Assembly (NCBI GenBank): GCA_902510635.1
Contig: CABXCB010000001.1
Location: 5,399-69,398 of the forward strand
DNA length: 64,000 bases
Reading direction: 5' to 3'
Source of the DNA: an uncultured Pelagibacteraceae bacterium
GTDB taxonomy: Bacteria > Pseudomonadota > Alphaproteobacteria > Pelagibacterales > Pelagibacteraceae
Shown piece by piece: positions 1 to 64,000 of the stretch; the stretch's first letter is position 1; each line of letters begins with the position of its first letter. Below the pieces are notes generated by a model. That model was given only the letters and a program-made list of their open reading frames with translations, made no database searches and was not told where the DNA came from. Both the position numbers and the translations under genes were made by a program.

Positions 1-1
1 A

Positions 2-2583
<2,582 letters not shown>

Positions 2584-2585
2584 GC

Positions 2586-4391
2586 ATGCCTACAATTGAT
2601 AACATCAGAAATTTTGCAATTATTGCGCATATTGATCATGGAAAATCTACTATTGCTGATAGGATAATTCATAAATGTGGAGGACTTACTGAAAGAGAAA
2701 TGAAAGCTCAGGTTTTAGATTCTATGGATATAGAAAGAGAAAGAGGAATAACAATTAAAGCACAGACAGTAAAATTAAATTTTAAATCTAAAGATGGAAA
2801 AGATTATATTTTAAATATAATAGACACACCAGGTCATGTAGATTTTAGCTATGAAGTAAGCAGATCATTATATGCCTGTGAAGGATCGATTTTGATAGTT
2901 GATAGTACACAAGGAGTAGAAGCACAAACATTAGCAAACGTATATCAGGCAATAGATATTAATCATGAAATTATTCCTGTTTTAAATAAAATTGATCTAC
3001 CTGCATCAGATATTGAAAAAACAAAAAAACAAATAGAGGATGTAATCGGAATTGACACAAGTAATGCAGTATCTTGTTCAGGAAAAACTGGAGAAGGAAT
3101 TGATGAAATTTTAGAACAAATTATTGAAAAATTACCTCCACCTAACGGACAAAAAAATAATGATTTAAAATGTTTATTAGTTGATAGTTGGTATGATTCA
3201 TATTTAGGAGTCGTAATATTAGTTAGAGTAATTGATGGCCAAATTACTAAAAATATGAAAATAAAAATGATGTCTAATAATGAAGAATATATAGTTGAAA
3301 AAGTAGGAACATTTACACCAAAACCAAAAGATATTAATCTACTAAAATCTGGAGAAATAGGATTTATAATTACAGGAATAAAAAACTTATCCGATACAAA
3401 AGTTGGTGATACAATTTGTGATGCTAGTAAGCCTTTAATGAACGCTCTTCCAGGGTTTAAGCCTAGTAAGCCAGTCGTTTTTTGTGGTTTGTTTCCAGTT
3501 GATAGTTCAGAATATCAAAAGTTAAAAGATGGATTAGCTAAATTAAAATTAAATGATTCAAGTTTTTCTTATGAAGCAGAATCTTCGTCTGCACTCGGAT
3601 TAGGATTTAGATGTGGTTTTTTAGGTTTATTACATTTAGAAATAATTACTGAAAGATTAGAAAGAGAATTTGATATAAACTTATTAACCACTACACCTGG
3701 CGTTGTTTATAAAGTTCATTTAAATAAGGGGGAATTAATTGAGTTACAGAATCCTTCTAGTTTACCTGATCCGACGTATATTAAAATAATTGAAGAGCCA
3801 TGGATTAGATCAACAATCATAACCCCAGACGAGTATTTAGGGTCAATAATAAAGTTATGTCAGGACAAAAGAGGAATTCAAACTAACTTATCATATTCTG
3901 GCAATAGAGCAGTTTTAAATTATGAGTTACCACTTAATGAAGTTGTTTTTGATTTTAACGATAGATTAAAATCGATGACCAGTGGGTACGCTAGCTTCGA
4001 TTACGATATTATAGAACATAGGGAGGGAGATCTGGTTAAACTCGGAATTTTAGTAAACTCAGAATCTGTTGATGCTCTTTCAATGATGGTACATAAAAGT
4101 TTTGCACAAACTATTGGAAGAGAGGTTTGTGAAAAACTTAAAGATTTAATTCCAAAACAAAATTTTATGATACCAATTCAGGCAGCAATAGGAGGAAAAA
4201 TAATAGCAAGAGAAACAATAAAAGGTTTTAAAAAAGATGTTTTAACAAAAATTCATGGTGGAGGCGCTAGAGACAGAAAAAGAAAATTATTAGACAAGCA
4301 GAAAAAAGGTAAATCAAGATCTAAGCAATTTGGGAAAGTAGAAATTCCACAAGAAGCATTTATTGGAGTATTGAAAATTAAAAAGGAATAA
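2586..4391 (+). CDS. lepA: Elongation factor 4 (LepA)
   Basis: [48 protein letters not shown]; 601 aa. Confidence 0.98.
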
Positions 4392-5420
4392 TTGGTGAGT
4401 CAAATTAGATGGGGAATAATTGGATTAGGCAATATTGCTTTTGAATTTGCTAACGCATTTAAATATATTAATAATGCACAATTAAAAGGAATAGCAAGTA
4501 GAAATGAAGATAAATTAAAAAAATTTGAAAAACAATTCTTAATTGATAAAAAATTTTCATTTAGAAATTATGAAAGCTTAATCGAATGTGAAGATATAGA
4601 TGTTGTTTATATAGCATTGCCTAATTCATTACATTATGAGTGGATAATAAAAAGTTTAAAAAATAATAAAAAAGTTTTGGTTGAAAAGCCTGCAACTATA
4701 AATTCATTAGAAATAGATGATATAAAAAAAAATTACCTAAATCATAATTCCTTTTTCACTGAAAGTTTTATGTACATGTATCATCCTCAAATTAAAAAAA
4801 CTTTAGAACTTATAAAATCTGGAGAAATTGGAAAACTAGTATCAATGGAATCTATGTTTGGAAAAGATATTTTGACAAAAAAATTTTTTTTTGGATTTAA
4901 AAAAAAAAGAAGATTAAATAGTAAAAGTAGATTATTTGATAAAGATTTAGGTGGTGGAGTAATATTAGATCTTGGATGTTATCCTGTTTCTTTTAGTACA
5001 TTAATAGCATCATTAACTTCAAAAATTGACTATGAAAATATTGAAATAACTAATATAAAAAAAGATATAGGGTCTACTGATGTTGAATTAGATGCCTATG
5101 CTGAGTTAAATTTTAATAGTAATTTTAGATCAATTATTGGGGCATCATTTACAAAAAATTTGGGTAAAAAAACAAAGATTATTGGAACTGAAGGAGAAAT
5201 AATTTTAGCTGATACATGGCATGCTGAACCATCTATTATAAATCTTGTTAATAAAGATGAAAAAAAAATTGAATTTAAATTTGAGAAAAATATTTTCTCT
5301 TATGAAATAGATATTTTAAGTCAATTAATTTTAGATAGAAAAAAAAAATTAGATTTTCCCGTTATGTCAATCGAGCAAACTTCTGTTAATATGAAAATTT
5401 TAGAAAAGTGGATGGCTTAA
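4392..5420 (+). CDS. Gfo/Idh/MocA family oxidoreductase
   Basis: WGIIGLGNIA Rossmann motif, VLVEKP, GGGVILDLGCYP; start likely GTG 4395 or TTG 4392. Confidence 0.9.
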   Translation: MVSQIRWGIIGLGNIAFEFANAFKYINNAQLKGIASRNEDKLKKFEKQFLIDKKFSFRNYESLIECEDIDVVYIALPNSLHYEWIIKSLKNNKKVLVEKPATINSLEIDDIKKNYLNHNSFFTESFMYMYHPQIKKTLELIKSGEIGKLVSMESMFGKDILTKKFFFGFKKKRRLNSKSRLFDKDLGGGVILDLGCYPVSFSTLIASLTSKIDYENIEITNIKKDIGSTDVELDAYAELNFNSNFRSIIGASFTKNLGKKTKIIGTEGEIILADTWHAEPSIINLVNKDEKKIEFKFEKNIFSYEIDILSQLILDRKKKLDFPVMSIEQTSVNMKILEKWMA

Positions 5421-5421
5421 A

Positions 5422-6222
5422 ATGAAGAATAAAATTTATGATTGTATAACATTTTTTAATGAGAACTATATATTTGATTTAAGATATAATATTTTAAAAA
5501 ATTATGTAGATGGATTTATTGTATGTGAGTCTAAGTATGATCACAAAGGAAATATTAAACCAATAAATTTTTTGAATAAAAGTAAATCATCAAGAATAAA
5601 ATATATATTATTAGAAAAACCATTTCCAAAAAATTCAAATCCTTGGGAAAATCAAGCAGTTCAAAGAGATTATATCTTAGATAATATAAAATTTATTAAT
5701 GATGAGGATTATATTTTTTTTTCAGATCCAGATGAAATTCCAAATCCTGAAATTCTTAAAAAATTTGAATTAAAAAAAAAATACGGAATTTTTATGCAAA
5801 AATTTTTTAATTATAAATTTAATTTATTTAATCCTCATGAAACTCCATGGGAAGGAACTAGAGTTTGTAAAAAAAAAAATCTAAAATCAATTGATTTCAT
5901 GAGACAAAAAGTAAGATTTAAAAATCTTAAAAAAAGCTTTTTGAGGTTTGATAAAGAAAAAAACATTGAGATTTTTGAAAATGGTGGTTGGCATTTTAAC
6001 AATATTCTAGATCCAGAAGATATTTCAACTAAATTGAAAACTTTTGCTCATGCAGAATTTTCTGGAGATAAATTTTCAGATCCAGAAAAGATTAAAATGA
6101 AAATAGATAATGGAATAGATTTGTTTGAAAGAGGACATCAGTATAAAAAGATTGAATTAGATAATAGTTTTCCAAAATATTTAATTGAAAATAATCAATT
6201 TTATAAAAAGTTTATAATATGA
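5422..6222 (+). CDS. Glycosyltransferase family 17-like (MGAT3-like GlcNAc transferase)
   Basis: IYDCITFFNE, F-I-V-C-ES, WENQAVQR, SDPDEIP (DxD), GGWHF, KLKTFAH motifs typical of GT17. Confidence 0.8.
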   Translation: MKNKIYDCITFFNENYIFDLRYNILKNYVDGFIVCESKYDHKGNIKPINFLNKSKSSRIKYILLEKPFPKNSNPWENQAVQRDYILDNIKFINDEDYIFFSDPDEIPNPEILKKFELKKKYGIFMQKFFNYKFNLFNPHETPWEGTRVCKKKNLKSIDFMRQKVRFKNLKKSFLRFDKEKNIEIFENGGWHFNNILDPEDISTKLKTFAHAEFSGDKFSDPEKIKMKIDNGIDLFERGHQYKKIELDNSFPKYLIENNQFYKKFII

Positions 6223-6226
6223 TTTC

Positions 6227-6316
6227 GGAGAGATGGCCGAGTGGTTTAAGGCGCACGCTTGGAAAGTGTGTGTACCCTCACAGGTACCGTGGGTTCGAAT
6301 CCCACTCTCTCCGCCA
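6227..6316 (+). tRNA. tRNA-Ser(GGA)
   Basis: GGAGAGA/TCTCTCC acceptor stem, anticodon arm CACGC-TTGGAAA-GTGTG, long variable arm, GGTTCGAATCC T-arm, encoded CCA. Confidence 0.97.
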
Positions 6317-6404
6317 TTAATTTTATCTTTTTAATAATTTAAAAAAACGTTAAGATTGTCAGCCTTGCTTAAACATATAACAATTTAAAAAAAATTATAA
6401 TTAA

Positions 6405-7511
6405 ATGAAAATTAAAATATTTCTTATTAACTTAATATTATTTATCATATTATATTTAATATCTGATGTAATTTTTAGTAGATTTGTTTTTAAACAAAGT
6501 GTTGATCATAAATGTTATGATCATGTAGATGATGGTAAATTTTATAAAATGAGAAAGAATTGTTTTTCAAATATGAGAATAATTTCAAGCATTGACTCAT
6601 TCAAAGTCTACACTGACATTTATAATAATAGGTACTCAGGAAAAAAAAGAGATATAAAAAGTAGTGATATTGTATTTTTAGGAGATTCACAAACTTTTGG
6701 AATTGGATCTAACTGGGAGGATACATTTGTCGGAATATTAGAAAATAAATTTAATAACTACAATTTTTATAATTTAGGTGTCCCATCTTATTCCCCCACT
6801 GTCTATGATTATGTTTTTGAACAATTCATCAAAGATAAAAAGCTTAATATTAAAAAAATTTATGTATTAATTGATTTAACTGATGTGGGTGATGAGGCAA
6901 ATAGGTGGGAGATTATCAATGGACGCCCAAATTTAAAAAATCAGAAAGTAATTTATAAAAAGCTTTCCGGTTTTTCAAAGTTTAAAAAAGATAATTTTAA
7001 AGGTATCTACTTGATTTCTTCTAAAATTAGATCTTTTTTTAGAAAACTAAAAGTAAAGGATAATCAATATAAGCCTGTAAATGGAAATCCTACTGGCGCT
7101 TATATTTACACTGATCATGAAGTCTTAACTGGATGTAATACTGAAAATAAAAAAAGTGAGTGGTGGACATGTGGTGGAGTTGAATATGGTTTAAATAAAC
7201 TAGAAAAAAATATTACTAAACTAGGAAAAAAAGCAAATAAAATGAATTCAGAATTTTATATTATTATTATGCCATGGCCAGATACTTTGAATTTTGGACA
7301 AACTAAATTTAATTGGGAAAATTTTAACAATAATTTATGTATTAAAGCTAGTTGCTCAAAATTAATTAATTTATTTCCAAAATTTACAAAAATAAAAGAA
7401 ACAAACAATAATTGGCTTAAAACAATTTATTTAAATAATGACATTCATCTTACAAAAAAAGGTAATGAACTAGTTGCTGAAGAAATAATTTTAAATAGTT
7501 TTGAAAACTAA
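6405..7511 (+). CDS. Membrane-anchored SGNH/GDSL hydrolase-family protein
   Basis: N-terminal TM helix; FLGDSQTFG block I, NLGVPSY block II, DIHLT..GN block V. Confidence 0.75.
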   Translation: MKIKIFLINLILFIILYLISDVIFSRFVFKQSVDHKCYDHVDDGKFYKMRKNCFSNMRIISSIDSFKVYTDIYNNRYSGKKRDIKSSDIVFLGDSQTFGIGSNWEDTFVGILENKFNNYNFYNLGVPSYSPTVYDYVFEQFIKDKKLNIKKIYVLIDLTDVGDEANRWEIINGRPNLKNQKVIYKKLSGFSKFKKDNFKGIYLISSKIRSFFRKLKVKDNQYKPVNGNPTGAYIYTDHEVLTGCNTENKKSEWWTCGGVEYGLNKLEKNITKLGKKANKMNSEFYIIIMPWPDTLNFGQTKFNWENFNNNLCIKASCSKLINLFPKFTKIKETNNNWLKTIYLNNDIHLTKKGNELVAEEIILNSFEN

Positions 7512-7564
7512 AAAAATTTATTTTAAAAACAACATTATTCTGTTATTTAAATTGTTAATACATA

Positions 7565-8368
7565 ATGAATAATTTAAAAATTTTTTGTCTTTCTTTATCA
7601 AATACTCATTATAAAAAAATACTAGACTTAAATTATATACCTGTTGGTTTAGGAGAGGATATATTTTCCGAAAATTGGATTACTGATCAAGATAAAAATA
7701 ATATTACACACAAAAATAAATATTATGGCGAATATACTTTTCATTATAAAATTTGGAAAAATGATTTTTTGAAAAATTATTCTGATCAATGGATTGGCTT
7801 TTGTACATATAGAAGATTTTGGTCACAATTAAAAAAAGAAAAAAAAGTTTTTAATTTTGATAAGGATATACTAAATAAACTTCCTAAAGAATGGGAAAAT
7901 TATGACTGTGTTCTTGCAAACCCAATATATACTAATTCAACAAAATTTAGCAAAATATTTAAGCATGGAAAAAAAATATTATTTAAAAATCCTTTATTAT
8001 TTTTTAGTAAAAAAAATATTACTATTAAGGTTCATTTTGATATGTATCACGGACACGGTAATTTGGACAAAGCAATAGATTTGTTAAAAGTAGAAGATAG
8101 AGAAAAATTTAGAAAATATGTTAATACAGAAATATTATTTAGTCCCTATAATATGTTTATTTGTAAATCAAAAAAAACTTTGTTTGATTATTACTCATCA
8201 TTATTTCCATGGCTAAAAAATTGTGAAAGTATCTTTGGATTTGATTTAGAAAATGATTATGGAAAAAAAAGAATATATGGTTTTCTCGCAGAAAGATATT
8301 TATCATACTGGTTTAATAATTATGCAAATCCAATTAAATGGCCTGTATATTTTAAAGATATTAGTTAG
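7565..8368 (+). CDS. DUF4422-like protein (surface polysaccharide-associated, putative glycosyltransferase)
   Basis: NITHKNKYYGEYTFHYKIWKN, IGFCTYRRF, NMFI, RIYGFLAERY motifs. Confidence 0.75.
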   Translation: MNNLKIFCLSLSNTHYKKILDLNYIPVGLGEDIFSENWITDQDKNNITHKNKYYGEYTFHYKIWKNDFLKNYSDQWIGFCTYRRFWSQLKKEKKVFNFDKDILNKLPKEWENYDCVLANPIYTNSTKFSKIFKHGKKILFKNPLLFFSKKNITIKVHFDMYHGHGNLDKAIDLLKVEDREKFRKYVNTEILFSPYNMFICKSKKTLFDYYSSLFPWLKNCESIFGFDLENDYGKKRIYGFLAERYLSYWFNNYANPIKWPVYFKDIS

Positions 8369-8369
8369 A

Positions 8370-9437
8370 TTAATTTAATTTGCTTAGTAGTTTATTTATA
8401 GAAATTTCAATATTTGTATTTTGATCTTTAGTATCATTACCAACTACTTTTCCCATGATGGAAGAATAATTTAAATTTATATCCCTACTTATTTTTTTTG
8501 TTAGTTTTGATGTATTTTTATTTACAAATTCAATTATTTTTGTATTTTTTTTGCAAAATACTAAATTTGCAAAACCAGCTCCATGGTTCCCAACTATAAT
8601 ATTTGCATAATTAAATATAGCAATTTGATCCTTAAATCTAAAGCTTGATAATTTAATAATTTTAAAATTTTTTTTTAATAAAATATTTTTTATTTTATTT
8701 TCATTAACTATTTGTCTTTTTTTGCCTGAATTAAACTTAGAGTCTGATCTATCTATATATATTTTTTTATAAAATTTTTTTTTAGACTTAAACCTGAGAA
8801 ATTTTGATCTAAGCCATAAAGATATCCATTTAGGTATCTTGCCAATATCATTATGTGCAGATTTAGTATATTGCCATGGATGATTTGTAGCTATAATTTT
8901 TTTTGAATAAATATGTTTAAACTTTTTACTTGAAACTGATTTTATAAGTATTCCTAAAATTTTAAGTGTGTCAATTTGGTAAAAAAATTCTTTATTAGGT
9001 ACAAAAATAAATTTAAATCTTTTTAAAAAAAATTTTTTTTCTATAATTCCAATTCTTGGAAGTACATCATACATCCAATGCCAGTAATTATTATTTCCAG
9101 CTCCACCAGTTAAGATGCATAACAATGGAGAATCAAGCATTTTTATAAATTTTGGAGTTCCATGCTTCAATACTTTATTATTTTTTATATTTGAGTTTAC
9201 TAAATTTCTTAATTGAAATGAAACTTGATTAATTATTTTATTGTTTTGTATAAAAGCAGTATTATGAATTGTATCAGTATAAATCCTACAATTTTGAATT
9301 TCAAAAATTTTATATGACCTTCCACCCTTTTGTATTTTGTAAACTTTTACATGCTTATTTTTTTTTTTTAAATAATAGACTTTTCCATAAATTATTTTAA
9401 AAAAAAGTGAGACTAATCCTTTATATTTTTGAGACAT
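8370..9437 (-). CDS. Glycosyltransferase family 61 (DUF563) protein
   Basis: NYWHWMYDVLPR, IYIDR, RQIVNE, QIAIFNYANIIVGNHGAGFANLVF motifs. Confidence 0.85.
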   Translation of the reverse strand: MSQKYKGLVSLFFKIIYGKVYYLKKKNKHVKVYKIQKGGRSYKIFEIQNCRIYTDTIHNTAFIQNNKIINQVSFQLRNLVNSNIKNNKVLKHGTPKFIKMLDSPLLCILTGGAGNNNYWHWMYDVLPRIGIIEKKFFLKRFKFIFVPNKEFFYQIDTLKILGILIKSVSSKKFKHIYSKKIIATNHPWQYTKSAHNDIGKIPKWISLWLRSKFLRFKSKKKFYKKIYIDRSDSKFNSGKKRQIVNENKIKNILLKKNFKIIKLSSFRFKDQIAIFNYANIIVGNHGAGFANLVFCKKNTKIIEFVNKNTSKLTKKISRDINLNYSSIMGKVVGNDTKDQNTNIEISINKLLSKLN

Positions 9438-9483
9438 TAATTTTTTTTAGAATTAAATATAAATTGTTTCATAAGTAAAATAG

Positions 9484-11565
<2,082 letters not shown>

Positions 11566-11567
11566 TA

Positions 11568-12854
11568 ATGGAGTTAACCAAAGCTTCAAATTTATATTCA
11601 TTAAATAAATCTACTTATGTTAACTTAAGATGGATTGCTTATATTGGACAATTAATTGCAATTTTAGTAGTGCAATTTTATTTAAAATTTAACTTTGATT
11701 ATTTTATATGTATTTCAATTGTAATTTTTAGCATTTTAACAAATATTTTTTTAAATTTTAAAATAAAAACAAATCAACTTAATAATAATTTTTCAACATT
11801 TTATTTAATATTTGATATCTTGCAACTATCTATACTATTTTTTTTTACTGGTGGAATAACTAATCCATTCATTTTCTTGATAATAATACCTGCTGTGTTC
11901 TCTTCTCAGTATTTACATTTTTTTAGCTCAATTATTTTAGTTATGATAATTACATTAATGTTAATATTTTTGACTTTCTTTTATTATGATTTGCCTCACC
12001 CAAAAGAATTTCACTTTCATGCTCCAGATTATTATTTATATTCTATTCCTTTATCTATAATAATTGGACTTTTCTTCTTAGTATATTTTGGTTTTAAGTT
12101 TGGAGAAGAAAGCAGGATTAGAAAAAAAGCATATGATAAAATTCAAGAATTAATGGCTAGAGAAAGTGAACTTCTTTCTTTAGGTGCACAGGCTGCTGCT
12201 TCAGCACATTCACTTGGAACACCACTTTCTACAATATTATTAACAGTGATGGAGCTTAAAAAGGAATTTGGAAATGATAAAAAAATAACTAAAGATCTTG
12301 ATTTATTAATTAGCCAAAGCCAAAGATGTAAAGAAATACTTAAAAAATTATCATTGAACCCAACAATTGATGATGAATTTTTAAATTTTAATCTTTCCCT
12401 TAAAGATTATATAGATGAAATTGTTAGATCCTATGAAGAAATTAGCAAAAAAGAATTTATTATTGATTTTGAAAATTATAAAAATCCAATAAATTTAAAT
12501 AAATCTATAGAAATTATGTATGGTCTTAGAAATTTTATAGGAAATGCTAACAAATTTAGTAAAAAAATAATAAAAATAGTAATTAAAAATGATGACCAAA
12601 AAACAACTATAATTATTAAAGATGATGGCCCCGGATTTCCAAAAGATTTGATTGATAGAGACAAATTAGGAGAACCTTATATTAGGACAACAGATCAGAA
12701 AAACATTACAAAATATGGTTTAGGTCTTGGAACATTTATTGGTAAAACTCTTTTGGAAAAAAATTTAGCAATTATTAATTTTAATAACTCATCACAATCT
12801 GGTGGAGCTGAAGTAACTATTGTCTGGAAAAATAGAGATCTTAAATTAATTTAA
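11568..12854 (+). CDS. regB: Redox-sensing sensor histidine kinase RegB/PrrB/ActS family
   Basis: LRWIA N-terminus, multiple TM helices, GGITNPF quinone-binding motif, AHSLGTPL H-box, QRC redox cysteine, DDGPGF and GLGLG boxes. Confidence 0.9.
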
Positions 12855-14648
12855 TTTAGATTTTTTATTATCAAATAATCCACTTAACTGTTCAATCATT
12901 ACATCTCCTAATTCTTGTACGTCAGTAATTTTAATAGCTCTATTGTAATATCTTGAAACATCATGTCCAATTCCAATAGCCAAAATTTCTATATCACTTT
13001 TATTTTCAATAAGTTTTACAGTTTTTTTAAGATGTTTTTCTAAAAAATCACCCGAGTTGACTGAAAGTGTTGAATCATCAACTGGTGCGCCATCAGATAT
13101 AACCATCATAATTTTTCTTTCCTCTTTCCTTTTTTTCAATCTATTGAATGCCCATGATATTGCTTCACCATCAATATTTTCTTTTAAAAGACCTTCTTTA
13201 AGCATAAGTCCTAAATTTTTTTTTGACTGCCTCCAATGTGTATCTGCACTTTTATAAATTATATGTCTTAAATCATTAAGTCTTCCAGGGTTTTTTGGTT
13301 TGTTATTCTTATTCCATTCTTCCCTACTTTTGCCACCTTTCCAATTTTTTGTTGTGAAGCCCAATATTTCTACTTTGACTGAACATCTTTCTAAAGTTCT
13401 TGATAATATATCTGCACAAATTGCAGCAATAGTTATTGGCCTTCCTCTCATTGATCCAGAATTGTCAATTAATAGAGTGACTATTGTATCTTTAAATTCT
13501 AAATCTTTTTCTTTTTTAAAAGATAAGGAATTTTGTGGATCAATTATAATTCTAGTTAATTTTGAACTATCTAATAAACCCTCCTCTAAATCAAACTCCC
13601 ATGCTCTATTTTGCTTCGCAAGTAATTGTCGTTGAAGTTTATTAGCTAATTTTGTGATCAAATCCTGAAAACTAGTAAGCTGTTGATCTAAATTTTTTCT
13701 TAGCTTTAAAATTTCTTCATTTGTTTCAAGTGCTTCAGCTTTAGATATTGAATCAAATTCGCTTGTATAAATATGATATTCCTTATCACCGATATTTGAA
13801 TTCATTTTTTGAATAATTTTTTCATTATTTTGTTTATCAGAATCAGTATCTACTAATTGTTCATCCATTTTTGACTCACTTAAATTATAATCTCCATCTA
13901 TTCCATTTTGATCTTCCTCTTCTTGCTTTTTTTCTTGTTCATCATTTATCTGATCTTGATTTTCTTTACTATTATCGTTATTTAAATTATCATTTTCTTT
14001 ATCTTCTTGATTTTCATCATCATTTTCTGAGTCAAAAATTTTCATTTCTTGCAAAATTTTTGATAGTTTTGAATTATAATTTTCTTGGTTTTCTATGTTC
14101 TTATTTAAATAAGACAAATGTTTTTCGAAAGATAATTTAAAGTCTTTCTCCCAGAAACCTAATATTTTTTCTGACAATGAGTTTAATTTAATACCTAAGA
14201 AGTTTTTTAGCATATACAGTTCAAAAGCCTCAGATATTTGAACATCTTCTTTTGATTTTAGCTGATCTTTTCTTTTAAATAAAATTTTATTATAATAATT
14301 ATCTTTTAAATTTTTAGAAATTCCTTTTAATATTTTTGTACCAAGAATTTCATATCTTATTTTTTCTGATATATCATAAAGCATTCTACAAGAGGAGTTT
14401 TTTGGTATATTTTTTTGATAAACCGCTTTATTAGAAAATTTTCTTTTTAATGCTTCTGAGTCAGACTCGGCTCTTAGTTTTATATAATCTTTTTTAGTAT
14501 TTAGATTATCAAGGTCAAAAAAATTATAATTTTTTGAGCTTAAATTTTTATTTAAGTCTTTTTCTAACTTATAGTCATCAGAAATTACTTTTACTGTAGA
14601 GATTAGAGCTTGCCTAAATTTTTCCTTAATATTATCTTCTTTATTCAT
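12846..14648 (-). CDS. cobT: CobT-family VWA protein
   Basis: [22 protein letters not shown] (MIDAS), [19 protein letters not shown]; acidic linker. Confidence 0.93.
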
Positions 14649-15622
14649 TATTTCTGACTATTTATCAATGATTCTGGCAAATCTTCTCCAAAACATCTTT
14701 GATAATATTCAGCAATAGTATTTTTTTCTGCTTCATCGCATTTATTTAAAAAAGTAACTCTAAATGCATATCCTGTATCTTTAAATATTTCAGAATTTTC
14801 TGCCCAGTGAAGTACAGTTCTAGGACTCATAACTGTTGATATGTCGCCTCCCATAAATCCTTTTCTGGTTAAAGTTGCGACTTTAATCATATTTGAGATT
14901 ATTTCTTTTCCTTTGGAATTATTTAGATTTTTATTTTTTCCTAAAACTATTTCCATTTCCTTTTCCATGGCTAAGTAATTCAAAGTAGTAACAATATTCC
15001 ACCTATCCATCTGTCCTTGATTTATTTGTTGGGTGCCATGATATAATCCAGTGGTATCTCCAAGTCCAACTGTATTAGAAGTTGCAAAAAGCCTGAAATA
15101 TTTATTCTGTTTAATTACTTTATTTTTATCTAATAAAGTAAAATTTCCTTCAGCTTCCAATACCCTTTGAATTACAAACATAACATCTGGTCTTCCAGCA
15201 TCATATTCATCAAAAACTAAAGCAACTGGGTTTTGAATCGACCATGGCAATATTCCTTCTTTAAACTCTGTAATTTGTTTTCCATCTTTAATCACTATTG
15301 CATCTTTTCCAATGAGGTCTATTCTGCTTATATGACTATCCAGGTTAACCCTTATGCATGGCCAATTTAGTCTTGCTGCAACTTGTTCTATGTGAGTTGA
15401 TTTACCAGTTCCATGATAACCAGAAACTAGGCATCTTTTATTAAAAGAAAACCCAGATAGTATTGCTAATGTAGTATCTTTATCAAATTTATAATTTTTA
15501 TCAATTTCTGGAACATATTCATTTTTTTTTGAAAAACCTGAAACTTCCATATCACTTTCAATACCAAAAGTTTGATTTACAGAAATTTTTATATCTGGTG
15601 TAATTGTTAGAGAGGCTGTCAA
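14648..15622 (-). CDS. cobS: CobS-family AAA+ ATPase
   Basis: GYHGTGKST Walker [32 protein letters not shown]; TTG start overlaps upstream stop. Confidence 0.94.
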
Positions 15623-16140
15623 TTTTTTTCCTTATATGTGTTTTTCAACTGAGTATAAGCTAAAGTAATAACTTTAAGCTTATCTTCAAATTTTTTATTT
15701 CCTGAATTCATATCAGGATGAAATTTTTTGACAAGTTTTTTAAATTTTTCCTGTATTTTTTTCCATCTAATACCAATAGACACTCCAAGAATATCGAATG
15801 CTTTTAGATCGTTAGAATTAAACTTAAATTTATTTATGTGGTCAAATTGACCATTAATTTTGTATTTACTTTTTTCATCTTTTAGCGTGTTATTCCAAAG
15901 TATTTTAAAAAAATTATCGGAAGAACTAAAACTTTGGGTCGGCTTATGCCAAGTCATATCTGATTTAATAAATTCATAAACTTGACCATCATCCATTCCT
16001 TCAAAATAGTTCCAATTTTTATTAAATTCTCTAATATGGCTTAGACAAAGCATTCTATATTTTTTGCTATTATCTTTTTCAATTGGAGCTTTATAGAAGC
16101 CTTCTTCTAAACAGTTATTCCAATCACAAATATTTTTCAT
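15619..16140 (-). CDS. J-domain (DnaJ-like) protein
   Basis: C-terminal J domain with HPD; N-terminal CxxxxC..AP..C..H..N..WNYF typical of the cobS-linked J protein. Confidence 0.88.
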
Positions 16141-16160
16141 TATATATATTATTATAAATT

Positions 16161-16421
16161 ATGAATATAAATCAACTAATTGAAATAGTAAAAAATAAAT
16201 TAAGTAATAATATTATTTGCGACAATATAGAAGTTGAAGACAAAACTTTTTTACATGAAAGCCATAAATCTCATGATAAAAATAAGTTTCATATAAAGTT
16301 AATAATTACATCAGATTATTTGAGAAATAAAAGTAAAATTGAGTCAACAAAAGAAATATACAAAATTTTAGAAAAGGAATTAAAGGATAATATACATTCA
16401 ATTATAATTTTAATTAATTAA
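16161..16421 (+). CDS. bolA: BolA family protein
   Basis: 86 aa; EDKTFLH..H, FHIKLIITS, IHSI; divergent from J protein/cobST as in other alphaproteobacteria. Confidence 0.8.
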   Translation: MNINQLIEIVKNKLSNNIICDNIEVEDKTFLHESHKSHDKNKFHIKLIITSDYLRNKSKIESTKEIYKILEKELKDNIHSIIILIN

Positions 16422-17516
16422 CTCTTTAGATAAAAACTTTTTTATTTTTAATTGATCAAATTTTAAATCTAAAACAACTTTTCCAATTTTTCTTATTAAT
16501 ATCAAATTTATTTTGGAAGAACTATTTTTTTTATCTATTTTCATATATTTAATTATTAAATTTATATCTTTTTTTCTAAAATACGAATTTAAATTTATTG
16601 GTATATTTAAATTATTTATATGATTTATTATTTGCTCATAATTTTTTTTATTTAAAATATTATTTTCAAGGCTAAATTTTGCTGAGCTGACAATTCCCAA
16701 TATAACCGCTTCACCATGATTAAGCTTTTTTGAATATGCAAGGGCAGCTTCATAAGCATGTGCAAATGTATGACCCAAGTTAAGAATTTTTCTTAAATTT
16801 TTCTCTCTTTCATCTAGTTGAATAATATTTCTTTTAATTCTACAACTATCTGCAATAGTTTTTTCAATAAATGGAGATTCTAAATTTAGTATTTTAGAAA
16901 AATTTTTTTTCAAGTAATTAAAATTTTTTATATTACCTATAATTGAATGTTTTAATATTTCTCCATAACCACAATTTAATTCTCTTTTTGGCAAAGAATT
17001 TAAAATATCTACATCAGATAAAACCAAATCGGGCTGCATAAAAGAACCAACTAAGTTTTTTCCATATCTATTGTTAACCCCTGTTTTTCCACCAATAGAT
17101 GAATCTACCTGAGCTAAGAGTGTTGTAGGAATATTAATAAATTTTAAACCTCTTTTAAAAATACTCGCCACAAAACCAGATACGTCTCCTGCAATACCTC
17201 CTCCAAAAGATATGATGCAGTCATTTCTATTAAAGTTAAATTTAAATAATTTATCTAAGATTAAATTTACACTTTTTAAATTCTTATTTTTTTCACTTGA
17301 GTTAAAAAGATGTATAACTACTTTTTTAGAAGTAAATTTTTTTTTTAAAATATTTATTTTTTTCTTTGGAACTTTTGAATCTACAACTATTAAAACTTTC
17401 TTAAAGTTAATATTATTTATTTTTAAAATATTAGAAACTTGTGAAATAATATTTTTACCTATTATTACAGAATATATTTTAGATTTAGTTTTGACATTTA
17501 ACTTAATTTTTTTCAT
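16410..17516 (-). CDS. aroB: 3-dehydroquinate synthase
   Basis: GGGIAGD, PTTLLAQVDSSIGGKTG, KNLVGSF, LNLGHTFAHAYE, HGEAV. Confidence 0.96.
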   Translation of the reverse strand: MKKIKLNVKTKSKIYSVIIGKNIISQVSNILKINNINFKKVLIVVDSKVPKKKINILKKKFTSKKVVIHLFNSSEKNKNLKSVNLILDKLFKFNFNRNDCIISFGGGIAGDVSGFVASIFKRGLKFINIPTTLLAQVDSSIGGKTGVNNRYGKNLVGSFMQPDLVLSDVDILNSLPKRELNCGYGEILKHSIIGNIKNFNYLKKNFSKILNLESPFIEKTIADSCRIKRNIIQLDEREKNLRKILNLGHTFAHAYEAALAYSKKLNHGEAVILGIVSSAKFSLENNILNKKNYEQIINHINNLNIPINLNSYFRKKDINLIIKYMKIDKKNSSSKINLILIRKIGKVVLDLKFDQLKIKKFLSKELIN

Positions 17517-18015
17517 ATAATTCTATTATATTTTTAACTATCATATTTTTTGTTAAGGCTTCACAATTTATCTTATAATTTGCTTGGCAATATATATTTG
17601 ATCTTTCTTTTATTAGTTTTGTTAAATTACTTTTACTAGAATTAAATGCAATTGGTCTTTTTTTACTTTTTAAAATTCTTTTTATTATTGTTGAATTTTT
17701 CCAATTTAGCCAAAATGAAACATGGTTTTTAAGTATTTCTTGTCTTATATTTTTATTAAGAAAACTACCACCTCCTAATGATATAACGTTTCTATTATTT
17801 TTAAGAAGCTTTAATGTTATTTTTTCTTCTAAGCTTCTAAAGTAGGCCTCCCCTTTTATTTGAAAAATGTCATAAATTTTAAGATTTGTATCTTTTTCAA
17901 TAAATTTATCGATATCTAAAAAATTAAAATTAATATTTTTTGATAAAAGGTAACCAATTGTAGATTTTCCAGATCCCATCATGCCCAGTAAAACTATATT
18001 CTTATTTAAATTCAT
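17503..18015 (-). CDS. aroK: Shikimate kinase
   Basis: GMMGSGKSTIG P-loop, GEAYFR, SLGGG, RP; upstream of aroB. Confidence 0.95.
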   Translation of the reverse strand: MNLNKNIVLLGMMGSGKSTIGYLLSKNINFNFLDIDKFIEKDTNLKIYDIFQIKGEAYFRSLEEKITLKLLKNNRNVISLGGGSFLNKNIRQEILKNHVSFWLNWKNSTIIKRILKSKKRPIAFNSSKSNLTKLIKERSNIYCQANYKINCEALTKNMIVKNIIELYEKN

Positions 18016-18070
18016 AATTCTTTATTGAAAAACCACAAATATGTCTTATTTTGAAAATACTTAACACTAT

Positions 18071-18256
18071 ATGCAATTTGAAAAAAAAACAAGAATAGGA
18101 AGCTCGAAAGGTATCTTGGGAATATTAATTAAAATTATTTTAATGTTCATTATTTTAGGCATTGCTATCATTCTAATTGATAGAATTAATTTTCCATCTC
18201 CAATTAAAAAAATTGAAAAAGTAATTCCTAATGATAATTTTAAAATTATTAAATAA
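18071..18256 (+). CDS. Small single-pass membrane protein, unknown function
   Basis: 61 aa ORF with a central hydrophobic helix followed by P-S-P..IEK; overlaps next ORF. Confidence 0.7.
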   Translation: MQFEKKTRIGSSKGILGILIKIILMFIILGIAIILIDRINFPSPIKKIEKVIPNDNFKIIK

Positions 18257-19988
18257 AAATACTTTATTAACTTTTTTTATTTCTATTTTATTATTTTCAG
18301 CTCAACTTAATGCCGAAGATGAGCCAGAAGATATATGGGATTTAGAAAAAAAAGATAAACAAAATTCATCCACAATAATAAATGATATTGAAATTGATAA
18401 TGAAAAAAAAATTGGAATCAATAATGAAAATACAGAAAGTAAAATAAATATAATTGATAGCAATCAATTGGAAGACAATACAATTAGTATTGTAGGTTTG
18501 TATGACCCTGAAGAAAATGGATTAAATATTGATATGTGGTCCAATTCAAACGGAAGTGAAATAAAATTAATTTTAAAAAAAATAGATAAAATGAATCTTT
18601 CAAAAGATTCTAAAGAAATTTTAGATATTGCTTTATTAACGAATTCATATTTTCCAAAAGAAAATATAACAGAAGAAGATTTTGTAGATTTTAAATTAAA
18701 ATACCTAATAAAAAATAATGATAAAAATTTAATTAAATTATATTTAATAAAAAATGATAAAGTTCCTTATAATTCAAATTTAATTAAATTTTATATTAAT
18801 AGTTATCTTGAAAATGCAGATTTAGAAAGTGCTTGTAAAATTTTTGATGAAATAAAATATTTTAGTGATGACTATATTAATAAATTTCAAATTTATTGTT
18901 TAATTGATCAAGAAAAAAGAGAAGAGGCACAACTTCTTTATGACTTAAATAAAGAAACTGGTCTCAAAGATGATTTTTATGAAGATAAATTCAATTTTTT
19001 AATGGAATATACTGAGAAAGCCGATGAAAATATATCTGATAAAAATATATTAAACTTTCATTTATCCCATAGAACAAATAATAATTTTTTATATCAGCCC
19101 AAAGAAGATAGTCCAAAATTTATTTGGAGATATTTATCTTCTTCAAATTTGTTAGAAAATATAAATGAGATAAATCTAGAAGATATTAAAAAAATTTCTT
19201 TGATTGAAAAGGCAACTCATGAAAATAACTATAAAGAAAAAGAATTATTTGAGCTATATAAAAGATTTCAATTTAACATCAATCAACTCTTAAACGTAAA
19301 AGATTCATATAAGTTATTACAAAATTACGAAGGTAGAGCTTTGCTTTATCAAAGATTAATATTAACTGAAGATGAAATTCAAATTTTAGATTTATCGTAT
19401 AAATTAAAGGAGTCATTCATTAAAGATAATATAGAAAATGCTTTTAGAAACGAATTAAAAAGAGTCTTGTTAAAAGTAAGTAAAGAACAAGTACCTTCAA
19501 ATTTTTCATCATTTTATAATAATAATTTAACTATACCAGCCAGAGAAGCAAAAAACATAAAAGTTAATAATAAAATAATCCACCAATCTAAATTATTAAA
19601 ATATTTTGAAACTCAATATGAAGTCAAAAAAGTTGAAGATGATTTAAATAAATTGTTCAAATCGATAAAAAAAAACAAAGACTACAATGTATCAATAAAA
19701 GATTTAATTATGTTAGAATCATTGATTTCAGATGGTGTAGTAATATCTAAAAAATATAAAAATATGTTTAAATTTGACCAATCAAATGTACCAACTGATA
19801 TACAATTATTATTAAATAATAATGAATCTGGCATGATTTTGTTGAGATTAGTTGAAATAATTGGAGAAGATGATTTAAAAAGTCTAGATCCAGATACATT
19901 GTATTTTATTGTAAGTATCTTGAACCAACTAAATTTGGATTCTGTTAGAAATGAGATCTTATTAAAAGTTCTTCCTTTAAAAATTTAA
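18231..19988 (+). CDS. Hypothetical exported protein
   Basis: 585 aa; signal-peptide-like N-terminus (..AQLNA|EDEPEDIW), GLYDPEENGLNIDMWSNS motif. Confidence 0.8.
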   Translation: MIILKLLNKNTLLTFFISILLFSAQLNAEDEPEDIWDLEKKDKQNSSTIINDIEIDNEKKIGINNENTESKINIIDSNQLEDNTISIVGLYDPEENGLNIDMWSNSNGSEIKLILKKIDKMNLSKDSKEILDIALLTNSYFPKENITEEDFVDFKLKYLIKNNDKNLIKLYLIKNDKVPYNSNLIKFYINSYLENADLESACKIFDEIKYFSDDYINKFQIYCLIDQEKREEAQLLYDLNKETGLKDDFYEDKFNFLMEYTEKADENISDKNILNFHLSHRTNNNFLYQPKEDSPKFIWRYLSSSNLLENINEINLEDIKKISLIEKATHENNYKEKELFELYKRFQFNINQLLNVKDSYKLLQNYEGRALLYQRLILTEDEIQILDLSYKLKESFIKDNIENAFRNELKRVLLKVSKEQVPSNFSSFYNNNLTIPAREAKNIKVNNKIIHQSKLLKYFETQYEVKKVEDDLNKLFKSIKKNKDYNVSIKDLIMLESLISDGVVISKKYKNMFKFDQSNVPTDIQLLLNNNESGMILLRLVEIIGEDDLKSLDPDTLYFIVSILNQLNLDSVRNEILLKVLPLKI

Positions 19989-20009
19989 AAATTATATTAA
20001 AATTAAATT

Positions 20010-20534
20010 ATGACTGTAAAAACTATTTTAACTGAGCCTAACAAAATATTACGTCAAGTTTCTCTTCCTGTTGAAAAAGTGGGTAAAGAAGAGCAGGAAT
20101 TAATGAATGATATGCTAGAAACAATGTACGATGCTAAAGGCATTGGTTTAGCTGCAATTCAGATAGGTGTTCCCAAGAGAATTATTGTCATGGATATTGA
20201 AAACAAAGATAAAGAAAAAAAACCAATGTATTTTGTTAACCCAATAATCAAAAACAAAAATTCTAATCATTCCACATATGAAGAAGGATGTTTGTCAGTT
20301 CCAAATCAATTTGCAGAAGTTGATAGACCAAGCACATGTTTAGTTGAATATCTAGATTATGATGGAAACAAAAAAAAATTAAAGGCAACTGGATTACTTG
20401 CTACTTGTATACAACATGAAATGGATCATTTAGAGGGAATATTATTTATTGATTATCTTTCGAAGTTAAAAAAAATGATGATTATAAAAAAACTATCTAA
20501 ACAAAAAAACAAAGTAGATAGAATAATTGTTTAA
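20010..20534 (+). CDS. def: Peptide deformylase
   Basis: GIGLAAIQ, EGCLS, QHEMDH motifs. Confidence 0.98.
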   Translation: MTVKTILTEPNKILRQVSLPVEKVGKEEQELMNDMLETMYDAKGIGLAAIQIGVPKRIIVMDIENKDKEKKPMYFVNPIIKNKNSNHSTYEEGCLSVPNQFAEVDRPSTCLVEYLDYDGNKKKLKATGLLATCIQHEMDHLEGILFIDYLSKLKKMMIIKKLSKQKNKVDRIIV

Positions 20535-20537
20535 TCA

Positions 20538-21461
20538 ATGAGTGAAAAGATAGTTTTTATGGGAACATCAAATTTTGCTGTTCCTATTTTAAAATCACTT
20601 TATCAAAATGGATATCAAATATCAGCTGTTTATACTCAACCACCTAAAAAATCTAATAGAGGTCAAAAGCTAAATAAATCACCAATACATTTATTCTCTG
20701 AAAATATAAGCTTAGATGTAAGAACTCCTCAATTTTTAAAAAATAACAATAAGGAAGAATTATATCTTGCTGAATTACGGCCAGATATTATTCTAGTAGT
20801 TTCATATGGCCAGATAATTCCAAAAAATTTTTTAAATATTCCTAAAAATGGATTTTTAAATGTTCATGCTTCTTTATTGCCGAAGTGGAGAGGAGCAGCT
20901 CCTATACAAAGATCAATAATGAATCAAGATAAAGAAACAGGAATTAGTGTAATGAAAATAAATGAAAATTTAGATGAGGGACCAGTTTGTACCCAACATT
21001 CAATTACAATTTCAGAAAAAATAAATTCAGAAGAATTATCTGAAAAATTATCACTCATATCTTCAGAAAAAATTTTAGATATTTTAGACAATATTTTTGA
21101 TGGTAGTATAGAATTTAAGGATCAAGATCATTCAAAGGCAACTTATGCAAAAAAAATTCAAAAAATAGAGGGAAAAATTGATTGGAATGAAAATGCAGAA
21201 AAAATAATTGGAAAAATAAATGGACTATATCCATATCCTGGTGCTTTTTTTTCATTTAATGGAGAAAGATATAAAATATTAAAAGCAGAAAGGTCTAATA
21301 CAGAAGGAAAAGTTGGTAGTATAGTAAGCGAAAATTTCGAGGTCTGTTGTGGAAAAGGATCTATAAAAGTATTAAGTATTCAGAGAGAAGGTAAAAGAGT
21401 TCAACAAATAAATGAATTTTTACTTGGTACTCAAATTAAAAAAGGTGCCAATATTGCTTAA
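20538..21461 (+). CDS. fmt: Methionyl-tRNA formyltransferase
   Basis: FMGT, NVHASLLPKWRGAAPIQ, LDEG; follows def. Confidence 0.97.
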   Translation: MSEKIVFMGTSNFAVPILKSLYQNGYQISAVYTQPPKKSNRGQKLNKSPIHLFSENISLDVRTPQFLKNNNKEELYLAELRPDIILVVSYGQIIPKNFLNIPKNGFLNVHASLLPKWRGAAPIQRSIMNQDKETGISVMKINENLDEGPVCTQHSITISEKINSEELSEKLSLISSEKILDILDNIFDGSIEFKDQDHSKATYAKKIQKIEGKIDWNENAEKIIGKINGLYPYPGAFFSFNGERYKILKAERSNTEGKVGSIVSENFEVCCGKGSIKVLSIQREGKRVQQINEFLLGTQIKKGANIA

Positions 21462-22201
21462 TGTATAGATATCAAATTTTAATTGAATATGTTGGCACTT
21501 CTTTTGTAGGTTGGCAAATACAAAAAAAAGGAAAATCTATTCAAAAAACAGTTCAAGAAATTTTATCAAAATTATTAAAGGAAAAAATTATCTTATATGG
21601 AGCAGGAAGAACCGATGCAAGAGTACATGCTTTAGAGCAGTCTGCTCATTTTGACGTCAGAAAAAAAATTCGAAATATTGACAAAACTATCAAATCATTA
21701 AATTTTTTTTTAAACGATAAAATGATTTCAATAATTAAAATTAAAAAGAAAGCTAAGCATTTTCATGCAAGACATTCAGCTAAAGAAAGAATATATCTGT
21801 ACTTAATTCAAAATAGACTATCACCATCAACTTTGAATAAAGATAGAGAATGGCATATTCGAAAAAAATTAGATGTAAAATTGATTAAAAAGGGTGTTAA
21901 AAAATTAATTGGAACACATGATTTTTCTACATTTAGAGCTTCTAATTGTAGTGCAAAAAGTGCAGTAAGAACTATAAATGAGATTATAGTAAGTAAGTCA
22001 AAAAATTGTATTAAATTAAAATTTAAATCAAAATCTTTTTTAAAAAACCAGGTTAGATCCATGGTGGGTTGTTTAAAATATCTTGGAGAAAATAAATGGA
22101 ACTTAAAAAAATTTGAAGATGTTATTATTAAAAAAGATAGAACAAAAGTTGCGCCACCTGCACCAGCATATGGATTATATCTTGAAAAAATTATCTACTA
22201 A
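21461..22201 (+). CDS. truA: tRNA pseudouridine(38-40) synthase
   Basis: GWQ, AGRTDARVHA, FHAR, GTHDFSTF, FLKNQVR, APAYGLYL. Confidence 0.96.
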   Translation: MYRYQILIEYVGTSFVGWQIQKKGKSIQKTVQEILSKLLKEKIILYGAGRTDARVHALEQSAHFDVRKKIRNIDKTIKSLNFFLNDKMISIIKIKKKAKHFHARHSAKERIYLYLIQNRLSPSTLNKDREWHIRKKLDVKLIKKGVKKLIGTHDFSTFRASNCSAKSAVRTINEIIVSKSKNCIKLKFKSKSFLKNQVRSMVGCLKYLGENKWNLKKFEDVIIKKDRTKVAPPAPAYGLYLEKIIY

Positions 22202-22667
22202 TTCTTAAATTTTTTTTGAATTTTTTATTAATACGCCAACGACTTTCCATTCTAACTATATATCCACAGCAATTATTAGATTTACATTTGCATGGAAATT
22301 GTTTGTAATCAGAGTCATAACCAAAACCATAATCACAAGTTAATTCCTCACCTTTTTTTATATCATTAATTGAAACTACCCAAAGTTTTAAGCCTTTACC
22401 TTCATATTCACAGTTGTTTGAACAAGAATGATTAATTAAACGAGCTGTATTCCATGAAACATCACCATCTAAATCATATCTACTATTTAAATTAAATAAA
22501 TAAATTGGTTTGGAATTATCAAACTTTTCAGAATTCTCAGTTTGTTTTTTTGTAATGATATTTCCAATATAATCTATAATTTTAGTTCCTGCTTTAATAT
22601 TTTTAGTAGCATAAAGTCCGCGACCGTTTCTATCAATATTAGATTTTTTTATTCTATAAAGATTCAT
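22191..22667 (-). CDS. SET-domain protein-lysine methyltransferase with post-SET cysteines
   Basis: GRGLYA, ARLINHSC, GEELTCDY, CKCKSNNC. Confidence 0.9.
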   Translation of the reverse strand: MNLYRIKKSNIDRNGRGLYATKNIKAGTKIIDYIGNIITKKQTENSEKFDNSKPIYLFNLNSRYDLDGDVSWNTARLINHSCSNNCEYEGKGLKLWVVSINDIKKGEELTCDYGFGYDSDYKQFPCKCKSNNCCGYIVRMESRWRINKKFKKNLRISR

Positions 22668-22698
22668 TATTACTTATTTAATGAAAAATTTTTTAATT

Positions 22699-23622
22699 TC
22701 AATTAAATTCTAGTAAAGCGTTAACGTGCTCGTTAGCACTTTCAGCTAATGCATTAAGATCATAACCACCTTCTAAAATAGATACAACTTTTCCATTACA
22801 AAACTCCTTTGTTGTTTCCAAAGCCCTTCTAGTTATTTCATAATAGTCTCTAGACTCTAAATTTAGTTGACATAATGGATCAAGACGATGGGCGTCATAG
22901 CCTGCTGACATCAATATAAACTCAGGTCTAAATTCTTTTAATCTCTTAAGCATATGTTCATAAGCGTCAAAGTATTGTCTAGAGTTAGTTCCCGCCGGCA
23001 ATGGGATATTTAAAACATTATTATGATCACCTTTTTCATCCTCTGTTCCACCTCCTGGATAGTAAGGATATTGATGTAAGCTTGAAAAAAAAACATTTTC
23101 ATTCGACTTAAGAATATCATAACTTCCATTTCCAAAGTGACAATCCCAGTCCAAAACTGCAACTCTTTTATATTTATATTTAGAAATTAAATAATTTGCA
23201 GCAACACTAATATTATTTATTACGCAAAAGCCCATTGCTTTATTTTTTTCTGCATGATGACCAGGTGGACGAGTAACACAATGAGCGGTATTAAACTCTT
23301 TATTTTCAACTCCATCAATTGCAGTTATTATTGAACCTACTGCATCAAAAGTTGCATCTTTACTTCCAGGCGAAACAACTGTGTCACCGTCTAAAAATGA
23401 TAATCCTTCATTTGGAAAAGAGCTTTCAATAGTGTCTATATAACTAGACGAATGTGTTTGTTTTATAATATTTTTGTTGAAATCAGTTGGACTTTTCCAA
23501 ATTAAATTTTTATTTTTTTTTAATGTTTCAATTATTGATGTTACTCTAGAAATACTCTCTGGATGTCCAGATCCAGTATTATGATTTAATGAAGATTTTG
23601 ATGTAACAATTGCTGTTTTCAT
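22699..23622 (-). CDS. Histone deacetylase family (Zn-dependent) amidohydrolase
   Basis: HPE, RPPGHHA, GFC, DWDCHFGNG, SAGYDAH, LEGGY. Confidence 0.93.
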   Translation of the reverse strand: MKTAIVTSKSSLNHNTGSGHPESISRVTSIIETLKKNKNLIWKSPTDFNKNIIKQTHSSSYIDTIESSFPNEGLSFLDGDTVVSPGSKDATFDAVGSIITAIDGVENKEFNTAHCVTRPPGHHAEKNKAMGFCVINNISVAANYLISKYKYKRVAVLDWDCHFGNGSYDILKSNENVFFSSLHQYPYYPGGGTEDEKGDHNNVLNIPLPAGTNSRQYFDAYEHMLKRLKEFRPEFILMSAGYDAHRLDPLCQLNLESRDYYEITRRALETTKEFCNGKVVSILEGGYDLNALAESANEHVNALLEFN

Positions 23623-24761
23623 TAAAAATAATTTTCTAAAATATTATAATATATTTTAGTCAATTTCTTCAAATCTGAAATTGATGTTCTTTCATCTACC
23701 ATGTGAATAGTATTATTTCTTAATCCTAATTCTAGCCTTGGAATTGAACCTAAAAATCGGCTGTCACTTGTTCCGCCTTTACAATTTAATTTTGGTGAAT
23801 TTCCAGTGATTTTTTTCACAATTTTTTTAATCATGTATATTTCTTTATTAGGCTGAGTGTAAAAAGCTTCACCACTAACTCTATATTCTATTTTAGTTTT
23901 ACATTTTTCTTTTTTTGCAACTGTATTAATTATTTTGTTTAACTTTTTCTTTAAAGAAGACGATTTATGTTTTGAGTTAAATCTTATATTAAATTTAGCA
24001 CTTGCAGATTGTGGCACTACATTTTCTGACAAGTTATCTACATTTATTTTTGTAAACTCCAGGTTTGATGGAGGCATGAATTTAGTGCCATAATCTAAAG
24101 ATGTACTTTTTAATCTTGTGATTATTTTCGCTAGAGCTGTACATGGATTGATATAAGATCCATAAAATGCTGAGTGACCACTTTTTCCATATACATTTAT
24201 TATTCCATTCATAGAGCCACGTCTTCCAATTCTAATTTCATCCCCAATTGAACTATTTGAAGATGGTTCTGCTACAATTGAAAAATCAATTTTCTCTCTT
24301 TTTTTTTTTAGATATTTAATAATTGCCGGTGTTCCAAGGCTCGTTGTCTCCTCATCTGCAGCGATAGTAATTGAGATGGATCCTTTAAATTTTTTGTTTT
24401 TAATAAAGGTGCTAATTGCACTTATAAAGCAAGCTATCCCACCTTTCATATCTTGAGATCCTCTACCATTTAAATATCCTTTTCTTATAACACCTTTAAA
24501 TGGTGGAATTTTCCAATTATTAAGGTTTGCAACCACATCTGTATGTCCTAAAAAATTTATATGAGGTTTTGAGTTACCAAATTTAGCATATAAATTTAAA
24601 GCAGATTTTAGTCCTGTTCCTTTTGATTTAATAATTATACATTTAAAACCAATTGAAGATAGTTTTTTAGACAAAAATTTCATTATACCTTTGTCTTCAG
24701 TTTTAACAGTTGGAAATTTTATTAGCTCTTGAGCTAATTTTAATTCATTATATGTTTTCAT
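23622..24761 (-). CDS. dapE: Succinyl-diaminopimelate desuccinylase
   Basis: GHTDVV, GRGSQDMKG, ADEE, IGRRGS, GGTSDSRF, IHMVDE; adjacent to dapD. Confidence 0.92.
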   Translation of the reverse strand: MKTYNELKLAQELIKFPTVKTEDKGIMKFLSKKLSSIGFKCIIIKSKGTGLKSALNLYAKFGNSKPHINFLGHTDVVANLNNWKIPPFKGVIRKGYLNGRGSQDMKGGIACFISAISTFIKNKKFKGSISITIAADEETTSLGTPAIIKYLKKKREKIDFSIVAEPSSNSSIGDEIRIGRRGSMNGIINVYGKSGHSAFYGSYINPCTALAKIITRLKSTSLDYGTKFMPPSNLEFTKINVDNLSENVVPQSASAKFNIRFNSKHKSSSLKKKLNKIINTVAKKEKCKTKIEYRVSGEAFYTQPNKEIYMIKKIVKKITGNSPKLNCKGGTSDSRFLGSIPRLELGLRNNTIHMVDERTSISDLKKLTKIYYNILENYF

Positions 24762-24765
24762 TAAT

Positions 24766-25596
24766 CTATTCTCTTAAAAGATCGTTGATAGAAGTTTTAG
24801 ATCTAGTTTTTTCATCAACTTGCTTAATTATTACCGCACAATACAAAGATGGTGCAGATGAATTATTCTTATCTGGCATTGAACCTGGCACAACAACTGA
24901 GTATGGTGGAATTTTTCCATAAGTAATTTCACCAGTCTTTCGATTAACAATCTTAGTTGATTGACCAATATACATACCCATGCTCAAAACAGATCCTTCA
25001 CCAACAATTACTCCTTCAACAACTTCTGACATAGCGCCAACAAATACATTGTCTTCAATAATTGTTGGTAATGCTTGTGCGGGTTCCAACACGCCTCCAA
25101 TACCTGATCCAGCAGATATATGACAATTTTTTCCTATTTGACAACAGCTACCTGCTCTTGCAAATGTATCAATCATAGTTCCTTCATCGATATAAGCTCC
25201 AATATTTACATAGCATGGCATAAGCACTGCATTTTTACCAATAAAAGATCCTTTGCGAATTGGAGAATTAGGTGGATTTCTAAAACCAGCTTTTTCATGA
25301 TCTTCTTTTGTCCAGCCAGCTGTTTTACCTTTTAGTAAATGAGCTTTATCATACCAACTACTATATGGGCCACTCAAAGCTTCCATTCCATGAATTCTAA
25401 AACTTAACATGATTGCTTTTTTAATATGTTGATGAGTTATCCATTCTCCATCAATCTTTTCAGCAACTCTAACTTTTCCACTGTCTAAATCTACAATAAT
25501 TTGATTAATAGTATCCTTAATTTTTTTGTCAGAACTAGGGTTTATTTGATCTTTATTTTCCCAAGCATCATTTATAATTTTTTCTATATCGCTCAT
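24766..25596 (-). CDS. dapD: 2,3,4,5-tetrahydropyridine-2,6-dicarboxylate N-succinyltransferase
   Basis: LDSGKVRVAEK, VNIGAYIDEGTMID, GGVLEP, YCAVIIK, KTSINDLLR. Confidence 0.97.
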   Translation of the reverse strand: MSDIEKIINDAWENKDQINPSSDKKIKDTINQIIVDLDSGKVRVAEKIDGEWITHQHIKKAIMLSFRIHGMEALSGPYSSWYDKAHLLKGKTAGWTKEDHEKAGFRNPPNSPIRKGSFIGKNAVLMPCYVNIGAYIDEGTMIDTFARAGSCCQIGKNCHISAGSGIGGVLEPAQALPTIIEDNVFVGAMSEVVEGVIVGEGSVLSMGMYIGQSTKIVNRKTGEITYGKIPPYSVVVPGSMPDKNNSSAPSLYCAVIIKQVDEKTRSKTSINDLLRE

Positions 25597-25600
25597 AATA

Positions 25601-26290
25601 TTATTTCTCTTTTAATAACCTTATTTTTTTTAAAAATAAAGCAAGATTATCAATTTTATAATCAATCACATCTCTATATTTTTTTATGTCATTAATTGGT
25701 TGATCATTAATAAACCAAACTTTTGTCATGTTTTTTGCAGTATTAGATGAGAGATTTTTAGCAATATCTTCTATATAAACAGTTTCTTTATTAGTAGGAA
25801 TTTGAAACTTGTCACACATTAATTTAAGTGACTCGGGGTTAGGTTTTGGCTTAAATTGAAAATCAACAATATCCATGATTTTTCCTTCAAATAAATCATC
25901 AATACCTATTTTTTTCATGCAATTAATTGCATGTTCTTTACTGCCATTAGTTGCACAATAAATCTTTAAATTTAATTTTAATAGTTCTACTCTTAACTCG
26001 GCATCTTTTTTAAGACAGTCATAATTAATATTGTGTACATACTTAAGAAACTCTTTGGCATCTATCAAGTCTGGGTAATTTTTCATTAATCCATTTAAAG
26101 AGGTATCGTATTTATAAAAATAATCTGCTTGAATTTTTTTTGCCTTAATTTTATCTATACCAAGTTTAATTGAGATAAATTCTGTCATTCTGGTTGATAC
26201 TTGACCAAATAAAGTTTTTAAATATTTTGGATGATATATACATCCATCCATATCCAAAATTAAATATTTTGCTTTTTTTAAATCTTTCAT
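25601..26290 (-). CDS. HAD-family pyrimidine 5'-nucleotidase
   Basis: ILDMDGCIY motif I, TNG, PKP, IEDIAKNL; usual argB-nucleotidase-dapD position. Confidence 0.82.
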   Translation of the reverse strand: MKDLKKAKYLILDMDGCIYHPKYLKTLFGQVSTRMTEFISIKLGIDKIKAKKIQADYFYKYDTSLNGLMKNYPDLIDAKEFLKYVHNINYDCLKKDAELRVELLKLNLKIYCATNGSKEHAINCMKKIGIDDLFEGKIMDIVDFQFKPKPNPESLKLMCDKFQIPTNKETVYIEDIAKNLSSNTAKNMTKVWFINDQPINDIKKYRDVIDYKIDNLALFLKKIRLLKEK

Positions 26291-27135
26291 TTTCTAATTA
26301 AAGTTCCAGCACCTTTATCAGAAAATAACTCAAATAATATTGAATGAGGTTTTCTTCCATCAACAATAACTACACCTGTCACTCCATTATTTACTGCGTC
26401 TAGGCAGGTATTGATTTTTGGAATCATTCCACCTGATATATCACCTTCTCTAAGCATTTTTTTTGCAATAGAAGAATTAATCTCCGGGATTAGTTTTTTC
26501 TCTTTATTAAGAACACCTTCAACATCTGTCATTAGCAATAACCTTCTTGAGTTTAGTTCTTTAGCAACTGAACCAGCAGCAATATCGGCATTTATATTAT
26601 AGATTTTTTTATCATCGCTTGTGCCCATTGGAACTACTATTGGAATTTTTTTTTCTTTTATTATCTTTAAAAAACCTTTTAAATCTATTTCTTTTGGCGA
26701 ACCAACAAAACCAAGTTCTTTATTTTCTGGTTTAATTTTAATTATATTTTTGTTATGAGGTGCAACAGATTCTGCATTAGTTTGAACATTTTTTAATTTA
26801 TTTATAATTTCAGAATTTAATTCTAAAAGTGCTTCTTCAACAACTTTAATAGTTCTTTCATCAGTAACTCTCAAACCATCAATAAACTTTGATTTTATAT
26901 TTAACTTATCAAGCTTTTTTTTTATATTTTTTCCTCCACCGTGAATGACTATCACCGATAATCCCAACTTATATATTACAGAAACATCTTCAATGAATTG
27001 TTTAAATAAATTTTCATCAAGTAGTACTGATCCACCACATTTAATTACAATTATTTCTTCTAAATACTTTTTAATATATTTTTTAACTTCATTTATAGAT
27101 GGACCATTAGTGGGTAAAATTTTTTCTAAATCCAT
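26287..27135 (-). CDS. argB: Acetylglutamate kinase
   Basis: VIKCGGS, IHGGG, GLRVTD, NINAD, TDVEGV, GGMIPK, GAGT. Confidence 0.96.
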   Translation of the reverse strand: MDLEKILPTNGPSINEVKKYIKKYLEEIIVIKCGGSVLLDENLFKQFIEDVSVIYKLGLSVIVIHGGGKNIKKKLDKLNIKSKFIDGLRVTDERTIKVVEEALLELNSEIINKLKNVQTNAESVAPHNKNIIKIKPENKELGFVGSPKEIDLKGFLKIIKEKKIPIVVPMGTSDDKKIYNINADIAAGSVAKELNSRRLLLMTDVEGVLNKEKKLIPEINSSIAKKMLREGDISGGMIPKINTCLDAVNNGVTGVVIVDGRKPHSILFELFSDKGAGTLIRK

Positions 27136-28815
27136 TTATTGTACTGTTTTAACAGCTGTTCTTTTCATAATAACAAACTGTTGTGCCATTGTTAAAATGT
27201 TGTTGACTGTCCAATAAATCACAAGACCTGATGGGAAGGGTGCCAATATTACAGTTAAAAAAAGTGGAAAGAACATAAATATTTTTGCTTGTATTGGATC
27301 TGGAGGTGTAGGGTTAAGTTTTTGTTGCAAATACATTGAAACTCCCATTAAACAAGGCCAAGCACCAATCAACAAAAATGAAGGTGGATCCCAGGGTATT
27401 ATCCCAAACAAATTGAAAATTGATGTAGGGTCTCTCTCTGATAAATCATGTATCCATCCAAAAAAAGGCTGATGTCTCATTTCTATAGTTACGAATAACA
27501 TCTTATAGATTGCAAAAAAGAAAGGTATTTGAATTAAAATTGGCAAACAACCAGAAAGAGGATTAATTTTTTCTTTTTTATATAATGCCATCATTTCTTG
27601 CTGTAATTTTGTTTTATCTTCTTTGTGAAGTTCTTTTAATCTTGTCATTTCTGGTTGAAGGACTTTCATTTTTGCCATTGATCTAAATGAATAGTTTGCT
27701 AGTGGAAAAAATGCCAATCTAATACAAAATGTAATTAAAACGATTGCTATTCCAAAATTACCAGAAATTTTGAAAAAGTAATCTATAGCAAAGAATAGTG
27801 GTTTAACTATAAAATAAAACCATCCCCAGTCTATTGCTAAATCGAATTTTTCTATTCCTAATTTTTCTGCGTACCCATCAATAATACTAACTTCTTTAGC
27901 TGCTACAATAATTTTAATATTATTTGACTTTGTTTCATTTGCTCCAATTGTAGTTGGTTTTGTTTCAATAAAATTAGCTTTGAATTTATTTTTGTATTCA
28001 AAATCTGCTTTAAATTCTTTATTTTTTTCAGGCACTAAGCTAGTGATCCAGTATTTGTCAGTTATTCCAAGCCATCCTTTTTTTGCATTTACTGAGTATT
28101 TTTTTTCTTCTATATCGTCATAATCTTGTTCTATTAGTTGTTCATCAAAAACGCCAAGGAGCCCTTCATGAAGTATATAAAAATTTGTTACTTCAGGTGC
28201 AGTATTTCTGACTATTTGACCATATGCATAAAAATTATATTTTTTTTCAGTTGTATTTTTTATGGATTGATTAACAGTAAATAAATATTCTTCATCTAAG
28301 CTTATTTTTTTTTCAAATATTATTCCTTGATCATTCTTCCATCTAAGATTTATTGGGTTATTTGGTGTGAGTTTATTATTTCCTACTACCTCCCATAAAG
28401 TTTTACTGTTTGGTATATCTATATTCTCATTATTTGTTGCCCAACCAGTTTCTACATAATATCCATCATTTAAATTACGTGGATTTAACAAAACTACTTG
28501 ATCATTTCCTTCTAATGTTTCAGTATATTTTTTGAATAATAAATCATCTATTGCAGCTCCTTTTAGAGATATTGATCCTTTTATGCTTATGTTATCAAAT
28601 TCAATTCTTTGATTCTTTGATTTTGCATCATCTCTAGAAATTTCTAATACTTTTTCTTCCACTTCTAAACTTGGAGCTTCAGTTGTTTCTATAACTTTGT
28701 TTCTTTCTTCATTAGCCTCTTTTAATTCTTGTGGACTTGGAGCCCAAAAAAGTGAATAAAGAATAATTACAGCTGCACTGAGAGATATTGCTGCAATAAC
28801 ATTTTTTGTATCCAT
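27136..28815 (-). CDS. yidC: Membrane protein insertase YidC
   Basis: IDWGWF, GNFGIAI, SMAKMK, NPLSGCLPILIQIP, GLVIYW. Confidence 0.97.
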   Translation of the reverse strand: MDTKNVIAAISLSAAVIILYSLFWAPSPQELKEANEERNKVIETTEAPSLEVEEKVLEISRDDAKSKNQRIEFDNISIKGSISLKGAAIDDLLFKKYTETLEGNDQVVLLNPRNLNDGYYVETGWATNNENIDIPNSKTLWEVVGNNKLTPNNPINLRWKNDQGIIFEKKISLDEEYLFTVNQSIKNTTEKKYNFYAYGQIVRNTAPEVTNFYILHEGLLGVFDEQLIEQDYDDIEEKKYSVNAKKGWLGITDKYWITSLVPEKNKEFKADFEYKNKFKANFIETKPTTIGANETKSNNIKIIVAAKEVSIIDGYAEKLGIEKFDLAIDWGWFYFIVKPLFFAIDYFFKISGNFGIAIVLITFCIRLAFFPLANYSFRSMAKMKVLQPEMTRLKELHKEDKTKLQQEMMALYKKEKINPLSGCLPILIQIPFFFAIYKMLFVTIEMRHQPFFGWIHDLSERDPTSIFNLFGIIPWDPPSFLLIGAWPCLMGVSMYLQQKLNPTPPDPIQAKIFMFFPLFLTVILAPFPSGLVIYWTVNNILTMAQQFVIMKRTAVKTVQ

Positions 28816-29061
28816 TTAATTTCTTTTCTTTTTTACGGGATCAAATCCACTTCCACCACCTAAAATTTTAATTGGATGACAAGACAAAATTCTTTTAGTA
28901 CCCAGCATACAGCCTTTTATAAATCCAAATTCTTTAAGACAATCAATAAAATATTCAGAACATGTTGGAAGATATCTACAATTATTTCCTAGCAAAGGTG
29001 ATAAAAATAACTGATAAAGTTTGATTAATGAAATTAATGCTTTAGAAAAAATGTTTATCAT
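28816..29061 (-). CDS. yidD: Membrane protein insertion efficiency factor YidD
   Basis: YQLFLSP, CRYLPTCSEY, RILSCHP, GFDPV; ATG at 29061 overlaps rnpA stop (ATGA). Confidence 0.93.
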   Translation of the reverse strand: MINIFSKALISLIKLYQLFLSPLLGNNCRYLPTCSEYFIDCLKEFGFIKGCMLGTKRILSCHPIKILGGGSGFDPVKKKRN

Positions 29062-29399
29062 TTTATTTTTTTGCAATTCTTTAAAATAGTTTCTTTAATA
29101 TCAGAAAAGTTTGCGTTTATAATTTCTTTTTTTGCAATAAACAAGTAAGAGTAATTTAAATTTATTTTAGTTTCTTTGACAATTTTATTCATTAAATTTT
29201 TAAGTCTTCTTTTTATCTTATTTCTTTTAACTGCATTACCTAATTTTTTTTGTACTACAAAGCTTATATTTAAATTTTTATTACTTTTATCAGAAAGAGT
29301 TTTAAAGAAAATAGTTAGATATTTATTAGACAATATTCTTCCTTTTAGTAGTGTCTTGAAATCTTCATTTTTCTTAAGACTCAGCAATTTGACACTCAT
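29058..29399 (-). CDS. rnpA: Ribonuclease P protein component
   Basis: LKKNEDF, KKLGNAVKRNKIKRRL; rpmH-rnpA-yidD-yidC order. Confidence 0.95.
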   Translation of the reverse strand: MSVKLLSLKKNEDFKTLLKGRILSNKYLTIFFKTLSDKSNKNLNISFVVQKKLGNAVKRNKIKRRLKNLMNKIVKETKINLNYSYLFIAKKEIINANFSDIKETILKNCKKIK

Positions 29400-29534
29400 C
29401 TAAACAGTAAGTTTTTTTCTACCTTTTGATCTTCTTCTAGCCAGCAATTTTTTTCCTCCTTTAGTTCTCATTTTAGATCTAAAGCCATGCCGTCTTTTTC
29501 TTACTAATCTGCTAGGTTGATATGTTCGTTTCAT
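29400..29534 (-). CDS. rpmH: 50S ribosomal protein L34 (not in ORF track)
   Basis: Manual translation [44 protein letters not shown]. Confidence 0.98.
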
Positions 29535-29621
29535 AATAAGTTAATAAAAAGTATTTAAAATTTCGGTAGTTATAAGAAATAAGTGTATTAAAGTACAGTT
29601 AATTTTTTAAAAGATAATAGT

Positions 29622-30341
29622 ATGAATAAAGATAAAAATATTAAAATATATTTGGGTCTAGCTTATTTATTAATAGTTATATTATTTTTGTGGCTTATTT
29701 TTAATAAATTTACTTTTGATGAACTTACCAGTTATGACTTTATTAAAAATAATAGAGATTATCTGATTTCTTTAAGAGAAAGTAATTATTTTTTAATTTT
29801 ACTAATTTTTTTAATTTTTACAATTTTATGGGTTTTGCTTTTAGGTTTTGGAAGCCCAATTTTTCTGATGGGTGGATTTATTTTTGGCAAATGGTTAGGC
29901 ACAATCCTAGTTGTTTTTGGCTTATCAATAGGAGCCACATTGTTATACATTTTGTCAGCCTATTTTTTTAAAGATTTAATTATAAAAAAGTTTTCAAAAA
30001 AATTTACTAAATTAAATAAAAATTTCAAAAAAAATGAATTTTTGTTTTTCGTAATTTACAGATTAATAGGCGGAATTCCTTTTTCAATATCAAATATTTT
30101 ACCAGTTCTATTTAATATTAAAATTAGAAATTTCTTTTTTGGATCAGTAATTGGAATGACCCCACAACTTTTTATAGGAACGAGTATTGGAGCTGGAATT
30201 GAAAAGGTTATAAATTTAAATGAAGATCCACCAAGTTTGTTAATTCTTTTAAATTCCAAAGATATTTATATACCAATAATTAGTTTCATTATTTTTATAG
30301 TTTTGACTTATTTATTAAGAAAAAAAATTTATAAAAAGTAA
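29622..30341 (+). CDS. TVP38/TMEM64 (VTT/DedA superfamily) membrane protein
   Basis: Multi-TM; GGFIFG..GT..GAT, RLIGGIPF..N motifs. Confidence 0.85.
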   Translation: MNKDKNIKIYLGLAYLLIVILFLWLIFNKFTFDELTSYDFIKNNRDYLISLRESNYFLILLIFLIFTILWVLLLGFGSPIFLMGGFIFGKWLGTILVVFGLSIGATLLYILSAYFFKDLIIKKFSKKFTKLNKNFKKNEFLFFVIYRLIGGIPFSISNILPVLFNIKIRNFFFGSVIGMTPQLFIGTSIGAGIEKVINLNEDPPSLLILLNSKDIYIPIISFIIFIVLTYLLRKKIYKK

Positions 30342-30347
30342 TTTTAT

Positions 30348-30421
30348 TGGTGCCCCCACCAAGAATCGAACTTGAAATTCAACCTTACCATGGTCGCGTT
30401 ATACCATTTAACTATAAGGGC
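30348..30421 (-). tRNA. tRNA-Thr(GGT)
   Basis: Reverse complement GCCCTTATAGTTAAATGGTATAACGCGACC-ATGGTAA-GGTTGAATTTCAAGTTCGATTCTTGGTGGGGGCACCA folds as a cloverleaf with CCA. Confidence 0.93.
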
Positions 30422-30516
30422 AGTTTTTCGTTGTTTAGTGTATAAAATAAAAATTTTCAAATTATTGCCATTTTTATTTATTAAAAAACAGGCTATATCA
30501 TATTTAAGGAAATGCT

Positions 30517-30717
30517 ATGGGAATTCATTACGATTATAAAAGTACACGAGGAGCCAAAACAATGGAAAAGCAAGCTAAGAGAGAGAAAAAGCTTGCAGAA
30601 AAAAAAGCTAAGAGACAAGCTAAGACAGGATTCGTAAAAGAAAAAGAGCAGAATAAAACTATTCCTTTAGATCAAATTATTACACTGGATCATCTTACTA
30701 ATCCAGATAAGAAATAA
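30517..30717 (+). CDS. Small basic hypothetical protein
   Basis: 66 aa ORF with AAGGA RBS; Lys/Arg-rich helical middle. Confidence 0.75.
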   Translation: MGIHYDYKSTRGAKTMEKQAKREKKLAEKKAKRQAKTGFVKEKEQNKTIPLDQIITLDHLTNPDKK

Positions 30718-30819
30718 ATGAATAAAAAAAATAGGTTAAGTAAATTAGAAATTGCATTAAAAAAAAATTTAAAAAAAAGAAAAATTTTCCAAAAAAAACA
30801 AAAAAAACAAAAATATTAA
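30718..30819 (+). CDS. Small basic protein (33 aa, not in ORF track)
   Basis: [33 protein letters not shown]; ATG abuts the previous stop and TAA overlaps dcd ATG, filling the gap exactly. Confidence 0.7.
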
Positions 30820-31373
30820 TGTCTGTCCAATCTGATAAATGGATTAAAAAAATGGCCAAGGAACATGGAATGATATCTCCATTTGAGGAAGAACAGGTAA
30901 GAGGAAATAAGATATCATTTGGAACTTCAAGTTACGGATATGATGCTCGTGTTAATTCTGAGTTTAAAATATTTACTAATGTTAATTCTGAGATAGTAGA
31001 TCCAAAAAATTTTAAGGCTACTAGTTTTGTTTCAAAAACAGGAACAGAATGTATTATACCTCCAAATTCTTTTGCTTTAGCGAGTACAGTTGAATATTTT
31101 AAAATTCCAAAAGATGTATTAGTAATTTGTCTAGGTAAATCGACATATGCTAGATGTGGAATAATTGTAAATGTAACCCCTCTTGAACCAGGCTGGGAAG
31201 GACATGTAACATTAGAATTTTCAAATACAACTCCATTACCAGCAAAAATATATGCAAATGAAGGAGTTGCTCAATTTATATTTCTAAGCGGAAATGAAGT
31301 GCCAGAAGTAACTTATGCTGACAGAAAAGGAAAATATATGGGTCAAAAAGGAGTAACTTTACCCAAAGTTTAA
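30819..31373 (+). CDS. dcd: dCTP deaminase
   Basis: [41 protein letters not shown]. Confidence 0.97.
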
Positions 31374-31375
31374 CA

Positions 31376-32635
31376 ATGGATAAATTAGAAGTTTTTGGAG
31401 CACAGAAGCTTAAGGGAAATATCAGTATTTCAGGTTCAAAGAATGCGGCCTTACCAATTTTGGCAGCAAGCATTTTATCAAATAAAAAAATTATTTTAAA
31501 TAATCTCCCAAATGTAAACGACATTAAGACAATGATAAAACTTTTAGAGTCAATTGGTTCTACTGTAAAATATTCACAAAAAAAAAATTCAATAATAATA
31601 CAAAATAAAAATAAAATTAAAACTTTTGCATCTTATAATTTAGTTAAAACGATGAGAGCTGGTATTCTTGTATTAGGACCAATGATGGCAAGATATGGAA
31701 AAGCAAAAGTTTCTACTCCAGGAGGATGTAGTATTGGAATTAGACCAATAGATATACATTTAAAAGCTTTGGGAAAATTAGGTGTAAACTATAAAATAGT
31801 TGATGGTTATGTCCATGCCAATTCTAAAAAAAAATTAAAAGGTACAAAAATTAAATTTTCAAAAGTATCAGTAGGAGCAACAGAAAATCTAGTTATAGCT
31901 TCATCTATGGCAGAAGGAACTACTATTTTATCTAACTGTGCTATTGAACCTGAAATAAAAGATTTAATTAATTTTATAAATTGTATGGGAGGGAGAATAA
32001 AATGGATTGGAAAAAGAACTATAAAAATTCAGGGAGTTAATAATTTTAGGGAAGTAAAATATACTATTATGCCTGACAGAATTGAAGCTGGCACATACTT
32101 AATTGCTGCAGCAGTAACAGAAGGTAATTTAAAAATATCAGGAATTAATCCTAATATAATAAAGACTGAATTAGATATATTCAAAAAACTGGGCTTAAAA
32201 ATAAAAACTGAAAAAAATCAAATCAATGTTATAGGAAGCAAGGATGTAAAAAGTATTAATTTAAAAACTTCTCCTTATCCAGGATTTCCAACAGATTTAC
32301 AAGCTCAATTAATGGTGTTGCTTTGTAAAAGTAAAAAACTTTCTATAATTAGCGAGGAAATTTTTGAAAACAGGTTTATGCATGTAGCCGAATTAAATCG
32401 TATGGGAGCAAAAATAAAAACAAAAGGAAATAAAGCATTCATTGAAGGAAATACAAATTTTAAATCAGCTGAATTAATGGCAACAGATTTAAGGGCATCA
32501 GTATCTTTAATTCTCGCAGCACTAATTGCAAAAGGAAAAACAACAATAAATAGAATATATCACTTAGACAGAGGATATGAACAAATAGAAAAAAAATTGA
32601 GAAAAGTAGGAGCTAAGATAAGAAGAATTTCCTAA
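31376..32635 (+). CDS. murA: UDP-N-acetylglucosamine 1-carboxyvinyltransferase
   Basis: SGSKNAALP, PGGCSIGIRP, SVGATEN, PDRIEAGT, PGFPTD, FENRF, DLRA, HLDRGY. Confidence 0.97.
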   Translation: MDKLEVFGAQKLKGNISISGSKNAALPILAASILSNKKIILNNLPNVNDIKTMIKLLESIGSTVKYSQKKNSIIIQNKNKIKTFASYNLVKTMRAGILVLGPMMARYGKAKVSTPGGCSIGIRPIDIHLKALGKLGVNYKIVDGYVHANSKKKLKGTKIKFSKVSVGATENLVIASSMAEGTTILSNCAIEPEIKDLINFINCMGGRIKWIGKRTIKIQGVNNFREVKYTIMPDRIEAGTYLIAAAVTEGNLKISGINPNIIKTELDIFKKLGLKIKTEKNQINVIGSKDVKSINLKTSPYPGFPTDLQAQLMVLLCKSKKLSIISEEIFENRFMHVAELNRMGAKIKTKGNKAFIEGNTNFKSAELMATDLRASVSLILAALIAKGKTTINRIYHLDRGYEQIEKKLRKVGAKIRRIS

Positions 32636-33034
32636 ATGAGTGAGAAAAAATATCTTGCAAAAATTATAGCAAAAGATCCAAATGGTCTGCAGGTAATATC
32701 TGCCTGTTGTTCGGATGGTAAAGTAAAAGTTGATGAGATAAAATTTCTAAAAAAAAATAAATTATTTTTACTATCAATTGAAAGATTTAAGAAAGAAAAA
32801 GATAAAAATCAAAAAATTAAAAGTATATGTAAATTTGAATTTGTAGATCGAGTTAAATCAAAAAATATTAACCAAAATGAAAAAGATATCATTTTAGAAC
32901 TGTTGACAATTAACCTTTTTAAACTGGGCGAGAATTTTGAGATTACACTTTTATTTAATAATAATGCATTTATAACATTATCCACAGAAGTTTTGGAGAT
33001 AACTCTTGAAGATCAAAATAAATTAAATGATTAA
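32636..33034 (+). CDS. DUF2948 family protein
   Basis: LQVISA motif, size and murA-X-hisD position typical of alphaproteobacteria. Confidence 0.8.
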   Translation: MSEKKYLAKIIAKDPNGLQVISACCSDGKVKVDEIKFLKKNKLFLLSIERFKKEKDKNQKIKSICKFEFVDRVKSKNINQNEKDIILELLTINLFKLGENFEITLLFNNNAFITLSTEVLEITLEDQNKLND

Positions 33035-34292
33035 AATATTAGACTGTAAAAATTCAAATTATTTATCCAGATTAAAACTGATACTTGAGAAAAGGAGATC
33101 TGGAAGTAAAACTAATACAGATATTGTGACTAAAATTGTAAAGGATATAAAAAAAAACAAACAAAAAGCATTATTAAAGTACGAAAAAAAATTTAGTAAA
33201 AATAATAAAGTAAAACCAACAAAGAAAGAGATAAACAGATCAATAAAATCTTTAGATCCCAAAATAAAAAATGCAATTGATTTTGCTTATTCTAGAATTT
33301 TGAAATTTCATTCATTGCAAAAATCTAAAAATATTAAATATGTAGATAAACAAAATAATATAATTGAATATAAATTTATTCCTATCCAATCTGTTGGTAT
33401 ATACGTTCCATCTAATTTGCCGTCAACATTATTAATGAACGCAATTCTTGCAAAAAAAATTGCTGGGGTAAAAAGAGTTGTGCTTGCCAATCCAAGACTA
33501 AATGGAAAATTAGATCCTGCTGTAATGTATGCTGCAAAAAAATGTGGTATATCTGAAATAATAAGTGTTGGAGGTAGTCAAGCAATTGCTAGTTTGGCAT
33601 ATATTCAAAAAGTAAATAAAATAGTTGGGCCAGGAAATAATTATGTCGCCAGAGCTAAAAAAGAAGTTTTTGGAGATGTTGGGATAGAAGGAATAGCTGG
33701 GCCAAGCGAAATAACTGTTGTAGCAGATAAAAATACAAATTTAAAAGAAGTTTTGACATCTTTAGTTGGCCAAGCAGAGCATGACATTAATTCACAATGT
33801 ATACTGATAGTAAATAATCAAGATTTTATAAAATCTTTAAAAAAAGCTTTAAGTAATGAATTAAATAAAATTCCAAGAAAAGATATTGCTAAAAAAAGTC
33901 TTTTGAAAAATGGATTAATTATTAGAGCATATAACAATAAACAAATAATTGATTCAATTAATGAAATAGCTCCAGAACATTTAGAGTTGAATCTAAAAAA
34001 TTATAAAAAGTTAATAAGTAAAATAAATAATGTGGGAAGTATTTGCATTGGAAAATACTCTGCAATGGCTATTACAGATTATAATGTTGGAACAAACCAT
34101 GTTTTGCCAACACTTGGATCTGCAAAATTTTCTTCAGGATTGAATGTTGGTGAATTTTATAAAAAAATAAGCTACATAAAGTTATCTAAAAAAGGCATTG
34201 AAGTTATTGGTAAGAAAGCTATAACTCTTGCCGAGTATGAAGGTTTAATTGGTCATGCTCAAAGTATAAAATCTAGAATAAGGAGAAGTTAG
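33027..34292 (+). CDS. hisD: Histidinol dehydrogenase
   Basis: [29 protein letters not shown]. Confidence 0.96.
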
Positions 34293-34294
34293 TT

Positions 34295-34510
34295 TTGGCA
34301 AAGCAAGATACACTTGAGTTCAAAGGAAAAGTTATTGACCTACTTCCTAATGCTATGTTCCGTGTGCAGTTAGAAAATAATCATATAATTACTGCTCATA
34401 CAGCTGGCAAATTAAGAAAAAATAGAATTCGAGTATTGCAGGGAGACAATGTTACAGTGGAAGTTACTCCATATGATCTAACTAAGGGTAGAATAATTTT
34501 TAGGTTTTAA
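34295..34510 (+). CDS. infA: Translation initiation factor IF-1
   Basis: [36 protein letters not shown]; TTG start with AGGAG RBS. Confidence 0.97.
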
Positions 34511-34512
34511 GT

Positions 34513-34587
34513 GGCCTTGTAGCTCAGTAGTAGAGCAGTACCCTGAAAAGGTATGTGTCGTTTGTGCGATTCAAACCAAGGCCACCA
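34513..34587 (+). tRNA. tRNA-Phe(GAA)
   Basis: GGCCTTG/CAAGGCC acceptor stem, GTACC-CTGAAAA-GGTAT anticodon arm, ACCA end; atypical D-loop (AGTAGTA) and T-loop (TGCGATT). Confidence 0.92.
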
Positions 34588-34703
34588 CAAAAATAATGTT
34601 AAAAATACACATTTCATTTAGCTTGCAATAGATATTAAAATCTAATAACTAATGTCCAAGCTAAATAATAGCTTAAGTTAATAACAATAAAAGAAAGAGT
34701 AAT

Positions 34704-34913
34704 ATGAGTCTAAAAGGTAAAGTAAAATGGTTCAATGGCAAAAAAGGTTATGGTTTCATTGAACGTGAAGATAAAGAAAAAGATGTATTCGTACATGCTT
34801 CAGCTGTAAGAGAAGCAGGTTTAAGATTTTTAAACGAAGGTGACGAATTAACATTTGAAGTTGAAGATGGTGATAAGGGCCCAAGTGCGGTCAAGCTAGA
34901 GAAGACAAGCTAA
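34704..34913 (+). CDS. Cold-shock domain protein (CspA family)
   Basis: GKVKWFN, KGYGFI (RNP1), DVFVHAS (RNP2). Confidence 0.96.
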
Positions 34914-34929
34914 TCTAATTCAATAAAAT

Positions 34930-34975
34930 TTGTATAGGAGTATTCTTAGTTTTGATCTAAGCTATTCCTATACAA
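34930..34975. terminator. Long hairpin after csp gene, probable terminator
   Basis: TTGTATAGGAGTA...CTTAG-loop-CTAAG...TATTCCTATACAA inverted repeat 16 nt after the csp stop, followed by TTCTT. Confidence 0.7.
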
Positions 34976-34982
34976 TTCTTCC

Positions 34983-35010
34983 TTGCATTTATAATTTTAG
35001 ATGCTATTAA
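34983..35010 (+). promoter_or_regulatory. Putative sigma70 promoter for the His leader/tRNA-His/hisS unit
   Basis: TTGCAT (34983-88), 16 nt spacer, TG-n-TATTAA (35005-10); predicted +1 close to the leader ATG at 35018. Confidence 0.55.
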
Positions 35011-35017
35011 ACTTACA

Positions 35018-35092
35018 ATGTTTAATAAAATTTACATATTTGTATCTAAACACAGACATCATTTTCATGCTGGCTGCACGCTAGCTATTTAA
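35018..35092 (+). CDS. Putative His-rich leader peptide (not in ORF track)
   Basis: MFNKIYIFVSKHRHHFHAGCTLAI*; 4 His codons within 6 codons, directly upstream of tRNA-His-hisS-hisZ-hisG. Confidence 0.8.
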   Translation: MFNKIYIFVSKHRHHFHAGCTLAI

Positions 35093-35141
35093 TCATTTAA
35101 TAAATTTAAATTTAATAACAATTAGTATAAAACAACAATAG

Positions 35142-35216
35142 GCCCTGGTGGTGAAATGGTTATCACGAAAGTTTGTGGAACTTTAGTTTTTGGTTCAATT
35201 CCAAGCCAGGGTACCA
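35142..35216 (+). tRNA. tRNA-His(GTG), alphaproteobacterial type with G1:U72 and A73
   Basis: GCCCTGG/CCAGGGT acceptor, GTGA/TCAC D-stem, AAAGT-TTGTGGA-ACTTT anticodon arm, TTCAATT T-loop, ACCA end. Confidence 0.95.
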
Positions 35217-35220
35217 AAAA

Positions 35221-36618
35221 ATGAAAATAGAAAATAAATTAATTCCTGGGTTACCGCCAGGTTTTGAAGATAGATGGGACAAAAAATTATCTCTTAAAAT
35301 AAAACTAATAAGAACAATAGAGAATAATTTTGTAAAATATGGATTTGATCCATTAGAAACACCATCTTTTGAAATTAGTGAAAATATAGGATCATTTCTT
35401 GCAGATGATGATAGCAATCCTATGTCCGATGTTTTTTCTTTTAAGGACGGCGAAAAAAATATTACCCTTCGATATGATCTATCAAGTCCATTAGCTAGAT
35501 TTGTGGCGCAAAATAATCAACAGCTTCCTTCAATTTACAAGCGATATGCGATTCAAAATGTTTTTCGAAATGAAAAAGCTGGAAATGCTCGATATAGAGA
35601 ATTTACCCAAGCTGATTGTGATATTGTAGGAAACGTTAATCCGGCACAAGCAAATGCTGAACTTTGTAATTTAATTGTAAGCACTATTCTGGCTTGTGGA
35701 TTAAAAAAAGACCAGTTTGTTGTTAATATTAGTAACAGAAAAATTGTTAAAGGTTTAATTGAAGAACTTAAAATATCTGCTGAAAAACAAGCAAAAGTTA
35801 TGAGAGCTATAGATAAGCTGGATAAGCCTGGTTTTGGATTAAAGGGAGTTGAAGACTTATTAAAAAAAGAAAGAATAGATATTAGCGGCGCAGTTACAAA
35901 AGGAGCAGATTTAAGCGATGGTGAATCTTCAGAAATAATTAACTTTTTAAAAATTAGAAATTTAAAAGAATTAAAGGACAGCTTAAAAAATCCATTATCT
36001 CAAGAAGGAATTAAAGAATTAGAAGACTTGTTAGAGATAGCAAGTTATGGAGATTATTTAGATCAGATAAAAACCAATTTTACAATTGTTAGAGGACTAG
36101 CTTATTATGATGGATTTTGTGTTGAAACAAATTTGAAGTTCAAAGTCACTAATAACAAAGGCAAAGAAGTTGATATTGGAAGTATTTGTTCAGGAGGGCA
36201 ATATAATAAATTAATTTCAAGATTTAAAGGAGTTGATATTCCTGGCACCGGGATGAGTATTGGTGTAGATCGACTGCTATTTGTAATGATGCAATTGAAA
36301 CAAATAAAAGTTGATGAAAAAAAACCAGTAATTGTATGTGTTATGGATGAAAAATATTTAAAAAATTATTATGAAATCTTAAAAGTATTAAGAGAAAATA
36401 ATATTAATTCAGAAATATTTTTAGATAGTAAGAAAAATCTTGGAAAACAATTAACTTATGCAAATAAAAGAGAGTGTCCTGTAGCTGTTATTTGTGGCGA
36501 GAATGAATTTAAAGAAAATACAGTTACTCTAAAAAATCTTCTAGGCATTAAAGGAGATAATAATCAAAAGACAGTTAAAAAAGAAAATTTAGTTAATGAA
36601 ATCAAAAAACTTATCTGA
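35221..36618 (+). CDS. hisS: Histidine--tRNA ligase
   Basis: PGFED, LRYDLSSPLARF, FRNEK..RYREFTQADCD, VRGLAYYDG, SGGQY, SIGVDRL; true start is ATG 35221 (the ORF-track start at 35173 lies inside tRNA-His). Confidence 0.95.
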   Translation: MKIENKLIPGLPPGFEDRWDKKLSLKIKLIRTIENNFVKYGFDPLETPSFEISENIGSFLADDDSNPMSDVFSFKDGEKNITLRYDLSSPLARFVAQNNQQLPSIYKRYAIQNVFRNEKAGNARYREFTQADCDIVGNVNPAQANAELCNLIVSTILACGLKKDQFVVNISNRKIVKGLIEELKISAEKQAKVMRAIDKLDKPGFGLKGVEDLLKKERIDISGAVTKGADLSDGESSEIINFLKIRNLKELKDSLKNPLSQEGIKELEDLLEIASYGDYLDQIKTNFTIVRGLAYYDGFCVETNLKFKVTNNKGKEVDIGSICSGGQYNKLISRFKGVDIPGTGMSIGVDRLLFVMMQLKQIKVDEKKPVIVCVMDEKYLKNYYEILKVLRENNINSEIFLDSKKNLGKQLTYANKRECPVAVICGENEFKENTVTLKNLLGIKGDNNQKTVKKENLVNEIKKLI

Positions 36619-37651
36619 AAAAATCCTTAGATTAATAAAGTCTAAAGGTTTTAAAAATATTGAATTAGATCCAGTACTGGAAACAAAATATATTTTGCGA
36701 AGATCAGGGGAAAATTTTAAAAGATTATTATTTTCATTTTACGATCTTAACGGAAAAGAGTTGTGTCTTAGGCCAGATCTAACAATTTCTTCTGTTTTAA
36801 AATTTGTTCAGAAGAAATCAAATAAAAAACAAAAAGTTTTTTATAGTGGTGAAGCATTTAGAAAAACTTATAAAAAACAAGAATCTATAATTAAAAATCA
36901 AATTGGTTTTGAAATATTAGGTTCAAAAAATAAACAATCGGAAGATAGAGAAATTATAGATACGTCAATAAATATTTTAAAAAGTAGTGGTTTTAAAAAA
37001 GCAGTTTTAAAAATTGGAAATGTTGAATTATTTAATCTTCTAATTAATAAGCTTGATATTCCAAGAAGATGGAAAAACAGATTAAAAAGATATTATTGGA
37101 ACGAAAGTTATTTTAATGAACTTTTAAAAAGATTAGAAACAAACTTAGATATTGATCCTATTTTTGTAGAAACTGATAAATCAAGATATTTAAAAATGAG
37201 AAAACTTAAAAATTCAAAAGAGGTTGCAGGAAGAAGTTATAAAGAAATATTAGATCGCTTTGATATGAAGATAAAGGATCCTAGAAGATCTTCTTCAGGT
37301 AAAATTAATACAAAAATTATTAAAGAATTTTTAAAAATAAAATGTGAATTGAAAAATGCACCTGGTGTATTGAATAAATTTTTTCAAAAATATGGACTTA
37401 ATATTTTTGTTGGTAAAGAGTTTTTTCCATTCAATAAAATAAATAACAAAAATTTAAGAGTAGAATTTTCTGCATCAAGTGGAAGGGATGTAGAATTTTA
37501 TAGTTCGATGATTTTTTCTATAGAAGTTCAAAAAGGCCAAAAAATAAAAAATTTTATTTCAGGTGGAAGATACGATGAATTAACAAGCAACTTAGGTTTC
37601 AGAAAAGTTTCAGCAGCTGGAGCAGCAGTAAATATGAATGTCTATGAATAA
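36596..37651 (+). CDS. hisZ: ATP phosphoribosyltransferase regulatory subunit
   Basis: HisRS-like fold: CLRPDLT, YSGEAFR, QIGFE, SGGRYD; between hisS and a short hisG. Confidence 0.9.
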   Translation: MKSKNLSEKILRLIKSKGFKNIELDPVLETKYILRRSGENFKRLLFSFYDLNGKELCLRPDLTISSVLKFVQKKSNKKQKVFYSGEAFRKTYKKQESIIKNQIGFEILGSKNKQSEDREIIDTSINILKSSGFKKAVLKIGNVELFNLLINKLDIPRRWKNRLKRYYWNESYFNELLKRLETNLDIDPIFVETDKSRYLKMRKLKNSKEVAGRSYKEILDRFDMKIKDPRRSSSGKINTKIIKEFLKIKCELKNAPGVLNKFFQKYGLNIFVGKEFFPFNKINNKNLRVEFSASSGRDVEFYSSMIFSIEVQKGQKIKNFISGGRYDELTSNLGFRKVSAAGAAVNMNVYE

Positions 37652-38333
37652 GAACACTATAAATATTGGGATACCATCCAAGGGCAGATTGAAGAAAGAT
37701 ACTTTAAATATTTTTAAGACAAAAAAGTTAAGAATTTACTCTGAAAGAGGAGAAAGAGACTTATTTGGCTATATAAAAAAATCTGATGTAAAAATTATAT
37801 ATCTACATGCTAGGGAATGTATTGAACAATTATCTTTAGGAAATATTGATGTTGGTTTTTCTGGTATAGATTTACTAAAGGAAAGTGAAATAAATATTCA
37901 AAATAAAATTAAAGTTATAAAAAAATATGAATTTGGTAAAGCAAACCTTGTTCTTGCGATACCTGACCTGTGGATAGATGTACAAACTTTACTAGATTTA
38001 GATGAGGTTGCAGATGAATTTAAAAAAAAGAAAAAAAAACTTTTAAGAGTTGCAACAAAATATCCTAATTTAACAAGGGAATTTTTATATTCAAAAGGTG
38101 TAACTCAATTTCAACTTGTAAAAAGTTTAGGAAGCACAGAAGTAGCACCATTCACGGGTACTGCAGAAATAATATCTGATATAACTAGCACTGGAGCAAC
38201 ATTAAAAGCTAATAATCTAAGGGTATTGAGAGATGGAGAGATCTTGAAATCGCAAGCTTCTATGATGGTTTCCAAATTAAGTGCTAATAAGAACGGAATC
38301 AAAAAACTGTTAAAATTACTTTCGAATATTTAA
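37638..38333 (+). CDS. hisG: ATP phosphoribosyltransferase (short form)
   Basis: IPSKGRL, GIDLLKE, RVATKYP, GSTEVAP, DITSTGATLKANNL. Confidence 0.95.
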   Translation: MSMNKNTINIGIPSKGRLKKDTLNIFKTKKLRIYSERGERDLFGYIKKSDVKIIYLHARECIEQLSLGNIDVGFSGIDLLKESEINIQNKIKVIKKYEFGKANLVLAIPDLWIDVQTLLDLDEVADEFKKKKKKLLRVATKYPNLTREFLYSKGVTQFQLVKSLGSTEVAPFTGTAEIISDITSTGATLKANNLRVLRDGEILKSQASMMVSKLSANKNGIKKLLKLLSNI

Positions 38334-38334
38334 A

Positions 38335-39021
38335 ATGATTTGGAATAATAAATTTAACTATCCAAAATCATCAAGATCTATTGAAAACGGCATGAGAAAG
38401 TATTTATTTGATGATGAAAAATTACCAAGTGTTACCTCTATTTTACAAGCAACCAAATCAGAGGAAGACAAAGCAGCATTAGAAAATTGGAAACAACGGG
38501 TAGGTTACAAAGAAGCTAATAAAATTAAAACTGAAGCATCTAGTAGAGGTACATCAATGCATTCTTATATAGAAGATTTTTTAAGAGGACGAATTAATGA
38601 GAGTTTTTTTGAAAGTAATGAACAATATAAAAATATGGCTAAAGAAATAATAGACAAAGGCATTAAAGGAAAATTAGAAGAAATATTTGGAATGGAAACA
38701 ACTTTACGTTATCCACAGAAATATGGTGGCACAGCTGACTTAGTGGGTATTTATTTAGGAAAAGAAGCCATTATAGATTTTAAACAAGCAAATAAACCAA
38801 AAAAAGTTGATTATATTCAAGATTATTTTTTACAATTAGGCGCATATACTTTAGCACACAATGTTGTCTACAAAACAAATATTACTTCAGGAGTAATATT
38901 ATTATGTACGGTAGATAATTTATTTCAAGATTTTAAAATTGAAGGATCAGAATTGCTCATGTATCAAAATTTATTTCTTGGTAGATTGAAAAAATTTAAT
39001 GATATAAATAACTTATCTTGA
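38335..39021 (+). CDS. PD-(D/E)XK exonuclease, phage/MGME1-like
   Basis: LPSVTSIL..T, W..RVG, RGTSMH, YGGTADLVG, IIDFKQ, DYFLQLGAY..AH. Confidence 0.82.
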   Translation: MIWNNKFNYPKSSRSIENGMRKYLFDDEKLPSVTSILQATKSEEDKAALENWKQRVGYKEANKIKTEASSRGTSMHSYIEDFLRGRINESFFESNEQYKNMAKEIIDKGIKGKLEEIFGMETTLRYPQKYGGTADLVGIYLGKEAIIDFKQANKPKKVDYIQDYFLQLGAYTLAHNVVYKTNITSGVILLCTVDNLFQDFKIEGSELLMYQNLFLGRLKKFNDINNLS

Positions 39022-39156
39022 CATTTAAAATTTAATGTTTATGAATAGAATTACTAAATTAAAGCTACTTGTTTAGACGCGGTAAGTTTAGTTTTTTGAC
39101 TAATCATTTCTAAGCTTTCACTCATGACAACATCTTTTATTTATAAGACTTAGAAA

Positions 39157-40152
39157 ATGTTAGAATATATTATTATTTGTATAGGTTTAGTTTTAGCTGC
39201 TTTTATGTGGCTAATTTTTAAAAGAATTGATCAAAAAAATAACAATGGAGATGAAATTAAATCTATACTAGATCAAGAACGTGAAAGAAAAAAAGATCTA
39301 AATGAAGTCAAGGAGAAGATTTTAGAGACAATAAATACTCAAAACACTTCACTCAAAGAAGACTTTGTATCTATTAAAGAGAGAGTTTCAACTGTTCAAA
39401 AAGCTCAGGAGCAGATTGGAAAATTAGCAAATGAGGTGGTTGATTTTAAAAATCTTTTTAGTAATAAAACTGAACGTGGAAGACTAGGTGAGGAATATTT
39501 AGAAGACCTTGTTTCAGATACAATGGCCAAGCAACATTATAAATTTCAGTATACATTCGAAAATGGAAGTAGAGTGGACTGTTTATTAACACTCGGATCT
39601 TCTGATCAATCAATACCAATAGATTCAAAATTTTCTTGGGAAAATTATAAAAAAATGAGTGAAACCAATGATGAAACTCAAAAAAAACAATTTGCTAAAG
39701 ATTTTGCACAAGATATTACAAACCATATTAATAAGGTTTCTCAATACATAAATGAAGGTGAAACATCACCTATAGCTTACATGTTCATTGGATCTTCTGG
39801 AGTTTTTGAGGCAATTCAAAAAAGTGAAAGAAACTTTGTAAAACAAGCTAGAGTTAAAAATGTGATTATGGTGGATCCTGATACTTTGTTTTCTCACTTA
39901 AGAAATTATAAATTAATTATGCAAAATAAGGAAATGAGTAGACTGGCTAAATTTCTTCAACTAGAAGTTGGAGTTTTAGGAGAAGATGTAAAAAGATTAA
40001 CAGAAAGATTTTCAAGTATTGGTTCAAAACAAGAAAAAATTACTGAGGAGTTTAGACAACTTAATATATCAGTAAACAAAGTCATTAATAGATCTGAAAA
40101 AATTATGAATCTTGATCTTGATGAAGTTGAAAAGATTGAGAAGAAAAAATGA
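39157..40152 (+). CDS. rmuC: DNA recombination protein RmuC family
   Basis: N-terminal TM, coiled coil, RGRLGE, QYTF..G.RVDC, PIDSKF, V.P.TL. Confidence 0.87.
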   Translation: MLEYIIICIGLVLAAFMWLIFKRIDQKNNNGDEIKSILDQERERKKDLNEVKEKILETINTQNTSLKEDFVSIKERVSTVQKAQEQIGKLANEVVDFKNLFSNKTERGRLGEEYLEDLVSDTMAKQHYKFQYTFENGSRVDCLLTLGSSDQSIPIDSKFSWENYKKMSETNDETQKKQFAKDFAQDITNHINKVSQYINEGETSPIAYMFIGSSGVFEAIQKSERNFVKQARVKNVIMVDPDTLFSHLRNYKLIMQNKEMSRLAKFLQLEVGVLGEDVKRLTERFSSIGSKQEKITEEFRQLNISVNKVINRSEKIMNLDLDEVEKIEKKK

Positions 40153-41579
40153 ATTTAGCTGTATGGGATATCGAGTCATCAAGCGCTAGCACTGATTTCG
40201 GAAGTATAATTGAAATTGGCGGAATACTAGTCGATGAAAACTTTAAAGAATTAGATAGATTTAATTTTAGATGTACTTTACCAGAAGGTGAGATTCCTCA
40301 AGCAATGGCATTAATTGTTAATAAAACAAGTATCAAGCAATTAACTCAAGGGAATTTAAGTCATTATCAAATGCTTGGTGAAGTTGAAAAAACATTCAAA
40401 AAATGGAGTCCAGCAATCTTCCTGGGCTGGTCAAATATAGGCTTTGATGATGAAATGATTAGAAAGGAGTTCTTTAAAGGTATAAGATACCCCTATATTA
40501 CTAATGCATCTCCAAATAAAAGACACGATGGCATTAATATTGCAAGAGCTGCTTACGCAGTAGATACTTCTGTTTTAGAAACGGAAATAAATGAAAAGAA
40601 TAATCCAGTATTTAAACTTGAATCACTTTCAAGAATGCAAGGTTTAGATTCGAGCGATGCTCACAGTGCATTAACAGATGCCACTTTAACTGCAAAAATT
40701 TTAAGTATTATTAAAAAAAAACAACCAAGTACTTGGGATATGTTTTTAAGAACTGCAAATAAATTAGATACCGAAACAATTTTTAAAAAAGAAGAAATAT
40801 TTAGTTTAAACGAATATTTTTATGGAAAATCAAGATTATATCTATGTGCCCCTCTACATCCAAAACACTGTATTCATCCAATTTATAATTGGGGACAGGC
40901 TGTCGATCTTCGAGTTGATATTGAGCCAATTTTAAATATGTCCATTAATGAATTAAAAGTAGAGATGAAAAAGTCTCCTAAATTTTTAAGAACTATTAGA
41001 TCAAATAAAGCTCCTATTATACTTCATGCAGAATATGCAATGAAGGTTGAGCCCTACAATGTAATGGATCTAAGTTTAATTAAAAAAAGAGCAAAATTAG
41101 TTAGAGATAATGAAAAATTTTCACAAAATATACTTACTGCACTTAGAGAAATGGCAGAAGAAAAAGAACAATCAAAATCACAAGAAGATATATATGCAGA
41201 AGAAAGTATTTATAATAAATTTACGTCAAATAAAGATACCGCACTTTTTCCAGCGTGGCACGCTGCATCTTGGCAAGATAAATTGAAATTATTAGACAAA
41301 TTTGATGATGAAAGACTTGTAGGTTTTGGTAAAAAAATAATTTATCAAGAAGCACCAGAAATATTACCACCAGATATGTTTAAATCGATAAAAAGATCTA
41401 TTTCTAAAAGAATTTTAAGTGAAAAATTTGAAAAATGGTGGACAGTTTCTGCATGCTACAACGAAATTGACACACTTAGAGATAAATATTCAAATGAAAA
41501 CGACCAAGAAAAATTAAAATTTTTGGACGAACTTAATTCCCACGTAATGTCAATACAAAAAAAATATGAAAATTCTTAG
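40149..41579 (+). CDS. sbcB: Exodeoxyribonuclease I (SbcB)-like DEDDh exonuclease
   Basis: WDIESS (ExoI), GWSNIGFDDE (ExoII), FKLESL, AHSALTD (ExoIII), IRSNKAP, EESIY. Confidence 0.82.
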   Translation: MNLAVWDIESSSASTDFGSIIEIGGILVDENFKELDRFNFRCTLPEGEIPQAMALIVNKTSIKQLTQGNLSHYQMLGEVEKTFKKWSPAIFLGWSNIGFDDEMIRKEFFKGIRYPYITNASPNKRHDGINIARAAYAVDTSVLETEINEKNNPVFKLESLSRMQGLDSSDAHSALTDATLTAKILSIIKKKQPSTWDMFLRTANKLDTETIFKKEEIFSLNEYFYGKSRLYLCAPLHPKHCIHPIYNWGQAVDLRVDIEPILNMSINELKVEMKKSPKFLRTIRSNKAPIILHAEYAMKVEPYNVMDLSLIKKRAKLVRDNEKFSQNILTALREMAEEKEQSKSQEDIYAEESIYNKFTSNKDTALFPAWHAASWQDKLKLLDKFDDERLVGFGKKIIYQEAPEILPPDMFKSIKRSISKRILSEKFEKWWTVSACYNEIDTLRDKYSNENDQEKLKFLDELNSHVMSIQKKYENS

Positions 41580-41645
41580 TGTGGATAATTTAAAAAAATC
41601 CTTTTTTAGTCTTGATTAAAGTTTTTATATTTATATATAAAACAT

Positions 41646-41966
41646 ATGGCTACTGTAAATGTTACTGACGACAACTTTGATCAAGAGGTATTGAAATCAT
41701 CAAAACCAATAGTAGTTGATTTTTGGGCTGAATGGTGTGGGCCTTGTAAGCAAATTGCACCCACTTTAGAAGAAATATCCGAAGAAATGTCCGACCAAGT
41801 TACAATTGCTAAATTAAATATAGATTCTGAAGTTAACTCTGGAACGAAATATGGAATTCGTGGAATTCCTACCATGCTTCTTTTTTCAGGCGGTGAGTTA
41901 AAAGCTACCAAAGTTGGAGCAACTACAAAATCAAATATTGTTGCTTGGATAAAAGAAAATATTTAA
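41646..41966 (+). CDS. trxA: Thioredoxin
   Basis: DFWAEWCGPCK; IRGIPT. Confidence 0.97.
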   Translation: MATVNVTDDNFDQEVLKSSKPIVVDFWAEWCGPCKQIAPTLEEISEEMSDQVTIAKLNIDSEVNSGTKYGIRGIPTMLLFSGGELKATKVGATTKSNIVAWIKENI

Positions 41967-43234
41967 TTTAAATTTAAAACTTCTCCAGCAAGATATAAAG
42001 ATCCAGTAATAATAATTATATCATTATCCTTTAAATCTATTGAACTGATTGCTTCCTTAATTGATTTTTTGTAGTTAACATTTTTTAAATTTTTAAATTT
42101 TTTCATTAAGTCTTCACCATTAATAGCATTAGGTTGGTTTGGAATATCTATAGTTGTTAATGAAGATATTTTATCTTTAAAATAATTTATATATTCGACA
42201 TGATTTTTATTACCCATCATTCCTAAAATTATATGTTTATTACATTCTAATGAATTTAAATGTTTACTTAAAACACTAGCTCCGAGAGGGTTGTGCGATC
42301 CATCAATATAAATTTTATTTTTTTTTGCCAGATCTTTTAATTTTCCATTTTTTATCTCTGAAAATCTTGCGATACTCTTAATTTTTTTTATTCCATTTAT
42401 AATATTTTGATCAGAAATATTTATTTCTTCTATATTTCTTATAGTTGCTATGGCTGTTGAGATATTTGATATTTGGAATTCACCCTCCAAATTTGGTAGT
42501 GGAAGTTTAATACCTCCATATTTATCTTCATAATAAAAAAATCCATTTTCGTTTAAAGAGTAGTTAAAATCATTACCAAAAATTATTTTTTTTGAAGAAT
42601 TTTTCTCAATTGAATTTGCTATTTTGTTTAAAGTGTCATTTGAGCTTTGTTTTGAGACAATAATTTTTGAATCTAATAAAGATGAAGTTTTTTCAAATAT
42701 TATTTGATCTATTGTTTGTTTATTTTTTGGTAGCCAGTCTAGGTGATCTAAACCAATAGCAGTAACAACACTGGCAAAATTTGATTTAATTATAGAACAT
42801 GCATCTGCTCTATGAAATAAACCACTCTCGAGTAAGTTAATATTATTTTTGAAGTTTCTGGCATTATAAAAATAGGCAGCTGTTAATATTTCAAAATAAG
42901 TAATGGGCTCACCTGCATTAATATCTTCTACTTCAGTTAATAATTTTACAAGATTTTCATCAGAAACTTCCTCATCATCATATATAAATCTTTCATTAAT
43001 TTTTTGTATATGTGGACTTGTGTAAATATTACAATTTATATTAGCATCTTTTAGTATTGCTCTAATTGCTTGAATTGTAGAATATTTTCCATTTGTTCCA
43101 ACTACAGATATATATTGTAAATTATCTTGAGGATTTCCAAGTTTTTTACAGAGTTTTTTAATTCGATCTAAACTTAAATCTATTTCTTTAGGATGCAGCT
43201 TTTGTAGATTGTTCAATATTTGTTGAAGTTTCAT
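41963..43234 (-). CDS. folC: Folylpolyglutamate/dihydrofolate synthase
   Basis: VGTNGK, YTSPH, NERF, TYFE, IGLDH, DGSHNP, TGSLYLAG. Confidence 0.92.
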   Translation of the reverse strand: MKLQQILNNLQKLHPKEIDLSLDRIKKLCKKLGNPQDNLQYISVVGTNGKYSTIQAIRAILKDANINCNIYTSPHIQKINERFIYDDEEVSDENLVKLLTEVEDINAGEPITYFEILTAAYFYNARNFKNNINLLESGLFHRADACSIIKSNFASVVTAIGLDHLDWLPKNKQTIDQIIFEKTSSLLDSKIIVSKQSSNDTLNKIANSIEKNSSKKIIFGNDFNYSLNENGFFYYEDKYGGIKLPLPNLEGEFQISNISTAIATIRNIEEINISDQNIINGIKKIKSIARFSEIKNGKLKDLAKKNKIYIDGSHNPLGASVLSKHLNSLECNKHIILGMMGNKNHVEYINYFKDKISSLTTIDIPNQPNAINGEDLMKKFKNLKNVNYKKSIKEAISSIDLKDNDIIIITGSLYLAGEVLNLN

Positions 43235-44123
43235 TTGATAATACTGAATTTACCTCAGAATTTTTCTTTAGCAATATTTCAAGTAATTTTCCTACTTCAT
43301 TTGTTAAATCTTTTCTATTTACTACTTTGTCTACAAAACCATGTTTCTCAACAAATTCGGCTGTTTGGAAATCTGCACTCAATTCCTCTTTTATTGTAGC
43401 TTGAATGATTCTTTTTCCGGCAAAAGCTATTAAACAACCGCTTTCAGCAAAGTGAACATCTCCTAACATAGCAAAAGATGCTGTTATTCCTCCCGCTGTT
43501 GGGTCTGTAAAACAGACAATATAGGGAAGGTTATTTTTTTTTAGTTCATTTATTGCAAGTGTAGTTCTCGTCATATTTGCTAAAGCAATTGGACTCTCAA
43601 ACATTCTTTGACCTCCACCACACGGAAAAAATATATAAGGAGTTTTGTTGTCTATTGCATGTTGTACTCCATAGATGATAGCTTCTCCCTCTGCAGCACC
43701 CACAGATCCTCCTATGAAATCAAAATTAATTGAACCTACTGTAATTTGAATTCCATTAATTTGACCTTTAGCAATCATCACAGCACAATTTTGTCCAGTT
43801 TTTTTTCTAGCTTGGATTAATCTTTCTTTATAAGTTTTTGTATCTTTCCAGTTCAAAGGATCTTCTGCTGGAATAGGTGTTTCAAGAATTTCATATCTAT
43901 TTTTTCCAAAAAAGATATCAAATCTTTGTTTACAGCTTATTCTATGGTGCTTGCCACATGAATTACAAACCCATAAATTTTCTTCTAAATCTTTTTTTAG
44001 AACTGGACCTTTACAACAACTTGTCCAATCTGAATTTGCAATTTCTTCTTTTGTTGGAAATTTTTTTTGTAAATTTCTTTTTATTTTATCACCAAAAGTT
44101 TTTATTTTTGTTAGCCAATTCAT
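43188..44123 (-). CDS. accD: Acetyl-CoA carboxylase carboxyltransferase beta subunit
   Basis: MNWL, FIGGSVG, GGQRMFE, PTAGGITASFAMLGD, FAGKRII. Confidence 0.95.
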   Translation of the reverse strand: MNWLTKIKTFGDKIKRNLQKKFPTKEEIANSDWTSCCKGPVLKKDLEENLWVCNSCGKHHRISCKQRFDIFFGKNRYEILETPIPAEDPLNWKDTKTYKERLIQARKKTGQNCAVMIAKGQINGIQITVGSINFDFIGGSVGAAEGEAIIYGVQHAIDNKTPYIFFPCGGGQRMFESPIALANMTRTTLAINELKKNNLPYIVCFTDPTAGGITASFAMLGDVHFAESGCLIAFAGKRIIQATIKEELSADFQTAEFVEKHGFVDKVVNRKDLTNEVGKLLEILLKKNSEVNSVLSNETSTNIEQSTKAAS

Positions 44124-44923
44124 AAAATTTTATTTTTTAGTCTTGTTACTACTTTACTTACATTTGTGACAGGATTTTGTCTATTATTCAAACTTCTAGT
44201 AATTTCTTTGCAAATTTCACTTCCAACAACAACTCCATCTGAATTTTTGAAAGATTTAATCGATTTATTTGTAATTCCAAATCCTATTACACAATTTTTA
44301 TTTTTATTTATTTTTTTAATTTTATTAAAATTTTCTAAAATTTTTTTAGGCGAAACTTTTAACTTTCCACCTGTGGTTGATAACATACTGATGTAGTAAA
44401 TCATGTCATGCGAGTCTTTTATAATTTTTTTCATTCTTTCTTTAGATGTTGTCGGTGATAAAAGTTGAACAAAGTTAATCGATTTTTTTTTGCATTTTTT
44501 TGCAAATTTTTTATTTTCTGGCCATGGTAAATCAACAACAATTAGTCCATCGACTTTAGATAATTTACAGTTTTTTAAAAAATTATTTTCACCGTTCTGA
44601 TAAATCAAATTATAATAACCCATTAATATTAAGGGTTTTTTAGGATTTTTATTTTTAAATTTTTTAGCAATTTGAAAAGTATCCTTTAAAGTAGTTCCAT
44701 TACTTAGTGATCTATAAGTACTATTTTGGATTTGACCTCCATCTGCTATAGGGCAATTGTGTAAAAATGAAAGTTCCAGAATATCAGCATTCTTTGCAAT
44801 TGAATTTAATATTTTTAATGAATTTTTTTTGGTATTATCACCAGCTACAGTAAAAGTTATTAGAGCTGGTCTTTTTTCTTTTTTGCAATTTTTAAAAGTT
44901 AAACTAATTTGAGATATAGTCAT
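44120..44923 (-). CDS. trpA: Tryptophan synthase alpha chain
   Basis: LE(49)LS..PIAD(60)G..IQ, LMGYYN, VDGLIVVDLP, SPTT, IGFGI, DGVVVGS; ATG overlaps trpB stop. Confidence 0.92.
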   Translation of the reverse strand: MTISQISLTFKNCKKEKRPALITFTVAGDNTKKNSLKILNSIAKNADILELSFLHNCPIADGGQIQNSTYRSLSNGTTLKDTFQIAKKFKNKNPKKPLILMGYYNLIYQNGENNFLKNCKLSKVDGLIVVDLPWPENKKFAKKCKKKSINFVQLLSPTTSKERMKKIIKDSHDMIYYISMLSTTGGKLKVSPKKILENFNKIKKINKNKNCVIGFGITNKSIKSFKNSDGVVVGSEICKEITRSLNNRQNPVTNVSKVVTRLKNKIL

Positions 44924-46152
44924 CAAAATTTTCCTAATCTTTGTTTTAAAATATCTCGATCTTTATGTGCATCACCACATGAATTTACAATTATAATTGT
45001 ATCCTTGCTTAATTTAGGAGCTAATTTTATTGCTTCCGCAAAGGCATGACTTGGTTCTAAGCTAGGACTTAAATTTTCGTGTTTAGTAACTAACTTATAT
45101 GCACTTAAAGCTTCCTCATCAGTAGCAGCTGTATATCTTGCTCTTTTTGTATCCTTTAAGAAACAATGAAGTGGAGAAACTCCAGGATAATCTAATCCAG
45201 CACTAATTGATTCTGTTTCTTCTATTTGACCTTCAAAATTTTGGTTTACATATTGAGCTGCCCCATGAAGAATTCCTATTTTTGAACCATATGTTAAAGG
45301 AGCGGCATGCCTTTTACTTTTTTTTGGGCCTCCAGCTTCAATGCCAATAAACTCAACTTGTTTTTTATTATAATGCATAAATTCATTCCAAAAACCAAAG
45401 CTTGATGATCCTCCCCCAACACAGTTTAAAAGTTTTACTTTTTTTGGAATTCTTCCAAATTCTTTTTTTATTTGTACAGAAAGTTCTCTAGAAATTTGTG
45501 ATGTACTCCATCCACAAATTTTAACAAAAATATTGGGCCCCACAGTAGAACCAACACACATATGAGTGGTATCACAATTTGAGACCCAATATCTCATGCA
45601 TTCACTAACAGCATCTACAAGTGTTTGGCTACCAGTATAAACTGGAACTATTTCTGCTCCATTTTTTTTCATAGCATCACAATTAGGTTTTTGTCTTTTA
45701 ATATCTTTTGCTCCCATAAATATTTTACATTTTAAGCCAAATTTTTTTGCAGCCATGCTTAACATTTTCCCTGCATACCCAGCCCCGGTATCACCACATA
45801 CAGATTTTTTTCCAGACCTTTTTGCTATAAGGCAATGAACAGTTGCATTTAGAGATTTATGAGCCCCTCCATTTAAATCAGAAACAACTTTTGCCCATAT
45901 TTGAGCACCACCTAAATAGTTTGTTAAGTTATGAAGTTTAATGAAACGAGTGGGAGAGCCAAGCCAATTTTTAAAATAATAATCTCTTTCTTTAATAAAT
46001 TTTTTATTTTTTCTTAATTTTTTGAATAATATTTCAAGATCTTCTACTGGTTTTTTTAAGGTTTCAGGAATGAAATTACCACCAAATTTTCCTCCCCAAA
46101 AACCAAATTTATCATGCTGATCAATTAAAGGGGTATTTTTTTTAATTTTCAT
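44923..46152 (-). CDS. trpB: Tryptophan synthase beta chain (divergent)
   Basis: FGGNFIPE, GAHK (PLP Lys), TGAG, CVGGGS, SISAGLDYPGV, HA; between trpF and trpA. Confidence 0.88.
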   Translation of the reverse strand: MKIKKNTPLIDQHDKFGFWGGKFGGNFIPETLKKPVEDLEILFKKLRKNKKFIKERDYYFKNWLGSPTRFIKLHNLTNYLGGAQIWAKVVSDLNGGAHKSLNATVHCLIAKRSGKKSVCGDTGAGYAGKMLSMAAKKFGLKCKIFMGAKDIKRQKPNCDAMKKNGAEIVPVYTGSQTLVDAVSECMRYWVSNCDTTHMCVGSTVGPNIFVKICGWSTSQISRELSVQIKKEFGRIPKKVKLLNCVGGGSSSFGFWNEFMHYNKKQVEFIGIEAGGPKKSKRHAAPLTYGSKIGILHGAAQYVNQNFEGQIEETESISAGLDYPGVSPLHCFLKDTKRARYTAATDEEALSAYKLVTKHENLSPSLEPSHAFAEAIKLAPKLSKDTIIIVNSCGDAHKDRDILKQRLGKF

Positions 46153-46765
46153 TTTTAATTTTATTAATATTTTCTAAAAAAATTTTTATTTTTGAAATGT
46201 CCTTCTCTCCTGAAGTTTCTAGGCTTCCAGAGATGTCAATAATATCTGTTATTTTAGAATATTTATCAAGCTTATCATTATACTGTATATTGCCTGCAAG
46301 CATTTTATATGCTGAAGTAGATACATTATTTAGTAACTGATGGTCAAATCCAAATGATTTTTCATATCCTTTGCTATCAAATAAAATTATTTCAGAAAAG
46401 TGTTCATATTCTTTATACATCTCTACATCTTTTTTACTATCTATTGTAAGAGCAGTAATAATTTTTACTTTATATTTTTCTTTTATAGTTTTAGTTTTTT
46501 CTGGGCTTACATCATATAATTGATAATAATCGAAATTTAAATCTTTTATCTTTTCTAAAGTTTCATTTTCTGGATTTACAAGAACTGAAACAAAATTTGT
46601 TTTTTTTTTGTCTATATTAATTAATTTTTTAAGATTATTAAATTCAATGAACCTTCCTGATTTTCTGTAATCAGTTATGAAGCCAATAAATTTAGGTGGA
46701 TTATCATGATTTATGATATAATTTAGAGTTTTAGAGTCTTTAATTCCACAAATTTTTGCATCCAT
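46142..46765 (-). CDS. trpF: Phosphoribosylanthranilate isomerase
   Basis: KICGI, IGF, LFDS, LAG, DISGSLE..G.KD. Confidence 0.9.
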   Translation of the reverse strand: MDAKICGIKDSKTLNYIINHDNPPKFIGFITDYRKSGRFIEFNNLKKLINIDKKKTNFVSVLVNPENETLEKIKDLNFDYYQLYDVSPEKTKTIKEKYKVKIITALTIDSKKDVEMYKEYEHFSEIILFDSKGYEKSFGFDHQLLNNVSTSAYKMLAGNIQYNDKLDKYSKITDIIDISGSLETSGEKDISKIKIFLENINKIKNEN

Positions 46766-47439
46766 TATTTGTTAAGATGATCTATTAATTTTTCTAAATT
46801 TTTTTTAATATTTCCTTTTGTAACTGATCTGCCAATTACAAGCCAATCACTTCCATTTTCAAAAGCGTCATATGGTCTTGTCACTCTTTTTTGATCATCG
46901 ACTTTATTATCTAGTCTTATGCCAGGAGTTATTATTTCTTTTTTAAAAATTTTCCTAATTTTTTTAACTTCTTGAGCACCACAAACTAAACCATCCAAAT
47001 TTGCTTTTTTTGCAAGTTTTGCTTGGTGAACTACCAAACTTTTAAGTTTCATTTTATAACCAATTTCTTTGAGATTTTTATTATTTAAAGAAGTTAGTGT
47101 AGTTACCCCTACTATTTTAATTTTACCAGATATTTTTTTAACTGCCCTTAAAGCTTCAATACCGGAGCTAATGTGTATAGTTAAATAATTTATATTTAAA
47201 TCTTTTATAGCATTGATGGTGGAAGCACATGTGTTTGGAATATCATTAAGTTTTAGATCAGCAAATATTATTTTATTTCTTATTTTAGATATAAATAGTC
47301 TTCCATTTTTTGAATTTAAAAATTCTAACCCAAACTTATAACCAATTTTTAATTTTTTTGTGTTAGTAAGTTTGATTATTTTTTTTGCTATGGCAATTTT
47401 ATTTGTATCACAAGCTACGAAAATTTTATTATTTTTCAT
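46765..47439 (-). CDS. pyrF: Orotidine 5'-phosphate decarboxylase
   Basis: VACD, KFGLE, DLKLNDIPNT, VTTLTS, TPGIR, DDQKRV, VIGRS. Confidence 0.96.
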   Translation of the reverse strand: MKNNKIFVACDTNKIAIAKKIIKLTNTKKLKIGYKFGLEFLNSKNGRLFISKIRNKIIFADLKLNDIPNTCASTINAIKDLNINYLTIHISSGIEALRAVKKISGKIKIVGVTTLTSLNNKNLKEIGYKMKLKSLVVHQAKLAKKANLDGLVCGAQEVKKIRKIFKKEIITPGIRLDNKVDDQKRVTRPYDAFENGSDWLVIGRSVTKGNIKKNLEKLIDHLNK

Positions 47440-47716
47440 TTATTTTTTTTGACCACTCTTTTGACATTCTAAATAATAAAGTTTTTTTTTCTGGAGTATC
47501 CACTTTTTGATTAGTTCTTGGATTTCTAGAAATTCTAGCTTTTTGTAATCTAGGTCTTAAAGAGAATGCTCCACGAAATTCAACTGATTCATTTCTTTTT
47601 AAAGATCCTTGAATCTCAAATAATAGTATGTCTACTAAACGTGTTAAATCAGAGCGAATAAAGCCTGGATATGCATCTGCTAGTTTTTTGATTAAGTCTG
47701 ATTTAGCGACTGGCAA
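47429..47716 (-). CDS. ihfB: Integration host factor beta / HU-family DNA-binding protein
   Basis: KSDLI, VEFRG, RNPRT; downstream of rpsA. Confidence 0.8.
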   Translation of the reverse strand: MPVAKSDLIKKLADAYPGFIRSDLTRLVDILLFEIQGSLKRNESVEFRGAFSLRPRLQKARISRNPRTNQKVDTPEKKTLLFRMSKEWSKKINEK

Positions 47717-47724
47717 TATTTTAT

Positions 47725-49452
47725 TTATTCAGAATTTTTCTTTTTATCTATTTTATCAGAAAGTGATGCAAATGGAAGTGATTTACCTGATCCTGAATCC
47801 CCATATTTTTCTAATGCATCAGCATTTAATTTTTCATCCAATGCTCTTATAGATAGTGAAATCAATTTTTTACTTTTCTTTTCTAGAAGACAGTCAATCC
47901 TATCACCCTGAGTCCATCTTCCAGGTCTCTGGTCTGAGGGTGAAATTGCCAATTGAGATTTTTTTATAAATGTCTCAATTTCACACCCCTCGGGTTTAAC
48001 TGATAAGCCTTTGTTTTCTATTGATACAACTTTGCAAGTTAATACATCTCCCTCTTTATAATTATCATAGAATTTAAATGGATCTTTTGAAATAGCTTCT
48101 CTTAAGCTAACTCTTATTTTTTGATTCTCAGGATCAATTTCTAAAATTTTTAATTTCTCTAATTTATCACCCTTCTTAAATTTTTTAATTTCTTCTTCTG
48201 GATTAGATAAATATGAAAGATCATTTGAATGTAAGAAAGCTTCAATTAAATATTTTTCAAGCTTAACAAATAAAGCATAATCATTTGTGCCAACTATTTC
48301 TCCACTTAATAATGAGCCAATTTCTATTTCTTTTTTAAATTTTTCCCATGGGTTTTCAATAGTTAATTTGTGGCTTACTGCAATTCTACGTTTTTCTAAA
48401 TCAATATCTGTGATTCTTATCTTGATTTTATCGTTAACCTTCGCAAATGTTTTTGGATTAATATTTTTTTTTAAATATGAAATTTCAGATTGATGACATA
48501 GAGCAGACAACCCACTTTTTAGTTCAACAAAAATTCCATAATCTAATATTTTTTTAACAATTCCAATATAATCTTTTCCAACAACAAATTCTGCCATATT
48601 ATCAAACGGATCAGGCGAAAGTGCTTTAATAGAAGTTGAAATTTGCATTTTTTCTATATCAATTGCAATTATCTTAAGTCGATATTTTTTACCTACTTCA
48701 AGAATTTCATCAGCTGAATTTATTCTTGAATAACTTAGCTCTTGTAAGTGAGTTAAAGTATCTAGTTCCCCACCATTGACCTCAAAAAATGCTCCAAAAG
48801 AAGTTATACTTTTGCATACACAGTCTTCTAAAACATCACCGACTTTATATTTTCCTATTATTTTTGCTCTATCTTCTTTTTTACTTATTGAAACAATTTG
48901 TCTTCTTGAAACACAGGCGTTACCTCTAATTTTATCCAGTTTAATAATAGCTAGTTTCATTGGTTCATTCATTAAATGAGAAATATCTTTTAAAGGTTTT
49001 TCACTAATTTGACTTCCGGGCATAAAAAGTAATGAACCACTATCAATATGTTCGCAAACTACCCCACCTTTACATTTTGAAACAATTTTACCAGTTATTG
49101 GTTCATTTTTTTCATAAGCTTTTTCTAGTTGATTCCAACCTTTAATTTTTTGAGCTTTTGTAGCTGAAACAATTACTTCACCATTTTTATCTTCTATTTT
49201 TTCAAGAAGAACAGGGATTTTTGAACCCTCGCTTATTTTATCGACAATATTTAAAGTTTTTAATTCATTTACATCAAGAATAGGCTCAGATTTCAAACCA
49301 TCAACAAATAGAAAAATATATTTATTTGTTATTTTTGTTACTGTACCATCAATGACTTTGCCTTCTTCTATTTTGGTCTTTGATAATTGTGAATTTAATA
49401 GGTTTTCAAACTCTTTTGATTCTTGAGAATTTAGTTCTTTATAAATTTCCAT
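47725..49452 (-). CDS. rpsA: 30S ribosomal protein S1
   Basis: Repeated S1 domains (FMPGSQI, FGAFFE, YGIFVEL, YALFV); ATG at 49452. Confidence 0.94.
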   Translation of the reverse strand: MEIYKELNSQESKEFENLLNSQLSKTKIEEGKVIDGTVTKITNKYIFLFVDGLKSEPILDVNELKTLNIVDKISEGSKIPVLLEKIEDKNGEVIVSATKAQKIKGWNQLEKAYEKNEPITGKIVSKCKGGVVCEHIDSGSLLFMPGSQISEKPLKDISHLMNEPMKLAIIKLDKIRGNACVSRRQIVSISKKEDRAKIIGKYKVGDVLEDCVCKSITSFGAFFEVNGGELDTLTHLQELSYSRINSADEILEVGKKYRLKIIAIDIEKMQISTSIKALSPDPFDNMAEFVVGKDYIGIVKKILDYGIFVELKSGLSALCHQSEISYLKKNINPKTFAKVNDKIKIRITDIDLEKRRIAVSHKLTIENPWEKFKKEIEIGSLLSGEIVGTNDYALFVKLEKYLIEAFLHSNDLSYLSNPEEEIKKFKKGDKLEKLKILEIDPENQKIRVSLREAISKDPFKFYDNYKEGDVLTCKVVSIENKGLSVKPEGCEIETFIKKSQLAISPSDQRPGRWTQGDRIDCLLEKKSKKLISLSIRALDEKLNADALEKYGDSGSGKSLPFASLSDKIDKKKNSE

Positions 49453-49660
49453 CAAATATTTAATTTTTTATCCTTAATTACTTTTATTTTTCTAAAGCAC
49501 GCTTTCTTACTTAATTTGGTGGTATTAATCAAGATTGAATCTTTTGTTTTGTAGTAATTTTAAGAGTTTTTTAGGGATTTCCAGGTTGGAACCGTCTCTT
49601 TTCATGAGTTTTTGAGTATTTTTTATAATTAATTTTTTTTTAGATTTTTGTATTAATTAG
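49452..49660 (-). pseudogene. cmk: Remnant of cytidylate kinase (cmk) 3' end
   Basis: Minus-strand stretch KTKDSILINTTKLSKKACFRKIK...NI* resembles the Cmk C-terminal D..IDTT.LS motif; stop overlaps rpsA ATG (TGATG); in-frame stop upstream and a KRD fragment in another frame; canonical aroA-cmk-rpsA slot. Confidence 0.72.
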
Positions 49661-49668
49661 ATCTTTTT

Positions 49669-50997
49669 TTAACTTATCTTTGCTCCAAGATTATTTAAAA
49701 TATTTAAAAATTTAGGAAATGAAGTTTTGATGGAGTTTTTATCATGTATCTTCCATTCTCCACCTAGTGTTAAAGCTGCAATTGTGCTCATCATAAATAT
49801 TCGATGGTCTTTTAAAAAATGTTTAACGTCATATTTTCCTTTTAAGTTTAGTTTTGGATTTCCGTAGACTTTAATATTATCTTTTTTTCTTATTGTTTTA
49901 ATTCCAATCATTTTTAAAAATCTTATTGCTATATCGAGCCTTTTTGACTCTTTTTTATTAAGCTCACCAAGTTTTTTGAATGTAGAAACTCCCTTTGCTT
50001 TAGCTGCAATTAAACATATGATAAGGATAAGTTCATCTATTGCAGAACTATTTAGAGCTGATGGACAATTAATTGATTTAAAATTATTTATACTTTTAAC
50101 ATAAATATCTGCTATTTCTTCTCCTTTATATAATCTTTTATTTTTTAGATTAATTTTTGCATTCATCATATTAAGAATTTTTATTATTCCAAGTCTAGTT
50201 TTATTTACATTCACTTTTTTAATTAGTAATTTTGATTTTTTTGCAAGTAGAGTTAAAACGATAAAAAATGATGCTGAACTTATATCTCCTGGCACATCAT
50301 AATTAAATCCTTTAAATTGATTTAAACCTTTAATTTGAATAATATCATAATTACTTTTAGATTTAACTTTTATAGGAAGTTTTAAATTCTTTAATAATAA
50401 CTCAGTATGATTTCTTGATTTTTTTGCCTTTATAACTGTAGTACCTGGTGTGTTTAGTGCACAAAAAATTATACTTGTCTTTATTTGTGCGCTTCCTTTA
50501 TTCTCTAAAAAATTTTTTGGTCTTAAAAAATTCGATCCTTGTATTTGAACTGGCAAAAAGCCATTTTTAGATTTAATTTTTAATCCAAAATTTTTTAGAG
50601 GTTCAGTTACTCTTGAAAAATCTCTTTTAGATAAACTTTTATCACCAACTATTTTGATTTTATTTTTTATTTTTGCACAAATCCCTATTATACAACGAGC
50701 AAGTGTTCCTGAGTTTCCTGCGTTAACAATTGTGTTTTTTTTAGGATTGTACCCATTTAATCCAAGACCTCTAATTTCATATATATTTTTTATTTTTTTA
50801 TAATCTATACCTAGTTTTTTTATTGCTTTTAAAGAATTTAAAACATCTTCAGATTCTAAAAGGTTAGATATTCTGGAAATTCCTGCAGCAATAGAAGCCA
50901 ATAAAACACATCTAATAGATATACTTTTATCAGAAGTTACTTCAATTTTTTTTTTATAAGAATTAATTTTACTATTTATAAAAATATGATTAGGCAT
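49669..50997 (-). CDS. aroA: 3-phosphoshikimate 1-carboxyvinyltransferase
   Basis: DKSISIR, GNSGT, SAQIK, RNHTE, PGDISSA, IDE, KES.RL, DHRI. Confidence 0.94.
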   Translation of the reverse strand: MPNHIFINSKINSYKKKIEVTSDKSISIRCVLLASIAAGISRISNLLESEDVLNSLKAIKKLGIDYKKIKNIYEIRGLGLNGYNPKKNTIVNAGNSGTLARCIIGICAKIKNKIKIVGDKSLSKRDFSRVTEPLKNFGLKIKSKNGFLPVQIQGSNFLRPKNFLENKGSAQIKTSIIFCALNTPGTTVIKAKKSRNHTELLLKNLKLPIKVKSKSNYDIIQIKGLNQFKGFNYDVPGDISSASFFIVLTLLAKKSKLLIKKVNVNKTRLGIIKILNMMNAKINLKNKRLYKGEEIADIYVKSINNFKSINCPSALNSSAIDELILIICLIAAKAKGVSTFKKLGELNKKESKRLDIAIRFLKMIGIKTIRKKDNIKVYGNPKLNLKGKYDVKHFLKDHRIFMMSTIAALTLGGEWKIHDKNSIKTSFPKFLNILNNLGAKIS

Positions 50998-51003
50998 TAA
51001 AAA

Positions 51004-51783
51004 CTAATTTATTTTGAATGAGTCACCAAAGTAAACATTTTTTGCGTTTATATCATTTAATAGCTCAGAGGGAGTTCCTTCTGCAACAATTTTCTTATTT
51101 GCCAAAATAATTGCTCTATCACTTATTGCTAATAAATCACGTGCTGCATGATCTGAAATTATACATGATCTTTTTATATCTTCAGTTTGCAAGTTTACAA
51201 TTGTTTCTTGAAGGTCCCTTGTAGACATGATGTCGAGACCTTGAAAAGGTTCATCCATCAGTATTATTTTTGGATCAGACATTAAAGACATTGCAATACT
51301 TACTTTTTTTCTTTGACCTCCAGATAAATATTTTGCTTTTATATTTTTAACTGGGTCTAATTCAAATTTTGAAATCATTTTTTCAATTTTGAAAATTCTT
51401 TCATTTTTTTTTTTAATAACAATTTCACTTATAGCTTTTAAATTTTCTAAACTAGTTAAGTTTGAAAAGACACCACCAGATTGTGGAACTACACTTAAAC
51501 TAAAGTCAATTGCTCTTTTATAAATTGGTAGGTTGGTAACATCTGTGTCATTAATAAATACATTTCCATAATTTGGTTTTATGAGACCAAGAATAATATT
51601 AAATAAAGTTGATTTACCAACACCATTAGGCCCTAGCAAACCACAAATTTCACCTTCCCTAATATTTAAAGAAATATCATCTAAAATTTGTCTTTTATGA
51701 AAGGATAAAGAAACTTTTTTTAATCTAATTTTGTTAACTTCTTTTTTAAAAGTAGTTATTCTAAATTTTTTAATTATTCCCAT
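51004..51783 (-). CDS. lptB: LPS export ABC transporter ATP-binding protein
   Basis: GLLGPNGVGKST, LSGGQRK, MDEPF, SDH, VYFGDSF; downstream of kdsD-lptC. Confidence 0.9.
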   Translation of the reverse strand: MGIIKKFRITTFKKEVNKIRLKKVSLSFHKRQILDDISLNIREGEICGLLGPNGVGKSTLFNIILGLIKPNYGNVFINDTDVTNLPIYKRAIDFSLSVVPQSGGVFSNLTSLENLKAISEIVIKKKNERIFKIEKMISKFELDPVKNIKAKYLSGGQRKKVSIAMSLMSDPKIILMDEPFQGLDIMSTRDLQETIVNLQTEDIKRSCIISDHAARDLLAISDRAIILANKKIVAEGTPSELLNDINAKNVYFGDSFKIN

Positions 51784-51786
51784 TGT

Positions 51787-52386
51787 TTACTTTTGTAAAA
51801 TTTTTATTTTTTCCTTTTTATTAAACATTTTTATTGCTATATCTCCTTTGATTATATCAAATTCAATCTCATCAGCAGTTGATTCAATTTTATTATCAAA
51901 ATATTTAATATTATTATATATTATAGCTTTATTATTTTTAAATAATAAATCTAAATTATCTGAGTAAAATTTTTTTTCCTCATAAAGACCCAATACATTT
52001 TGATAAAATTCAGTGTCAAATGAACTAGAGTTGTATTTTGCATAGTCTGATTTTATTATAATTTCTGATTTGTCTTTTACTTTTATTTTCCCCACCACAT
52101 TTTTTAAAATTAAGATATTTACATCCTCTTCACTTTCTTCTCCAAATTCAGCATTTAAATTAAAATGATTTCCATTACTATCAACTGTAGAATAATTTAA
52201 GTTTTGAATAAAATTCTTTTTATTTTTATTTGAGCTATCACTAGTTTCTTCAAATAATTCCTGCTCACTCTCTGAAATTTCAATAATTTGACTTTTGTTT
52301 AGATAAAAAGTGTTTTTTAAAAATAAAAACAAAAATATAATAATTGTAAAAAAAATAATTAACTGAAGTATTGTTTTTGTATTCAT
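51787..52386 (-). CDS. lptC: LPS export periplasmic protein LptC-like
   Basis: N-terminal TM anchor plus beta-rich domain; between kdsD and lptB. Confidence 0.7.
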   Translation of the reverse strand: MNTKTILQLIIFFTIIIFLFLFLKNTFYLNKSQIIEISESEQELFEETSDSSNKNKKNFIQNLNYSTVDSNGNHFNLNAEFGEESEEDVNILILKNVVGKIKVKDKSEIIIKSDYAKYNSSSFDTEFYQNVLGLYEEKKFYSDNLDLLFKNNKAIIYNNIKYFDNKIESTADEIEFDIIKGDIAIKMFNKKEKIKILQK

Positions 52387-53367
52387 TCACTGAATATTTG
52401 AGTTTAATATACTGTGAATGTTTAAAATTCCAATTGTTTTATTTATGTTTTTTTGATTATGAACGCATAGACAAGTAATTTTTTTTGAATTCATTATCGA
52501 TAAAGCTTGAGCTGCTAAAACATCTTTTTTAATACTTATAGGATTTGACGTCATAACTTTTTTTGCAACTAATTTTTTAAAATCAGTATTTTTATCCTTT
52601 ATTCTTTTAATATCTCCGTCTGAGATAATTCCTACTGTTTTATTTTTTTTATCTCTAACAATTATTACACCAATATTTGACTTCCTCATTATTTTAAGAG
52701 CATTATTCATATCTAAGTTTTGACTTATAAAAGGTATCTTTTTATTTTTAATCATTAAATCTTCAGCAGTTTTTAATTTTGCACCTAAACTTCCACTTGG
52801 ATGAAATTTTTTAAAATCTAGTTTTCCAAATTTTCTATAATTCATAGTTGCAATAGCTAAAGCATCACCAATACTAAGTTGAATTATTGTTGATGATGTT
52901 GGAACAATATTGCCTGGTCCAGCCTCTATAACATTTGGAATAAGTAGTTTTAGGTCTGAAGATTTATATAAAAGAGAATTTTTTTTTGAAACTATTCCAA
53001 TTAAAGTTATTTTTTTATTTCTATTAGCATATTGAATAATATTTTTTAATTCTGAACTTTCACCGCTAAAACTTATTAAAATCAGAACATCGTTTGAACT
53101 AATTTTACCTAGATCTCCATGAGAGCATGAAGATGCATCGACATAAAATGATGGAATACCTACAGAAGCTAAAGTTGAAGATATTTTTTTTCCAATAATT
53201 CCTGATTTTCCAATTCCAGAAATTACAACTTTACCACTCTTGCAATTAATTATAGCTTCTACTACTTTATTGAAAGATTGATTAAGGCTTGACTTTAATT
53301 TTTGCAAAGATTTTATTTCTGTATCTATTACTTCTTTGGCAACAGGTATAAAATTTTTTTTTTTCAT
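52387..53367 (-). CDS. kdsD: Arabinose-5-phosphate isomerase (KpsF/GutQ; SIS + CBS)
   Basis: GIGKSG, HGDLG, SFSGES, PTSST, GDALA, FHPSGSLG; CBS pair. Confidence 0.93.
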   Translation of the reverse strand: MKKKNFIPVAKEVIDTEIKSLQKLKSSLNQSFNKVVEAIINCKSGKVVISGIGKSGIIGKKISSTLASVGIPSFYVDASSCSHGDLGKISSNDVLILISFSGESSELKNIIQYANRNKKITLIGIVSKKNSLLYKSSDLKLLIPNVIEAGPGNIVPTSSTIIQLSIGDALAIATMNYRKFGKLDFKKFHPSGSLGAKLKTAEDLMIKNKKIPFISQNLDMNNALKIMRKSNIGVIIVRDKKNKTVGIISDGDIKRIKDKNTDFKKLVAKKVMTSNPISIKKDVLAAQALSIMNSKKITCLCVHNQKNINKTIGILNIHSILNSNIQ

Positions 53368-53376
53368 TCTATTTAT

Positions 53377-53994
53377 TTAATGTTCAAATATTGTTGTTTT
53401 AAATCCAGATATTTCCATATCCACAATAACAGGTATAACCTTCATACATTTTTCAAAAAGTTCAAATCTTTTTTCCCTAATTAACATTTTGCTTAGTTTT
53501 TCTTTTATATCAAATAAGTATTCAGTATCTTGTGCCGCATAACTAATTTGTTTTGTAGTAAGATTTGGGTTTCCCCAGTCACTTTGTTGTTCTTTTTTTG
53601 AAATATCTTTACCACACAATTCTTTAACTAAATCTTTATAACCATGCATAGAAGAAGCAGTTCTAGCTAATTTTGAAGCAACTTTCGTACAAAAAATATT
53701 TTTTGGCTCTACTTTTAAGTGATACTTTAACCATAATAGATCTTGTCTTGCATAGTGCATTATAAATTGGGTTGAATTGTTTGATAAAGCTTTTATTAAG
53801 TTTGGTGCTTCATATGTTTTTCTGTTTAATTTAATTAAGTAGAATTGTTTTGATTCAAGACCTAATTGAACTAAAGTTAGAGGATCTCTTCCCAAAACTA
53901 ATCCAAGAGCTTCATTGTCAATCCCTATTACCTTTTCGTTGGATAAGTCAATTTCTGATGGCAAATCATTTTCAAAAATTTTGATGTTGTTCAT
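53377..53994 (-). CDS. rnd: Ribonuclease D-like 3'-5' exonuclease
   Basis: IDNE, HYARQD, FCTKVASKLART, ISKKEQQSDWG, YAAQD. Confidence 0.88.
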   Translation of the reverse strand: MNNIKIFENDLPSEIDLSNEKVIGIDNEALGLVLGRDPLTLVQLGLESKQFYLIKLNRKTYEAPNLIKALSNNSTQFIMHYARQDLLWLKYHLKVEPKNIFCTKVASKLARTASSMHGYKDLVKELCGKDISKKEQQSDWGNPNLTTKQISYAAQDTEYLFDIKEKLSKMLIREKRFELFEKCMKVIPVIVDMEISGFKTTIFEH

Positions 53995-54069
53995 TTTAAA
54001 TTTATATATATGTTATTCTTTTTTATTTTATATATATAAAGACATAACAATAATGTCTATTTTTTGATT

Positions 54070-55005
54070 ATGAAAAAAGTATTGATCTTTGGTGGTTCAG
54101 GCCAAATTGGGCGTCATTTAATAAGAAGGTTAACAAAAACAAATCATTTAGTTACAGTGGTTACCAGAAATTTACACCAAAAAGGAATAATACTAAAAAC
54201 ACAGGGTAATCCTGGATATGTGGAAGTAGTAGAAGCAAATATTTTTAAAGAGGATGAATTAGATCATTTATTTGAAAATAAAGATATATGTATAAATCTT
54301 GTTGGAATACTTTTTGAAAAAAATAACAATACCTTTAAAAATATTCATATTAACTTTCCATCAATGATTTCGCAAAAATGTGAAAAATATAAAATAAAAA
54401 AATTAATTCATGTATCAGCTTTAGGCATTGAAAAAGCTTTGGATAGTAAATATGCAATAAGTAAACTAGAGGGAGAAAAAAAAATTATAAATAATTTCTC
54501 AAACTTTACAATTCTAAGACCTTCGGTAGTTTTTTCAGTTGATGATAATTTTACAACTAATTTAATGACACTTTTAAGTTTATTACCTATATTTCCTTTA
54601 TACTATAGTGGTGAGACTAAATTTTGTCCAATACACGTTACTGATTTTTGTAAAATTATTTCAAAAATAATAGAGGAAAATATTTCTACTAAAATTATTG
54701 AATGTGTTGGTCCAGAAGAAATTTCATTTAAAGAAATAATTAAAAAATTATTAATATCAATTGATAAAAAAAGAATATTAATTCCATTTCCATTATTAAT
54801 TGCTAACATTATGGCTTTCTTTTTTGAAAAATTTCCTAGACCATTAATTACCAGGGACCAACTAAAACTTTTAAAATATGATAATGTTCTTTCTGGAGTG
54901 AATAAATCAAATATTGATATAGATCTTGTTGCAAAACTTAAATTTGATGATGAGATATTAAAATATTCTTACATGTGGAAAAAGGGTGGAGAATATTCTA
55001 AATAA
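54070..55005 (+). CDS. NDUFA9-like NAD(P)-dependent epimerase/dehydratase
   Basis: FGGSGQIG, INLVGIL, HVSALG, YAISKLEGE, LRPS. Confidence 0.88.
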   Translation: MKKVLIFGGSGQIGRHLIRRLTKTNHLVTVVTRNLHQKGIILKTQGNPGYVEVVEANIFKEDELDHLFENKDICINLVGILFEKNNNTFKNIHINFPSMISQKCEKYKIKKLIHVSALGIEKALDSKYAISKLEGEKKIINNFSNFTILRPSVVFSVDDNFTTNLMTLLSLLPIFPLYYSGETKFCPIHVTDFCKIISKIIEENISTKIIECVGPEEISFKEIIKKLLISIDKKRILIPFPLLIANIMAFFFEKFPRPLITRDQLKLLKYDNVLSGVNKSNIDIDLVAKLKFDDEILKYSYMWKKGGEYSK

Positions 55006-55012
55006 ATATTAT

Positions 55013-55501
55013 TTAAGCCGACTTAGTTTTTTTTTCTATAAACTGAGGAATTTCATCCTCATTTGACAAATCTTCTTTTTTATTTCTTGGCTGAAAAACA
55101 ACGATTAAATGTAAAGGACAGTAAGAAAATTTTTCAACTGTTTTTCTTCCACAAAAAGACGATGAAATTTCATTAGGATGACCTTCCATATACTTACATG
55201 TTTTTTCAGTAAGTTCTTCTAAACTTAAATTTTTTGAAGGTTCAAAATTTTTATCCAGTAGAAGTGTTCTGAATTTCGATTTTCTACTTTTTCTTTGAAG
55301 GCTTTTATCATCGAAGTTTTTCTGTTTTATGTAATTAGTTTTGGTTCTTTTAATTATTTTTGTAGATAGGTTTAATCTATGAGCCTTACCTATTACTGCA
55401 TTTCTACTAACACCACCTAATACCATGGCTATTTGACTAGCGGTACTACCTTTGCCCCAAAGCTCTTTTAATTTTTCAACCTTTTCTTCTGTCCAGCTCA
55501 T
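55013..55501 (-). CDS. gcrA: Cell-cycle regulator GcrA
   Basis: MSWTEEKVEKLKELW.KG.TASQIA..LGGVSRNAVIGKAHRL; C-terminal C...FCG...YC..H. Confidence 0.95.
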   Translation of the reverse strand: MSWTEEKVEKLKELWGKGSTASQIAMVLGGVSRNAVIGKAHRLNLSTKIIKRTKTNYIKQKNFDDKSLQRKSRKSKFRTLLLDKNFEPSKNLSLEELTEKTCKYMEGHPNEISSSFCGRKTVEKFSYCPLHLIVVFQPRNKKEDLSNEDEIPQFIEKKTKSA

Positions 55502-55506
55502 TTATT

Positions 55507-55549
55507 ACTATATATTGTATGTCTTAATATCTTTATAACAATATAAGGT
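55507..55549. promoter_or_regulatory. Tandem NrdR-box-like sites upstream of gcrA
   Basis: aCTATATATTGt (55507-18) and aCAATATAAGGt (55538-49), 31 bp apart. Confidence 0.5.
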
Positions 55550-55631
55550 TACACACATAATTTGTATAAAAACAAGCATTTTTTTTGTTTTTTTAACAAA
55601 ATTTTAAAAAAAAGTTTATGAATACATTCTT

Positions 55632-56441
55632 ATGGTTGAAACAGAGAAGAAATATCGATTTGGACAAAGAAGATTTGGAGTTAATTGGGTAGGTGCTTAC
55701 ACATTATATTTAAAAGAAACACTAAGGTTTTTATCTGTTTTTGGACAAACAATTGTAGGGCCTATCGTGACTTCAATACTTTTCTTGTTAGTAATATCTC
55801 TTGCAATAGGTGGGGATAGACCAAATGTTTTGGGAGTGCCATTCATTCAATTCTTAGCCCCTGGTTTAATTGCAATGCAAATTGTTCAGCAAGCATTTTC
55901 TCATTCTTCTTCTTCATTATTGATGGGAAAGATAATGGGAAATATTGTTGATTTAATAGGTGCTCCTTTGTCAGCATCAGAAGTAACAATAGCAATTATA
56001 TTGGCATCTGTCACAAGAGCTTTAATAATTTCTATAATCTCCGTAATTATATTTTCACTATTTATTGAAATAGAAATTAAGAATTACCTATTATTTTTTG
56101 TATATTTATTTTTAAGTTCTTTTATAATGGGAGCTGTTGGATTTATAGCTGGACTTTGGGCAGATAAATTTGATCATATGGCAACTGCAACAAATTTTAT
56201 AATTGTTCCTTTATCATTTTTATCTGGGACATTCTATTCTGTTGAAAGATTGCCTAACTTTTTAAACACTCTTAGTAATTATAATCCTTTTTTTTATATG
56301 ATAGATGGATTTAGATATTCTTTTATAGGCAAAATGGATGGATCAATTGAATTTGGTTTGATTTATTTGACCATCCTTTCAATATTGACTTGGCTTATAG
56401 CTTATCAACTTTATAAAAAAGGTTATAAAATAAAATCATAA
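55632..56441 (+). CDS. ABC-2 type transporter permease
   Basis: LYLKETLRF, FLAPGL, PLSFLSGTFYSV, NPFFYMIDGFRY. Confidence 0.92.
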   Translation: MVETEKKYRFGQRRFGVNWVGAYTLYLKETLRFLSVFGQTIVGPIVTSILFLLVISLAIGGDRPNVLGVPFIQFLAPGLIAMQIVQQAFSHSSSSLLMGKIMGNIVDLIGAPLSASEVTIAIILASVTRALIISIISVIIFSLFIEIEIKNYLLFFVYLFLSSFIMGAVGFIAGLWADKFDHMATATNFIIVPLSFLSGTFYSVERLPNFLNTLSNYNPFFYMIDGFRYSFIGKMDGSIEFGLIYLTILSILTWLIAYQLYKKGYKIKS

Positions 56442-56454
56442 TAAATTAATTAAA

Positions 56455-57624
56455 ATGAGTTCTTTAGCTAAAAATTATAATCGAAGAAAAATTGCATTTA
56501 GAAGAGGTAAAGGAAGTTTTCTTTACTCCACTAATGGAAAAAAATATTTAGATTTTGTACAAGGTATTGCAGTTAATTCTTTAGGACACGCTAACCCTTA
56601 TCTGATTAGAGCAATAAATAAACAAGCAAAAAAACTCTGGCATGTATCAAATGCATTTATAATTCCAGAAGGAGAAAAACTTGCCAAAAAACTTACTCAA
56701 AAAACTTTTGCTGATTATGTAATTTTCCAAAATTCAGGAGCAGAAGCAACTGAAGCGGCAATAAAAGTTGCAAGAAGATATTTTTATTCAAAAGGAAAAC
56801 CAAATAAAAATAGAATTTTATGTATAAAAAATTCATTCCATGGAAGAACCATAGCAGCAATTTTTGCTAGTGGATCAAAGAAAATGACAGAAGGTTTTGG
56901 TCCAAAAGTTGAAGGATTTGATCATTTTAAGTTTGGAGATCATAAAGCTTTAAAAAAAGCCATCACTAATAAAACAGCTGCAATAATGGTTGAACCTATA
57001 ATGGGAGAAGGGGGTATAAAGGTAATACCAGATTGGTGTCTGAGGGAATTAAGAAAAATTTGTGATAAGAAAAAAATTCTTTTAATATTTGATGAAGTGC
57101 AATGTGGAATTGGTAGAAGTGGAAATTTTTTTGCTTTTGAAAATTCAAAAGTAAAACCTGATATAGTCCCCATCGCTAAAGGAATTGGAGGTGGATTTCC
57201 AATTGGTGCAGTTTTGATGACAAAAAAAGTAGCACTTTCTATGCTACCTGGCACACATGGTTCAACTTTTGGAGGAAATCCTCTAGCAATGAGTGTAGGA
57301 AATGCAGTTCTAGATCAAATTTTAAAAAAAGGATTTCTTAAAAATTTAAAAAAAATATCAAAATATTTTTATAATGAATTAGATAAAATTAAAACTGATT
57401 ATCCTACGTTGATTAAAGAAGTAAGAGGATCAGGTCTATTAATCGGTTTACAACTTTTTCATAATCAAAAAAAATTTATACAAAAACTAGAAGATGATAA
57501 GCTACTTACTATAAGAGCTGCAGAAAATGTAGTTAGAATATTACCACCGCTTAATGTAAAAAAATCAGAAATAAATCTCGCAATAAAAATAATTAGAAAT
57601 GTTTGCAAGGAATTTAAAAGATAA
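56455..57624 (+). CDS. argD: Acetylornithine aminotransferase
   Basis: GIAVNSLGH, NSGAEATE, SFHGRT, EPIMGEGG, DEVQCG, AKGIGGG, HGSTFGGNP. Confidence 0.95.
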   Translation: MSSLAKNYNRRKIAFRRGKGSFLYSTNGKKYLDFVQGIAVNSLGHANPYLIRAINKQAKKLWHVSNAFIIPEGEKLAKKLTQKTFADYVIFQNSGAEATEAAIKVARRYFYSKGKPNKNRILCIKNSFHGRTIAAIFASGSKKMTEGFGPKVEGFDHFKFGDHKALKKAITNKTAAIMVEPIMGEGGIKVIPDWCLRELRKICDKKKILLIFDEVQCGIGRSGNFFAFENSKVKPDIVPIAKGIGGGFPIGAVLMTKKVALSMLPGTHGSTFGGNPLAMSVGNAVLDQILKKGFLKNLKKISKYFYNELDKIKTDYPTLIKEVRGSGLLIGLQLFHNQKKFIQKLEDDKLLTIRAAENVVRILPPLNVKKSEINLAIKIIRNVCKEFKR

Positions 57625-58556
57625 TGAAACATTTTATAAATTTAAAAGATATTCCTAGCAAAGAATTAAAAAAAATAATATTAGATGCAAAAAAAAGAAA
57701 GAATATAAGAGGAAACAATAATACTTTAGATACAGATAAAGATTATCCATTAAAAGGGAAATTATTAATTCAAATGTTCGAAAAATCTAGCTTAAGAACT
57801 AGACTAAGTTTTTATATTGCAATTAAGCAACTTGCTGGAGGTGCTCTTACATTACGGTCTGATGAACTTCATTTAGGTAAAGGTAGTGAAAGTTTAGCAG
57901 ATACGGCAAAAATTATATCTACATTTGGAAATGCATTCATGCTTAGAACAGATAGTGATAAAAAATTACAAGAATTTAGAAAATATATGACTATCCCAAT
58001 AATAAATGGGTTAAGTCCATCTTCACACCCAACACAAGTTTTATCTGATATTTTTACTATTGAAGAAATTAAAAAAAAGCCTATTTCAAAATTACTTATT
58101 TGTTGGATTGGTGATGCTAACAACAATGTAATTAATAGCTTAATTGAAGCCTCAGTTAAATTTTCTTTTAAATTAAATATTGGAAGTCCTAGAAAATATC
58201 AACCAAATAAAAATTTACTAAAATGGGCTAAAAGTAATAATGGAAAAATTAAAATATTTAATGATTGTATAAAAGCAGCAAAAGAAAGTGATGTTGTATT
58301 TACAGATAAAGTGATTTCAATGAATGATAATGTAAATAAAGAAAAAAAATTAAAAGAATTTAAGAATTTTAAAGTAACAAAAACTATTATGAATTATGCA
58401 AAAAAAGATGCAATTTTTTTACATTGTTTGCCAAGAGGAAAAGAAGTTTCTGATGAGGTTTTTTTAGGTAAACAATCTAAGGTTTGGCAACAAGCACTAA
58501 ATAGAATTTATGTTCAAAAAAGTATACTATTATATTGTTTTGAAAAATTACGGTAA
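57624..58556 (+). CDS. argF: Ornithine carbamoyltransferase
   Basis: FEKSSLRTR, ESLADT, INGL, HPTQ, GDANN, D..ISM, HCLP; follows argD. Confidence 0.9.
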   Translation: MKHFINLKDIPSKELKKIILDAKKRKNIRGNNNTLDTDKDYPLKGKLLIQMFEKSSLRTRLSFYIAIKQLAGGALTLRSDELHLGKGSESLADTAKIISTFGNAFMLRTDSDKKLQEFRKYMTIPIINGLSPSSHPTQVLSDIFTIEEIKKKPISKLLICWIGDANNNVINSLIEASVKFSFKLNIGSPRKYQPNKNLLKWAKSNNGKIKIFNDCIKAAKESDVVFTDKVISMNDNVNKEKKLKEFKNFKVTKTIMNYAKKDAIFLHCLPRGKEVSDEVFLGKQSKVWQQALNRIYVQKSILLYCFEKLR

Positions 58557-59078
58557 TGGTTTTGGGTTGTCACCATTTTGATTTAAATACAAAATTACTG
58601 AAGCTCTGTCTTTCTCACTTTTAAGTCCAGCAAATCCCATTTTATTACCTTTTATCCATGAAGAAGGTTTAATTAAAAAACCATTCATTTCTTCCCAGCT
58701 CCATTCTTTTCCATAAGATGATAAAGCTTTTGAATATTTATAATCAGTGATTGCTCCAACTGGTCTAAACATTGCATTCCAAAGCTTTGGACCAATTTTA
58801 TTTCCACCACCTTGCTTGATGCTATGACAGGCTTTACACTTTTTAAATACCTTTTCACCGTGTTCAATACTTCCCATGGCTAATAAAGAATTTATATCGA
58901 GGCTACTTTCAGAGGTTTTAGCTTGCACTGAGGATCCTTCGGGAGCTTCAACTTTATAAGCAACTATATTTTTATCATCTTTATCAAAAATTATATTTGA
59001 TATTTTTCCAATACCAAAAACCACTAATATTGTTACTAGAATTGCTGTAATAATCTTGTTTATTTCAAAAGAATTCAT
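58548..59078 (-). CDS. cycM: Membrane-anchored cytochrome c (CycM/cy family)
   Basis: MNSFEINKI TM anchor, CKACH heme site, GPKL, YSKAL, GNKMGFAG. Confidence 0.9.
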   Translation of the reverse strand: MNSFEINKIITAILVTILVVFGIGKISNIIFDKDDKNIVAYKVEAPEGSSVQAKTSESSLDINSLLAMGSIEHGEKVFKKCKACHSIKQGGGNKIGPKLWNAMFRPVGAITDYKYSKALSSYGKEWSWEEMNGFLIKPSSWIKGNKMGFAGLKSEKDRASVILYLNQNGDNPKPLP

Positions 59079-59147
59079 TTATAATATTTAATTTTAACCA
59101 TATAACATGTTAGATGTTAAAAAGCTTAAATATTTGATTATACAATT

Positions 59148-59164
59148 TGCGTCTCTTGGACGCA
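59148..59164. promoter_or_regulatory. RegA/PrrA-type binding site candidate
   Basis: TGCGTC-TCTTG-GACGCA, a GC-rich inverted repeat (GCGNC-N5-GNCGC) about 70 bp upstream of cycM. Confidence 0.6.
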
Positions 59165-59183
59165 TAAATTATCAATAATTATA

Positions 59184-59921
59184 ATGTCTAAAACAGTAAT
59201 TTTAATACCTTCAAGGCTTTCAGCCACTAGGTTGCCGGGAAAACCACTTTTAAAAATAAATGGGATTTCAATAATTTCTCATGTTGTTAAAAAAGCTAAA
59301 GATGCAGATATTGGAGAAGTATATGTTGCTACAGAAGACAAAGATATTGTAGACGATGTTAATTTAAATGGTGGAAAAGCAATCTTAACAAGCAATAAAC
59401 ACAAAACTGGCTCTGATAGAATTTTCGAATGTTTTGAAAAATTAGACTTAAAAGATATAGATTATGTAATTAATCTTCAAGGAGATGAGCCCAATATAGA
59501 CATTGATGATTTAAAACATTTAAATAAATTAATTAAATTAAATAAACCAGAAATAGGAACTCTAGCCTCTAAAATTCAAGATAAATCTAATTTAAATAAC
59601 GAAAATATTGTTAAAGTAATTACAGATAAAAAAATCGATGATGAAAATTTTCCAATCGCACTAGATTTTAAAAGAATAGTAGATAATTTGAATTTAAATA
59701 TTTATCATCATTTAGGAGTATATGCATACAAACCCAATGTTCTAAAAAAAATAATAGAATTAAAGCAAACAAACAATGAGATTAAAAATAGACTTGAGCA
59801 GTTAAGAGCAATGGAAAATAGAATAAAAATAAATGTAGCTTTAGCGAATTTTTGTCCAGTAGGTGTAGACACAATGGAAGATTATCTGGAATTAAAAAAA
59901 AAATTAGAATATAAATCCTAA
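59184..59921 (+). CDS. kdsB: 3-deoxy-manno-octulosonate cytidylyltransferase
   Basis: IPSRLSATRLPGKPL, TGSDR, NLQGDEP, HLGVYAY, LEQLRA, GVDT. Confidence 0.96.
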   Translation: MSKTVILIPSRLSATRLPGKPLLKINGISIISHVVKKAKDADIGEVYVATEDKDIVDDVNLNGGKAILTSNKHKTGSDRIFECFEKLDLKDIDYVINLQGDEPNIDIDDLKHLNKLIKLNKPEIGTLASKIQDKSNLNNENIVKVITDKKIDDENFPIALDFKRIVDNLNLNIYHHLGVYAYKPNVLKKIIELKQTNNEIKNRLEQLRAMENRIKINVALANFCPVGVDTMEDYLELKKKLEYKS

Positions 59922-59922
59922 A

Positions 59923-60750
59923 ATGAAAATTGCTTATCAAGGTATTGCTGGAAGTTATAGCGAAAGCTGCGCTAAGGAAAAATATCCAAATTGTGAAACT
60001 ATTCCGTGTAAAACATTTGATGAGTGTTTCGAAACAGCTTATGGAGATAGCTCTATAAAAGCAATAATACCCGAATCAAACAAAACAACTGGAAATATTG
60101 GAGTTGAATATTTAATTTTTAAATATAGATTAAATATCTTTGCTGAACATTTTTATTCGATTAATCATAACCTTTTAGGTATATCTGGATCAAAATTAAC
60201 TGATATAAAAGATGTATATTCTCATGCTCAAGCATTAAGTCAATCTTCAATATTTATAAAAAAAAATAAGTTAAATGCAAATGTTAGAGCGGATACCGCC
60301 GGATCAGCAAAATATATTTCTGAGGCAAATGATAAATCAAAGGCAGCAATATCTTCAAAACTTAGTGCAAATATATATAATTTAAAAATATTAGATTCAA
60401 ATATTCAAGATGAAAAAGAAAATATAACAAGATTTTTAGTGATGCAAAAAGATATTTTTCAACCTGAATTTAAAAATAATAAATATATTACGTCTCTATT
60501 ATTTAAATTAAAAAGTAAGGCTGGTGCGCTTTATAGTGCGTTAGGAAGCTTTACACTTAATGGCGTAAATTTAAACAAATTACAAAGTTTTCCTGAAAAA
60601 AATTCATTTTCATCATATTTCTTTTTGTGTGAACTTGATGGACATATTGAGGAAGAAAAAGTAAAAAATTCGTTAGAAGAATTGGGACTCCACTGTGAGG
60701 ATATGCACGTTTTAGGTGTTTTTGAAGCTGACAAATTTAGATATAAATAA
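59923..60750 (+). CDS. pheA: Prephenate dehydratase (PDT + ACT)
   Basis: IAYQG..GSYSE, YSHAQAL, DTAGSA, NITRF, GALY. Confidence 0.92.
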   Translation: MKIAYQGIAGSYSESCAKEKYPNCETIPCKTFDECFETAYGDSSIKAIIPESNKTTGNIGVEYLIFKYRLNIFAEHFYSINHNLLGISGSKLTDIKDVYSHAQALSQSSIFIKKNKLNANVRADTAGSAKYISEANDKSKAAISSKLSANIYNLKILDSNIQDEKENITRFLVMQKDIFQPEFKNNKYITSLLFKLKSKAGALYSALGSFTLNGVNLNKLQSFPEKNSFSSYFFLCELDGHIEEEKVKNSLEELGLHCEDMHVLGVFEADKFRYK

Positions 60751-60799
60751 TTATTTCTTTTATTGTAGAATAAAAATCTTTACTGTTATAATACATTTT

Positions 60800-60883
60800 G
60801 GAGGCTAGAGGTGGGTGCTGCTTGAACCCGACTAGATCTTAACGGAAGCAATCGTAAAGACAGTTATCCAGGTTCTAGTCTCC
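60800..60883 (+). ncRNA. ffs: Signal recognition particle RNA (4.5S)
   Basis: Terminal stem GGAGGCTAGA/TCTAGTCTCC; domain IV-like TAGA-TCT-TAAC-GGA-AGCA; extended -10 TGnTATAAT at 60784-92; directly upstream of dnaX. Confidence 0.85.
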
Positions 60884-60898
60884 TAAAATATTTAGTTT

Positions 60899-62575
60899 AT
60901 GAATAAGAATTCAAAAGTTTTAGCATTAAAGTATCGTCCAATTTCATATAAGGACTTGATTGGTCAAGAAATTATAGCAGAAACTATTTATAATTCTATT
61001 AAACACAATAGATCACCTAACGCATATTTATTTACAGGTATTAGAGGTGTTGGAAAAACTACCATTGCTAGAATCGTTGCTAAATCTTTAAATTGTCTGA
61101 ATGGGGTTGATAAATTATGTAGAGAAGATCTTTGTGAAAATTGTGAAGCAATAAGCAACTCTAATCATATAGATGTTCTTGAAATGGACGCAGCAAGCAA
61201 AACAGGTGTGGACGATGTTAGAGACCTTATAGAATTTTCACGTTATGGCCCAACTTCGGCTAAATATAAAATATTTATAATTGATGAAGTGCATATGTTA
61301 AGTAAACAAGCATTTAACGCACTCTTAAAAACATTAGAAGAGCCACCTCAGTATAAAAGTGGTGGAGGTTTAAAATTTATTTTTGCCACAACAGAAATAA
61401 AAAAAATTCCAGTTACAGTAGTTTCTAGATGCCAAAGATTTGATTTATCAAGAGTAAATTCCAACGAATTATTTAAATTTATAAAAGAAGTTAAAAATAA
61501 AGAAAATGGCAAGATAAATGACGATGCTTTAAAACTAATAGTAAAAATTTCTGAAGGATCTGTAAGAGATGCTCTTTCACTTTTAGATAGAGCTTTATTA
61601 AATGATAATGAAAAATCTGAACTTGATTTAAAAAAAGCACAGGAGATATTTGGTTATTTTGATAAAAGTTATCTTATAAATTTGATTAGATTTTTATTTA
61701 AGGGTGACGAACAAGAAGTAATAAAAATTTATAGATCAATTTATAATCAAGGAGTTGAGCCAAAAATATTTTTAAACGATTTTTTGGAAATATTGTATTA
61801 TATAAAAAATATTTCATCTATAAAGTTAGATGGAAACAATTTTTCTCTTAATGATGAGGAATTTAAAGATATAGATTTAATTTCAAAACAAGTTAAGCCA
61901 GACTTATTATTATTATTTTGGCAGTTTACAATTAAAACTATAGGTGAATTAGATATAGTTTCAAATCAAAATTTATCAATGGAAATGTTTTTAATAAGAC
62001 TGCTCTATCTCAAGGAAGATAAAAACTTTGATAGTATAAAAGAATTAGATTTAAATGACGAAAGGTATGTTAACAATATATCCAAAACAGAACTTGTTAA
62101 TATAAATAAAGATGAAAATAATTTAGACACTAAAAATAAAACTATAAGTCAAATTAAAAATTTTATGCAAGAGGAAACTTCAAACCCTGAGACAAATATT
62201 GAAAAGATTGAAATAAAAAATTTTGAAGAATTAATAAGCTTATGTAATAAAAAAAAAGAATTAAAGTTAAAATATGAACTTGAAACAAATGTTAGTCTTG
62301 TAAGTTTTACAGATAAAAGAATTAATATTTCATTTAATGAAAATCTAGATAAAGATTTTGTTAAAGATCTATCCCAAAAATTGTACGAGTGGACCAGTCA
62401 AAGATGGATAATTGCTTTTTCAAAAGAAGTTGGGCAAGCATCAAAAAAACAAATGAAAGATAATGAAAAAGTGAAAATTATTGAAAATATAAAAAAAGGA
62501 GAAACTTATAAAAAAGTTTTAGAAAATTTCTCTGATGCTGAACTGGTAGATTTGAAATTAGAAGAAGATAAATGA
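60899..62575 (+). CDS. dnaX: DNA polymerase III subunit gamma/tau
   Basis: LALKYRP, GIRGVGKTT, EMDAAS, IDEVHML, NALLKTLEEPP, SRC, GSVRDA. Confidence 0.97.
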   Translation: MNKNSKVLALKYRPISYKDLIGQEIIAETIYNSIKHNRSPNAYLFTGIRGVGKTTIARIVAKSLNCLNGVDKLCREDLCENCEAISNSNHIDVLEMDAASKTGVDDVRDLIEFSRYGPTSAKYKIFIIDEVHMLSKQAFNALLKTLEEPPQYKSGGGLKFIFATTEIKKIPVTVVSRCQRFDLSRVNSNELFKFIKEVKNKENGKINDDALKLIVKISEGSVRDALSLLDRALLNDNEKSELDLKKAQEIFGYFDKSYLINLIRFLFKGDEQEVIKIYRSIYNQGVEPKIFLNDFLEILYYIKNISSIKLDGNNFSLNDEEFKDIDLISKQVKPDLLLLFWQFTIKTIGELDIVSNQNLSMEMFLIRLLYLKEDKNFDSIKELDLNDERYVNNISKTELVNINKDENNLDTKNKTISQIKNFMQEETSNPETNIEKIEIKNFEELISLCNKKKELKLKYELETNVSLVSFTDKRINISFNENLDKDFVKDLSQKLYEWTSQRWIIAFSKEVGQASKKQMKDNEKVKIIENIKKGETYKKVLENFSDAELVDLKLEEDK

Positions 62576-62895
62576 TTATGACTGATTTTAGCAAAATTTT
62601 AAATAAAGCTAAAGAACTTGAAAGTAAAATGAAGGAGAGTCAGGAAAAAATAAAGAACATCAATGTTACTGGAATATCAGGTGGGAGCTCTGTTAAAATA
62701 ACTCTTAACGGAGAAGGTGAATTAATAACTGTAGATATATCCCCTGAAATTTTAAAAGAAGATAAGGTGGTTATTGAAGATTTAATTAAGGCAGCTCATA
62801 ATAATGCAAAATCTCAGTTGAAATCAAAAACATCTGAAGAAATTTCTAAGGCGACAGGTGAATTTGGTATACCTGGCTTTAAATGGCCTTTATAA
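62572..62895 (+). CDS. ybaB: YbaB/EbfC nucleoid-associated protein
   Basis: G.SGG..V, EDLIKAAHN.A; dnaX-ybaB-recR order. Confidence 0.93.
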   Translation: MIMTDFSKILNKAKELESKMKESQEKIKNINVTGISGGSSVKITLNGEGELITVDISPEILKEDKVVIEDLIKAAHNNAKSQLKSKTSEEISKATGEFGIPGFKWPL

Positions 62896-62900
62896 TTTAA

Positions 62901-63515
62901 ATGCAAAATATATCTGAAATTGATGAATTAATTAAATTGATATCTAAACTTCCTGGATTAGGTCCAAAATCAGCAAAAAGAATAGTTTTACAATTAATTA
63001 ATAATAGGGAAGAATTAATTAAACCTCTGGCAAAAAATTTAGCAGAAGTTTACAAAAATATATCTAGATGTAAAGTTTGTGGATCTTTAAAATCCAACTT
63101 AAACGGATGTAATAATTGTGAGAATAATAATGATAAGTATAATAAAATTTGTGTTGTAGAAAATATAGCTGATCAATGGAGCATAGAAGCTTCTAGTGTT
63201 TACCAAGGATACTTTCATATTCTTGGTGGAACAATTTCGTCTTCTAAAAATCAAAAAAAGGAGGATTTATTAATTAACTCATTAATTGAAAGAGTTAAAA
63301 AAGATAATATAGAGGAAATCATACTTGCCACTTCAGCTACTGTTGAAGGACAGACTACTGCATTTTATATTCAGGATAGTTTAAAAAATACTAAAGTAAA
63401 GATTTCAAAGCTTGCACAAGGATTACCAGTTGGTGGTGAGATAGAAAATTTAGATGATGGAACTTTAATATCAGCTTTTAAAAATAGGCAAAGTTTTTTA
63501 CAATCAAAAGATTAA
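62901..63515 (+). CDS. recR: Recombination mediator RecR
   Basis: [12 protein letters not shown]4 zinc finger, [24 protein letters not shown]. Confidence 0.96.
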
Positions 63516-64000
63516 TTCTTTTTTAGTAGTCTATTAAGATGAAGAATTGGCTCTGTATATCCAGAGGGCTGAGTTTTTCCATGAAATACGAGTTCACATG
63601 CTGCCTTAAAAGCAGTTGATTTGTCAAAGTCGTCTGACATTGGTTTGTATGGAGAGTGTCCTTTCATACTTGGATCTTTTAGATTTTGACTATCAACAAC
63701 TTTAGCCATTTTTTTCATAATTTCTAAAACATGCTTCTTGCTGCATATTCCATGGTGCAACCAGTTAGCAATGTGTTGGCTGCTTATTCGGCAAGTAGCT
63801 CTATCTTCCATTAGACCAACCCCATTAATATCAGGTACTTTTGAACAGCCAACAGACTGATCTATCCATCTAACTACATAGCCCAAAATACCTTGTGCGT
63901 TATTTTTTAATTCTTTAGTAATTTCTTCCATTGACCAGTTAGGTTTTTTTGATATTGGAATAGTTAATAGATCAGATAGTTTTGCTGATTTTCTTTTTGA
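63512..64000 (-). CDS. glcB: Malate synthase G, C-terminal part (5' truncated by window)
   Basis: Frame open to window end; [50 protein letters not shown]. Confidence 0.95.

Follow-up and report, generated by a model that had tools for sequence, protein, structure and literature searches.

A conserved histidine-codon leader and hairpin ahead of tRNA-His, hisS, hisZ and hisG in Pelagibacteraceae, probably a ribosome-based sensor of histidine supply

SAR11 bacteria are among the most abundant organisms of the sea; they have very few regulators, and the control elements known in them are mostly riboswitches. The locus examined here, located in a window of 64,000 nucleotides (the whole stretch of DNA that was analysed) from an uncultured member of the Pelagibacteraceae, raises the question of whether histidine supply could be sensed by ribosomes translating a short open reading frame (ORF) in front of the genes for tRNA-His, its synthetase and the first enzyme of histidine synthesis. 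The original prediction had proposed such a closed loop from a promoter-like site, a 24-codon ORF, a His-codon cluster, a hairpin, tRNA-His and hisS-hisZ-hisG, and all of these were recovered on the plus strand, exact to the base, at the positions given below. The comparison with related genomes supports the interpretation of the unit as a ribosome-based His sensor placed before its own tRNA, synthetase and first enzyme, and the leader is very probably a sensor of histidine supply simpler than the textbook one.

The putative promoter P1 (34983..35010) consists, by sequence inspection, of TTGCAT at 34983-34988, a 16-nt spacer, TG at 35002-03 and TATTAA at 35005-35010 (TTGCAT-N16-TGcTATTAA). Seven nucleotides separate its TATTAA from the ATG of the leader ORF (35018..35092), which comprises 24 codons, was unannotated and translates as MFNKIYIFVSKHRHHFHAGCTLAI. 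In the window sequence no Shine-Dalgarno motif lies upstream of this ORF, and its translation probably starts in a leaderless or nearly leaderless manner. The His-codon cluster (35051..35068) reads CAC, AGA, CAT, CAT, TTT, CAT, thus placing four His codons within six, at 35051 (CAC), 35057, 35060 and 35066 (CAT). On the first base 3' of the last of them begins a GC hairpin (35069..35085), identified by a terminator scan and by folding, whose arms GCTGGC (35069-74) and GCTAGC (35080-85) form 6 bp, one of them a G-U pair, around the 5-nt loop TGCAC, with a folding energy of about -8.9 kcal/mol. The stop codon of the ORF (35090-92) follows 4 nt downstream of the hairpin, and the tail 3' of the latter, TATTTAAT, is U-rich. 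This hairpin passes a simple terminator rule, in a scan that returned 2 sites in 1 kb against 0.3 expected. Folding with and without a ribosome block found no second helix or antiterminator in the leader, which bears out the earlier statement that a classical terminator/antiterminator pair is missing.

The hairpin is followed by an AT-rich spacer of 56 nt (35086..35141), which starts with the U-rich tail and contains a TAGTAT/TATAAA box (35123-35131) near its end. Next comes tRNA-His (GTG anticodon; 35142..35216), identified by ARAGORN and by Rfam (tRNA, 60.9 bits), which carries G1:U72, A73 and an encoded CCA; no other tRNA-His was found in the assembly (68% complete). The gene hisS, coding for histidyl-tRNA synthetase (35221..36618; Pfam tRNA-synt_His and HGTP_anticodon), starts 4 nt past the CCA of the tRNA, without a Shine-Dalgarno motif. 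Its end is overlapped by hisZ (36596..37651), which codes for the ATP phosphoribosyltransferase regulatory subunit, a HisRS paralogue of 351 aa without the anticodon-binding domain (Pfam tRNA-synt_His only), and the end of hisZ is in turn overlapped by hisG (37638..38333; Pfam HisG, E = 8.8e-36), coding for the short-form ATP phosphoribosyltransferase of the first step of histidine synthesis. The proposal of a single transcription unit is compatible with assembled RNA: metatranscriptome contigs bridge the hairpin/spacer to tRNA-His in three studies, and an RNA-library contig from a fourth study, spanning 35167-35384, joins the tRNA to hisS. These joins are piecewise, no single contig covering the whole unit. 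Depth profiles of metatranscriptome contigs disagree between runs, with a rise across the predicted start from 14 to 580-1375 in one run and no rise in three others, and no conclusion on transcript starts, ends or levels is drawn from them.

Might the ORF and the hairpin have arisen by chance in an AT-rich intergenic region? His clusters as such are no rarity in the unused frames of the genome, at least four His per seven codons being found in 58 clusters across the six frames of the 912-kb assembly, which gives an expectation of about 0.004 for the 130-nt stretch of the window; likewise, the whole leader folds no better than its shuffles (z = -1.0). However, a short ATG ORF with both a His cluster and a GC hairpin abutting it is nearly unique, with two occurrences in the whole assembly, one of which is the window site, and frame, His codons and hairpin are kept in 52 of 53 family loci as well as in a sister family. 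A chance origin is extremely improbable, and conservation in relatives removes what doubt remained about it.

The conservation expected for a functional leader, in the ORF, in its His codons and in hairpin covariation, was indeed encountered across the family. Among the 53 loci, from 12 genera, 52 harbour an ATG ORF of 19-33 codons with two to five His in the eight codons ending at the hairpin, the exception being relative L048, in which the ATG frame is lost. The N-terminal parts of the leaders, which comprise 44 distinct peptides, are unalignable, and neither sequence nor length of the peptide is conserved except for the His and the hairpin-encoded residues. Over the span of the ORF, the other two frames contain on average 2.3 and 1.4 stops; in 45 distinct relatives, the leader frame holds 3.07 His codons per nine codons compared with 0.36 and 0.13 in the other frames, the His background in long ORFs being 1.6%. 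The codon adjacent to the hairpin is His in every one of these 45 relatives, with CAT and CAC both used, and in 51 of 52 loci the last His codon is separated from the hairpin by a gap of 0 to -2 nt. Of the 53 loci, 52 have a hairpin at the same place; its sequences fall into at least four unrelated classes, and its wobble and compensatory changes include G-U pairs workable only in plus-strand RNA and one A-U to U-A swap. A TTG hexamer ends 28-30 nt upstream of the leader ATG in 40 of 52 loci and 36 nt upstream in nine, a promoter-to-ATG distance compatible in most lineages with the leaderless message that had been suspected. The element tracks tRNA-His/hisS whatever its upstream neighbour (csp, tRNA-Phe or other genes). 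The sister family has a His-rich ORF of 11 codons ahead of hisS, together with a covarying hairpin of 9 bp and no tRNA; neither leader ORF nor hairpin was detected before hisS in the 15 other alphaproteobacterial families sampled.

From this organization we infer that the leader is translated from the start described above, that the hairpin has a regulatory role and that the unit responds to histidine as follows. Transcription would start at or beside the leader ATG. If His-tRNA(His) is scarce, the ribosome would stall on the leader His codons and, with the last of them in the A site, would occupy the 5' arm of the hairpin together with its loop, so that the hairpin could not form and transcripts from P1 would continue via the spacer into tRNA-His, hisS, hisZ and hisG. 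If His-tRNA(His) is plentiful, the ribosome would reach the stop codon just past the hairpin and leave, upon which the hairpin and its U-rich tail would end or delay many transcripts. Read-through would raise the tRNA, the synthetase and the first enzyme of histidine synthesis, that is, all three setters of charged tRNA-His, and an unregulated second promoter before the tRNA would probably provide a basal level. We assign a probability of roughly 55% to this full masking model, in which the leader peptide reads charged tRNA-His and the stalled ribosome blocks the hairpin and permits read-through. The more inclusive proposal of an order-wide, antiterminator-less and probably leaderless SAR11 His attenuator, under whose control the main family put its only tRNA-His gene, with direct hairpin masking, a closed loop and a basal second promoter, is tentative, at slightly less than even odds. 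A stalled ribosome could mask the hairpin from the last one to three His codons at most, and a stall at earlier ones leaves the hairpin free; moreover, a ribosome finishing at the stop codon melts the hairpin too, which complicates the regulatory timing. Direct masking is also less easily reconciled with the gap of 7 nt that separates the last His codon from the downstream hairpin in the sister family.

The same sensing of His-tRNA(His) might operate with Rho or RNA decay (RNase E) as the effector in place of an intrinsic terminator. Departure of the ribosome would then leave the G-poor, unstructured leader and spacer open to Rho or RNase E, a stall at any His codon would block loading or passage, and the hairpin would be a polymerase pause site or the edge of a loading site. 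Such an effector would serve for stalls at every His codon rather than at the last alone, and it is consistent with a leader devoid of structure beyond the hairpin, with spacers that are almost G-free and with the C-rich patch (ACCCC) conserved 3' of the hairpin in the sister family. A U-rich tail is found in only 13 of the 36 hairpin variants of the family, the tail being U-poor in the remaining 23, which makes an intrinsic stop doubtful except in some lineages. Rho is encoded in all five complete relatives, but the assembly that contains the window (68% complete) yielded none, and the spacer of the family is poor in C too (3-5 C per about 55 nt). Nor would this effector, which we consider rather unlikely, explain why every lineage keeps the last His codon against the hairpin. 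A reversed logic of the pyrBI type, by which a ribosome close behind the polymerase prevents the hairpin and allows read-through whereas slow translation lets the hairpin form, would make tRNA and synthetase expression follow translation capacity instead of histidine shortage. The single-hairpin geometry of ribosome occlusion in the pyrBI leader is indeed found here, since the ORF reaches into the hairpin or continues through it in all 52 loci, with its stop codon inside the hairpin or 3-7 nt past it, and a ribosome stalled at one of the earlier His codons would be too far upstream to mask this structure. Yet hisG expression would fall at histidine shortage, which is physiologically senseless, and there would be no reason for His codons specifically, nor for His at the hairpin edge in 45 of 45 relatives; we regard this logic as very unlikely.

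The spacer offers a further way of dividing the locus. In nearly all family loci a TAnnAT box lies 12-13 nt upstream of the tRNA 5' end, a geometry like that of the other tRNA genes of the same genome, which have a -10 box 9-12 nt before the tRNA, and the spacer length is conserved (47-61 nt). The box is possibly a second promoter, P2, and, given its conservation, tRNA-His and hisS transcripts may also arise outside the leader loop; the genes downstream of the box may be transcribed largely independently of the leader. Carried to its end, this would make the ORF and hairpin a self-contained small gene or short transcript, whose His-rich peptide has a function of its own, e.g. metal binding or a role in trans, and would leave tRNA-His-hisS-hisZ-hisG to the spacer promoter; trans-acting leader peptides occur in alphaproteobacteria, as in the case of peTrpL (PMC7298713). 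However, no recognisable -35 partner of the box was found by eye, RNA-library contigs connect the His codons and hairpin to the tRNA, crossing the box, the peptide outside its His and hairpin-encoded residues is free to vary, and the element is always tied to hisS, across two families of different architecture. Two separate units are a quite unlikely arrangement.

Direct masking of the hairpin by a stalled ribosome, the reading we prefer, shares features with several known systems. In a cmscan search of 34400-35400 (E up to 10), Rfam, including His_leader (RF00514) and T-box, returned only two tRNAs and noise, and in 11 related loci only tRNAs reached the gathering score. A T-box riboswitch was rejected, there being no Rfam match and the leader being too short and unstructured. 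As in the his leader of E. coli and Salmonella (hisL, RF00514), a short ORF with clustered His codons stands ahead of histidine genes, and charged tRNA-His is presumably read out through stalled ribosomes. Unlike hisL, with seven His codons in a row, the SAR11 leader has two to five scattered ones; it consists of one hairpin, is probably leaderless and lacks the mutually exclusive antiterminator or pause structures that cover the regulatory codons in a classical attenuator; and its unit comprises the tRNA gene, hisS and hisZG, whereas hisL controls the whole his operon. The pheST attenuator of E. coli, in which the pheM leader peptide with its cognate codons precedes an aminoacyl-tRNA synthetase gene, is likewise a leader-peptide device rich in cognate codons ahead of a synthetase gene, but it uses a terminator/antiterminator pair and the unit that it controls contains no tRNA or biosynthetic gene. 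The pyrBI leader senses UTP via polymerase pausing, and the tnaC leader senses free tryptophan via the nascent peptide at the stop codon, with an effect on Rho access. Both resemble the SAR11 leader in that ribosome position sets the availability of a single structure or site where the leader ORF ends, although in neither does sensing depend on hungry codons for the regulated amino acid.

Similar in gene context are the His leader peptides predicted comparatively by Naville and Gautheret (2010) before the Bacillus hisS paralogue and hisZ (PMC2965389), in which likewise a short ORF containing a run of His codons precedes a gene of the hisS family. They differ in that they were found as premature terminators of Firmicutes, have no tRNA in the leader and show no sequence relation to the SAR11 element, for which most lineages of the family show little or no terminator character. 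No His leader from SAR11 or other alphaproteobacteria, nor a leader peptide before a tRNA gene, was found in searches of the literature. The Pelagibacter RNA-motif paper does not mention the element; its systematic search dropped tRNA-containing intergenic regions from the published candidate table, and this removal may explain why the element is undescribed. If our reading is correct, a conserved ribosome-based amino-acid sensor would represent a new control class for the minimal SAR11 genome and a compact example of one leader peptide set over a tRNA gene, its synthetase and the first enzyme of the pathway. With one hairpin, no antiterminator and probably no 5' leader, it would also allow the minimal RNA for attenuation, and its effector, to be tested.

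Other pairings of the leader were considered. Complementarity between leader and tRNA is unsupported, the cognate duplexes (-21.3) falling less than 1 sd from those of shuffled leaders (-18.2, sd 4.2). Long-range pairing of AUGAUUA, in the start-codon region, with UAAUCAU, in the tail after the hairpin, was rejected as a general feature, as it is absent in three genera. Its cognate mean is -3.9, compared with -3.0 for non-cognate and -2.4 for shuffled pairs; some lineages have a strong, covarying version of this pairing, and the window a weak one (-2.7 kcal/mol).

On the plus strand of the window, the leader is preceded by hisD (33027-34292), infA (stop at 34510), tRNA-Phe (from 34513) and a cold-shock gene (csp, 34704-34913) carrying its own long inverted repeat (approximately 34931-34975). 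It opens with a promoter-like TTGCAT (34983-34988), followed after 16 nt by TGc-TATTAA (35002-35010), 7 nt past which an ATG at 35018 begins a 24-codon frame (stop at 35090-35092) with His codons at 35051, 35057, 35060 and 35066. A 6-bp GC hairpin (35069-35085), flagged in a terminator scan of the region, adjoins the last His codon with its first base and is followed by TATTTAAT; a 56-nt AT-rich spacer separates the hairpin from tRNA-His (35142-35216). Next come hisS, which begins 4 bases past the CCA of the tRNA, hisZ and hisG, with overlapping ends. The original prediction had located the promoter-like site, open reading frame, His codons, hairpin, tRNA-His and hisS-hisZ-hisG correctly. An Rfam search of the leader region returned two tRNAs as its sole matches.

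The tRNA-His of the window has G1:U72, A73, an encoded CCA and G at position -1. Since hisS starts 4 nt past this CCA and is devoid of a Shine-Dalgarno sequence, tRNA 3' processing would yield a nearly leaderless hisS message. Another tRNA embedded in a string of protein genes beside a his gene is found at infA/tRNA-Phe/hisD, where tRNA-Phe begins 2 nt past the infA stop and hisD overlaps upstream (34295-34587).

The csp/tRNA-His/hisS neighbourhood was present in 134 of 151 sampled genomes of the Pelagibacteraceae, and the region upstream of tRNA-His/hisS was read in 53 loci from 12 genera. In 52 of these, an ATG frame of 19-33 codons contains 2-5 His codons inside the eight codons ending at the hairpin, and its stop codon falls within the hairpin or 3-7 nt beyond; the gap between last His codon and hairpin is 0 to -2 nt in 51 of the 52. 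Outside these features the peptides cannot be aligned (44 distinct sequences); the loci most closely related to the window in this region have in common only the end HRHH-x-HAGCTLAI. His codons, both CAT and CAC, number 3.07 per nine codons in the leader frame vs 0.36 and 0.13 in the other two, with a His background of 1.6% in long ORFs, and the hairpin-edge codon is His in 45/45 distinct sequences. The hairpin occupies the same place in at least four sequence classes (GCTGGC/GCTAGC, GCTRRGC/GCTTRGC, ATAGCC/GGCTAT and ATTGCC/GGCAAT), the last two differing by a compensatory swap, and its numerous G-U pairs are compatible solely with plus-strand RNA. The element stays linked to tRNA-His/hisS while the upstream gene varies (csp, tRNA-Phe or other). 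The sole exception among the 53 loci (L048, from genome G104) has an ATG frame ending ahead of the His codons, retains the hairpin and two His codons, and may be a copy in decay or start at a codon other than ATG; its upstream gene also differs.

In an assembly of 28% G+C, His clusters by themselves are not rare in unused frames, with 58 cases of at least four His in seven codons when all 912 kb are read in six frames. The full combination, in which a short ATG frame has a His cluster ending directly against a GC hairpin, is limited to two sites in the whole assembly, one of them the leader. The conservation of frame, His codons and hairpin that the original prediction proposed to check was found in relatives, and its histidine-sensing interpretation is supported by the comparative evidence and by RNA contigs, the function being a predicted one. 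We put the probability of a histidine-sensing leader of some kind at about 0.8; that it is a translated frame with His codons under selection and a fixed contact with the hairpin is well supported.

Small ORFs with three His in seven codons were not found upstream of hisS in 15 other alphaproteobacterial families. In a sister family of the Pelagibacterales, hisS has no tRNA upstream; ahead of it stand an 11-codon ORF containing 3-4 His codons (e.g. MFKFKHHHYHI) and a 9-bp hairpin whose arms show clear compensatory changes, after which come a conserved ACCCC patch and T-rich sequence. Taken together, a His leader ahead of hisS appears to characterise the order, and the insertion of a tRNA between leader and hisS the Pelagibacteraceae. 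In the sister family the leader stop lies 1 nt ahead of the hairpin, a small 5' hairpin can form between the leader AUG and a CAU His codon, and hisS starts after the C-rich patch, with a Shine-Dalgarno-like GGAG/GGAA ahead of it in two of three genera. In one genome from these 15 other families, tRNA-His lies approximately 90 nt upstream of hisS with a plain promoter-like site and no His-rich ORF, so that tRNA-His/hisS linkage is not limited to SAR11.

A ribosome covers some ten bases beyond the codon in its A site. If that codon is the last His codon, the 5' arm and loop of the hairpin would therefore be covered, and such direct masking, judged from the sequence arrangement, would be the simplest model, one that accounts for the universal juxtaposition of last His codon and hairpin. 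Masking coupled to premature transcript ending takes the larger share of the probability given to a sensor, and we would rate it slightly above even. Folding revealed no leader structure beyond the hairpin and hence no terminator/antiterminator choice, bearing out the expectation that a classical multi-hairpin arrangement is absent. Several points speak against a purely intrinsic attenuator: a U-rich tail follows the hairpin in the window but in only 13 of 36 variants, ribosomes stalled on earlier His codons would stop short of the hairpin, a ribosome terminating translation melts it too, and the sister family has 7 nt between its last His codon and the hairpin. A serious rival is a read-out by Rho or RNA decay in which the hairpin serves as pause site, given that all five complete relatives tested encode Rho and that leader and spacer are nearly G-free. 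Pairing between leader and tRNA-His was not supported in a shuffle test.

The element would work in the manner of the hisL and pheM leaders, but it is not a member of the Rfam His_leader family and lacks the antiterminator of classical attenuators. For Bacillus, His leader peptides have been predicted ahead of hisS-family genes (PMC2965389). Our literature search found no description of a tRNA gene preceded by a leader peptide, nor of a SAR11 His leader; the published candidate table of a Pelagibacter RNA-motif survey leaves out tRNA-containing intergenic regions.

The TTG hexamer lies 28-30 nt from the leader ATG in 40 of 52 loci, so transcription would be expected to begin on the A of the ATG or right beside it, yielding the leaderless message originally proposed; this does not extend to two genera, where the distance is 36 nt and a short 5' leader lacking a Shine-Dalgarno would remain. 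Spacer length varies only between 47 and 61 nt across loci, and nearly all have a box fitting TAnnAT 12-13 nt ahead of the mature tRNA 5' end (here TAGTAT, 35123-35128; elsewhere TAATAT, TATTAT or TAAGAT). Counted as a conserved TAnnAT/TATAAA box (35123-35131 here, and at the same place in 52 related loci), it lies 10-13 nt ahead. Its geometry matches that of other tRNA genes of the same genome with recognisable promoters, which have a -10 box 9-12 nt ahead of the tRNA. No -35 partner was seen for the box, which is probably a second, basal promoter for tRNA-His and hisS, as would suit essential genes.

RNA evidence came from four marine metatranscriptomes of four studies, as contigs, which cannot show starts, ends or levels. 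Contigs at 35069-35219 (no differences), 35056-35238 and 35069-35178 join hairpin and spacer to tRNA-His, and one at 35167-35384 joins tRNA-His to hisS, consistent with transcription from the leader promoter continuing into both; csp contigs from two studies end at 34986-34992, just past the csp inverted repeat. Summed contig depth over the cold-shock gene (34694-34881) reached thousands to tens of thousands in the four metatranscriptomes, far above its neighbours.

In several loci (L011, L019, L021, L023, L026 and L061 among them), the AUGAUUA start region can form 6-10 bp with a post-hairpin UAAUCAU, and the two sides covary (AUGAC/GUCAU in L023). By looping the whole leader shut, this pairing would conceal the start codon; three genera lack it, and in the window it is weak.

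In seven loci from relatives of the same genus (L007, L009, L010, L013, L020, L031 and L065), the tRNA-His just ahead of hisS was missed by ARAGORN, its T loop being AGCGTAA in place of TTCRANN and its D loop lacking the GG pair. No canonical tRNA-His was found elsewhere in five complete genomes, so the odd gene seems to be the only tRNA-His.
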